NCBI GenBank assembly: GCA_951406725.2
Contig: OX597833.1
Coordinates: 6,696,001-6,760,000, forward strand
DNA from: Octopus vulgaris
Lineage: Eukaryota
DNA length: 64,000 bases
Direction: 5' to 3'
The translations under genes and the position numbers were made by a program. Of the stretch, positions 1 through 64,000 are shown piece by piece. How positions within the stretch are numbered: the stretch's first letter is position 1; each line of letters begins with the position of its first letter. Below the pieces are notes generated by a model that was given only the letters and a program-made list of their open reading frames with translations, did no database searches and was not told the DNA's origin.

Positions 1-58
1 CTGCTGCTGCTACTACTACTACTACTACTACTACTACTATTACTACTACTACTACTAT

Positions 59-90
<32 letters not shown>

Positions 91-217
91 TCATTGAGTT
101 TTGCCGTCATTGTTTTTATTTCTTGTGTAACAACCTCCCCCACCCACCTTACCATTCCTTTCTGCTTCCCTTTCATCCCGTCACACCTCTCACTCTCCTT
201 CCTTCCTTCCTTTCTCC

Positions 218-262
<45 letters not shown>

Positions 263-423
263 ACTGTCCCTCACCCCCTCCCATCCTTTCTCTCTCATCA
301 CTTTACAGATTTCCTAAGAAATAAATGAGGCCATTTTCTGTGATTCCATAAATATTTGGATTTACCGATTCCAATATGTTTCGCAGTAAGAATTACACAC
401 TCACACACACACACATACACACA

Positions 424-476
<53 letters not shown>

Positions 477-1109
477 CATGCTCACATAATACATACACAT
501 ACAGAAACACACACGTACACACTCAAAAACACTTTGAGATGCTCATACACACACACTCACACTGACACACACACACACACACATACACACACACGCTCAC
601 ATAATACATACACATACAGAAACACACACGTACACACCCACAAACACTTTGAGATGCTCATACACACTCACACTCACACTGACACACACACACGCACACG
701 TGCTCATTCATTCTCTTCCGCTTTATCACACACGCACACACACACAAGCACGTACATACACTCACAAACCCACTTACTGCCACACGCACACATAGACAAA
801 CACGCTCATACACCCACCTACACTCACACGCGCACACACATACATATACACACACGCACCCCCATTCACTGATGTCTACCTCTACCCTATAACCATTTCC
901 CTTGACCTGAATCACGAAAAAAATACTTTAATATCTTCCAGCTTATTCTTTACTCAGGTGAAACCAAGAGTTTGGTTCCTCGCCTTCCAGGAGGAATTTT
1001 ATAGAAGTCTGGGAATGTTAAATCTTTAATCAAGACTAACAACAACCATAAAGAAGATTTGGGAGTCGATCCTGATAGGAAACAAGATTCATTCCTTGGT
1101 TAATATGCA

Positions 1110-1600
1110 ATGATGAGGCTTCGTCAGTCAATGTGATTGATCACACCTTCACTACATAATAATGTAAATCACTCACCAATCAATATGACTGTTCAAAACT
1201 TGACAATATCATATTGTGGTGCTGTCTCACTAATTAGTGTGATTGATCAAATCTTAACTGTATATTGATGTAATGGTGTTTTGCCAGTCAGTGTGAGTGA
1301 CGAAATCTTTCACTAAATAATGCCGTAATGGTTTTTCATCAATCGATATGACTGACCAACTGTTTATTGCATAAAATGCAGCAGTATTTCGCCAATCAAC
1401 GCGATTGATTAAACCTTCACTATCTAATGGTGTGGTCGTGTTTCATTAGTCAATGTGACTGACCAAACCATCACTACATAATGATCTAGTTGTTCCTCAA
1501 TCAATTTCATTGATCATTTCTTCATTATAAAATGATGCGGTGAAGTTTCATCAATCAGTATGAGTGACCAACCGTTTGCTAAATAATGATGTGTTGATTT
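1110..1600. repeat. Old degenerate minisatellite, about 54-bp unit x9
   Basis: Motif ca(g/a)tcaatgtga(t/c)tga(t/c)caaac..cactacataatgatg recurs near 1125, 1177, 1231, 1286, 1340, 1393, 1447, 1498 and 1552. Confidence 0.75.
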
Positions 1601-1800
1601 TTAACCATTATTTTTGGTTAACCATTTTCTACAATAGATAACCTCTTATGATGAACGTAAACAAACAAACGAAGTTTGCTTTAGAAGCGTTGAGATATCT
1701 TGGAAAGTTAAAGAAGTGATTTTAAATTCTCAAACGCAGGATGATGCTAATAATATACCCTGAACAGGATAAGCTACCCCTATTTTGCAGATAAAAGCGT

Positions 1801-1880
1801 TGGCGGCCGGCTATGAGACTCGAACTCACACCTTCGTGATTAAGCGTCGCAGTGCTTTGAACCATTATGCTAAACCGCCC
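1801..1880 (-). pseudogene. tRNA-like sequence (possible Lys-CTT origin) with encoded CCA; tRNA pseudogene or SINE head
   Basis: Minus strand reads GGGCGGTTTAGCATAATGG (A box)...tgcga-cgCTTaa-tcacg...GTGAGTTCGAGTCTCAT (B box/T arm)...GCCGGCCGCCA, then ACGCTTTT. Acceptor and anticodon stems contain mismatches. Confidence 0.55.
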
Positions 1881-2258
1881 ACACCACAAATTCTTTCGCA
1901 AATTTAAGATATATAGAAATCTCGCTTTATGAGGCGTTTGTCATTTCTTCCGTTACTCACCCCCACCAACCCTCGGAATTAGAGGCGACACTATCACTGC
2001 CATCACAACCACCAGCAGAACAATCACTACCACCACCGCCACCCTCATCATCAGCAGCAGTACCACTACTACCACCCCAACACAACCACACTAGCCAGTA
2101 CCACCACCACCACCACCACCACCATTGTCAAAACTATACCACCACTTGTGCTCTTTCTCTTTCTATCTCTCTCTCTACCCCTCTCTCCCGCTATATCTGA
2201 GAGTGTCGGTATTCATAAATACCATACATATATGTACATACATACATACATACATATA

Positions 2259-2315
<57 letters not shown>

Positions 2316-3119
2316 GTATATATATATGTGTGTATTTATGCATACCGACACTATCACATATACACATACCTACATACACACACTCCCTCATCTTAATATA
2401 CACAAATATCTTACTTACCTTTACCATATCTCCTGTCCCCACCAAAACTGACAAGCCCTCTAAAAAGACCCCCTTTATCGCCCTCAACTACCAACAATAG
2501 CACACAGGACCTATTAAATCTCACAGCTCAGCAGAACAATCGGCTCCCTTTGTACTTTTCTATCTGATCTTCATTACAAGTCAACAATGAAACGCCAACA
2601 CACTGCGAATGTTTTCTTAAAATACAGTCGTGTGTATTTGTCATCATGTAAGGCTGTTATTTTAAATAAACACTGCATAATTCCCTGTTAAACAGACACC
2701 AATTAGTCCCCTAAATATATACAAGTATCTATTTTATTTGTTTATTTTTGTGTGGGGTTTCTATTTGTTTGTTGTCTTTTGTTCTCGTTCGTCTTTCATT
2801 TGGTTGTCACAGCAAAAGGAAAACGGAGTGTTAGGGGTGAATTGAGGGGTGGGTTTGCCGGTCGGTCGATAATTACGTAGGTCTACGGATTGGGGTGCGA
2901 ACACGGGTAGTCAATCAGGCTTTGTGTGTCTTTCTGTCTGTGTGTGCGAGCACGGACGTGTGTGTGTATGTGTGTGTGTGTGTCTGTGCGTGCGTACGTA
3001 CGTGCATATATATGTGTATGTGTCTGTTTTCAACTGAGTGGACGAAGTTTATGAATATAAATACATATATTCATATACACACGCACACACGCATATATCT
3101 CTCTCTTACTCGCTTTCTC

Positions 3120-3524
3120 CTTCTTACTTGTTTCAGTCATTTGACTGCGGCCATGCTGGAGCACCGCCTTTAGTCGAGAAAATTCGACCCCAGGATTTAT
3201 TCTTTGTAAGCCTAGTACTTATTCTATCGGTCTCTTTTGCCGAACTGCTAAGTTATGGGGACGTAACTGGTTACACCCCAGCATCGGTTGTCAAGCGATG
3301 TTGGCGGGACAAACACAGACACACAAACATATACACGCACATATATATATACATATATACGACGGGCTTCTTTCAGTTTCCCCTCTACCAAATCCACTCA
3401 CAAGGCTTTGGTCGGCCCGAGGCTATAGCAGAAGACACTTGCCCAAGGTGCCACGCAGTGGGACTGACCCCGGAACCAGGTGGTTGGTAAGCAAGCTACT
3501 TACCACACAACCACTCCTGCGCCT
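3120..3524 (-). mobile_element. tRNA-derived SINE, family A (octopus OR/CORE-like), full length
   Basis: Head ggcgcaggagtggttgtgtggtaag...ggttccggggtcagtcccactgcgtggcaccttgggcaagt, internal microsatellite, tail gactgaaacaagtaaga. Near-identical to copies at 10767 and 24373. Confidence 0.9.
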
Positions 3525-4417
3525 AAATAACCTGATAGATTTCTGTTTTTGCTAACCACCACGACCACCACCGCCACCATATCAAAAGGTTCAGAGGCCA
3601 TATTTAGATATTGTAGATTTAGACACACTATATTTGGACAAAAGAAAATGGAGCGGTCGCATTTGGAGCGCTGTTCACAAGAGGGCGCTTGCGTGAGGAT
3701 CTACTTTGACTTAATAAAACAACGATGAAAATATCATGAACAGACAGAAAAGGAATTACAAGGCAGTGGCTCAAGGGAGTAGAAATAGTAGCCAAATCTC
3801 CCTTAAAGTACACTCCTATTACCTTGGGAAACAAAAGACATTAGTCAGAATGATCATGTCTGAAATACCCCCAAACAGTACTAACCAAGGGTTCAACAAC
3901 AACAACAACAACGCTGAAGGAGAATGTATAACACAATGAATGCTGGACACCGCTTCTATACTCGCGTTCATACACAAGATAGAACATATATAGCACAACC
4001 AGCTGTAAGAGAGAGGAAACTTCTACACACCGCACTTATACAGAACATTATTCTACACGCATCACAATACATGACTATATATCAATGCTAGATCTATCCG
4101 AAATCATCTCCACCCACGTTTATTGTAAACACAACAGTTTGTCTTGCACAGCCAGGGACCACTTAAATACTTACGTTTATACTTAACACTTAAACAGTTA
4201 ATCTGACTATATTGCAGTTATCGCCCTAATTAAGATTAACACTCGTCACTGAAGAGGCTCCCAGCTACTTTTCTCACCTTCATTTCCCCACCTCTTCCTT
4301 TCACCTCTTTCCCTCTCTTTTTATTCTTTTTTTAAATCTGTAGTTTATCTCATGGCACATATATCCTAATATTATTTAAAACCATTACAAGTCTCTCCCG
4401 ACTTCCTGGAAAGCACG

Positions 4418-4742
4418 TGTTGTTGGCACCCTTTTTGTCTCGGGAGACAATGGAGTTGCGCATAAAATAATCTTGTCCGGTTTTTACATTTCATGTCCTA
4501 ATACATCTCCTGCTGTGGCTGTGTAGTCCTATCCTGGACAAACACTCCCTCTGGCAGGTGCCGCAAATGTAGCGAAGACTTTTCCTGGCTGGTTGTAATG
4601 TCATAGTTTCTTGTTGACGTCTTTTCTTGTCTTTCCATTTCTCCTCTCTCTCTCTATGTCACTCCTTTGTGTTCCCTCTTTTACGGTACGTCGCCAATCT
4701 CCACGGTTGCTGGCAACTGCTTCCCAGTTGCTAATATTGATG
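4418..4742 (-). mobile_element. RTE-clade LINE 3' fragment
   Basis: Minus-strand translation WEAVASNRGDWRRTVKEG...YICGTCQRECLSRIGLHSHSRRC (frameshifted) matches the RTE C-terminal zinc-finger motif. The 3' UTR ends ccattgtctcccgagacaaaaag..ccaacaaca. Confidence 0.85.
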
Positions 4743-4744
4743 AT

Positions 4745-5110
4745 AATGACAAGAAAAAACGAAGTTGCTTATTAATCGATCCATCATGTCCATTTGATTC
4801 CAGGATCCTAAAGAAAAAAGACGAAAAACAAAAGAAAATACAATCCCTTAAAATTTGAAATTCCAAGAATTTGGAATATAAAAACTGTAAAGGTTGTGAC
4901 TGCGATTATTGGTGCTTTGGGAATTGTGAGTAAAGAGATAGACAAATTGTTGAAGGAGATTGGAATAGAATGTCCTGAAGAGTGTCCAGAGAAAGTTTGC
5001 CTCTTGGGGAAAGGGAAAGATTATCAGGAGGGTTCTAAGCACTTGAAGTCCTAATAGATACTCGTGGATATCTAAGGTTGCAGGTAGCAACCTGCTACCC
5101 ACGTAAATCC
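4745..5110 (+). mobile_element. 3' end of a restriction-like-endonuclease non-LTR retrotransposon (R4/Dong-like)
   Basis: DKKKRSCLLIDPSCPFDSRILKKKDEK..., IWNIKTVKVVTAIIGALGIVSKEI...KVCLLGKGKIIRRVLST* (frameshifted) matches the RLE domain C-terminus. 3' UTR hairpin AGGTTGC/GCAACCT at 5075-5093. Confidence 0.75.
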
Positions 5111-5290
5111 CATCCATTACATCGACTCCAAAGGAATTCGAACCCAGAATATAAAGACGGACGAAATGTCGCTAAGTATTTTGTCCCGGGGTCGGGGTGG
5201 GGTGGGAGCTCACCATTCTGACAGCTCGCTGCTTTGAAGAATAGTGATAACAACACGAGCGTACATACACACATACACTTATACATACAT

Positions 5291-5642
<352 letters not shown>

Positions 5643-5736
5643 GATAATTTCCTCTATTTACATAATATTGAGGCGGTCGCTCGCTTTCTTTCTTTTGTTA
5701 TCTTACCGTTTTTACCAATATATATATATAAACATA

Positions 5737-5822
<86 letters not shown>

Positions 5823-6052
5823 CACACACAAATGTATACATGTGTGTGTATGCATGTATGTTTATTTACAACACATGTAAGTTTGTCGTTGTCTCAGCCT
5901 CGTCTAGACTGGATTAATTGAAATAATTTAATTAACGGTAATTCGCAACTTACATTGTTCCGACATGTTTAACATCTTTTCAGATCTCATTTAACTGATT
6001 GGATAAACAAACAGAACGCACTGAAATATTTACACACATCACTATATAACGA

Positions 6053-6092
<40 letters not shown>

Positions 6093-6093
6093 A

Positions 6094-6126
<33 letters not shown>

Positions 6127-6203
6127 GCTACTGTACTACTACACTACAACAACAACAACTACTACTACTGCTACTGCTGCTGTTACTACTACTGCTGCTG
6201 CTG

Positions 6204-6237
<34 letters not shown>

Positions 6238-6471
6238 AGCTGTCTTGTTCTCGCTTCTTTCGTTTTTCATTTCACCATCATCATCATTGCCATTATCATT
6301 GTGGTCTTCTTCTTCTTCTTCTTCTTCTTCTTCTTCTTCTTCTTCTTCTTCTTCTTCTTCTTCTTCTTCTTCTTCTTCTTCTCTCTCTCTCTCTCTCATT
6401 CTTATTATATCTGTGTAAGTATATATACATATAAATACTCAGACACCTCCACCACCATCACATATATATCT

Positions 6472-7725
6472 ATACGAGTCTCCCAGACTATGTTTAATAA
6501 ATAAATAACTTATCAAAGTTTATGATCGTCTCCTTCCAAATGGTCATGTTGTGCTGAAAAACACTGGTGCCAACGTTTCTCTCACTTTTGGAATCCAGCC
6601 TGGAAGTCGTTTTCCGTAAGCAAATCGAGGACCTTCTGCGATTCGCTCTGGATCTCGATAACGGAATTAAAACGGCGATGTTTGAGTTTCATTTTCATCT
6701 TGAGGAAGAGATGGAAGTCTGCATTTTCTAAATCTGGCGAATAAGGTTGCTGCAGAAGCGATGCCATGTTTTTGATGAGAAACTCACGAATGGGGAGAGC
6801 TCGGTGCATTGTCGTCGTGAAGAATTCAATTCTTCACGCTCCACGGATCCGGTCGCTTTCGTCCAATGTCCTCCCATAAACGTTTCAAAACGTCGCAGTA
6901 AGACTCTCGAATGACGATCTAGCCCTGGTGGGGCACGGGAATTTTCGATGCACACTTCCGCAAAGGTTGAAAATTGCTCTTGATTGAGTTGCGGCTTTGT
7001 CGTACCTTCTTCGGTCGTAGAGATGACGGTCTCTTTCATTGTGAGGAATGTTGTTTTGTCTCAGGGTCTCACCCGTACACCCAATTCCTGCCAGCAGTCA
7101 TGATCCTCGGTATGAAAGGATGGAGCATCAGCGGCACGCTGGCGGATATCTTGACAGACTTCGACACGATGTTCTTTCTGCTCAGTGGTCAGCAGGTGGG
7201 GGATAAACTTGGCAGAGACACGCCACAAGTTCAATTCGGACGTTAGGATTGATTGCAAGAACTCATACAACATCAGCAATGTCGTTGATTGTCCTCCGAC
7301 GACCCTCATGCACAGACTGAGGAATTTTCTCCACATTCCTGGGGGTGACACTCGAGGCAGGTCATCCAGGTCGATTATCGTCCTGCAGTGACGCTCTTCC
7401 GCTTTTGAAGCACCCGTGCCACTCGAACCATTGCGTTATACTCATTACCTGGTTGCCGTAAGCTTGCTGAATCATGCTTAATGTCACAGGTAGCAGACTT
7501 CCCAAGTTTAACGCAAAATCTCACGTTGGCTCTTTATTCCAACTTCCTGTCCAAGACAAAAATCGCAGGCTGCAATATACATGGGATCGCAAAAACGCAA
7601 ATTCCACAAATTGCGATGTAAAAACAGCGATGTCACTCAACACACACTGCTTCATGAAGATCACTGTTGGCTCTCATTCGGTACGCAACCGTGTGCTACC
7701 ACCTGTTCGCGCGCTACAGAACTAG

Positions 7726-7728
<3 letters not shown>
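6472..7728 (-). mobile_element. mariner transposon with pseudogenised transposase
   Basis: Across frames: RANVRFCVKLGKSA, WFEWHGCFKSGR, SAKFIPHLLTTEQKEHRVEVC, HDDNAP, PYSPDLENADFHLFLKMK..RRF. Multiple stops and frameshifts; TIRs degraded. Confidence 0.92.
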
Positions 7729-7787
<59 letters not shown>

Positions 7788-8199
7788 CGAACATACCTAT
7801 GAGCAAAGGAGTTCCAGCCATGATCATCCCGCTTTTGTAAACTAGGAACAGTGTTCAATGTGCATATCCTCCTTTAAAACAGTAGGTTGTGATTTGAAGG
7901 CGATTTGGTTGATGTTTCTAGCAAGTCAGACTTTACCCATCACATAATTGGCTCCCAATGGTCATTGCTGTTGTTATTGTTGTTGTTGTTGTTGTTGGTA
8001 GTGGTGGTGGTATTGTTAGCCCTGGAACTGTTATGATGGGATAGACCGACCTCAAAGTCACACTAACCGTGACCACCTCCACTTTTTACTGCATCAGGAA
8101 TTATGTTGTCCCATGTGTTGGTTCCTTGTTTATGATGGAGTCTGGGTTGGTGGGTGATTGGAGGGCGATTTGGCTGCTACTTCTAACAGGTCTTACCAC

Positions 8200-8653
8200 C
8201 TAGCAGATGACGGAGGGTGGTCGTGTAGTGGCGTGTGAGGAGGTGGTGGTAGTGGTGGCGGCGGTGGCGGTGCTGACTGTGGTAGTGGTGTTTGTGCGGT
8301 GGTATTTAATGGTAATAATGAGGTTACGTGTGGTGGTGGTTGTGGTGCATGGTAGTAGCGGTGGTGGTAGTGTTGGTGGTGGTGGTGGTGGTGGGTAGGG
8401 GGTGATTTCAAAATGTAATGTTGTAGGGAGGGAGTGAGGGGTGGAGGGAGTAAAGGTGATGGTAGTGTGAGTTGTAGTAATGGCGGGGTGAAAGAAGGTG
8501 GCAGTGGGGTTCAGGTAGGGGATGGGAAGGAAACGATGGTTATGTTGAGGGTGGTGGAGCTGGGGTGGGGAGAGGGCTCAGGTGGAAGTGATGGTGGTGG
8601 TGGTGGTGGTGGTGGTGGTGGTGGTGGTGGTGGTGGTGGTGGTGGTGGTGGTA

Positions 8654-8702
<49 letters not shown>

Positions 8703-8960
8703 CGATGTCGACGACGATGATGATGATGGTAGTGATGATGATGATCATGATGGTTGTGGTGGTAGTGGTGGTGGTGATGGTGGCGATAATGGGGATAATG
8801 ACGATAAGGATGGTGATGATGATGATGATGATGATGGTTGTGGTGGCGGGAGCGATGATGATGTTGATAGTGGTGATGGTGGTGGCGTTGGTGTTGGTGG
8901 TGGTTGTGGTGTTGTTGTTGTTGGTGTTGGTGGCGGTGGTGGCGGTGGTGGTAGGTAACC
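8200..8960. repeat. Compound (GGT)n/(GAT)n trinucleotide microsatellite
   Basis: Directly visible. Confidence 0.95.
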
Positions 8961-9110
8961 AGTAAATATAAACCATATGTGGAATGTGTCCCATTTCTTG
9001 AGGTTAAAAAAATCTTCATAGAACTGGTGTCACTTTCAAAAGATACTTCCACTGTCTCTCTATGTATATGTGTGCGTATATATATATGTATGTGTATATA
9101 TGTGTGTGTG

Positions 9111-9188
<78 letters not shown>

Positions 9189-9241
9189 CATATATATATG
9201 CATACATATATATATATACGTATATATAATGTATGTGCATA

Positions 9242-9284
<43 letters not shown>

Positions 9285-9552
9285 CTATGGACATACTTGC
9301 ATACCTACATACATAAATGCATACATGTATATATATATATATGTGTGTGTGTGCGTGCGTGTGCGTGCGTGTGTGTGTGTGTGCGTATATAAATGTATGA
9401 ATGTATACATATATGCATATGAACGTACATATGGACGTACATATATGCATTTGTACATATATATGAATACAGGTACCTGTATGTACATGTTTCTCTGAAT
9501 GTATTTCTGCATCTGTCTGTTCTACAAGCAGGCGGACACACACACACATCCC

Positions 9553-9606
<54 letters not shown>

Positions 9607-9622
9607 AATCTATCTATCTATC

Positions 9623-9720
<98 letters not shown>

Positions 9721-10404
9721 CGCACGTACACACATTTTGCACATACATACCTCTATATACATAAATTCACACACGTACTCAAGCATATTTGCGCGCGGCG
9801 AAAACCCGCAATAACCGTCTGACAACCGGAGTCGCGCTGTGTGTTCGATCTTCGTTAGAAATATCTCGTTTCCATACCGTTTTAATAATGAAATACTTCT
9901 GCCACGTCTTGTGACTTAAGCTTGACTTGCCATCTATAAGAAAGCGAAGCTTCCGGTGAAGATCCACCAATCCATCTCGGACCAGAATTTGTTAATTGCA
10001 TTCCATCGTTTTTTAGACTTAATCTGCTCCCCAGATTAATACCACCACATGAGACGGGTTTTGGCGGAGTAAGTTTTGTTGTAAGAGACCAAGTATTTGG
10101 CTTCATGGATTACAGATCGTCCGTCAAACTTTATCTTGTTTCAAAGTCTCCGTTGAAAGGCCAGGAGCTCTCTACCACCACATTTGTGGCTTCATGATAA
10201 GATAATTTATATTTATGCAGGGTGGATTCTATCCTGATTGGTCAAATCGAATGAAAACCAAAGATTTGTTGGGGATGAAATAAAACATGACTCTATCCAC
10301 CCTGATGAGACATAAATGATTGATGTATAAAGTTTAGTTAGCTGTATCCACCCTTCCTTATTGAGTGTGGGCGTATATGTATGTGCATGTATGTATACAT
10401 AGAT

Positions 10405-10439
<35 letters not shown>

Positions 10440-10452
10440 AACGCACACACAC

Positions 10453-10495
<43 letters not shown>

Positions 10496-10766
10496 TGAAT
10501 TTGTTATTTGTGTCTGAGATTGCCGTCCCCCCCCCCCCACCATCGTTTGACAACCGATGTTGGTGTGTTTATACCCTCATCACCTAGCGGTTCGGCAAAA
10601 AGTTGTCCCGATAGAATAAGTACTTGGCTTACAGCGGTCGATTTGTTCGACGAAAAGGCGGTGCTGCAGCATGGCCGCGGTGAAATGACTGAAACAAATA
10701 AAAGAATAAAAGAATCGCTATACCGTCAGAAAACCGTTAGCGTTTGTTCAGAGAATGTTGTACATT

Positions 10767-10929
10767 AGGCGCAGGAGTGGCTGTGTAGTAAGTAGCTTGC
10801 TTACCAACCACATGGTTCCGGGTTCAGTCCCACTGCGTGGTATCTTGGGCAAGTGTCTTCTACTATAGCCTCGGACCGACCAAAGCCTTGTGAGTGGATT
10901 TGGTAGACGGAAACTGAAAGAAGCCCGTC

Positions 10930-11010
<81 letters not shown>

Positions 11011-11217
11011 TGTGTCTGTGTTTGTCCCCCTAGCATTGCTTGACAACCGATGCTGGTGTGTTTACGTCCGCGTCACTTAGCGGTTCGGCAAAAGAGACTG
11101 AGAGAATAAGTACTGGGCTTACAAAGAATAAGTCCTGGGGTCGATTTGCTCGACTAAAGGCGGTGCTCCAGCATGGCCGCAGTCAAGTGACTGAAACAAG
11201 TAAAAGAGTAAAAGAGT
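10767..11217 (+). mobile_element. SINE family A, full length (partial copy at about 10495-10715)
   Basis: Same head, body and tail as 3120-3524; ends in (gtaaaaga)x2. Confidence 0.9.
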
Positions 11218-11605
11218 ATTAGTTTTGATTTCAAATTGTTCTTAGTCTCTCCTCCCCCTCTCTTTCCTGGTGACTCGAAAATAGAAGATATGTGGACCGT
11301 GGGACTTCTCAGACATCTAAATTCTAATGTCATCTCCACCTTGCTTTTGGTGTTTGCTGATTCTTTCATACGCCTTTCATTCTTAAACACCATCTGTAAC
11401 ATGTAGCTTGGCCCTCTATCATAGTTACAATGCATACGGCAGTGTGACATCACCGTGTGGATCTTAACTAGGCTCTTCCAGGAGAGGAAACCTGGCTGTT
11501 TCAAACAAAAATATATCCTTCATTTCCGATACATTTACACAGAACATTTTACTGTATTCTGTTGCGTGTCTGTAAAGTGAATGTGGTATTAGATAAGGCT
11601 GAGAA

Positions 11606-11838
11606 GGCGGTGAGCTGGCAGAATCGTTAGCACGCCGGGCGAAATGCTTGGTGTTATTTCGTCCGCCGCAGCGTTCTGAGTTCAAATTCCGCCGAGGTCG
11701 ACTTTGCCATTCATCCTTTCGGAGTCGATAAATTAAGTACCAGTTACGCACTGGGGTCGATGTAATCGACTTAATCCATTTGTCTGTCCTTGTTTGCCCC
11801 TCTGTGTTTAGCCCCTTGTGGGCAATAAAGAAATAAGA
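11606..11838 (+). mobile_element. tRNA-derived SINE, family B (Meta/MESC-domain-like)
   Basis: Head ggcggtgagctggcagaatcgttagc...gagttcaaattcc, central gactttgccattcatcctttcggagtcgataaattaagtaccag, tail gccccttgtgggcaataaagaaata. Confidence 0.85.
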
Positions 11839-11850
11839 TAACAAGAAAAC

Positions 11851-12595
11851 CAGTTTTCCATTCGCCTGTCATCTGCAATGACTATCAATAAATCACAAGG
11901 GTAGACATCTGATGAAGTGAGGGTGTTCTTGCCTGGACCTGTATTCGGCCATGGTCAGTTATACGTTGTATTCTCAAGGGTTCGCAAATTATCTGATGTG
12001 AGAGTTAAAGTTATCAACAGTGACAAACAAGGAAAAAGAAGAGGGAGAACTTACACAATGAACATAGTCAGCAAAGAAGTATTGGATTGAAAGGTCTACG
12101 CAAATTGAAATGTGTATTGGCTCAAAGCCATGGCCTTGGCTTATAAGTTACCAACGATGGGATCTTCAGAGTACGCCATGTTGCAATAATTCCACCCCCG
12201 TAAAATTGCGACCCCTATATTTTACATATGTAAAATTATTTTTTTACTATAACATTTTCGTTTTCTAGATATGACATTGTGACCATGTAAATTTTAAAAT
12301 GTAATTTTTTTCGGTTTATGGAAAAAAATGGAAAAATAAGAGTGAATATTCATATTTTGAATGCTGTGTATTAAGTCTATAAAATTGTGCATAAAGTATA
12401 TAAAGTGTATATATAAAGTGCATTAAGTAATCATCGTATTCCAATTTCCTTCACTTTTTAATGATTAGAAGATGAGCGACTTTCTTTCCATACAGCCACA
12501 ACACAGGCTACACTTTCAGGTTTTTGGATAAAGTTTTCGGGAATAACCCAATAAGTTTACCATTAATTCCGAGAAATTTTCACAGGTTCCGCTAG
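11851..12595 (+). mobile_element. Helitron 3' fragment: PIF1 helicase C-terminus plus terminal hairpin and CTAG
   Basis: 11851-12090 translates [44 protein letters not shown]...TMNIVSKEVLD*, i.e. helicase motifs V and VI with one internal stop. A degenerate hairpin (ccgagaa-att-ttcacagg) precedes CTAG|T at 12592-12596. Confidence 0.88.
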
Positions 12596-12908
12596 TATAT
12601 ATATGAATTTGTGTATTTATGAATATGTATTTATGAACATATGTATATAGTTGTATGTATGTATGTATGTATGTATGTATGTATGTATGTATGTATGTAT
12701 GTATGTATTAGCTTCAAATTGTGGCACAAAGCCAACAGTTTCGGGGAGGGGATTAATAAGTCGATTACATCAAAGCCAGTTCTCAACTGGTACTTATTTT
12801 ATCGATCCCAAAAGGATGAAAGGCAAAGTCGACTTCGGCGGAATTTGAACTCAGAACATAAAGACGGACGAAATGCCGACGATTCTGTTCTGCCAGCTCT
12901 TTGTTTTG

Positions 12909-13065
<157 letters not shown>

Positions 13066-13389
13066 TAACAGCAGAGTGTATAGGTATGTATATACGTCAC
13101 TCAGAACCAAACTCCACTCCAACACTAAACTTGTCTGCAACAAATGGTGTTTGTTTTTACCAAAATTACTATTGTTGTTGTTGGTGGTGTTGTTTCGTTT
13201 CTCTTTTGTTCTGTTCCCCATTCTTGAAGGTTAAAGGGATCACATAAAGCATTTGTAGGGATCTAGTTAAATGGCATGGCCCCTTTTTATCAAGCCATAT
13301 GTTCCAAAGACTTCAACTTAAAACTACTTCAGTCTTCGTTTCAAAATCTCCTCTTATTTGCTTTCTTGCCTTTCTCACGTTTCCTTCTA

Positions 13390-13820
13390 CCTCTCCCCCC
13401 TTCCTTCCTTCCTTCCTTCCTTCCTCTCTTCCTTCCTTCCTTCCTTCCTTTTTCCTTTCTTTCCTTCTTTCTTTCTATCTTCCTTTCTTTCTTCCTTCCT
13501 TTCTTTCTTTCTTTTATTCGTTCTTTCTTTCTTTCTTCCTTTCTTTCTTCCTTTCTATCTTCCTTCCTTCCTACCTTCCTTCCTTCCTTCCTACCTTCCT
13601 TTCTTCCTTCCTTCCTTTCTTTCTTTCTATCTTCCTTTCTTTCTTCCTTTATTTCTTTCTTTCATTCGTTCTTTCTTTCTTCCTTTCTTTCATTCGTTCT
13701 TTCTTTCTTCTTTCCTTCCTTCCTTCCTTCCATCCTTTCGTTCTTTCTTTCGTTCGTTCTTTATTTATTTATTTATTTATTTCTTCCTTTCTTTCTTCCT
13801 TCCTTTATGTCTTCCTTCCA

Positions 13821-13851
<31 letters not shown>

Positions 13852-14180
13852 TTTCTTTCTTCCTTTCTATCTTCCTTTCTTTCTTCCTTCCTTTATGTCT
13901 TCTTTCCATTCTTTCTTTCTTTCTTTCTTTCTTTATTTATTTATTTCTTTCTTTATTTCTTTCTTTATTTATTTGTTTTACTTGTTTATTCCCCCCTATT
14001 TATTCCCCCACCCTCCTCTGCCTGTCTGTCTGTCTCTTTCTATTTTCCTTTATTTCCCCTTTATTTAATGATTTGACTCCTTCCTTCTCTCTTTCTCTCT
14101 CTCACTCTTTTTCTTCCTTTTCCCCTTTTTCTCTCTCTCTCTTTCCTTCCTACCCTCCTTTCTCCACCTCCTTCCTCTTA
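13390..14180. repeat. Polypyrimidine (TTCC/TTTC)n low-complexity tract
   Basis: Directly visible; followed by (GACA)n at about 14490-14890. Confidence 0.95.
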
Positions 14181-14490
14181 TCTCCCAACCATTCCAATAG
14201 ATTCCAAAACATTCCAGGACATCATTCTCCCCCTCGGAATGTTCTCGCTAATCTCCGATATGGTTTCGCCCCGGATAACCAGACCACATGTTACAAGTTC
14301 CTCTTACCACAAGGTTGTTGCAGACATTTTTCTCAATGGAACCAAGAACACAAGAATTCCATTCCCCACCCACTCACTCACCCCCTCCACATAGAAATGT
14401 TTCACAAGGTCCCCTCCACCAAAATCAAAATAACCAACGGTTCTTTCGAGGTGTTCATCGGTTTGGAGAAAGGGAGAAGGGGAAGAGATG

Positions 14491-14530
<40 letters not shown>

Positions 14531-14655
14531 TAGACAGACGGAGACAGAGAAGCAGAGAGAGAAAGAGACAGACAGAGACAAACAGACAGATAGACAGAGA
14601 CAGAGAAGCAGCGAGAGAGACAGAAAGAGACAGAGAGAGAGACATACAGAGACAA

Positions 14656-14730
<75 letters not shown>

Positions 14731-14761
14731 GACAGAGAAGCAGAGAGAGACAGAAAGAGAC

Positions 14762-14840
<79 letters not shown>

Positions 14841-15224
14841 GACAAACAGACAGCGACAAACAGACAGACAGACAGGCAGAGACACAGAGAAAGACATTGA
14901 GAGATCTCAATCCACCGGGATAGAACGACATCTCGACATTGCACAAGCTGTAATTCACCATAATCTGAGCCAGCGAAGATGCCTGTATGCAGCTGATCGA
15001 TCTGCTAAAGCTAGCTGTTAAATCTCCCTCATATTACATCCAGTTGTTTTACATAAGGACAAAGACACGGTGGCGTGTGTAGTTTTGCAGATTTAGGTAT
15101 CTTTAGTAGGACAGGATGGTCACGCCTGGAATGACTTCGATTTTATAGGTCTGCCTGCTTGATTATGCCTGAATTTACAACCGCGTAGGAACAAAAAAAA
15201 CAAAAAACAAAAACAACTACTACA

Positions 15225-15226
15225 CA

Positions 15227-15310
<84 letters not shown>

Positions 15311-15325
15311 GAGAAGAAGAAGAAA

Positions 15326-15384
<59 letters not shown>

Positions 15385-15432
15385 GAAGAAGAAGAAGATG
15401 AAGAAGAAGAAGAAGAAGAAGAAGAAGAAGAA

Positions 15433-15477
<45 letters not shown>

Positions 15478-15505
15478 GAAGAAGAAGAAGAAGAAGAAGA
15501 AGAAG

Positions 15506-15537
<32 letters not shown>

Positions 15538-16080
15538 AAACAGCAGCAACAACGACATGATCCCTGTCACAACCGCCACCGCCACCACAACCACAACCAC
15601 CATCATTACCACTACTAGCAACAACAACAACAACAACAACAACAATAAAAATGCAATAATGACAGTGACAGCAACAGCAACAGCAAAAACATTTCCGATA
15701 CCATGACCATCACCCACGACATCAACGGCATCGTCATCCTCATCGTCACTGCCACCATTACAATAACAACAGCATCAACAATGCTACCAAAATCACCACC
15801 ACCACCATCACCACCATCACCATGACCACCACCACCACCACCACCACCACCACCGCCACCGCCACCGCCACCATCAACAACAACAACAAAACTGAAAGCA
15901 ACAACATTCCCATCACTTCCACCGCGACCACCACCACCAAAACCATTTGCCGCCATCATCATCATCGTAGTCATCATCAACAACAACAACAATAACAAGA
16001 CCGTCCGCCTCCTTTTCCTCTTCTTCATCATCATCATCATTGCCATCATCATCAATATGAACAACATCAACAACCGCAGT
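15225..16080. repeat. Compound trinucleotide array (TAA/GAT/GAA/CAA/CAC)
   Basis: Directly visible. Confidence 0.95.
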
Positions 16081-16598
16081 GCTGCAATACGAATCCTTCT
16101 CCCGCTCCTCAATTGCCCTTTTCCCAAGTCTTCAGTCGTCTATTTCCCCTCCTTTGGCTGCACCGCTGGCTGCAGGAAGGCGGGCGGTGGGCATGGATGT
16201 AACATCAACCAGGTTCTAAATCAAGGCGAAACCAGGGACCATTGTAACCGATGAAGGCACAACATTGCGAAATATTCCGACCTTTTTTTACATAGCAATA
16301 ATATATATACAACACCAACACACATACGTACAGACACGCATCCATACATACAAAGGTGCCCGCGTGTGGGTGGGTGTGTTTGTGTGTTTGTGTGTATGCG
16401 TGTGTGTTAATATATGCGTGTGTGTGTATATGTGTATGTGTATATATGTGTATGTATATATATGTGTGTGTATGTGTTTATATATATATGTGTGTGTGTA
16501 TGTATGTATGTGTGTATATATGTGTGTGTATATATATGTGTGTGTGTGTGTATACATATATATACATACATACATACATACATACATACATACATACA

Positions 16599-16633
<35 letters not shown>

Positions 16634-18016
16634 TTAGATGCAGGCATGACACCTTGGGCAAATGTTTTCTACTATAACCTCGGGCCGACCAAATCCTTGT
16701 AAGTGGATTTGACAGACGGAAACTGAAAGAAGCCCGTCATATATACATGTATGTGTGTGTCTGTATGTCTTGTCCCCAACTACACTGCTTGAAAACTTGT
16801 GTTGGCTTGTTTACCTCTCTGTAACTTTGTTGTTTGGCAAAGGAGATTTGAAAGAATATTGGTATCGATTCGTTCAACAAAAATTCTTGAAGGCGGTGCC
16901 CCAGCATGGCCACAGTTTAATAACTGAAACAAGTAAAAGATAAAAGAGAGAAGATATAAAAGATTTATAAGCAAGGGCGCTGCTGGTGTCCGACGCTCAT
17001 CTCGAACCGACGTCGCTCTCTTCCCAGGGTTTACTCCGCGATTGATTCTCTCTGTCGGTCTCCATTCCTGAACTCCTGCTGTTACTGTACTTTTGTTTTT
17101 TTACAGTGACTTGGATTTGAACTCGAAAGAAAGTACAGAATAAATATCACAAGATACGCCCCCTGGCGTTGCAACACTTCCACTAATCTACTGCCTTGTC
17201 AAGGACCTTATCTATCGACCCCGAAAGAATAGAAAGCAATTTTGATCTCCGCCGGATTTGAACTCAAAACAAGGCACCATACGCACCTACACACATACTG
17301 AAATATGTTTCATCCAAACGGCATAGATTAGTACATTGTCTATCGGCCCAGAAAGGAAAAAAGTCAAAGATGACGTCTGCTGGAATTGAAACCAGAGGGC
17401 TTAGAGTCGAAACAAATGGCGGAAAGCATCTAATCCGACGCTCTAGCGTCTCGCCCATCCACCACCGTTTATTATCCTAATAAAAATGGATAACATTCCA
17501 AATTCGAGGAAATTAGTGAAGTTGTTTGTTGGTGAAAAAAATTTAATGAAATATTCGGGCGATTTTATTAGATGTGAATAAGTTCGGTCGTCGTAAGATG
17601 TGGAAATAGCAACAGTTTCCGCTTAGAACTCTCCAACGGGTTTATGAACCGAAATATTAGAGTCTTTGCCACTCCTCGCAACACGCGAACTTAATGACTT
17701 ACAACAAATTCTTCTAGATTTACTGATATGGAAAAAGTTTGATTGAAGAATGAGTTGTGTGGTTATAATTACGTTGCGGCTGATGAGATGCAACAAAGTT
17801 GAAATCGCGATACCTAAAATGTCACACCCTCATGTTCTCTCCAGGAGTTTTAATTACAAAATTGTTTGACGAAGAAATAATGACTTTCTTAAGCAGAATT
17901 AATTAATTAATGCAAATGTACTATATCTTTCAGTCCACACACTCTCTCTCATTCTCTCTCTCATTCTCTCTCTCTTTCTCTTACTCTCTCTCTCTCATTC
18001 TCTCTCCTTCTCTCCT

Positions 18017-18051
<35 letters not shown>

Positions 18052-18337
18052 TTCTCCATATTTATTCCTTTCTCTAGATATAAACTTATATAAACATATA
18101 TTTCGATACATGTGTACATACGCACACACACTCACAAACACACACACATATACACACACACACATGTGTGTAAAGATTTATATGCATATATACACATATA
18201 TAAATAGATGCTGAGATGAAGAGAGATATAGTGGAAGCAGTTTGATAGATAAATGGTCTGATATAGACAGAGAAACACACACACACCTATATACGTGTAT
18301 GTATATGTGTATATATATATGTGTATATATATATATG

Positions 18338-18414
<77 letters not shown>

Positions 18415-19192
18415 AGTTAATTATAATTAAATATACAGAGAAGCATATAAGCAGTGACTGAATGAAATATGTGTGTGTGTGTGTTAATGTGTGTATATAC
18501 ATACATACATACACACACATCCGCATATACATATTCATATACGTACACACATAAAGAAAGAAAGTGAAAAAGAAGGAAAGGGACTTAGAACGACCATTTC
18601 TGCACGAATACATAAGCACCAACCCACCATGTGTGTCTATCTATCTGCTTATCTGTGTGCGTGTATGTATGTATATATGTATGCATGCATGCATACACAT
18701 ATTTATGTAGTGTAAACTATACAAGTATATACGCAAACAAGTTCACTGGTGAATGCTCAAGCATTCAAGTGTATCGGGTGACATAAGGGTGTAGGTAAAA
18801 AGTGACCTAATGTACATTACTTCCGATATAATTATCGCTACGGGTGGATGTGAGTGTGTGTGTGTGCGTGTGCGCATGTGAGTGTATCTGTGTGTGTGTG
18901 CGTGTGTGTATGTGTATGTATATAGTACCAATTTACGTATATGTGTGTGTATATATGTATACATACATACACACACATACACACATATATACATATATAT
19001 CTATGTATACGTACATATACAAACACATACACGCATATATATATACATACATACATATATATGTACCTATGTATGTATGTATATGAACATATATAATTAC
19101 ATACATGCATATATATATATATATTTATATGCATACATACATACAAATATATGTGCATACATACATATATATATGCTTACATACGTACATAG

Positions 19193-19230
<38 letters not shown>

Positions 19231-20421
19231 TCTGTACATATACAATCACATGCATACACGCATACACACACACGCACACACACACGAACGCACACACACA
19301 CACTTGAGGATGTATGTATATGAAATTATATGCGTGTGCTACAAATTAATAAAACAGTTTTATTTAGTGATTTTTCAAGTTATCTCGCCCCCACCGAGCA
19401 ACACGTGACCTGACAGCATGATACCTGGTAACAGCAGCAGCACCAGCAGCAGCAGCCGTTGTCGTTGTTTCGCGTTACGCCGATCCCAGCTCATGAAAAA
19501 AAACGTAATCAAAATCCAAGCTCTGATAATCTCGTTTCGTTATTAAAATCAATCTGGACGTCGTATCACTACAGTTACATTATCTCATGTCTTTCTGTTT
19601 TGTGAGTGGTACAACGTGGTTTGTGAGCTTTGTAGCTGCTATTTCTAGCATGCCCAAGAACCATGTAGAGAGGTTTTGGGGCTGTTTTTAATCACATAAA
19701 CACACACATACGCATAGACAAACACATAGACACACAACGCACACACACATATGCTCACACGGATGCACGCACACACATACACACATGCACACACACACAC
19801 AACGGACTTCGAATCTTTTCTGTTTGGCTGACACTTTTCAATTTCTCCAACTTCTGTTCCAGTTGAGTTCATATTTGGTGTATTGGTGTAGTTTTGTCTG
19901 GTAATTTATTAACATGAAATTCATTCTCGCCATAAATCAATAAACAAAGAGTTAATAGCCTTTTAATTTTGCAAATTTTAGATAATTTTAGCCAGTCGAG
20001 AGCCATAGACATACAGGTGCCTGTTTCCATAGTAACAAGCCAAGCTGTTACCACGATGCTTACCCATGTGGTCATTTTTCGCTTATCAAATGCTTACAGC
20101 ACATGAGGTATGAGATGGTCATGAGACGTGCTAAAAGTAATAGCCTTAAATCACGCACCAATATTTTTTTGCATAATCGTATGAATTCTTGTGCTTAGAA
20201 TACAATTTTGCGAAACTTTTCTGAAAATTCGATAAAATAAGTTACGATCGGTTATATAGCGTATTTAAAGCAGAATTTCGCCAATATCTCATTTGTTTAA
20301 AGTTGACAACTCGTGCTGTCACGCACAAAATGACATCTTCCAAATCTTGTTTTCTGACTGAGTAAAAAATTATCATTGTAAATTTTTGAAAACATAAATC
20401 CTGGAAAATGTGAATTATCTC

Positions 20422-20489
<68 letters not shown>

Positions 20490-20674
20490 TAGCTAAGATA
20501 GCTGTTAAAATAACCGTCTAAGGGATAGACGTATCCATTATACTACCAGTATATTACTTATGTTTAACCATGGGCATACATTGGAAGCAGAAACAGCTGT
20601 TAGATGAGATTATTAATAAATAATAATTGATGTAAGTCAATTGTTGTTCATCAATATTTCTCCATTTTCTGTTT

Positions 20675-20719
<45 letters not shown>

Positions 20720-20984
20720 CAAATTTATAGAAAAACAACGACAACAACATATGTAAGAACAAGCAGGTGTATTAGTTTGACGCTCGGGAAGAATGGAAAA
20801 GTCTTTTATGTTTTCGGCCAATGTTCTTCGACAGAAAGGAATAAGAAGAACAGAACAGAAAGTGAATGAAAAAAAAAAAACAGAAACGTGCTGAGTTCAG
20901 TGGTCCATGCATATATGACCACGTGCGTATCGTTGGCGATTTTCTTTCTCCGTCATCCTTTCCTTGGACCTTTCCCTTTTCTAT

Positions 20985-21019
20985 ATTTCTGACGAAGAGC
21001 TCCGCTCGAAACGTTAAAT
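20985..21019 (+). ncRNA. Minimal type-I hammerhead motif within a ~200-bp repeat (20920-21118)
   Basis: AUUU-CUGACGA-A-GAGC-ucc-GCUC-GAA-ACGU-U-AAAU. The paralog at 24194-24228 has the stem I covariation GUUU/AAAC. Confidence 0.65.
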
Positions 21020-21116
21020 CCGCCTTCCTTCTTTCCTTTCCTGGGCGTCCAGTAACGCTATACTTGTTCCACGTCCTCGCGTTGTTGTGTTTTCTCTTTG
21101 TTCATGTTTGGATTAA

Positions 21117-21240
<124 letters not shown>

Positions 21241-21339
21241 ATAGATAGATATACATACACACACACAAACATACAAGCGTACATATATACATAGGCACAT
21301 AAATACACACACACACTGATATTTACATACATATTTGTT

Positions 21340-21377
<38 letters not shown>

Positions 21378-22522
21378 TATATATGTACATACATACACTT
21401 ACACAAACATATATGTTTATGAGTAAATAAGTGTGTATATATATAGATACATACACATACACACACTCCGTAAATGTAACTGTTGCTTCCCCCCTTCGCT
21501 GTCTACGTCTATCTGTCCTGTCTCCGAAGCAATGTGGTCCTCTCCTCCAGTGAAGCCTGTTCAGTCTTCCTCCCCGACCGCCGTCCTGCACCACCCCCAT
21601 GTCTGTCCCAGGCGCCATTCTTCCGTTCCTTCACAGATATCTGTCCATCAATGCTCACTCGCATCTAACAACAAACCTGTCACATCCCAAATGCGAACCT
21701 CGCTCCCCACCCCCTCACCCTCCCCCTAAATCCCTGTCACCGTCCACATCACCACAGAACTCTGCACTACCCATTGTGTATCACCACCGCCACAACCACC
21801 AACACCACCACCAACACCACCAACACCACCAACACCACCACCACCACCACCACCAACACCATCAACACCACCACCGCCACCCCCCCCCCCACCACCCCAA
21901 AAAAATCCCTGTCACCGTCCACACCACCACCACCGAACTCTGCACTACCCAATGTGTATCACCACCACCACCACCAACAACACCACCATCACCACCATCA
22001 CCATCATCACCACCACAACCACCATCACCACCACCACCACCACCACCACCATCACCACCACCATCACCACCACAGCCGCCACTACCACCACGGCCGACAC
22101 CTCTACAAGAAAAGCCGGCGATGACGACGACCACGGCGGCGGCTATCAGCCCCGTCACCGTCGCCATCGCCATAGCGATAGCGAGAACCACCACCCCCTC
22201 TCCCTGCCGTCAATCATTATCAGCCCCACCACCACGGCCATCAATAATTCCTACAGGCAACCACCTCCCCACTTTCACCGTCAACCACGACCTCCACCGC
22301 CACCTCAACAACTACTGTCGATCACCACCGACGCCACAGTCAACTCCGCCGCTCTCAGCATCAACCACATACTCCATCATTAGCCGCCGCCACCACCAAT
22401 ACCACTACAACCACCGCCACTACGACCACCTCCACCACCAATTTTACAACATACAAACTAATTGAATAAACGTCACCACCAATAAACATTCCATCGTCCA
22501 TTGTTGTTGTTCTTGTTCTTAT

Positions 22523-22907
22523 GGAGGCGCAATGGCCCAGTGGTTAGGGCAGCGGACTCGCGGTCATAGGATCGCGGTTTCGATTCCCAGACCGGGCGTT
22601 GTGAGTGTTTATTGAGCGGGAACACCTAAAGCTCCACGAGGCTCCGGCAGGGGATGGTGGTGATCCCTGCTGCACTCTTTCACCACAACTTTCTCTCACT
22701 CTCACTTCCCGTTTCTGTTGTACCTGTATTTCAAGGGGCCAGCCTTGTCACTCTCTGTGTCACGCTGAATATCCCCGAGAACTACGTTAAGGGTACACGT
22801 GTCTGTGGAGTGCTCAGCCACTTACACGTTAATTTCACGAGCAGGCTGTTCCGTTGATTCGGATCAACCGGAACCCTCGTCGTCGTAACCGACGGAGTGC
22901 TTCCACA
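22523..22907 (+). mobile_element. tRNA-derived SINE, family C, full length with 13-bp TSD
   Basis: Head ggaggcgcaatggcccagtggttagggc...ggtttcgattccc. TSD ttcttgttcttat at 22510-22522 and 22908-22920. Older relatives at about 26265-26555 (+) and 59150-59460 (-). Confidence 0.9.
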
Positions 22908-23422
22908 TTCTTGTTCTTATTGATTGCATTGTTGGTTTGGTGTTGTTGTTGTTGTTGTTAATGTTCTTGTTCTTGTTTGTGTTGTTGGTTCAGTGTTGAT
23001 ATTATCATTGTCGCTGGTTTGAGGCGACGAAGTTGGCTCAATCGTTAGCACGCCGGACGGAACGCCGCTAAGCTTCACGTTCTAAGTTCAAATACCCACG
23101 AGGTCGACTTTGCCGTCCATCCTCCGAAATCGATAAAATAAGTACCAGCTACGCACTGGGGTTGATTTCATGAAGTGAATTTCCCCAAATTTCAGACCGA
23201 GTGTCTGTAGAAGAAATAATTATTCCTGTTATTGGTGTTATTCTTGCTTTTGGTCGAACAAACAGATCAATGTTTAAAGACATTACAGCCGTGACTATAC
23301 CCCTCTCTCGTTCTGATATAGGACTACGTTATCCGTCTCTTCCTAACAACATACAATGCTGGATGTTATTGAGGGATGTTTCACTGCAGTTTCTAACACG
23401 TCAATCAACCACATGGAACTTC

Positions 23423-23454
<32 letters not shown>

Positions 23455-23481
23455 ATGGCGGTGGTGGTGGTGGTGGTAGTG

Positions 23482-23534
<53 letters not shown>

Positions 23535-23569
23535 GGTGGTGGTGGTGGTGGTGGTGGTGGTGGTAGTAA

Positions 23570-23602
<33 letters not shown>

Positions 23603-23872
23603 AACATGGTTCGTCTGCAACTCATGCGGCTGAAATTACTACTAACATAAAATTTTTATCTTTCCTGTCTATACACAGCTATAGAAGCTGCGTAACCAAG
23701 CTACTCTATGGAAAATGCTTTCAAACGTTCCCCATTGAACCATCGCGTCCAACACAATCTTTCAAAAATAACTATGACTCGAAAACAATGGCTTCTTTCT
23801 CGTCCATTCATCCAAATTTCCATCCATTTATCTCAATTGTTGAAGCAGTAACTGCACATTCCCACTAATGAC

Positions 23873-23948
<76 letters not shown>

Positions 23949-23989
23949 GTTTGTCTATCTATCTATCTGTCTATCTATCTATCTGTTTG

Positions 23990-24042
<53 letters not shown>

Positions 24043-24126
24043 TTGTCTATCTATCTATCTGTTTGTCTATCTATCTATCTATCTTGCTCTCTCTCTCTCT
24101 CTCTCTCTCCCTCCTTCTCTCTCTCG

Positions 24127-24328
24127 ACCTCGTGAGCACCGCCAGCGATTTTTTCCCTCTGTCTTCCCTTCTCTGGATCTTTCCTTCTCCTATGTTTCCG
24201 ACGAAGAGCTCCGCTCAAAACGTTAAACCCTCCTTCTTTCCTTCTTTCCTGAGCGTCCAATAATACTATATTTGTTCCACGTCCTCGCGTTGTTGTGTTT
24301 TTTTTTGTGCTTTCTTGTTTGGATTAAC

Positions 24329-24329
<1 letters not shown>
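24127..24329 (+). mobile_element. Second copy of the hammerhead-bearing ~200-bp repeat (core mutated)
   Basis: Homologous to 20920-21118, but the core reads CCGACGA...AAAAC; ends at a microsatellite. Confidence 0.75.
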
Positions 24330-24372
<43 letters not shown>

Positions 24373-24373
<1 letters not shown>

Positions 24374-24766
24374 TCTTTAACTTGTTTCAGTCATTTGACT
24401 GTGGCCATGCTGGAGCACCGCCTTTTTAGTGGAGCAAATCGACCGCAGGACTTATTCTTTGTAAGCCTAGTACTTATTCTATCGGTCTCATTTGCCGAAC
24501 CGCTAAGATACAGGGACGTAAACACACCAGCATCGGTTGTCAAACGATGTTGGGGGGACAAACACAGACACACACACACATATATATATTTACACATATA
24601 TACGACGGGCTTCTTTCAGTTTCCGTCTACCAAATCCACTCACATGGCATTGGTCGGCCTGAGGCTATAGTAGAAGACACTCGCCCAAGGTGCCACGCAG
24701 TGGGACTGAACCCGGAACCATGTGGTTGGTAAGCAAGCTACTTACCACACAGCCACTCCTACGCCT
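24373..24766 (-). mobile_element. SINE family A, full length (partial copy at 24925-25090)
   Basis: Matches the 3120 and 10767 copies. Confidence 0.9.
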
Positions 24767-24776
24767 ATATATATAT

Positions 24777-24895
24777 AGGATAGGACTACACAGCCACAGC
24801 AGGAAATGTATTAGGACATGAAATGTAAAAGCCGGACTGGACTATTTTATGCGCAACTCCATTGTCTCCCGAGACAAAAAGGATGCCAACAACAA
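24777..24895 (+). mobile_element. RTE LINE extreme 3' end
   Basis: RIGLHSHSRKC plus 3' UTR; reverse-complement match to 4418-4535. Confidence 0.8.
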
Positions 24896-25775
24896 TATTT
24901 ATATATATATATATATATATATACATATGACGGGCTTCTTTCAGTTTCCATCTACCAAATCCCCTCACAAGGTTTTGGCCCACCCGAGGCTAGTGTAGAA
25001 GACACTTGCCCAAGGTTCCACGCAGTGGGACTGAACCCGGGACCATGTGATTGGGAAGGAAGTTTCTTACCACCACACAACCACGCCTACGCGAATGTCT
25101 CTATGCATGCATGCATGTATGTATGTATGTATGTATGTATGTATGTATGTATGTATGTATGTATGTATGTATGTATGTATGTATGTATGTATGTATACGT
25201 ATACATTTATCCATGTGTGTGTGTGTGTCTGTCTTTGCAATATCTACTTGGAAACGGTAAAGCGGCGAAGAGCCTCGCTTGCAATTCTCTTCCAACTGTC
25301 GAGGGCTCAAATCTCACCACCAACCACTTAGTCGCATCAGGTGATCGGTCCTGGGAAGTCCTTGATTAACTGATTCACTCTTTCAACCGGTTGCCCTCAA
25401 TCGCACCACACTAAATGGCAGGAGAAAATGCAAGGGAGCTTTCAAGTCCTGTGCACTCAACGAACGCCACATCCCCATATACATACATACATACATACAT
25501 ACATACATACATACATACATACGTATATATGTATGTATATATACATGAGTGTGTATATGTGTATTCTGGTGTATTCTGTAGTGCATAGAGTTATGTTTGA
25601 AAAGGCAGCGGTATATCTCGATTTTCGGTGGCGGGTGTCTGTGGGGGAGGGCAGTGTCCGCCATCGTCATTATATACACTCGTCGGCAGTAATTAGATAC
25701 AGTGATGTAGATACTCTACAGACATGTTTATGTTCGTCATCGTCGTCTGTTTTGATTGGATTCATTTACATACAT

Positions 25776-25825
<50 letters not shown>

Positions 25826-26759
25826 TCATAGGGACATATATAGACATACATATATGCATGTTATTACATGCATATACATACATATATATACATATAGAAA
25901 TATATATATATATAGACTTATATACATATCTATATTTATATATATATGTACACACATATATATATATGTATGCATATATATGCATATATATATATATACA
26001 TATATATATATATGCATACATTCATGCACATACAGGTATGCACACACATATATACACTACACACATACGCACACACTCGTATATATCACCATCACTTAGT
26101 TGGCACACCGACAATGAAGAAGAAGAAGAAGAAGAAGAAGAAGAAGAAGAAGAAGAAGAAGAAGAAGAAGAAGAAAAAGAGGAAGAAGAAGAAGGAAAAG
26201 AAGGTGGTGGTGGTGGTGGTGGTGGTGATGATGATGATGACGAATGAATGTATGCGTGTATGTAGGTGGCTAAGTGGTTAGTGTATTCGGCTCAAGGACC
26301 TGAAGTCGTGAGTTCGATTCCAGGCACAGTTTTGTGTTCACTTTGCCCCAGTCCACTCGCCTGGCAAAAATGAGTTGTACCTGTTAATCAAAGGACCAGC
26401 CTCTGTCATATTCTGTGTTGCTAATTTCCCAGAGAACTACTTTAAATGTACACGCGTCTGTGTAGTACTCAACAACTTGCACGCTAATTTCACGAGCTGG
26501 CTGTTCCGTTGATCGTGTCAACTAGAACAGTCATCGTCTTCACCGACGGAAGGCCATTTCTTAGGTATATATTTAAGAACTTCATCTGACTTAAAGTTTC
26601 GTGAGTGCGTAGGAGAGGTGCATCTCGGCAGCAGCATCTGTTGAAATGGCCGGGGCCGTACGCGCCCACAAAACTGAAATCATGGGGAGCCGAGGTGGGG
26701 TGGGGAGAACTGTTTTGAAATGTTAAGTAAAAACCTAGCAAATGTGTTGAATGCTTGGA

Positions 26760-27520
26760 AGGGGGAAATGAGAGGAAAAGAAAGAGGAATAAGAGAGAAA
26801 GAGACAGAGAGAGAGGGAGAGAGAGAGAGAGAGAGAGACAGCCAGCCAGCCAGACAGACAGACAGACAGATAGACAGAGACAGAGACAGAGAGAGAGAGA
26901 TAGAGAGAGATAAAGCGATCAAGAGAAGAAACAAGAGACAGACTATGAGAAATTTAGTGAAAGAGAGAGGAAGAAAGAGAGAGAGAAAGATAGACAGAGA
27001 GAGAAAGAGGGAGAGAAAGAGAGAGAGAGAGAGAGAGAAATAGAAAGAGAAAGAGAAAGAGAAAGAGAGAGAGAGAGATAAAACGATCAAAAGATGAAAG
27101 AGAGAAAGACTGTGGGAAATTTAGTGAAAGAGAGAGGGAGAGAGAGAAAGAGAAAAAGAAACAGGAAGACAAAAAGGGGAGAGAGTGTGAAAGAGAGAGA
27201 GAGAGTGTGAAAGAGAGAGAGAGAGAGAGAGAGGCGGAGAGAAAAATACAGGGGAGAGAAAGAAAAAGAAAGAAAAGGAGAAAGAAACAGGAGAGGGAGT
27301 GAGAGAGGTGGAGAGAGAGGATGAGAGACAAGAAGACAGAGATGGAGAAGAGAGAGATGGAGAGAAAATAAGAGAGAGAGAGAGAAAGTGAGAGAGAGAG
27401 AGAGAATAAGAGAGAGAGAGAGAGAAAGAAAATAAGAGAGAGAGAGAAAGAAAATAAGAGAGAGAGAGAAAGAAAATTAGAGAGAGAGAAAATAAGAGAG
27501 AGAAAGAGAGAGAGAGAGTG
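26760..27520. repeat. Polypurine (GA)n-rich tract
   Basis: Directly visible; similar tract at about 55940-57070. Confidence 0.95.
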
Positions 27521-28034
27521 CGAGGAAGCTGTCCCTTTGTCGGTTCCATTGTCTTTCATAGAAACCTACACAGAATAAATCAATTCTTTTCTGCCATTCT
27601 TTCGTTTCTTCATTTTTTTTTCCATGTGTTTACGATGGTGTTTTTTCTTGTTGCTATAATTCTCCTTCCCAAACGAATCTCGCCTAATTAAAGTTGACCA
27701 AGAATATGGCAAATATTCCAAAATCTTCGCCACTTTCGCATTTCTAATCCCATTTTATCTCTAACACTTTCGAAAGAAAGTAAGGTTTGTGGGTTGGTGG
27801 GGCGTAGAAAATGGCGGTTTTTTTCTTGTTTTTCTGCAAAGAGTGGTAGGGGCGGCGGTGGAGAGATTGGGGCTGCTTAGAGAGGCCCTTATTCATACAC
27901 ACACACTTACGGGTATACATATACGTATGCGTGCACATACACACGCACACATTCGCTCACAAACGCATATATGTACATATATACACATATATATTTACAT
28001 ATGTACATATATATATATATATATATATATAAGA

Positions 28035-28083
<49 letters not shown>

Positions 28084-28158
28084 TAAACATGCATATCTGT
28101 ACATACATACAATATATGTGAATGTGTATATATATATACATGTGTGTATGTATACATA

Positions 28159-28234
<76 letters not shown>

Positions 28235-28243
28235 AGCATACAT

Positions 28244-28303
<60 letters not shown>

Positions 28304-28422
28304 TCATACGTACATACATACATACATACATACATATACATACTTATACACTCAGTTAAATAGATACATACCTACACGCAGATATTCATACACATGAATA
28401 TATATATGCATACATATATATG

Positions 28423-28485
<63 letters not shown>

Positions 28486-28616
28486 TAGTGTGTGTGTGTG
28501 TGTATAGACTAGCAGCAACCGGTTAGATAGACAGATAGATAGATGTGTCACTCGTGTCACATGATATTGCCGTGTTATTGTTTTTAATTGGCTTGGAAAC
28601 AAACAACAGAAAGTCA

Positions 28617-29797
<1,181 letters not shown>

Positions 29798-30346
29798 ACC
29801 TCCTGTAGCGTTTTCGAAAAACTGCCGTGCTGACGTTGCTTTATCTTTCGAGTTCAAATCCCGCTGAGCTCAATTTTGACTTTCATCCTTCCGAACCCGA
29901 TAAAACAACGTACCAGTGAAATACTGGGGTCGCTTTAGTCATCTAAACCTCTTCCCTAAAATATCAGGTGATGATATCATAGAAACAAGAGCAACAGCAA
30001 CAACAACTACAACAACAACAATGGCTTCACTCTGTGGCACAAGGAGAGCAGTTTTGAGGGGAGGGGCATCGTTCCTCATTACATGACTGGTATTTTGTTT
30101 TGTTGACGAATACCAAACTAATGTACGACTGCTTAAGACGATAGAATTTTCTTGTCCGGTCCCAGCACCATAAATACTCGGGGATAGCTTGAGAAGAAGA
30201 AGAAACTGGTGGAGTTTGAACTCAGAACATAAAGAGCTGAAAGAAATGCCGCTAAGCATTTTGTCCGACGCACTGACAATTCTGCTGCTGCTGCTAATAA
30301 TAATAATAATAATAATAATAGTATTATTATTATTATTATTATTATT

Positions 30347-30900
30347 GAGTGAGTGAGCAGAGCATGCCATCAAAGTGACACTGGGGTAAAATATACGAAG
30401 CCCAGTATACCCATCATGACTACCCGTCTGATAAGGGTACACCAGGCACATGCATCACAACCATATGTGCGCGACATGGTGATCTCATATCAAGATAAAC
30501 AGCACATGACCTTGCAGGTGGGGCCCAGTTAGAATTTTCTTCAGGTCGAGTAACCCATCCCGCTCAAAAGGTCCTTGAATAAGGGTTGTTTAAGGACGTT
30601 GAACGAAACACCCATGTTTCCAGAGGTGAATTATTCAAACCCCAAAGAATCCTTCTCAACACATGGCTATGATGCTCCCCCACTACTTCTGCTCGTGATC
30701 AGAGATGCACATATCGTCAGCCACTAAGGGACATGCTCAACTGGTTATGGTCAAACAACTGACAAGCAAATCTGTGGTATTGAGCAGAATATTTGCTGTA
30801 GCCCATCTTTTATACCAAGACAAAACAATGTACATGATAACACTTCCAATCAGTTAAGATCAGAAGCCATGAGAGCCACTGCCTGGTACTGCATCAGGGC

Positions 30901-30903
<3 letters not shown>
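30347..30903 (-). mobile_element. About 557-bp non-coding element embedded in (TTA)n; probable non-autonomous retroelement
   Basis: Complex sequence flanked on both sides by in-phase (TTA)n, with no long ORF. Strand is inferred. Confidence 0.55.
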
Positions 30904-30948
<45 letters not shown>

Positions 30949-30950
<2 letters not shown>

Positions 30951-31760
30951 CGGCAAGCTGGCAGAATCGTTAGCACGCCGGGCGGAATGCTTAGCGGTAT
31001 TTCGTCTGCCATTACGTTCTGAGATCAAATTCCGCCGTGGTCAACTTTGCCTTTCATCCTTTCGGGGTCGATTAAATAAGTACCAGTTACGCACTGGGGT
31101 TGATATAATCGACTTAATCCGTTTGTCTGTCCTTGTTTGTCCTCTCTGTGTTTAACACCTTGTGGGTAGTAAAGAAATAGATATTTCGTCTTCCGCCACG
31201 TTTTGAGTTCAAATTCCACCGAGTTCGACTTTCCCTTTAATCCTCTCGGGGTCGATTAAATAAGTACCAGTTATGCAGTGAAGTCGATGTAATCGACTTA
31301 CCCCCTCCCCGCATAACAGAAAGGATAATTAAGGCGGTGACCTTGCAGAATAGTTAGCATGCCGGACAAAATGTTGAGCGGTATTTCATCCGTCTTCGTG
31401 TTCTGAACTCAAATACTGCTTAGGTCAACTTACATCTCTTTTGGGGTTGTTAAGTCAAAGTAACAGACGAATGTAATCAATTTAACCCCTCCCCCTAATT
31501 TTCCGGCCTTGTGCCAAAATTTGGAAACCATCATTATATGACATTAAGGCGGCGAGTTGACAGAATCATTAGCAGAATGGACAAAATTCTTGGCGGAAAT
31601 TCGCCCGTTTTTATTCTCTGAGATCGCTTTTTGCAGAGGTTGACTATGCTTTTCATGCTTCCGGGGTTGATGAAATAGATACCAGTGAAATACTGGGGTT
31701 CAATGTACTCGAGTGTCTCTTCGCCATAAATTTCAGGTCTTGTGTTTAGAACAGAAAGGT
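30949..31760 (+). mobile_element. Cluster of SINE family B copies (dimer plus older copies)
   Basis: Repeated ggcgg..agctggcagaatcgttagc heads and tttcatcctttcggggtcga cores. Confidence 0.85.
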
Positions 31761-32527
31761 TCATTAACCCATTTTAACTCACTGTCCTCTTTAGAGGCCA
31801 TTTCCATTTGGTTTGTTTACTGCCATAAGGCTTAACTAGTCGCTTCCGTATGGTTGTTATCCCTATTAATATAACTATCAAAATTTAACCTGGGTTAAAA
31901 TGGGTTAAACGATGTTGTAGAGGGAGGGTTGGTGGGGAGGAAGTGCGGCCCGAAAAGCATTTACAGTTTTTAATTCTTTGTCTTCGTGTTTTGAGTTCAA
32001 ATGCAACCGACAGCAGCAAGTACCAGTAATAGATTAAAGACTCTAAAAGATCGGTTTTTGTTGTCATGGTGACAAAACATTTTATTGAATTTTCTGGGGT
32101 TTTTTATTTCTTCTTGCTTTTGTTTTTTGTTTTGATGTGAAATGGCGAAATTTTTGGAAACAGACGAAGGGGCCGGAAGCGATGCAGAGTGGAGGTGGGA
32201 GGAGGTGGAGAATACAGAGTGCGGTGGCAAGGGGGAATAACAGAGGGAGGCTGTGGTGGGGGGAATGCCTGTTGGGCTGGATGGGTGGGAGGTTAGGAGG
32301 GCGAGAAGGTGGGGGTGACGACGAGAGGTGGTTGCGGTGAGGAGGTATGGTGGTTGGGGTGTGTGGTGGCGGCGGGAGGAGGATGTGGTCATGGGAAGAT
32401 GTGTTGGTGTATATATGCGATGGTTCGAATATGCGGTGGGGGTGGGGCAAGGAACGATGGTGGTGATGGGAGGTGGGGGTAGAGGAAGAATCTGGGTGAT
32501 GAAAGACAGGGAGATGAAACGTCAACT

Positions 32528-32568
<41 letters not shown>

Positions 32569-32983
32569 AGAGAGAGAGAGAGAGGAAGAAGGAGAGAAAG
32601 AGAGAGGAAAAGCCAAGACGTCAACAAACAACTAGTTCTCGGTGGAAATTCCTGGTTTCCTTCAAACGGGATAGAATTACACACACACACACACACATAA
32701 CACACATTATGTGTGTATGTGTGTGTGTGTGTTTCCAGTCAGTTCGGTTTAGGTTGCAAAGTGCCAGATACAAAAACCAAGTCTGCTGCTGTTTTATAAA
32801 AGCCACCTGTTGTTGGCGAGTGACTTCTCTCGTAGCATTCCGACCGATCGCCTTCTTTATTTCTGTACAACTTTGGGTTGCAACAACTCTACTCACTACA
32901 CACACACACACACACACACACACCACAACCTTGGACTGCATTACTTAATTACAGAGTTACCCATTCACCCATAAATATAAATG

Positions 32984-33019
<36 letters not shown>

Positions 33020-33167
33020 AACCTGCCTGTCTATCTATCTGCCGGTCTGTCTGTCTGTCTATCTATCAATCCATCCATATCTATCTATCTGTCTATCAAC
33101 CTGCCTGTCTGTGTGTCTGTTTGTGTGTCTGTCTGTTTGGCTGTCTGTCTATCTATCTATCTATCTA

Positions 33168-33230
<63 letters not shown>

Positions 33231-33916
33231 GTCTGTCTGTCTGTCTGTCTATCTAACTATCTACCTACACTCACGCGCACACAAATATAAATATTGGAGT
33301 TGAAAACCATTTTGAACGGAAGAAAATCGAAAGCAGCCATGTTTCTTTCGAAAAGGGTTTTCAAAACCAATACTCACATTCCATTAGTTATAGTTTTTAT
33401 CTGCTAAAGACTTTGGGTCACAGTTGTACGTTTCTGCCAGAACACTTCAGTTCTTTCATAATCCTGTACACGAAGGATCCGGCCAACTTAAAAGAAATAC
33501 CAATACCGAATGGCATTGACGAATTTCCTTCATTCGTGGCTAGACCTACGTATTTGATGTGCCTTTGCATTCTTTGCGCTGGGCAGGAATCTACGATGTT
33601 GATGCTACCGATATGCCTGAAAGGGAAAGAAATGAGTCAAAATTCGTTGCATGGCATGTAAAGTGACGCTGGATCGTCTTTTGTTTATGATGTGCTAAAG
33701 TTGGCTCGAAGGATTCATGGCGCATAATGAATATTAAGTCGCAGAGGTGCGACGAAAATTTTGATAGCGCAATGAATGTGTAAATGAAATACAATTTAAC
33801 AAATTTTGTGTTGATAAAATGGTTAAAAAGTATTTTTCTGTGATGTAAATATTCCTGTTCCAACGCACGGCCAGACATAATTTCGTTGAATAATTACCAA
33901 TACAATGCATACATAA

Positions 33917-33987
<71 letters not shown>

Positions 33988-34181
33988 CATACATACATAC
34001 ATACATACATACATACATACATGCATGCATGCATGCATGCATGCATGCATGCATGCATGCATACATACATACATACATACATACATACATACATACATAC
34101 ATACATACAAACAGGCACATACGTAGGTATACACGGAAAGTGGATGAAAATGCACCATAACGATAAAATAATTGGTATATA

Positions 34182-34426
34182 CAGAAATCCCTCGCCATAT
34201 CGCGATTCAGCTATCACGGTTCACTTATCGCGGTTTATTATTTAAGCTTACGTCGATTCCTTCGTGTTGTTGTTTTGCATTTATAATAAAACAAATATAT
34301 ACAAATTATAAAAATAATAAAAGATATATATATATATGTACAGTACAATACTGTTTCTATTTCGCGGATTTTCACTTACCGCAGGTGATTTAGAACGTAA
34401 CACCCGCGATAGTCGAGCGATTACTG
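34182..34426. mobile_element. pogo/Tigger-like MITE
   Basis: Imperfect TIRs cagaaatccctcgccatatcgcg / cagtaatcgctcgactatcgcg, with TA on both flanks. Confidence 0.7.
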
Positions 34427-34549
34427 TATCATTCCGTCCATACAGATTGATAGAGATAGAGATAGGTATTTAGATGGAGTGAGTCAGAGAGACAGTCGGA
34501 TACGTAAAAAATATAGATCGATCGATAGATAGATAGATAGATACAGTGG

Positions 34550-34601
<52 letters not shown>

Positions 34602-34986
34602 CAAATATAGACAGACAGACAAACAGACAGGCTGACGAACACATGTATCTCCAGGGTGTTTAGAGAGGCGAGTACAATATGGGAAATATTTGGGCCATAT
34701 TATGATAAATGGGACACAGAATAAACATTACAAGTGTCAACTGTTTCATTGGCAGCCATCCATAACTTTGCTCTCCGTTCTTATTATACGCTCAGCCCAG
34801 TTGTCTCTCAAGAAAATCTGTTCGTTGCTCTGGCATGGTGGACATCTGTAATACATGACACACACACAGACACGATTAACGCGTGCATTATATATATATA
34901 TGTATGTATATATATATATATATATATATCTGTGTGTGTGAGTGAACATGTATGTGCTTGAGTGTGTGTCTATGTGTGTGTGCGTA

Positions 34987-35023
<37 letters not shown>

Positions 35024-35147
35024 CGTATGTTTCTATATATTTATATATGTGTGTGTGTGTGTGAATGTGTGTGTGTGTTTGTGTGTGTGTATGAATGTAG
35101 GTATATAGCTGTTTCTACATATTTATACTTACGTATATGTGTGTGTG

Positions 35148-35187
<40 letters not shown>

Positions 35188-35539
35188 TACATGGATGTAT
35201 ATCGAACGAATCAGAAATATAGTACTCAGTACATGATATAAAGCATATGATTTTATTGACAGTGAGTATTTATCTCGCGACTGGATCTTCACGCCGTTGC
35301 GATCATTAAGCGAGTTCTCGCCCGAAGATCACTCTCCGTTATATCTTACCTACCTACCTACCTACCTACATACATACATACATACATACATACATGCATA
35401 TTTGTATACATACACACATACATACATGCATGCGTATTTGTATACATACATACATGCATACATACATACATACATACATACACATCTATCAAGCTATCCC
35501 CTCTTTTTCTATATTTATATATTTATACTAGCATGCGTG

Positions 35540-35608
<69 letters not shown>

Positions 35609-35655
35609 TAAATAAATAAATGGAGCTGAACGAAGATGTTAATAAAATTCTTTTA

Positions 35656-35737
35656 CTTTCGACATATGTTTCGAAGACATCATGGTTTTATTCCAAAGGA
35701 ATAAACGGTGTAAAATGCAATCTTCTCATCAGGAAAG
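35656..35737 (-). ncRNA. Type-I hammerhead ribozyme with intact core
   Basis: CUUUC-CUGAUGA-GAAGA-(long arm with UUUAUUCC/GGAAUAAA hairpin)-UCUUC-GAAA-CAUAUG-UC-GAAAG: perfect 5-bp stems I and II, palindromic stem III, GUC cleavage triplet. Confidence 0.8.
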
Positions 35738-35913
35738 AAAGATACCCTCTCTTACTGCACATTAACCCGGAGTTTCTACCTTTGGATAGGTCGCTTCAAG
35801 CGTGTTTCTGACGTGAATTTGCTACCCTGGTAACGGTTGATTGAATTTTCCATGTTAACGGTAAACATAGGATAATTCATTCACCCATTGAAATATATAT
35901 ATATTTATATACG

Positions 35914-35994
<81 letters not shown>

Positions 35995-36029
35995 ATGTAT
36001 ATGTGTGTATATACATATATATATATATG

Positions 36030-36061
<32 letters not shown>

Positions 36062-36262
36062 TGTATGTATGTATGTATGTATGTATAAAGACATTTGTAT
36101 AAGGCATTACGTTGCTGGATGGAACCTAAGATATGATGATAATAAAGCATACTTCTTAAGTACTCTGTAAGCGCATGTAAGACCTCGGAGGTCGTTATAG
36201 ATCTGGACAAAACTCACAAGAGAAGGGCTGGCCCATCAAATGGAACCCAGGACTCTATTTTA

Positions 36263-37555
<1,293 letters not shown>

Positions 37556-37700
37556 CATACATGTATACATATATATACACATATCTATACACACATAATT
37601 AAAGAGTTAACGATTCACCGCTGTTTAATTATAAATACCAACTTTATATAACCAGTTGAGTGCTCTGTCCTTTGCACGCAACAACGCGCACGCTGCATGC

Positions 37701-37773
<73 letters not shown>

Positions 37774-38476
37774 TGTATGTATGCATGTGTGTGTGTGTGT
37801 GTGTGTGTGTATCGCATGCATATATGCGTGTATGAATGCATGTATGGATGTGTATATATATACACACACGCGCGCGCGTGCGCGCACAAAGAAGGTGAAT
37901 TGGTAAAACAAACAGGATAAATAAAACCACAATCCATGAATAAATACATTGTATTATCTTTAATCGGCAGAACTTCCAAGGTGGCTCAGAGGACCCATTA
38001 AAAGTACACCACACACATTAAACGCCATGAAGGTTCGCCAAGGACGGCGAAACTATAAAGCCATTCGCACCATCTATTATAAAGAATCTATTTTCTTGAC
38101 TCTGCCTTTCATATTGAGCACTCTATGTGTTAACGATTTATCAGAAATTCATATATACTAAAAACCGCAGCGAGAATCAGACTGTCTTTCCCTCATTGCA
38201 CTGTAGTTCAGCTTACTTGTTGACTCCTTGAGATTATCACATTTTTGCCGCTAAGTGTTTGTATGCTTTCTCTCGAAGCGAAATATAGGTTCAGTAAATG
38301 GAAGATGTTATTTAGAATGGTATTTAGTATATTTTGTAGAAATTCGTGGCCAAGTCGTTGGGGCGTTGCATTCACGCTCGTTGGATCGTGGTTTCGATTC
38401 CCTGTCCGGTTGGTGCGTCGTGTTCTTGAGCAAAACACTTCATTTCATGCTGCTCCGGCCCAATCAGTTGTAAATA

Positions 38477-38793
38477 GACTGGCTTTCCACTGGATTGTCC
38501 TTCCGATGGACTGGCCTTCCAATGGACTTGCCTTCCGACGGACTGGCTTTCCGACGGACTGGCCTTCCAACGGACTGGCCTTCCGATGGACTTGCCTTCC
38601 GACGAACTGGCCTTCCGATGGACTGGCCTTCCAATGGACTTGCCTTCCACTAGATTGGCCTTCCGACGGACTGACCTTCCGATGGACTGGCCTTCCGACG
38701 GACTGGCCTTCCGACGGACTGCCTTCCGACGGACTGGCCTTCCGATAGACTGGCCTTCCGATAGACTGGCCTTCCGATAGACCGGCCTTCCGA
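38477..38793 (+). repeat. 16-bp minisatellite (gactggccttccgacg), about 20 copies, following a tRNA-SINE head (38345-38475)
   Basis: Tandem units directly visible, with no spacers. Confidence 0.92.
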
Positions 38794-38795
38794 TA

Positions 38796-38828
<33 letters not shown>

Positions 38829-39459
38829 CGATGATGATGGTGATGGTGGTGGCGGTGGTGATGGTGACAATGATGGTGATGACGAGGATGATGGTGAGGA
38901 GGATGAGGATGAGGATAATGAGGATGAGGATAATGATGATGGTGAGGGTGGTGGTGGTGGTGATGGTGATAATGATGATGACGACGACAATGATGATGAT
39001 GATGATGCTGAAAATACCAGCCAATCATTGTAGATTTATAACTGTTACACTTGCCCGTCATTCATTAGTCAGGTGTGGCAGTGATTAGCATGAAATATTA
39101 ACCAAATTAAAGATATATAAACAAAATGTGCAAGAGTTCGATTCCCAGCAGGGTCGTTGTTACTTCTTTTTTTTTTATTTTAGGTATGTGTCTGTGTGTC
39201 CTCCCCCCACATGTGTACGAGTATGAGAATGCGTGTGTTGCTGTTTGTGTGTGCATTTGCGTGTATGTGTGCGTGTGCGTGTGTCTGTGTGTCTGTGCGT
39301 GTCTCTGTGTGTATGCAGGTGGGTGGAAGTGTATGTATTCGTGTAAAAATGTGTCGCTTACACATTGCCCTCACACACATCTTCAACCATATATACGCAC
39401 AGCAGCGCACACATACACACACTCCTATAACAGCATACCTACACCAGACACACACACAT

Positions 39460-39490
<31 letters not shown>

Positions 39491-39889
39491 CACATACATA
39501 GAGAGCGCCACCTACACACTCAGACACACGGACAGAAGCAGCAGGTTTATGGATGTCGAAGCCTCCAGGGAGATATCTATTAACACCAATGAGCGGTGAG
39601 TGAAAATAAAATGTGTGTATATAGCGTGTGTATGTGTGTGTGTATTTGTGCGTGTGTATGTGTGTCTGCGTGTGTGTGTGTGTATGTTTGTGCGTGTGTC
39701 TTTGTGTGTCTCTGCGTGTGTGTGTGTGTGTGTGTGTGTCTGTGTGTGTGTGTCTATGTGTGTGTGTGTGTATCTGCGCGTGTGTGTGTCTTTGTGTTTG
39801 TGTGTGTCTTTGTGTGCCTGCGTGTGTGTGTGTGTGTTTGTGAGTGTGTGTTTGTATGTGTGTGTGTTTGTGCGTGTGTGTGTTTGTGC

Positions 39890-39947
<58 letters not shown>

Positions 39948-40327
39948 GGAGATGGTAGAGAGAGAGAGAGAGAGAGTAGAAAGAGAGACAGACAGACAAA
40001 CAGACGTAGATAGTCAGGCATATATGCGGGAATGAGACGAAAGCAGAAAGGTAAGAGAGAGGCAAAGGTAACTTGTGGGAAAGAGACAGACAGACAAATA
40101 GAGAGAAAGAGAGAGGCGGGGGGAGAAATAGAAAGAGAGAGAGAGATAGAAAGAGAGAGAGAGAGAGAGAGAGAGAGTGTGTGTTGTGTATAATTTGGCA
40201 CCGTTTGATAATTTATTGCTGGTAAAAACTAACAAATGTGGGATGTGACGGTGGGGTGGTGGGTGGTAGTTGAATGGATCGAGGGTATGTGGTGGTGGGG
40301 GGGATCAGTAAGGGTCAATAAGGGTCG

Positions 40328-40371
<44 letters not shown>

Positions 40372-40536
40372 AGTGGTGGAGGGTAGGGATAAAGAGTGAG
40401 TGTGGCGGGGGTGAGGGGATTATTGTTTACAACTTTGCGCTCCATTAAACCAATTGGTCGAGATGATATTTAAAACATTGAAGTGTTTGTTGTTGTAGTT
40501 GTCGTTGGCGGTGGTGGTGGTAATAGAGACGGCGAA

Positions 40537-42365
40537 AGGTGGCGAGATGGCAGAACTGGTAGCGCTCCGGGCGAAATGCTAAGCAGTATTTAGTCTGCCG
40601 TTACGTTCTGAGTTCAAATTCCGCCGAGGTCGACTTTGCCCTTCATCCTTTCGGGGTCGATTAAATAAGTACCAGTTACGCGCTGGGATCGATATAATCG
40701 ACTTAATCCGTTTGTCTGCCCTTGTTTGTTCCCTCTGTGTTTAGCCCCTTGTGGGTAGTAAAGAAATAGGTATTTCGTCTGCCGTTACGTTCTGAGTTCA
40801 AATTCCGTCGAGATCGACTTTGCCTTTCATCCTTTCGGTGTCGATTAAATAAGTACCAGTTACGCACTGGGGTCGATATAATCGACTTAATTCCTTTGTC
40901 TGTCCTTGTTCGTCCCCTCTGTGTTTAGCCCCTTGTGGGTAGTAAAGAAATAGATATGGGCCGGTTTAAATGCTAAAGGGTGAAATCCGGTTTGCTTCGT
41001 TATACACTAAATTCCATCTGAGCGGAATGAAAAAACCACGTCGAGCCTGGTTCCAATTCAAAAACCGGAGAATGAAAACGAAACTGTGCTGAATATTTCA
41101 TTGAAAGATCGGTGCAACGCCTGAAATTCGAGGGAGGATATCATCGTTCAAGTGAATGACTGGAATTTTATTTTATCGATCCTGGAGGATTAAAAGACAA
41201 AATCGATTGCTGTAGGATTTGAACTCAGAACGCTGAAACAAATATTATGAGTCCTTGTTTTCACCCCACCCCCGCCTCAGATGCTCTAACGATTCTTATT
41301 TCTTTACTGCCCACAAGGGGCTAAACATAGAGGGGACATATAAGGACAGACAAAGGAATTAAGTCGATTACATCGACCCCAGTGCGTAACTGGTACTTAT
41401 TTAATCGACTCCCGATTGGATGAAAAGCAAAGTCGACCACGGCGGAATTTGAACTCAGAACGTAGCGGCAGACGAAATACCTATTTCTTTACTACACACA
41501 AGGGGCAAAACGAAAACATAGAGGGGACAAACAAGGACAGACAAAGGAATTAAGTCGATTACATCGACCCCAGTGCGTAACTGGTACTTATTTAATCGAC
41601 CCCGAAAGGATGAAAGGCAAAGTCGACCTCGGCGGAATTTGAACTCAGAACGCTAAGCATTTCGCCCGGTGTGCTAACGTTTCTGCCAGCTCGCTGCTTG
41701 AGGGCGTGAAACTTAGTCCATCGTCTTAACTACTCGTCTGCGATGACCAAGTCTAAGAATTCGTTCTAGTGTAGGTACAAGGCCTGAAATTTTGAGGGGG
41801 GGGAGACGATTACATTTGTACTTTTATTTTTCATCGACCTCGTAAGAATAAAATGCAAAGTCGGCCTCAGTGGAATTTGAACTCAAAGCATAAAGCCGGA
41901 AGAAATACCGCTAAGCACTTTGTCCGGTACATTAACGATTAACAACCCGAGGCCAGCAATCTAGAAGAGGTGGGGTTAGTCGATACTATTGACCCCAGAA
42001 CTTAACTGGTACATTATTTTATCCACCCTGAAAAGATGAAGAGAAAAGTTGACTTCGGTGGGATTCGAACACAGAACATAAAATCGGAAGAAAAGTGCCA
42101 AGCATTTTGTTCGACGCACTAACGATTCTACCAATCCACAGCAACAACAATAATGATTCTTTCACAAGGCCTGAAATTTCGGTGGGAGGGACTAGTCGAT
42201 CATATCGACCCCAGTGCTCGATTGGTACTTCTTTTATCGATCTCGAAAGGATGAAAAGACACGTCGATCTCGATGGAATTTGAATTCAGACCGTCGTAAA
42301 GACGGACGAAATGCCGCTTAGCATTTTCTCCGGTGCACTTACGATTCTGTCAGCTCACAACCTTC
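40537..42365. mobile_element. Dense SINE family B cluster (+ dimer at 40537-40955; - dimer at 41290-41700; older copies)
   Basis: Repeated diagnostic motifs on both strands. Confidence 0.88.
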
Positions 42366-42397
42366 GCCTTAATAATAAAATGACGATAATTTGTTTC

Positions 42398-42817
42398 GGA
42401 TCTTTTCGGTTTGAACGGCAGTTTTTTTTAATAATTTCCACGTAACTAAACACTTTTAAACTTCGCATACTGGTAGAATGTGTTTATAAAACATCTTTTT
42501 CTCCTGGCTTTATTGAGAAAATTCTATAGTCTGTAAGATATTTGTTGGTTTTTTTTCTTCAATTTCTGCAATTTCAACCAATCAATGACGTCTGTTGAGA
42601 TGAAAACATTCTGTGCCGTATGAATATGTCCCTCGTTTAAGAAACAGATTGGGTTTATTTACATTTCTGAAGAAAAAAAAAGATGCCCTTCCCCCCACCT
42701 ATAACCCTAACCCTAAAACAGATTGAAATGCAATAGATCGATACTTGGCTCATAATTATGGGTGACAATTTCATATGACACCGCTAGAAAAAACTGCCGT
42801 TCAAACCGAAAAGATCC
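42398..42817. mobile_element. 420-bp MITE with 30-bp perfect TIRs and 8-bp TSD (Merlin-like termini)
   Basis: TIR ggatcttttcggtttgaacggcagtttttt at both ends; TSD tttgtttc at 42390-42397 and 42818-42825. Superfamily is inferred only from the GG ends and TSD length. Confidence 0.92.
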
Positions 42818-43264
42818 TTTGTTTCTAACATTGATGCATGTGTAATGTTGGGAAAACAGGGCAAAATCGGTACGAATCTACCCCAGAATGGGGAAAGGAA
42901 AAGTTGTCTCTTGTAAAATTCGAACTTACAACGTAAAAGAGAGAGACTTTACACTATAAACGATCGAGTTTGCCATTCACGAATCTACTTAAATAACATT
43001 CACATCTGTGACAACAACAACAAAACTAACAAAACAATATGTTGAATTTAAATGCAAATTAGAACGATTAGCTCAACCATAATCTGTATATGTCAATATA
43101 CATTTCAACACACATACATATTTGTGTATGTTTGTATGTAGGTGAGAGAGAAAGAGAGAGAGATTAAAAGAAAAATTATAAATAAGAAATAAAATAATAC
43201 AATATCTTCTTTCAAAGTCGCATTCCCTGACAGGGAAATAAACTGAAGGTTTGTGTATGGAATC

Positions 43265-43909
43265 ATGTCAGTTCTTCTAAGAAATCCCACCCTAAATCAT
43301 CGACTGGAAGTGATTGTTCAACCACAATACTTCGAAGAGGCTCTTTCATGTCTTGTGGAATCAATCATATACGTAAGAAGCAAAGGCAAAATGGTACGGG
43401 ATCCAAAACTTGTTTATCGCGAAGACACGATGAAAACGGCCATGAAATACTGCACATCGTTTAATCTGCAATATTCTTGTAATGAATCGAGTGAACTTCA
43501 GAGCAGAATTCTGGACCAAATCCAAAGAATTCGGTGGCTTTGCTGCGTAGAAGGACAAAATGCAAACTGCAGTTTGAGCATGAAATTCTACAAGAATTTC
43601 GTCAGTCCAACTAAATTTAGCAGTGCTCTGCAAATTTTTGAAATATGGCAGATACGCATTCGAATAGTGACTTGCGCAGAGGCGGGACATTCTCAAAACC
43701 AAGTACAGGAAATGGTAAATACTTTAAGGGACTGTATATCTTATATCCACGAATGCAAATTTTGTATTTCCCCTTTATCGAACATTGATACTTTTGAAGA
43801 TTTGGTCAATATTCTTGACTTGGTATCCTTCACTGATGTTTCGTTGTATCATTTCTTCTTTGATCTTAACTTCCAAAATCCTGATGAAGATCAAAGCGTT
43901 TCGCAATAA
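43265..43909 (+). CDS. ATG101: ATG101-like HORMA-domain protein, highly divergent, CDS uninterrupted (214 aa)
   Basis: Only long non-repetitive ORF in the window. First ATG is at 43265 (aatcATG, A at -3). Motif pairs versus human ATG101 as I recall it: LEVIVQPQYFEEAL/LEVSVEGRQVEEAM, RSKGK/RSTGK, YCTSFNLQY/DCDFIDFTY, SSEL/SEEL, LSMKFY/MSLEFY, FEIWQIRIRIV/WEVWTVKVHVV, LVNILD..DVSLY/VDNVFD..DVQPY. Ungapped over about 172 aa with about 39 identities by manual count. The symbol denotes family, not proven orthology. Confidence 0.85.
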   Translation: MSVLLRNPTLNHRLEVIVQPQYFEEALSCLVESIIYVRSKGKMVRDPKLVYREDTMKTAMKYCTSFNLQYSCNESSELQSRILDQIQRIRWLCCVEGQNANCSLSMKFYKNFVSPTKFSSALQIFEIWQIRIRIVTCAEAGHSQNQVQEMVNTLRDCISYIHECKFCISPLSNIDTFEDLVNILDLVSFTDVSLYHFFFDLNFQNPDEDQSVSQ

Positions 43910-43955
43910 AATGATTTCTTTGAAGTTTCGGTTTTTGGTTTTATTATTTTGACAT
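43905..43955 (+). terminator. Candidate polyadenylation signal overlapping the ATG101-like stop codon
   Basis: cAATAAA at 43905-43910 contains the TAA stop and is followed by a T/GT-rich tract (tttctttgaagtttcggtttttggtttt). Confidence 0.4.
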
Positions 43956-44829
43956 GTGGATTTTTCTATGCGGTGGATTTGTAGAATCGCTAGAGCGTCA
44001 GAATAAAACGGCCTTGTGGTTTGTTTTCCGATTCGTTACGTTCTGAGTTCAAATCCTGTAGAGATAACCTATCATCCTTTTGAGATCGCCAAAATAAGTA
44101 CCAGTAAATTTAGTGGGGTCGATGCAATAGGCTTGGCTCTTCCCTTAGAATTACTGGCATTGTAGTAAAATTAGAACTTTTTAATTAATTTATCTAACGG
44201 TTATATTTCAAAAAATGCTTTATTTGTTAAGCTTATAATTATTTTTATGCCATTTTTAATATTCCAAAAGGAAAACGGCCACTTCCAGAATACGATAGAG
44301 TAACTTAATATATTTTGCTACTTTCGTTTCTTTCGCGTTCAAAACTATCCGAAGGTAATATTTATTTTACCTCCCTCCTAGGATCGAAATAATAATGTTT
44401 TAAATCGATCGCACCCTTACACCTAAAATTGCTGTCTGTCTTCTAAATTTAGGAATATCCACTTTTTCTTAAAAAGATTAAATATGACATTTTTGTTGTA
44501 CAATATTGATTTCTAGTCTAGACTTAAGTATTATCGCAAGTTCTAAAACTCCCGGGGCCGGTTACCCAGTATCCACGGCCTCTAAGTGAACGACATCACA
44601 CCATTCACCCTGATCGGAAGACTAATCCGTCGCCAGGTTACTCATTTACAGTCAAGTGAACTGGGGCAATGTGAAATGAAGTGTCTTGCTCAAGAACATA
44701 ACGCACCACTCGGTCTGGGAATGGAAACCAAAATCTTATGTTCGTAAGTGAAATACCCAAACCGTTAGGCCAGGTTCCTTCACAACTTATACCTAAGGTC
44801 ACTAATATATTCTGTGTGCAGGGAAATAC

Positions 44830-45598
44830 TTTTCTACTCTAGGCACAAGGCCTGAAATTTTGGGGGAAGAGGCAGTCGATTAGATCGACCCCAGTGCGTA
44901 ACTGGTACTTAATTTATCGACGCCGAAAGAATGAAAAGCAAAGTCGACCTCGGCGGAATTTGAACTCAGAACGTCAAGTCAGACGAAATACTACTAAGCA
45001 TTTCGCCCGGCGTGCTAACGTTTCTTATTGCCCACAAGGGGTTAAACATAGAGGGGACAAACAAGGACAGACAAAGGGATTAAGTCGATTGCATCGACAC
45101 CAGTGCGTAACTGATACTTATTTAATCGACCCCGAAAGAATGAAAGGCAAAGTCGACCTCGGCGGAATTTGAACTCAGAACGTAGCGGCAGACGAAATAC
45201 CTATTTCTTTACTACCCACAAGGGGCAAAACATAGAGGGGACAAACAAAGGAATTAAGTCGATTACATCGACTCCAGTGCGTAACTGGTACTTATTTAAT
45301 CGACCTCGAAAGAATGAAAGGCAAAGTCGACCTCGGCGGAATTTGAACTCAGAACGTAGCGGCAGACGAAATACCTATTTCTTTACTACCCACAAGGGGC
45401 AAAACATAGAGGGGACAAACAAAGGAATTAAGTCGATTACATCGACTCCAGTGCGTAACTGGTACTTATTTAATCGACCTCGAAAGAATGAAAGGCAAAG
45501 TCGACCTCGGCGGAATTTGAACTCAGAACGTAGCGGTAGACGAAATACCGCAAAATATTTCGCCCGGCGTGCTGGCAATCCTGCCAGCTCGCCGCCCT
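44830..45598 (-). mobile_element. Head-to-tail SINE family B multimer including two identical 174-bp units
   Basis: cgtagc anchors at 45181, 45355 and 45529; complete head at about 45598. Confidence 0.9.
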
Positions 45599-46226
45599 CT
45601 AAGAATAGATATTGATGAGTATGAATCTCTTTTTAAATATAATTCTGGAGAACCAGCTACCTTGTGTTACTCATTTCCACCCTGAATATGTTATAATGTT
45701 TTCAAGGCCTTTAGAGAAGGGCATTTGCTTTGCTGATATAGTTTTGTAAAGTAGTGAACCTTTGCACAAAATAATTTTTTCTCAGTCAAAACTGTAGTAA
45801 ATTATCCTCGTTGTGACCCCTACCCCACCCTGCAACAAAATACATTTTGGTCATTGTTCTACTCACCGTCGCCACCCACACTTATTTCTTTTGTCTATGG
45901 GTTGCATTACACGCGTTACGGTATCTTTTACTCGTGGGTTCAAATCCTGTTGATTCAACTTAACTTTTTGTTTTATCAAAGCTGACAGAATTACCTTTAA
46001 TACACATTACGATTATTGACAGCCAATTATTTGATTTATTAAATAATTTGCAAACAAATCATTGATCTTTGATTCAAATCCTTGCCATTCTCCTTCTCCA
46101 CGAACTAATGATAGTTGTTCAAAAAGTCCGGCAATCAACTTTTACACCCGTTTCACGAGTATAACAATAGTCGCTTTACTAATCCTTTGGTCCATAAAAG
46201 ATTAAAAATTGACTGTTGATAATAGG

Positions 46227-46276
<50 letters not shown>

Positions 46277-46515
46277 TGTGTGTGTGTGTGTGTGTGTTGT
46301 TTCTGGCATTAAACTGTGGCCATGCTGGAGCTCTGCCTTGAAGAGCGAATCGACTCTAGGCTTTTTTTCCCCTTAAAGCCTGGTACTTATTCTGTCTGTT
46401 TCTTTGCCGATCGGCTAAGTTACGGGGACGTAAACACACCAACAACGATTGACAAGAGATGATAGGGAACACACACACGTACACACACACACATATATAT
46501 ATATACATATATATA

Positions 46516-46870
46516 CTCAGAACGTAGCGGCAGACGAAATACTTTTTTCTTTACTACCCACAAGGGGCAAAACATAGAGGGGACAAACAAGGACAGACAA
46601 AGGAATTAAGTCGATTATATCGACCCCAGTACGTAACTGGTACTTAATTTATCGACCCCGAAAGGATGAAAGGCAAAGTCGACCTCGGCGTAATTTGAAC
46701 TCAGAACGTAATAAACCTATATTCCTTTCTACACTAGGCACAAGGCCCGAAATTTTGGGGAAGGGGGCCAGTCGATTATATCGACCCCAGTACGTAACTA
46801 GTACTTAATTTATCGACCCCGAAAGGATGAAAGGCAAAGTCGACCTCGGCGTAATTTGATCTCAGAACGA
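46516..46870 (-). mobile_element. SINE family B multimer (further copies at 48045-48480)
   Basis: Same motifs as the other family B copies. Confidence 0.85.
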
Positions 46871-47424
46871 ACAGGACAAGTTATTACACTTGCAAAAGTT
46901 CAGGACAACTCATTCCATCTGCTAAAGTACAGAACAAGAAAATTTTTACTTAAAATATTGCGGCTATGGATAAAATTTCAAATAAAATATTTAGATTTAG
47001 AAAATATTAGTTTTTATTAAAATTTTATTAGTCGTGAGCCAATGCCTATTTTTTAAATAATGAATTTACCTACCATATATACACTATTTTACTTTGTATT
47101 AAACTTTAGATATTGGTACTTTAGTTATATTGGTACTTTAGTTATATTGGTACTTTTGGCTGTGTCCATTTTTAATAAAATGATGGTACCTTTTTTAATC
47201 ATAGCGTTATTTTGTATAACCGTAGATTGGTCTTGTGGTTTGTTTCAGGTGTGGCGTAGGTATAAAAAGGACACGAATGAGATTACAATTTTATAATTCT
47301 ACTGAAACAGCTGTTGTATATTTTGTGTTCTTTCATATGTCTGTATGTGTGGTTTGAATATATATATGTGAATATATATGTGTGTGTGTGGTGTGGTGTG
47401 AATATATATATGCATATATATATA

Positions 47425-47470
<46 letters not shown>

Positions 47471-47513
47471 GAGGTAGGTACGTACATATATGTATATATG
47501 CATATTTTTTATT

Positions 47514-47582
<69 letters not shown>

Positions 47583-47741
47583 TACACGGGTGTGTGTGAT
47601 TGTGTATAGAAGAATATATTAATAAAAGGAATTCCAACCTTGTCTGATTTTCACGTTTTATTTACAATCTTATAATGAAATAATATAATATAATATAATA
47701 TAATAAAATAAAATAATAGAATGTTAAATGTTCATTCTGAT

Positions 47742-47786
47742 TGAACTAGAACTTTCATGCATTAAATTCTGCAATCTTCAGGTTCA
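47742..47786 (-). ncRNA. Degenerate minimal hammerhead motif
   Basis: UGAAC-CUGAAGA-uUGCA-gaauuuaa-UGCAu-GAAA-guuc-UA-GUUCA: 5-bp stem I; U-U mismatch at the base of stem II. Confidence 0.5.
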
Positions 47787-47823
47787 TGTAGTAGTGGTGA
47801 CAGTCATGCTTCACAATGTTTGA

Positions 47824-47914
<91 letters not shown>

Positions 47915-49484
47915 CATATGCACAAATACAAAACCTCCCTGAACTAGAAACCTTTATACAAATATAACCCTTGCCATAATTATACTCTCAACGAGGGCCA
48001 ATTACACAATATTAATGCATCGTATTATCTCATCAGGCAGCCGAATGTGGCGAGCTGGCAGAATCGGTTGCACGCCCATTAAAATGCTTTGCGACATTTC
48101 ACCCGCTTTTTTTTTTTTTTAATTCTGAGTTCAAATTCCGCCGAGGTCGACGTTACCTTTCATCCTTTTAGTTTCAGCAAAATAAATACCTATTTCTTTA
48201 TTACCCACAAGGGGCTAAACACAGAGGCAACAAACAAGGACAGACATAGGTATTAAGTCGATTACATCGACCCCAGTGCGTAACTGGTACTTTAATTTAT
48301 CGACCCCGAAAGGATGAAAGGCAAAGTCGACCTCGGCGGAATTTGAACTCAGAACGTAACGGCAGACGTAATACCGCAAAGCATTTCGTCCGGCGTGCTA
48401 ACGTTTCTGCCAGCTCGCCGCCTTGCAGCAAAATAAATACCAGTTAAACCCTGGGGTCGGTGTAATCGACTTACCTTCTTCCACTAAAACAACCATAAAC
48501 CAAAAAGCCCTCAATATGTTGAACCCTTACCCCACCCACTCTTACAAATGTGTGGACTCTTTCAACTTAATAAATCGAGAAACCCAAAACATAAGGATGC
48601 AATCTTCTAAAGCCGCGATTTTTAAGTTCAAACTCTGCCGAAGTCAATTAAATTATGTTCTGCCCTAATAATGTTTTCTCACCCTCATGTATATAATTTC
48701 ATACGAGCCAGACACTAATATAGTATTTCAGAAAGAAATGTGTGTGTGTGTGTGTGTGGTGTGTGTGTGTGTGCGTGTGTGTGTGTGAGAATGTGGACTA
48801 GTTAGTAACAGTAGAATGATATTTGATCTCTTACACAAACTTTGTTATATTAAGGGAAGAAAGAAACAGGATATGTTGAAAATTGTTGTGTTTCTTTTTC
48901 CTACGGTCATTAAAGTCCTTAATTGAAATGAGTTTGTGAAACCAGGCGACTAACTTTTCATATTAAGAATAGATTTCCTGCCCTAAACTACGAAACGCTC
49001 GCTTCCTTTTAAGAATACTCTTCAAGCAATAAGATATATGATGGCTCTTTTATTGACGCGCAGTATTAAGGTTAACCAGACACGGAAACATTTATTCTCT
49101 TCAAAAGGGACATTAAGGACTTCTTTTTGTAAGGGCTCAGTCTGCAGAGTAAGGGCCGTGTCAACGAATTGTTTCCTGGGCCTCCGTGATGTGCGGATTG
49201 AAGTTTTCTTGAAACCAGAGTCTTGACCCCAGTATTTGTAGCAGTGTGAGTTCTGTTAAATACAGCGAAATATGATATGGTGGAATTATATCGGGCGACA
49301 TTTGAAGTCTGTCCTCAGCAGAACAGAAATGATCCTTTCTACGGACGACTTCCACGGTTTCTGTTTACTAAATTTCAGTCACGTTTTTGTCGATGCGAGG
49401 CTATGGAAGATACTTGCACGACGTACAATTGGATTGAAACCAAATTAATGCATTATCTTTGATGGCATATAAGATGCGGCTTCC

Positions 49485-49915
49485 CGCACAAGGCCAAGTC
49501 AGGGAAGATGTGGGACATGCACCGTTGCAGCACGTTGCAGCCCGTTGCTATCATTCACCATTTGTCAGTATATTTCCAGGTCCACTCGGAGATCCGCAGG
49601 CCAGAGTCCAAACTGGTCTCCATCTCCTCATCTGCTGTATCCATGTGGCATGCGGTTGATCAACACAAGCCATCAGTCTATCAGGATCCTCAGAGAAGAG
49701 AACACTAAGCAGGATCTAACTCGGGAAATTGGGCAACATGGCCAGTCAGTCTGAGCTGGCGCACATGAATCATACAAGTAGAAGGACGCATTCCAGTTTC
49801 TGTGTAAAGTCATTGACTGGATGCGAAATTCGATCAATGGCAACCCATAATACTACGAAATGCTCTGATATCAAAGGAATTCAGATGGCCCCTAAGTGCT
49901 CCTGGCCTTAGAGTA
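49485..49915 (-). mobile_element. RTE-X/Expander-like LINE 3' fragment
   Basis: Minus translation LNSFDIRAFRSIMG...YTETGMRP..MIHVRQLRLTGHVAQFPELDPA...PHATWIQQM, with stops. Confidence 0.7.
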
Positions 49916-50190
49916 TCTTGATATAAGATAAAGACCCAGTCCTTCCTCCAGCAAAAAAGGAAATTCACTGCTGTATAAACAAATGTGGCCTTGAGAGGAG
50001 GGGCTTAATCGAGCTATCGACACTCTTACTTGAAAAGTACTTTATTTTATCGACCTCGAAAGAATGAAAGGCAAGGTTGACTTTAGCGGAATTTGAACTG
50101 AGAACCAAAGAAGCCGTAACTAAATACCACCAAGCATTTTAACCGATGCTCTACTGATTCTGGCAAAACACCGCTCTTGGTGTCAATGTA

Positions 50191-50569
50191 TACTACCGTC
50201 AGAAATTAATTAGCACCCTTGATTTGCTCTTCACTCAAGGTATGTGCTGTCACCTAGTGGCCATATCTCGAACTATTGCTTTGTTGCGAGTTCACTGTTG
50301 CGCAGAACGATGACGTAACTTTGTTTGCAGAGCAGTTTGAGAGTCTACAGCCTTATGATGTTGACATAGCAGTGCAACAACAACTTGGAGTGCGGATGCA
50401 GACAAACTTCCTTTGTTTAATAGATATAGGTAGCGCCTCGCAAGGACCGAAATCACACCGTACTAAGTTTTCTCATCGCGTAAGACGTTTTGAACAGTTC
50501 ATAGGTTAATTGATTTAACCTATTTAATGTAGAAATTTGAGAAGTGCTAATTAATTTCTGACGCAAGTG
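50191..50569. mobile_element. Tc1/mariner-type MITE
   Basis: TIR core cgtcagaaattaattagcac at both ends; flanking TA at 50189-50190 and 50570-50571. Confidence 0.8.
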
Positions 50570-51368
50570 TATGCACAAAGCCAGCAGCTTTAGGGGACGG
50601 TGTTAGCCAATAACATCGATCCCAATACTTAACTGGTACTTTATTTTATCGCAAAATGTACCGAGTTTGTTCGATCTTTTAACGGTTCTACATTTGTTCT
50701 AAACATCCTGCCAAACAAGGGCTCTTTTGTCGCGTATAATATCAAGGCCAGATTAAGGACCCGTGGTGAGGTTTTGTTATCATCAGTATGTAAACTCCAT
50801 GACTCTGTTTCAATTCCTAGCTGGAACTAATCTTATCAATGCTTTTATTAGATAAAGAACTTAATAAATTTGTTTATTACGTACCCAACGGAGGGTGGAA
50901 ATGAATCAGGAAGCGGGTTACCACAGTGAAATGTTGCGTAGCGACTGAAACAGTTCGTTCTTTATTAGACACGTGACAACTCAATACAAATGTTTACATA
51001 TCCACACATATACGTGTGAGTATATGCACACACACTCGCACATATACATACAGATACACATACATACACATATAAGCAGAGGAATAAACGCACACGATAG
51101 CGGTAAATATGGAAATATTTAATTGTGTGTGTGTGTGTGTGTTTTTATACGTGTCACTTTGCACTCATTAACCAATTAACAAAAAACAATTAAGTTTTTA
51201 AGCTGAAATTTTACATTAATTACAATAGTGCACTTGTCTGACCATGGCTTACACTTAACTGTACTTAAAGAATGGTGGCATAATGTATATATGTATGTGC
51301 GTGTATGGATTAACACATGTAGTATGTACATATGTGTGTGTATTTGTGTATATATGCACACACAAATA

Positions 51369-51419
<51 letters not shown>

Positions 51420-53285
51420 GTGAATTGTTTATGAATGTTTCCAAAAATTATATTAAATTAACTGAAAAGTACGCAAACGACCCATTTATAATTAATCCAG
51501 CATCCAAACATCTCCATTGTATTTTTGTATTCTTTTAAGCAAAAATCCCCGACAGATCTTTGGTCGTTGGTTTATAAAGCGTCTTCGATAAATAATAAAA
51601 CGTTAAAGACCAATAAAAATATATTGGAATATATTTTTGACGCTTCGGGTTACTTTAAATGCCAGACTCGAGTTCTTTATACACACATCTATCATATGTG
51701 TGTGTATGTGTGTGTGTGTGTGTATATACACACACATATATATGTATATATATTATGTGTGTGTGTGTGTGTAATGTATATGTATGTATTTATAGTGACA
51801 TAGTCCTCGCAGGGAGAACACCTGCGTGTTAAGATGTAGAATTAATAGTATCTGTAAAGGTGTGGTTGTTTATCGTTTTAAGGCGTTTCTACAACGATAA
51901 CCAGCATGTGCCCCTTTACACACACACAAACACGCAAACACACACATACATAGACATTTATACACATAAATATGCTACAGGTAAATATGAACACAGAATA
52001 GCAAGCACGAATGTTATACAGTTAGATGTGCGTGACTTTGTGTGTGTGTGTATTCTTTTAACAAATGTCCGCATATTACAGCTGCTCTCTCTCTTTCTCA
52101 CTCTCTCAAACACACACACACACAATCTCTGAATACTGGCAAAGCGCCCTTCATGAGAAAACACAAGAAGCACTGCGAGTTCTGTGTATGCCGAGCAACT
52201 ATGACCAGTATGGTCTTCTCTTTCAAGAATGTGAAGATGCTGCGTTGGAGGGTGGTGCATCAGCCAATAAGAATTGGATGACAAGTATTTCTAAAGAACA
52301 GCATGAGATGAGGGTTGTCTTGGCTAAGTCTCAATCGTCCTAGAACAAACGTCATCTTGAAATTCATTCAAGTCATTACGAAGAATGCAAACCACAAGAT
52401 TTTCGCTACTACAATGAGATGGCAAGTGTTAGAATATTGATCGAAGGTTGGTCGCTGATCTAGCGAGGGAAACCGTTGCATTATAATGGAAGGCCCTGAA
52501 ACGGTGCTTGTCTCTTTTGTTATTATCCGATTCACAGAGATTTTTACACATACATGCATACATACATACATACATGCATACATACATACATACATACATA
52601 CAAGCATGCATACACATACATACATACATATCATGTAATCATGTGACCGACCAGACTATCAGATGTTGTTACATATCGCTGGTCACAATGCGCTTTGCAC
52701 CGCTGTAAGCTTCGAACGACGCCACCCCTCTGACTAGAGGAGCAGGCAAACATTCCCCGGTTCGAAAGTGGTGCTGGAGCAACGTAAAATGAAGAGCACA
52801 GCACACTGCCAGCTCTGGGAATCGAACTCCCGATCATGCGATCATGAACGCAACACTCTAACCACTAGGCCACTCGCCTTTATTCATATATGTATATGTA
52901 TGTGCGTTTATATGTGTATGTAAGCATACATGAGTATATGAACACACACACACACACAGACACGCATACGCACTCACACACACGCAGATGCATGTATGTG
53001 TGTATATATCCTCATAAAGAGAAATCCATTTAATCATGGCCTCCAGTCTCGCTTTAAAAGAAAGAAGCTCTGCGTTATCTTCGAGTGTCAGATCGAATTA
53101 CAGGATGTCTATCTCCGTTCCTGCATTCTTAGTCAGTGTTTGCTTCTGGGTAAGTGTGCATGGGTATGTGTGTGTGCGTGTGTGTATATGTGTGTTCTTG
53201 TTTGTGTATGTGTATTGATAATGTACATATGCGTGAATATATGTAAACGTTGGTACCAATACACATATACATTAATATACACAAT

Positions 53286-53344
<59 letters not shown>

Positions 53345-53363
53345 GCAATCTATCTATCTAGCA

Positions 53364-53519
<156 letters not shown>

Positions 53520-53592
53520 TATGTATTTATGTATATATGTATGTTTTGTATGTGTGTGTATACGTGCAGATATATACCTACACACACACACG

Positions 53593-53631
<39 letters not shown>

Positions 53632-54494
53632 ATATGAATATGCATATATATATATATACATATATATCCGTATATATGCACACAATTATTCTTTTATTAT
53701 TAACGATGGCATACCTGAAAGTTTTAGTCCTTCATATGCTAATTCCACTTTTGGTTTAGTAATCATTTATCGATTTCTAATTATCGAGTCGCTGAGTTAA
53801 AATTCAAGAAAGAACAGCATAAACAACGATAAAGTGCTGCATTTAAAAGGTTAAGTCGAACTTCATACAATTGCTCCTTAATTATCCAAACAAATATGAA
53901 AGCTAAAACGAAATTTATCTGCATCACTCTCAACTGAAGAATGCATGAATTGATTTCAAACTACTGTATAAATTTACATTATTAATCCATATTAAATAAT
54001 TTTCAAATCGATAAAATTATCCAACGTCTATTGCAGTGTTTGGGTGTATAAATTAACATTTTAGCCAGGAGCTACAAAGGACATATTTCAGACAATAAGC
54101 TACTGAGTTATATACAAAAGTTTATAGTTTCTGGCGTGTCTGGTAGACAAGAGTTCTGCTTTGTAATTCGGTTATTTTGGTTTCTGTCCCACTTGGTCAA
54201 AATATGTCTTTTGTTATAGCCCCGGATTTGAGAAAGAAATTAGTCGACGGCACCGGTGAAAAAGCCTGAGGTCGTTCGCTTCATTCTATTCTCAAATTAT
54301 GTCTCTTTGAAAACGTTCCCAGAACAATATTCCTAGCATGGATAATTCCATGGCCCTCCTTATTTCTAACATTTTGTTGTAGTCAACGTCTTTTGTTATC
54401 CTTCACTGGAACATATCTTTCATTGAGGCAAGCACCCTCCACCTCACTGTCGCCCAATACGAGATTTCAGCGTTCAAACGCGCACACACACGTG

Positions 54495-54541
<47 letters not shown>

Positions 54542-54544
<3 letters not shown>

Positions 54545-54640
54545 TGGTGCCTGTCCCAAATAGACGTACTCCTTCACCTCCTTGCTTTCATCGTTTGCTA
54601 CAGAAATGTCCCCTTGCAGTACTTTTACGGACAGCATTCC
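54542..54640 (-). mobile_element. Short LINE RT-thumb fragment (RTE-like) between (TA)n tracts
   Basis: Translation [20 protein letters not shown] resembles the V..Y.YLG motif. Confidence 0.45.
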
Positions 54641-54654
54641 TATATATAATAAAC

Positions 54655-54743
<89 letters not shown>

Positions 54744-55038
54744 CAAGTAAGTGTATGTATATATACATACATATATGTATTTATTTGTATATATCTATCT
54801 ATATATATATGCATATTTACATATGTGCGTGTGTCTGCATATAAATGTATGCATATACACACATAAACACGTAAATGTTTATATACGTGTGTATATCTGT
54901 GAGGGTTGATTCTATGAACGTGCGTAGAGCCATTGAAATTTATTGTCTTTTATTAAAGCAATGTCATTTGGTATGTTTATTTAAAGAGGAAAATACTATA
55001 AGGACGCACTCTCGCTCATATACAAGTGTATAAGTTTG

Positions 55039-55128
<90 letters not shown>

Positions 55129-55345
55129 CATGTGTATATGTATATGTATATATGAATATATATATTTATATATATGTATACATGTATATATAAGTATATG
55201 TGTATATATGTATATATATGTCTGTGTATATGTATATATATATATGTCGATGCATATATATGTATATGCATATGTATGCATATACGTATATATCTGTGTA
55301 CGTATATATTTCGATATATATATATATATATTTATATATATTTGT

Positions 55346-55423
<78 letters not shown>

Positions 55424-55991
55424 TTATATATACATACATATATACATGTATGTATGTATGTATGTGTATATATATCTAAGGGGGTAAATAAAATGTTAAA
55501 AAATTTTTGGTAATTTTCCAAACATGGGTGGCCTGTTGTTATTGTTGTTGTTGTTCCTTTTTTGTTATTGTTAGTGTAGTTGTGGACGTTGCTATTGTAG
55601 CTGTAATTCCCTTTGTGCTTGAAGTTTTTATTATTGTAGTAGCAGTAGCAGCAGTAGCAGCAGTTGTAGAGGTTATTGCTGTGGTTGGTGTTGTAGTGTC
55701 TAAACTAATAATCCAGTTGTTATTTTAAATTTTCAATTGTTGTTGTTTAGTCTTTCTTTACCCCTCAGTTCTTTAAGTCAAAGTTAATTAGTGTCGGTGG
55801 TGGTGGTCGTGGAAGGAGGTGCTGGCGACGGTTGTGGTGCTGGTGTTCTAAGGACGGGTCGGGAGTGATGTCGATGGTGTTGGTATGGGGTGGATGGCGA
55901 CGGTTGTGGAACAGCATGGACTAAAATATTGAAGTGGAGTGGATAGAGAGATAGAGAGAGAAAGAGAGAGAGAAGGAGAGAGAGAGTTAAG

Positions 55992-56024
<33 letters not shown>

Positions 56025-56508
56025 AGGAGAGAGAAGTACAAAGAGATAGAGAGAGCGAGAGAAGGAGAGGGAAGTACAGAGAGGAGAGAAAAATAGAGAG
56101 GAGAGAGAGAACGAGAGGGGAGAGAGAGAAGGGGAGGGAAGAGAGAGAAGGAGAGGGGAGAGAGAGAAGGGGAGGGGAGAGAGAGAAGGAGAGTGGAAAG
56201 AGAGGAGAGAGAGAGAAAAGGAAAGACGGAAGGAAAGAGAGAAGGACAAAGAGAGAAGGAGATAGAAAAGGAAAGAGAAAGAGGAAGATTGATTTATCAG
56301 TAAGAAGTAATATGGAGATGGGTGGCGTGGTTTGTTTGGGAGAGAGAAAGAGAGAGAGAGAATAGCAGGGAGAGTGGGAAAGATATAGTGATGGAAAGGG
56401 AATGAGAGAAAGAGAGGGAAAGAAAGAGAGAGACAGACAGACAGTGAAAGAAATAGTGAAAAAGTATGAGAGTGAGTGGGTGCGTAACAGAAAGAGTGAA
56501 ATAAATAT

Positions 56509-56547
<39 letters not shown>

Positions 56548-56684
56548 AAAAAGAAAGATAGACAGATTGTGAAGGAGAGCGGCAGTGATTGTATGATATA
56601 GAGAGAAGAAGCAAGATGGAAAGAGAGGGGGAGGGAAGGATAACGAGAGAGAGGGAGGGAGACGGGGGGGGGAGAGAAATTATG

Positions 56685-56727
<43 letters not shown>

Positions 56728-57665
56728 AAAGAGACGTAGAGAGGATAAAGTCAGAAAGGTAGTGGTAGAGATAGTGAGATAGAGGGAGAGAGAGAGAGGG
56801 AGAGACGAAGAGAGCAATAAAGATAGGGAAAGAAGACAGAGTGAGAGAAAGAGGGAAGGTGAGAAGGTAAATGAGAATGAAGAAGAGAAGGAGGAGAAAT
56901 TAGAAGAGAATGAAAGAGAGGATATGATAGAACAAAACTGAAGAAGTACGCGCATGTGTATGAGAGAGAGGATATGTGCGAGAGAGAGAGAGAGAGAGAG
57001 AGAGGATATGTGCGAGAGAGAGAGAGGATATGTGCGAGAGAGTGACAGAGAAAGAGAGAGGGAGATAAAAGAATAGACTGGAAAACAACGAAAAAAATGG
57101 AAACAAACAATAAAAAAAAACAAAAATCAACAAAAAATGAAGACCTAAAAATGAAGACGAAGACGAAAGCATATTAAAATGACATTTTTTAGTGGAAAAT
57201 ATGACAAGGGAATAGCAATGAGGTTATTTTCGCTTCTCCATGTCGTCTGCTGGTGTAGGTGAGCAGACGACAACGGGAGTGGAGTGGATGGTAGTGATAT
57301 ATAATTGTTTGTGCTTGTGGTTCTTGAAGGAACAGTAGGTTGTATTGGTTTGTGGGGGGGGGGGATAAAGGGAGAAGATTTGTAAGAAAAGGGGCGACGC
57401 GTGAGGGTGTTTGAAGTAGGGGTACGGAGGGGTGGGGGTAAGTTGGGGATCTGGTTGCTTATGTGCACAAGTGTATTGTATCGCCACATGCTTATATGTA
57501 ATAACCTATGTATTTATAAATAAAGATACATACATGCATCTCTCCCACTCTCTCTCTCTCTCTCGCTCACTCTTTCTCTTTCTGTCTCTCACTTTTTCTC
57601 TTTCCCTCTCTTTCACTGTGATTATACATTTACACATACACACACACACATATATATATATACAA

Positions 57666-57727
<62 letters not shown>

Positions 57728-57747
57728 ATATATATATATATATATAT

Positions 57748-57795
<48 letters not shown>

Positions 57796-57799
57796 AGTA

Positions 57800-57885
<86 letters not shown>

Positions 57886-59699
57886 TATATGTATATATAT
57901 ATATATATATATACACGCATATATATATAATACATATATATATATCTATTCATGCTTATATACATATATTCTTACATATAAGCACATAAATACATATACT
58001 CATGTGCATAAATATATATATATATGTGTCTGTGCGTGTGTGCGTGTGTGCGTGTGTGTGTATGCGCGTGTGTGTGTATAAAGGTTTCTCTCTATATATA
58101 TATGTATATATATATATATAGTTCAGACACATATACATGTATATATAAATACACACACGCACACATGTATGTACTTATATGTATATATATATAATATATA
58201 TATACATATCAAAGGTACTCTGTACGTATGTATATATACATACGTATATATACACACATGTTTGTGTGCGTTTGTGCGTGTTCATTTATGTGTGTGTATG
58301 TATTAAGTTATAGATACGTATATATATAGCTTAGATATATACATGCATATATAAATATACATACACACACATGTATAAATCAAAGGTAAGTATGTATATA
58401 TACATACGTATAATATACACACATGTTTGTGTATGTGTGTGTGTGTGTGTGTGTGCGTGCGTGTGCGCGTGTGTGTGTATGCGTGTGGTTTCCTGTACGT
58501 GTCCTTACATGTTATTCATTTATTACTGCGTGACTTTGAGAAACCCTAAACCCTTGTCCCCTGCTGCTCCACTTTGAATTTAACAAATTATCCTACAACA
58601 AACAGGGGAATTGCACGTCTTCCCCCTAACGTATTAAACATACCCTAAACCCAAAACCTGGGGATACGAGCAGCCATTTAAGCAAGCAATCTACAGAATT
58701 GACATATCCGCACATAATTTTTATTTACATAAAGTAGAGTCCTTAATGAATACGATCTAATTAAACGATTAATTGTTTAATATTGTAGCCGAAAATATCT
58801 GAAGTGTGGTGTTATGCAATATAAGGAAGTGTCGCAGGAATTTCTCAGCGGTTAAGAAGTTCAATTTGTAATCGTAGGATTACGAGTTCGATTTCACAAC
58901 ATCGCATGTAGGTGTTGTGCCCTTCATTGTAGACTCAGCTCCAGCTTGGTCTTGTCAGTGAAATATTTGTTGGTGTGAGCCATTTTTGTTACATATTGCG
59001 TTGCGCTCATTCGACCGGAGGGTCACGTTAATGGTAAAATATACAAGTGTATGGGATACTCAACCAGTTGCTTGCACGTTTATTTAACGCGTAGGTAATT
59101 TGTTAAGTATATGGTGGAAAAATATGGTACTCCGTCGCTTACGACGACGAGTGTTCCTGCTGATCCTATCAATGGAACAGCCACCTTGTGAAATTAACGT
59201 GCATGTGGCTGAGTATACCACCAGACATTTAACATAGCTCTCACAGGCCCTCAACATAGTTCTCAAGGAGATTCAGCCTGACACAGAATGTTACAAGGCT
59301 GGCCCCTTTGAATTACAGGTACGACTCACTTTAGCCAACTGGGTGGACTGGAAGCAACGTCAAAGTAGAGTATCTTGCTCAAGGACTGGACGCACTGCCA
59401 GGAATCGAACTTACTGTCTTGCGATCATGAACCGAATACCCCTAACGACTAAGTTACCCTCCTTCGCGAGAAGATGGAACAAATGAATGGTTGTTATGGA
59501 AACTGGTGAAGAATCCTTCATCATCAACAGCACTTTCATCATCACTTCCACAACCATCGTCATTATTCTCATCGGCAGCACCACCTCCACCACTACCTCC
59601 ACCACCATAACAGATGCTTCTTCGTGTTACAGAGGAATTTATAGAGATCGAAAAAAAACTTCTAAATAATCAACTCTAGACTTGTTTTTAAAAAGAAAT

Positions 59700-60910
59700 C
59701 GATAAGTCCGTCTACGAGTGCTTGTGAATTGTGGATCGTGGGTTGTAGTAAAACAATTTGGTTGATCATTCCATTTGATAAGCAGATCAAATCCAACCTC
59801 CCTTATCAGTTTCGTAAAGCTATAGATAAGAATTTTCCAAAACATTCAAGATACCATTCCATTATCAATTCACACCGAATTAGGATAAGTTTTTCAAACA
59901 CCAAACACTTTTCACAAATCATTTCTTCACATAATCATAAGTTATTAAATACAAATCCACTTAATGAAAATAATAACAATGATATTATTAACGCTAGCCA
60001 TACTTTGGACAACAATAACAACAATATTAATATTTCTGATATAAATTCGAACCGAATTCGTTTCCTTAGCAGTAATTCTATGACTAGAAATTATATTTAT
60101 TAATGTAAAATTACTTCCGGTTCTGATGTCTTTTTTATAAAGGTAATTTTTCGTCTCTGTTGTCGAAAAGAATATCTAATAATTTTTCTACATTTAGACA
60201 TATCAATAAACACAGCAATACTGGGCTTAGTAAATTAATTTGATTCTCTAAAGGAACATAATAGACAATACGGTTTGGAATGGAAAATTCTATCTAGATC
60301 TTTCCCGTATGACAAAGGTAAATCTTTTTGTCCGCTCTGTAACGAAGAGCTATTTTTCATCCTTTCTCGAAGAATACTCTTGTAAACGCGTTTAAAGAAT
60401 ATTTTTATCATTGTAAACACTGGCAAAAACATATCTTTAATTCCAATAAGTAATTTCTACCAATCTGTAAAATTCGACCTTTAACTGTCTTCTTACATTT
60501 TATTTCCACTACATATGTCTATTTCCACGCCTTTAAACTTTATTCCCATTCACCTATTACATTATATTTTTTCACTTTTAATTTTCTGCTAATTTCTTTC
60601 TTTCTCCCCCTTCTCTTTCTCAAATTTACCTTTGTCGTTAAATCTGTTAAGGTTTTTTAAAAAAAAATAACTTGCTAGCGTTCTCCTTACATCATATACT
60701 TAAGTATGCAGTAATCACATTCGGTTAAAATAGCTTATTGATGTGTTTTGTTCCTTTTTCCCCCCTGACGAGATGATTGCATTGTTTTACATCATTTTTA
60801 TTCCCTCCGGAATAATCTCAACGCTTTTTCTTCGAAACATGTTGAAAGTACAAATGATTTGAATTACACCTGCGTTTGATTCCATTTCTTAATTAATCCA
60901 CATTATATAG
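59700..60910 (+). mobile_element. Penelope-like element 3' part: linker, GIY-YIG endonuclease remnant and pLTR with degenerate hammerhead
   Basis: TIWLIIPFDKQIKSNL...IDKNFPKHSRYHSIINSHRIRISFS..IISSHNHKLL; NYIY*CKI; TGLSKLI; EWKIL..YDKGKSFCPLCNEE; HCKH. CTGACGA at 60765-60771 and ttcGAAACATGTTgaaag at 60831-60848. Confidence 0.85.
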
Positions 60911-61087
60911 AGCTAGTTGTCTGTCTGTCTATTCATCCCGCCAAATCATGCTTTGTTTCTTCCTCTTATAACCCTCTTAGATATCAACGACTGACTTCCC
61001 CTTCCCCATACCTATATCATGACAGAAATAAGGAAATAAGCTATAAAGAGAGAGAAAGAGAGAGAGAGATACGTGGCTTGGCCTTGC

Positions 61088-61121
<34 letters not shown>

Positions 61122-61487
61122 CTGTGTGTGTGTGTGTCTGTGTGTGTGTGTGTGTATGTACATAGACATCCACATACACACACATACACACATGTTCATT
61201 CAACATTTCCGCGTGCAAACACATGTGTATGAAGTAAATGAGTTTACGCGTGCGTATGTTTATGTATCTACCTTTGTACGAGTGGAATGTGTGTGTGTGT
61301 GTCTGTGTGTGTGTGTCTGTGTGTGTGCGAATGCGTGGTAGAGTGTGCGCGTGTGTATTAGTGTTTGCCCCATAATATTTACAAAAGTCTATCCTTTATG
61401 ATATATTGTAATTAACCAACCAAAATATATACAAATTATTGTAGCTGTAACTCATTAACAGCTTGGATCTCATATAATAACACATGC

Positions 61488-61527
<40 letters not shown>

Positions 61528-61668
61528 TATGATATATATGCATATATATTATATACACATATATATATACAAACATATGCTTATAATACATTTAGACATA
61601 TATATATATACATACACATATATACCAATAAGTATACATGTGTATATAGTTGAATGCAATATATACAA

Positions 61669-61732
<64 letters not shown>

Positions 61733-61882
61733 AAGTGGCAACGACTTCCCGAGCAGACTCATGGGTTGGTGAGTTGTCGCCTGAATGGTGCAAAGATGTC
61801 ATCGGCTAGAAATGGGGAATTATCAACAAATGGTCGATCCAGCGACGCGCCGTTACGGCGCATGCACCCATACTACTACCGC

Positions 61883-61934
<52 letters not shown>

Positions 61935-61939
61935 CACCA

Positions 61940-62025
<86 letters not shown>

Positions 62026-62068
62026 TCTATCTATCTATCTATCTTTCTATCTCTCTCTCTCTCTCTCT

Positions 62069-62105
<37 letters not shown>

Positions 62106-62169
62106 AAACTATTTCAGTACACATGTCCACCCAAATATCGTTCATATGAAACCCCTACACACACACACA

Positions 62170-62262
<93 letters not shown>

Positions 62263-62324
62263 ATACTATGCTAATACACACTCGTAAGCCCAAATATTTC
62301 TAACACAATAAATATCTTTTGTCC

Positions 62325-62720
62325 TTTGCTTGTCTTAGTCACTAGACTGCGGCCATCCTGGGGCACCACCTTCAAGTATTTTTGCTTTTTTAGTCGAATT
62401 AATCAACACTTGTACTTACTCTGTTTTAAAACCTGGTACTTATTCTATCGGTCTTTTTTGCTGATCTGCTAAGTTGCGGGGACGTAAATACCACACACAC
62501 ACACCGGCTGTCAAGCTGTGATGTGGAACAAATACAAACACACGCACACAGACAGACACACAGACACACAGACACACAACACACACAAACGCACATCTAT
62601 GACGGGCTTCTTTCAGTTTCCCCTGCCAAATCCATTCATAAGTCTTTGCTGAGCCCATGGCTATGGTAGAAGACACTTGCCGAAGATGCCATGCTGTGGG
62701 ATTGAACCGGTAGCTTAGGG
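62325..62720 (-). mobile_element. Older SINE family A copy
   Basis: gacgggcttctttcagtttcc and agaagacacttgcc motifs. Confidence 0.8.
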
Positions 62721-62772
62721 CTCGGAACACATCATTACACGTACACACACACACAACTACACACACACACAA

Positions 62773-62818
<46 letters not shown>

Positions 62819-63374
62819 CACACACAGAGGATCGGTGATGCAAACAGGAAAAGTGAACGCAAAGTATGAGATGATGGCATTTCCTTGGATTGTCCTAGAA
62901 GAAATTATTAAAAACTAATTAGAATGTTAGGTGGATAATGAAAAATATGCATGACCCACGTAACATAGCAATTGTAACCAGGAAGCCCGGATTTGAAACC
63001 AGTTTGATAAGGGCCGACGCGCAAAACACTCAGCCCTCGAGTCGCTCTCAACCTTCACATCACATCACACATACACACACACAGATTTATAAGTGAAAAT
63101 GTTTGTCATTCGAAACACAAACGCATACATATTAACTACGTAACTATTCACACACACACACACACACACACGCACATGCAGACATACTCATACAAACGCA
63201 CGCACGCACACACACACGCATGCACGCAAGCGCACATACACAAATTAGTATTCAGAGCATACTGAAGTAATCATATCTACTATCGGATAACCTCGACCAC
63301 ATGCACACTACCAATGACTCACACACACACAAGCAGACACACATATGTATATACATACATACATACATATATAC

Positions 63375-63431
<57 letters not shown>

Positions 63432-63520
63432 CGCGCGCACATTCAAACACGAACCTACTATATTACTATGTAACAATTTCAGAATACATAAAAAATATAA
63501 ACGTAGTCGAGCGACAACTA

Positions 63521-63559
<39 letters not shown>

Positions 63560-63587
63560 ACGCGCGCGCATGTATATACGTTTGTGC

Positions 63588-63631
<44 letters not shown>

Positions 63632-63654
63632 GTATGCATATATAAAAAATTAGG

Positions 63655-64000
63655 GTACTAGAAAGTACCAGCTTTGCTAGAAATGAGAGTCAAATAAAGT
63701 ATGAAGACACAGAAATCTTAATAAAATTCACAGGTTATTGAGATTTCTGTGGCTTCAGAACCGTTTAGTCAAATTCGCTGCCGCCATTTTCCAGTACGGC
63801 CTCACTGTGTTTCTGAGAAGATGTTTGAACAGGTTTATTTTGGCCGCCAGCTCGGCCTTGGTGTGGCAAGCAGAGCAGTTGGTGTCTCAACCGTGCCCCA
63901 CACATAGAAATCTATGGGATTACTTAGGATCGGTTATAAGGAAGGGGTTATGAGGTCAGAAATTGGATCCGGTGAAGTGGTAGAAATTCTTCGACGACTG
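63655..64000 (-). mobile_element. Tc1/mariner-superfamily transposase C-terminal remnant (runs off the window edge)
   Basis: Minus translation NF*PHN...NPIDFYVWGTVE..TNCSACHTKAELAAKI resembles WPPNSPDxNPxDYxVWG. Confidence 0.7.

Follow-up and report, generated by a model that had tools for sequence, protein, structure and literature searches.

An intact, fast-evolving ATG101-like HORMA gene of Octopus vulgaris without the membrane anchors of canonical ATG101

The 64,000-nucleotide stretch of Octopus vulgaris DNA analysed here (the window, on contig C20 of the 2.8-Gb genome) carries a true paralog of ATG101, whose product belongs to the ATG101 family by sequence and fold and fails three features of a working ULK1-complex subunit. 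ATG101 is usually regarded as a single, well-conserved subunit made of one HORMA domain and two membrane anchors. Like canonical ATG101 (human C12orf44), the window protein has the PF07855 domain, colinearity over the whole domain, a predicted open-HORMA fold, the core arginine, the Glu-x-Trp motif and the Tyr45 position. Unlike it, the window protein is 20–23% identical, is encoded without introns, lacks the WF-finger Trp, the amphipathic tail and the Ser203 switch, has an altered Leu/Phe-His dimer pair and evolves about 50-fold faster; its sister gene, moreover, encodes two domains per chain. We tentatively read the gene as a fast-evolving HORMA pairing module that has departed from the ULK1 complex, a reading to which we give a little less than an even chance.

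The gene is a single-exon coding sequence for a 214-aa ATG101-like HORMA protein (P0001; 43265..43909, +), assigned from its ORF, its Pfam and PDB matches and its predicted fold. The frame runs intact from the ATG at 43265 to the TAA at 43907-43909 with no internal stop, and an open frame of such length is expected by chance about 4e-7 times per frame start at the local base composition. The protein matches the Pfam ATG101 family (PF07855) at 40.1 bits against a cut-off of 26.5 (E 4e-10), and in a PDB search it matched four human ATG101 sequences (E ~2e-6). Identity is 23% (45/194) to a mammalian ATG101 and 21% in the structure alignment to human ATG101 chains. The fold is predicted to be open-Mad2-like HORMA with ATG101 as the closest match, a match that is partly circular because the alignments behind both predictions included canonical ATG101. 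The HORMA core pair, R38 and E126, is invariant in 16 of 16 aligned rows and is also present in both domains of the tandem protein described below. An earlier note on this DNA had described an uninterrupted 214-aa ORF, colinear with ATG101 at about 23% identity and retaining the HORMA fold, and had proposed the Pfam ATG101 search as a check; the frame, the identity, the above-threshold match and the predicted fold with its core Arg and Glu all agree with that description.

Intactness in a single genome is weak evidence, since unbroken transposon-like frames exist: two lie near the second gene, a mariner-like one of 307 aa and a reverse-transcriptase-like one of 366 aa, named by eye in both cases. 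It is the cross-species evidence that bears the claim. The exact window protein is absent from the protein collection searched. As to the remainder of the window, no Pfam family was matched by its ORFs among the 138 scanned, and a borderline tRNA match at 1805-1879 on the minus strand (29.2 bits, cut-off 29) is probably a tRNA-derived repeat.

A family search of the genome recovered the canonical gene at a second ATG101 locus, on contig C15. Its 218-aa product (P0027; CAI9733711.1, XP_029646448.1 and XP_014777947.1) is encoded by 8 coding exons across 30 kb with 7 introns, all GT-AG, and O. vulgaris, O. sinensis and O. bimaculoides share exactly the same protein sequence. It retains FHRT, RWLF and the amphipathic C-terminal tail. 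The window gene, on C20, has in its coding sequence none of the 7 coding-region introns of its parent on C15. Because these introns are missing (the sole basis for this step), we consider the window gene likely to be a retrocopy, formed by retroposition before the Octopus/Argonauta split. No A-run follows the gene, no poly(A) remnant was found in the genome, and blastn of the window gene against the parent locus gave no match; the absence of a poly(A) remnant and of DNA likeness is expected, given 20% protein identity to the parent. The earlier proposal of a duplicate or retrogene, to be checked by looking for a separate canonical ATG101, is supported by an intron-less coding sequence on a different contig from an 8-exon parent.

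The gene is old and shared with Argonauta. When 1.84 billion representatives were searched with a profile, 13 proteins came back. Four of them were far ahead (E 6e-140 to 1e-21), and the canonical ATG101s started at E 9e-6. These four are XP_029654060.1 from O. sinensis (an automatic RefSeq model named 'ATG101-like', one residue different from the window protein), GAB1601838.1 from Argonauta hians (P0004), P0005, whose cluster holds four proteins, and P0006. A separate search gave the ortholog P0003, 76% identical to the window protein, and searching again with an alignment of the orthologs gave none beyond these (5 of 959 candidates). Pfam ATG101 scores are 36-43 bits for the orthologs and 27.4 bits for the tandem protein. 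In the reverse search, the best match of P0004 in the O. vulgaris genome is the window gene, which supports orthology. Between Octopus and Argonauta, the canonical proteins show 97.2% identity (0.028 substitutions per site), as against 35.6% (1.45 substitutions per site) for the paralogs, a rate ratio of about 50. Intact copies in O. sinensis and Argonauta hians meet the suggestion that related cephalopods be searched; the age of the gene, the extreme asymmetry in rate and the tandem sister are additions to the earlier note. Two further proteins deserve mention. P0006 (an ENA record), a relative of P0005, shifts frame after about residue 110-130, through an assembly error or as a dead copy. 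The insect Diploptera punctata has an ATG101 (KAJ9577477.1, P0008) that also lacks the WF Trp and His31 and retains His26 and the tail; judging from these residues, it is possibly an independent derived copy.

Both membrane anchors have been lost. In place of the WF finger stands the loop KNFVSPTKFSSALQIF (43592..43639, +), which has no Trp and no basic run and does have a Phe; model confidence in this loop is low (block pLDDT 58). None of the 4 ortholog lineages has the Trp, nor does either tandem domain, and the Phe is present in 3 of the 4 lineages. The amphipathic C-terminal helix is replaced by a short, acidic, disordered tail (43877..43906, +), with a hydrophobic moment of 0.16 and a net charge of -3 compared to 0.62 and +2 in the canonical tail. 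Across the derived proteins, 0-6 residues extend past column 198 (20 in canonical ATG101) and the tail moment is 0.16-0.29 (canonical 0.58-0.62). The WF finger of ATG101 is needed for autophagy and membrane recruitment, and the tail contributes. The earlier motif readings (SRWPFS to SPTKFS, LHRS to YVRS and the tail to NPDEDQSVSQ) are accurate, but the proper ancestral states are those of octopus canonical ATG101, namely FHRT, RWLF and a Lys at the Ser11 position. Of two other traits singled out there, the acidic tail recurs in three of the four ortholog lineages compared but not in P0005, and the cysteines are numerous against octopus canonical ATG101 (10 versus 1) but less so against a mammal (5) or Anopheles (8), and C29, C63 and C94 are the only ones common to all three deep ortholog lineages.

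The face through which ATG101 dimerises has also been rebuilt. By alignment, helix A ends in E32-S-I-I-Y36-V37-R38 (43358..43378, +), where the invariant His26 has given way to Glu (here E32) throughout the six derived domains, Y36-V37 occupy the site of the ATG13-binding Phe/Leu30-His31 pair, and R38 is the core arginine of the HORMA Arg/Glu pair (PMC4657174). The residues at 30-31 are Y-V, Y-I, R-I and Y-I in the orthologs and N-M and C-V in the tandem domains. Human ATG101 with Arg-Arg in place of the Leu-His pair neither binds ATG13 nor dimerises with itself (10.1101/2025.06.27.661946). Along the helix C face, I158-F166 by alignment (43736..43762, +), buried positions are unchanged, exposed hydrophobics have become polar (I153 to S159, V156 to H162 and M159 to K165) and Asn160 has become a fixed Phe166. 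We take residues 152, 153 and 156 of ATG101 to be ATG13 contacts. Rewired interfaces, as had been suggested, are therefore what all orthologs display, with the Trp and tail helix lost and the Leu/Phe-His pair changed. Other positions have stayed as they were. The core Glu-x-Trp, E126-I-W128 (43640..43648, +), is invariant in all 16 aligned sequences, and Tyr51 (43415..43417, +), aromatic in all six derived domains, aligns to human Tyr45 of the ATG9A-tail groove (PMC9931213). The Tyr45 position, the Arg-Ser-x-Gly-Lys motif and Ile152 are all retained in the window protein and, from sequence, would fit a partly retained ATG13/ATG9 contact, against the reading we favour.

A contact of this kind is central to the foremost rival explanation, a dominant-negative decoy. 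Such a protein would retain binding to the ATG9A tail and to ATG13 (or else canonical ATG101) but fail to dock on membranes, and so cap ATG13 and brake autophagy initiation, much as Mad2 is capped by p31comet. The decoy, already raised in the earlier note, is weakened by the change of the ATG13-binding pair in all orthologs, where His31 has given way to Val or Ile; Argonauta even has at position 30 an Arg that is one of the two dimerisation-killing substitutions in human ATG101. The now polar helix C surface speaks against it too, and a decoy for a nearly invariant partner should not have diverged so far that two octopods share only 36% identity. We judge the decoy unlikely, though likelier than the other rivals.

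Selection preserves the reading frame and little beyond the HORMA core. Upstream of the gene lies a likely 5' untranslated leader (43197..43264, +), homologous to a 21-residue in-frame N-terminal extension of P0003. In a frameshift-aware alignment to P0003, the 21 leader pseudo-codons carry 2 frameshifting indels and 1 stop, whereas the 211 coding codons have no frameshift or stop and one in-frame gap (p 6.5e-4 for the difference). Simulated neutral survival of the frame at the P0003 distance is 0.04 with stops only and 0.0015 with 1 indel per 20 substitutions, and 2.5e-4 at the Argonauta distance. Amino-acid constraint on the window protein, on the other hand, is weak. The pN against P0003 is 0.119 (60/505) in the coding part and 0.166 (8/48) in the leader, with no significant difference (p 0.36), and the three deep ortholog lineages share 48 invariant columns of 202, compared to 42 expected under even rates (p 0.16). 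Invariant residues are enriched at family-conserved sites (22/57 versus 26/145, p 0.003), and at seven family-conserved sites a different residue has become fixed (E13Q, H26E, R137S, N160F, P166S, Q186S and L189H), the kind of pattern that a shift in function leaves.

Two more explanations turn on these data. A conflict-driven gene, under positive selection as the bait or partner of a fast-changing ligand (e.g. a pathogen effector, a sperm-egg protein or a selfish-element protein), would account for protein change near the rate of the adjacent leader in a preserved frame and for the further duplication into a tandem form. Yet just one residue separates the O. vulgaris genome from O. sinensis, and a relaxation of constraint accounts for the rate no less well. 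We hold this account to be improbable. More improbable still is a relic, that is, an expressed retrocopy under very weak selection, with no specific job, whose frame is open by chance or through selection against a misfolded product. The weak amino-acid constraint, the frameshift in P0006 and the absence of the exact protein from the collection searched would suit a relic. However, four lineages more than 1 substitution per site apart have kept an open frame (neutral survival <=2.5e-4), constraint is concentrated on HORMA core sites, and the 387-codon frame of the sister gene is intact too. Least credible of all, to the point of being very nearly dismissed, is a tissue-specific working ATG101 substitute within the ULK1 complex, as the protein retains the fold and core residues but has lost both the WF finger, required for autophagy and membrane recruitment, and the tail.

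The sister gene lies on the same contig, 14.8 Mb from the window gene, and is likewise intron-less. Its 387-aa product, known here from the O. vulgaris genome alone, has an intact frame and two tandem ATG101-like HORMA domains. The diagnostic His26-to-Glu change is common to the window gene and both tandem domains, and in the tree the derived domains group as one origin (94/96, not starred), a grouping that rests on long branches. We read the two-domain gene as possibly a fused form of the same HORMA dimer. The genome search found one ATG13 locus (C7, L013:1282-1857, -), where one exon of ~575 bases carries most of the HORMA domain (human 51-194) and a Thr stands at the Ile131 hot spot. Exons resembling HORMAD, REV7 and MAD2 (labels by eye) proved to be ordinary intron-bounded pieces.

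The pairing module that we favour could have come about in five steps. An intron-less copy arose beside an unchanged parent ATG101, both of which are observed. Without both anchors and the switching tail (observed losses, interpreted through human biochemistry), the copy would be unable to dock on the phagophore membrane, and without a strand-to-helix switch it would be a fixed-state HORMA. The remodelled dimer face would then no longer accommodate ATG13; freedom from a partner that hardly changes would account for the 50-fold speed-up better than decoy duty. Pairing would have moved inside the derived family, as the newly fixed residues and the fusion of two domains in the sister suggest, with the most likely partner being the protein itself or its two-domain sister. 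Finally, by analogy with other retrogenes, the site of action may be restricted and germ-line; intron-less, fast and intact gene copies are typical of germ-line genes. A bolder proposal, which we think possible but rather doubtful, is a new ATG101-derived HORMA subfamily of octopods (perhaps of all coleoids), born by retroposition and comprising one-domain and two-domain (covalent pseudo-dimer) members. Being fixed-state, these might serve signalling or scaffolding of their own or, as permanent templates or caps, determine how fast canonical ATG101 is activated in one tissue.

Several known systems come close. An engineered human ATG101 has its tail deleted (1-198) and WF changed to DD (10.1101/2025.11.07.687251). 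As in that construct, both anchors of the window protein are gone and its folded part stops at the same boundary; unlike the construct, in which the ATG13 interface is intact, the natural protein has an altered one. The HORMA protein p31comet (MAD2L1BP) caps Mad2. By analogy, the window protein could be another derived HORMA acting via its dimer face alone. Tissue-restricted vertebrate ATG9B likewise represents a core autophagy gene duplicated in one lineage and, according to the title of the report, can compensate for ATG9A (PMC10936676), whereas the window copy is without the parts that compensation would need. In databases, the window gene family appears only as an automatic model or a hypothetical protein. 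The literature searched contained no paper on ATG101 in octopus, none on comparable ATG101 paralogs or retrogenes and no evident tandem-HORMA protein, though subscription journals and unseen supplements may differ. The two genes amount to a natural deletion experiment, in which the anchors and the switching tail are gone, the dimer face is rebuilt, the fold persists in two octopod superfamilies and the domain has been doubled in one chain. They indicate that the ATG101 fold is open to co-option and offer a candidate branch for the small set of HORMA families. Such natural variants are useful for two open points: the role of the ATG101 HORMA besides membrane docking, and the spreading of ATG101 activation via dimer templating (10.1101/2025.06.27.661946).

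The window gene is likely transcribed. We compared contigs from four (X1, X2, X5 and X8) of the eight runs that contain the gene over 40960-46290; none of the eight is recorded as RNA, and the RNA status of X1 and X2, which come from one study, is a guess. None of the four covers 45766-46290, which makes up most of a unique stretch; in this they are unlike whole-genome DNA. X1 and X2 each give one contig (43227-43924 or 43255-43924) with the same end base, 43924, which lies 14 bases beyond an AATAAA, and 21 and 23 extra letters follow it. The AATAAA (43905-43910) overlaps the stop codon, and the putative poly(A) site at ~43924 (feature 43905..43924, +) is followed by a GT-rich stretch. The simplest reading of the extra letters is a poly(A) tail; a splice is possible, the next genomic bases being GT. 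X5 covers 42791-44358 piecewise at a depth of 120-150, and X8 covers portions; this widest high-depth cover (42791..44358, run kind and strand unrecorded) may mark a longer transcript form. The leader is partly or wholly covered by X1 and X5 contigs. On either side of the gene are copies of a short, abundant repeat of 170-185 bases (40586-40957, 41291-41701 and 44825-45624), with very high depth in all four runs. At 43645, the X1 and X2 contigs, single and of low depth, show an A-to-G change (Ile127 to Met) that X5 and X8 do not, which may be an allele or A-to-I recoding. A 107-letter X5 contig over 43294-43400, at a depth of 2, carries 7 differences and reflects an error, another species or an unseen copy.
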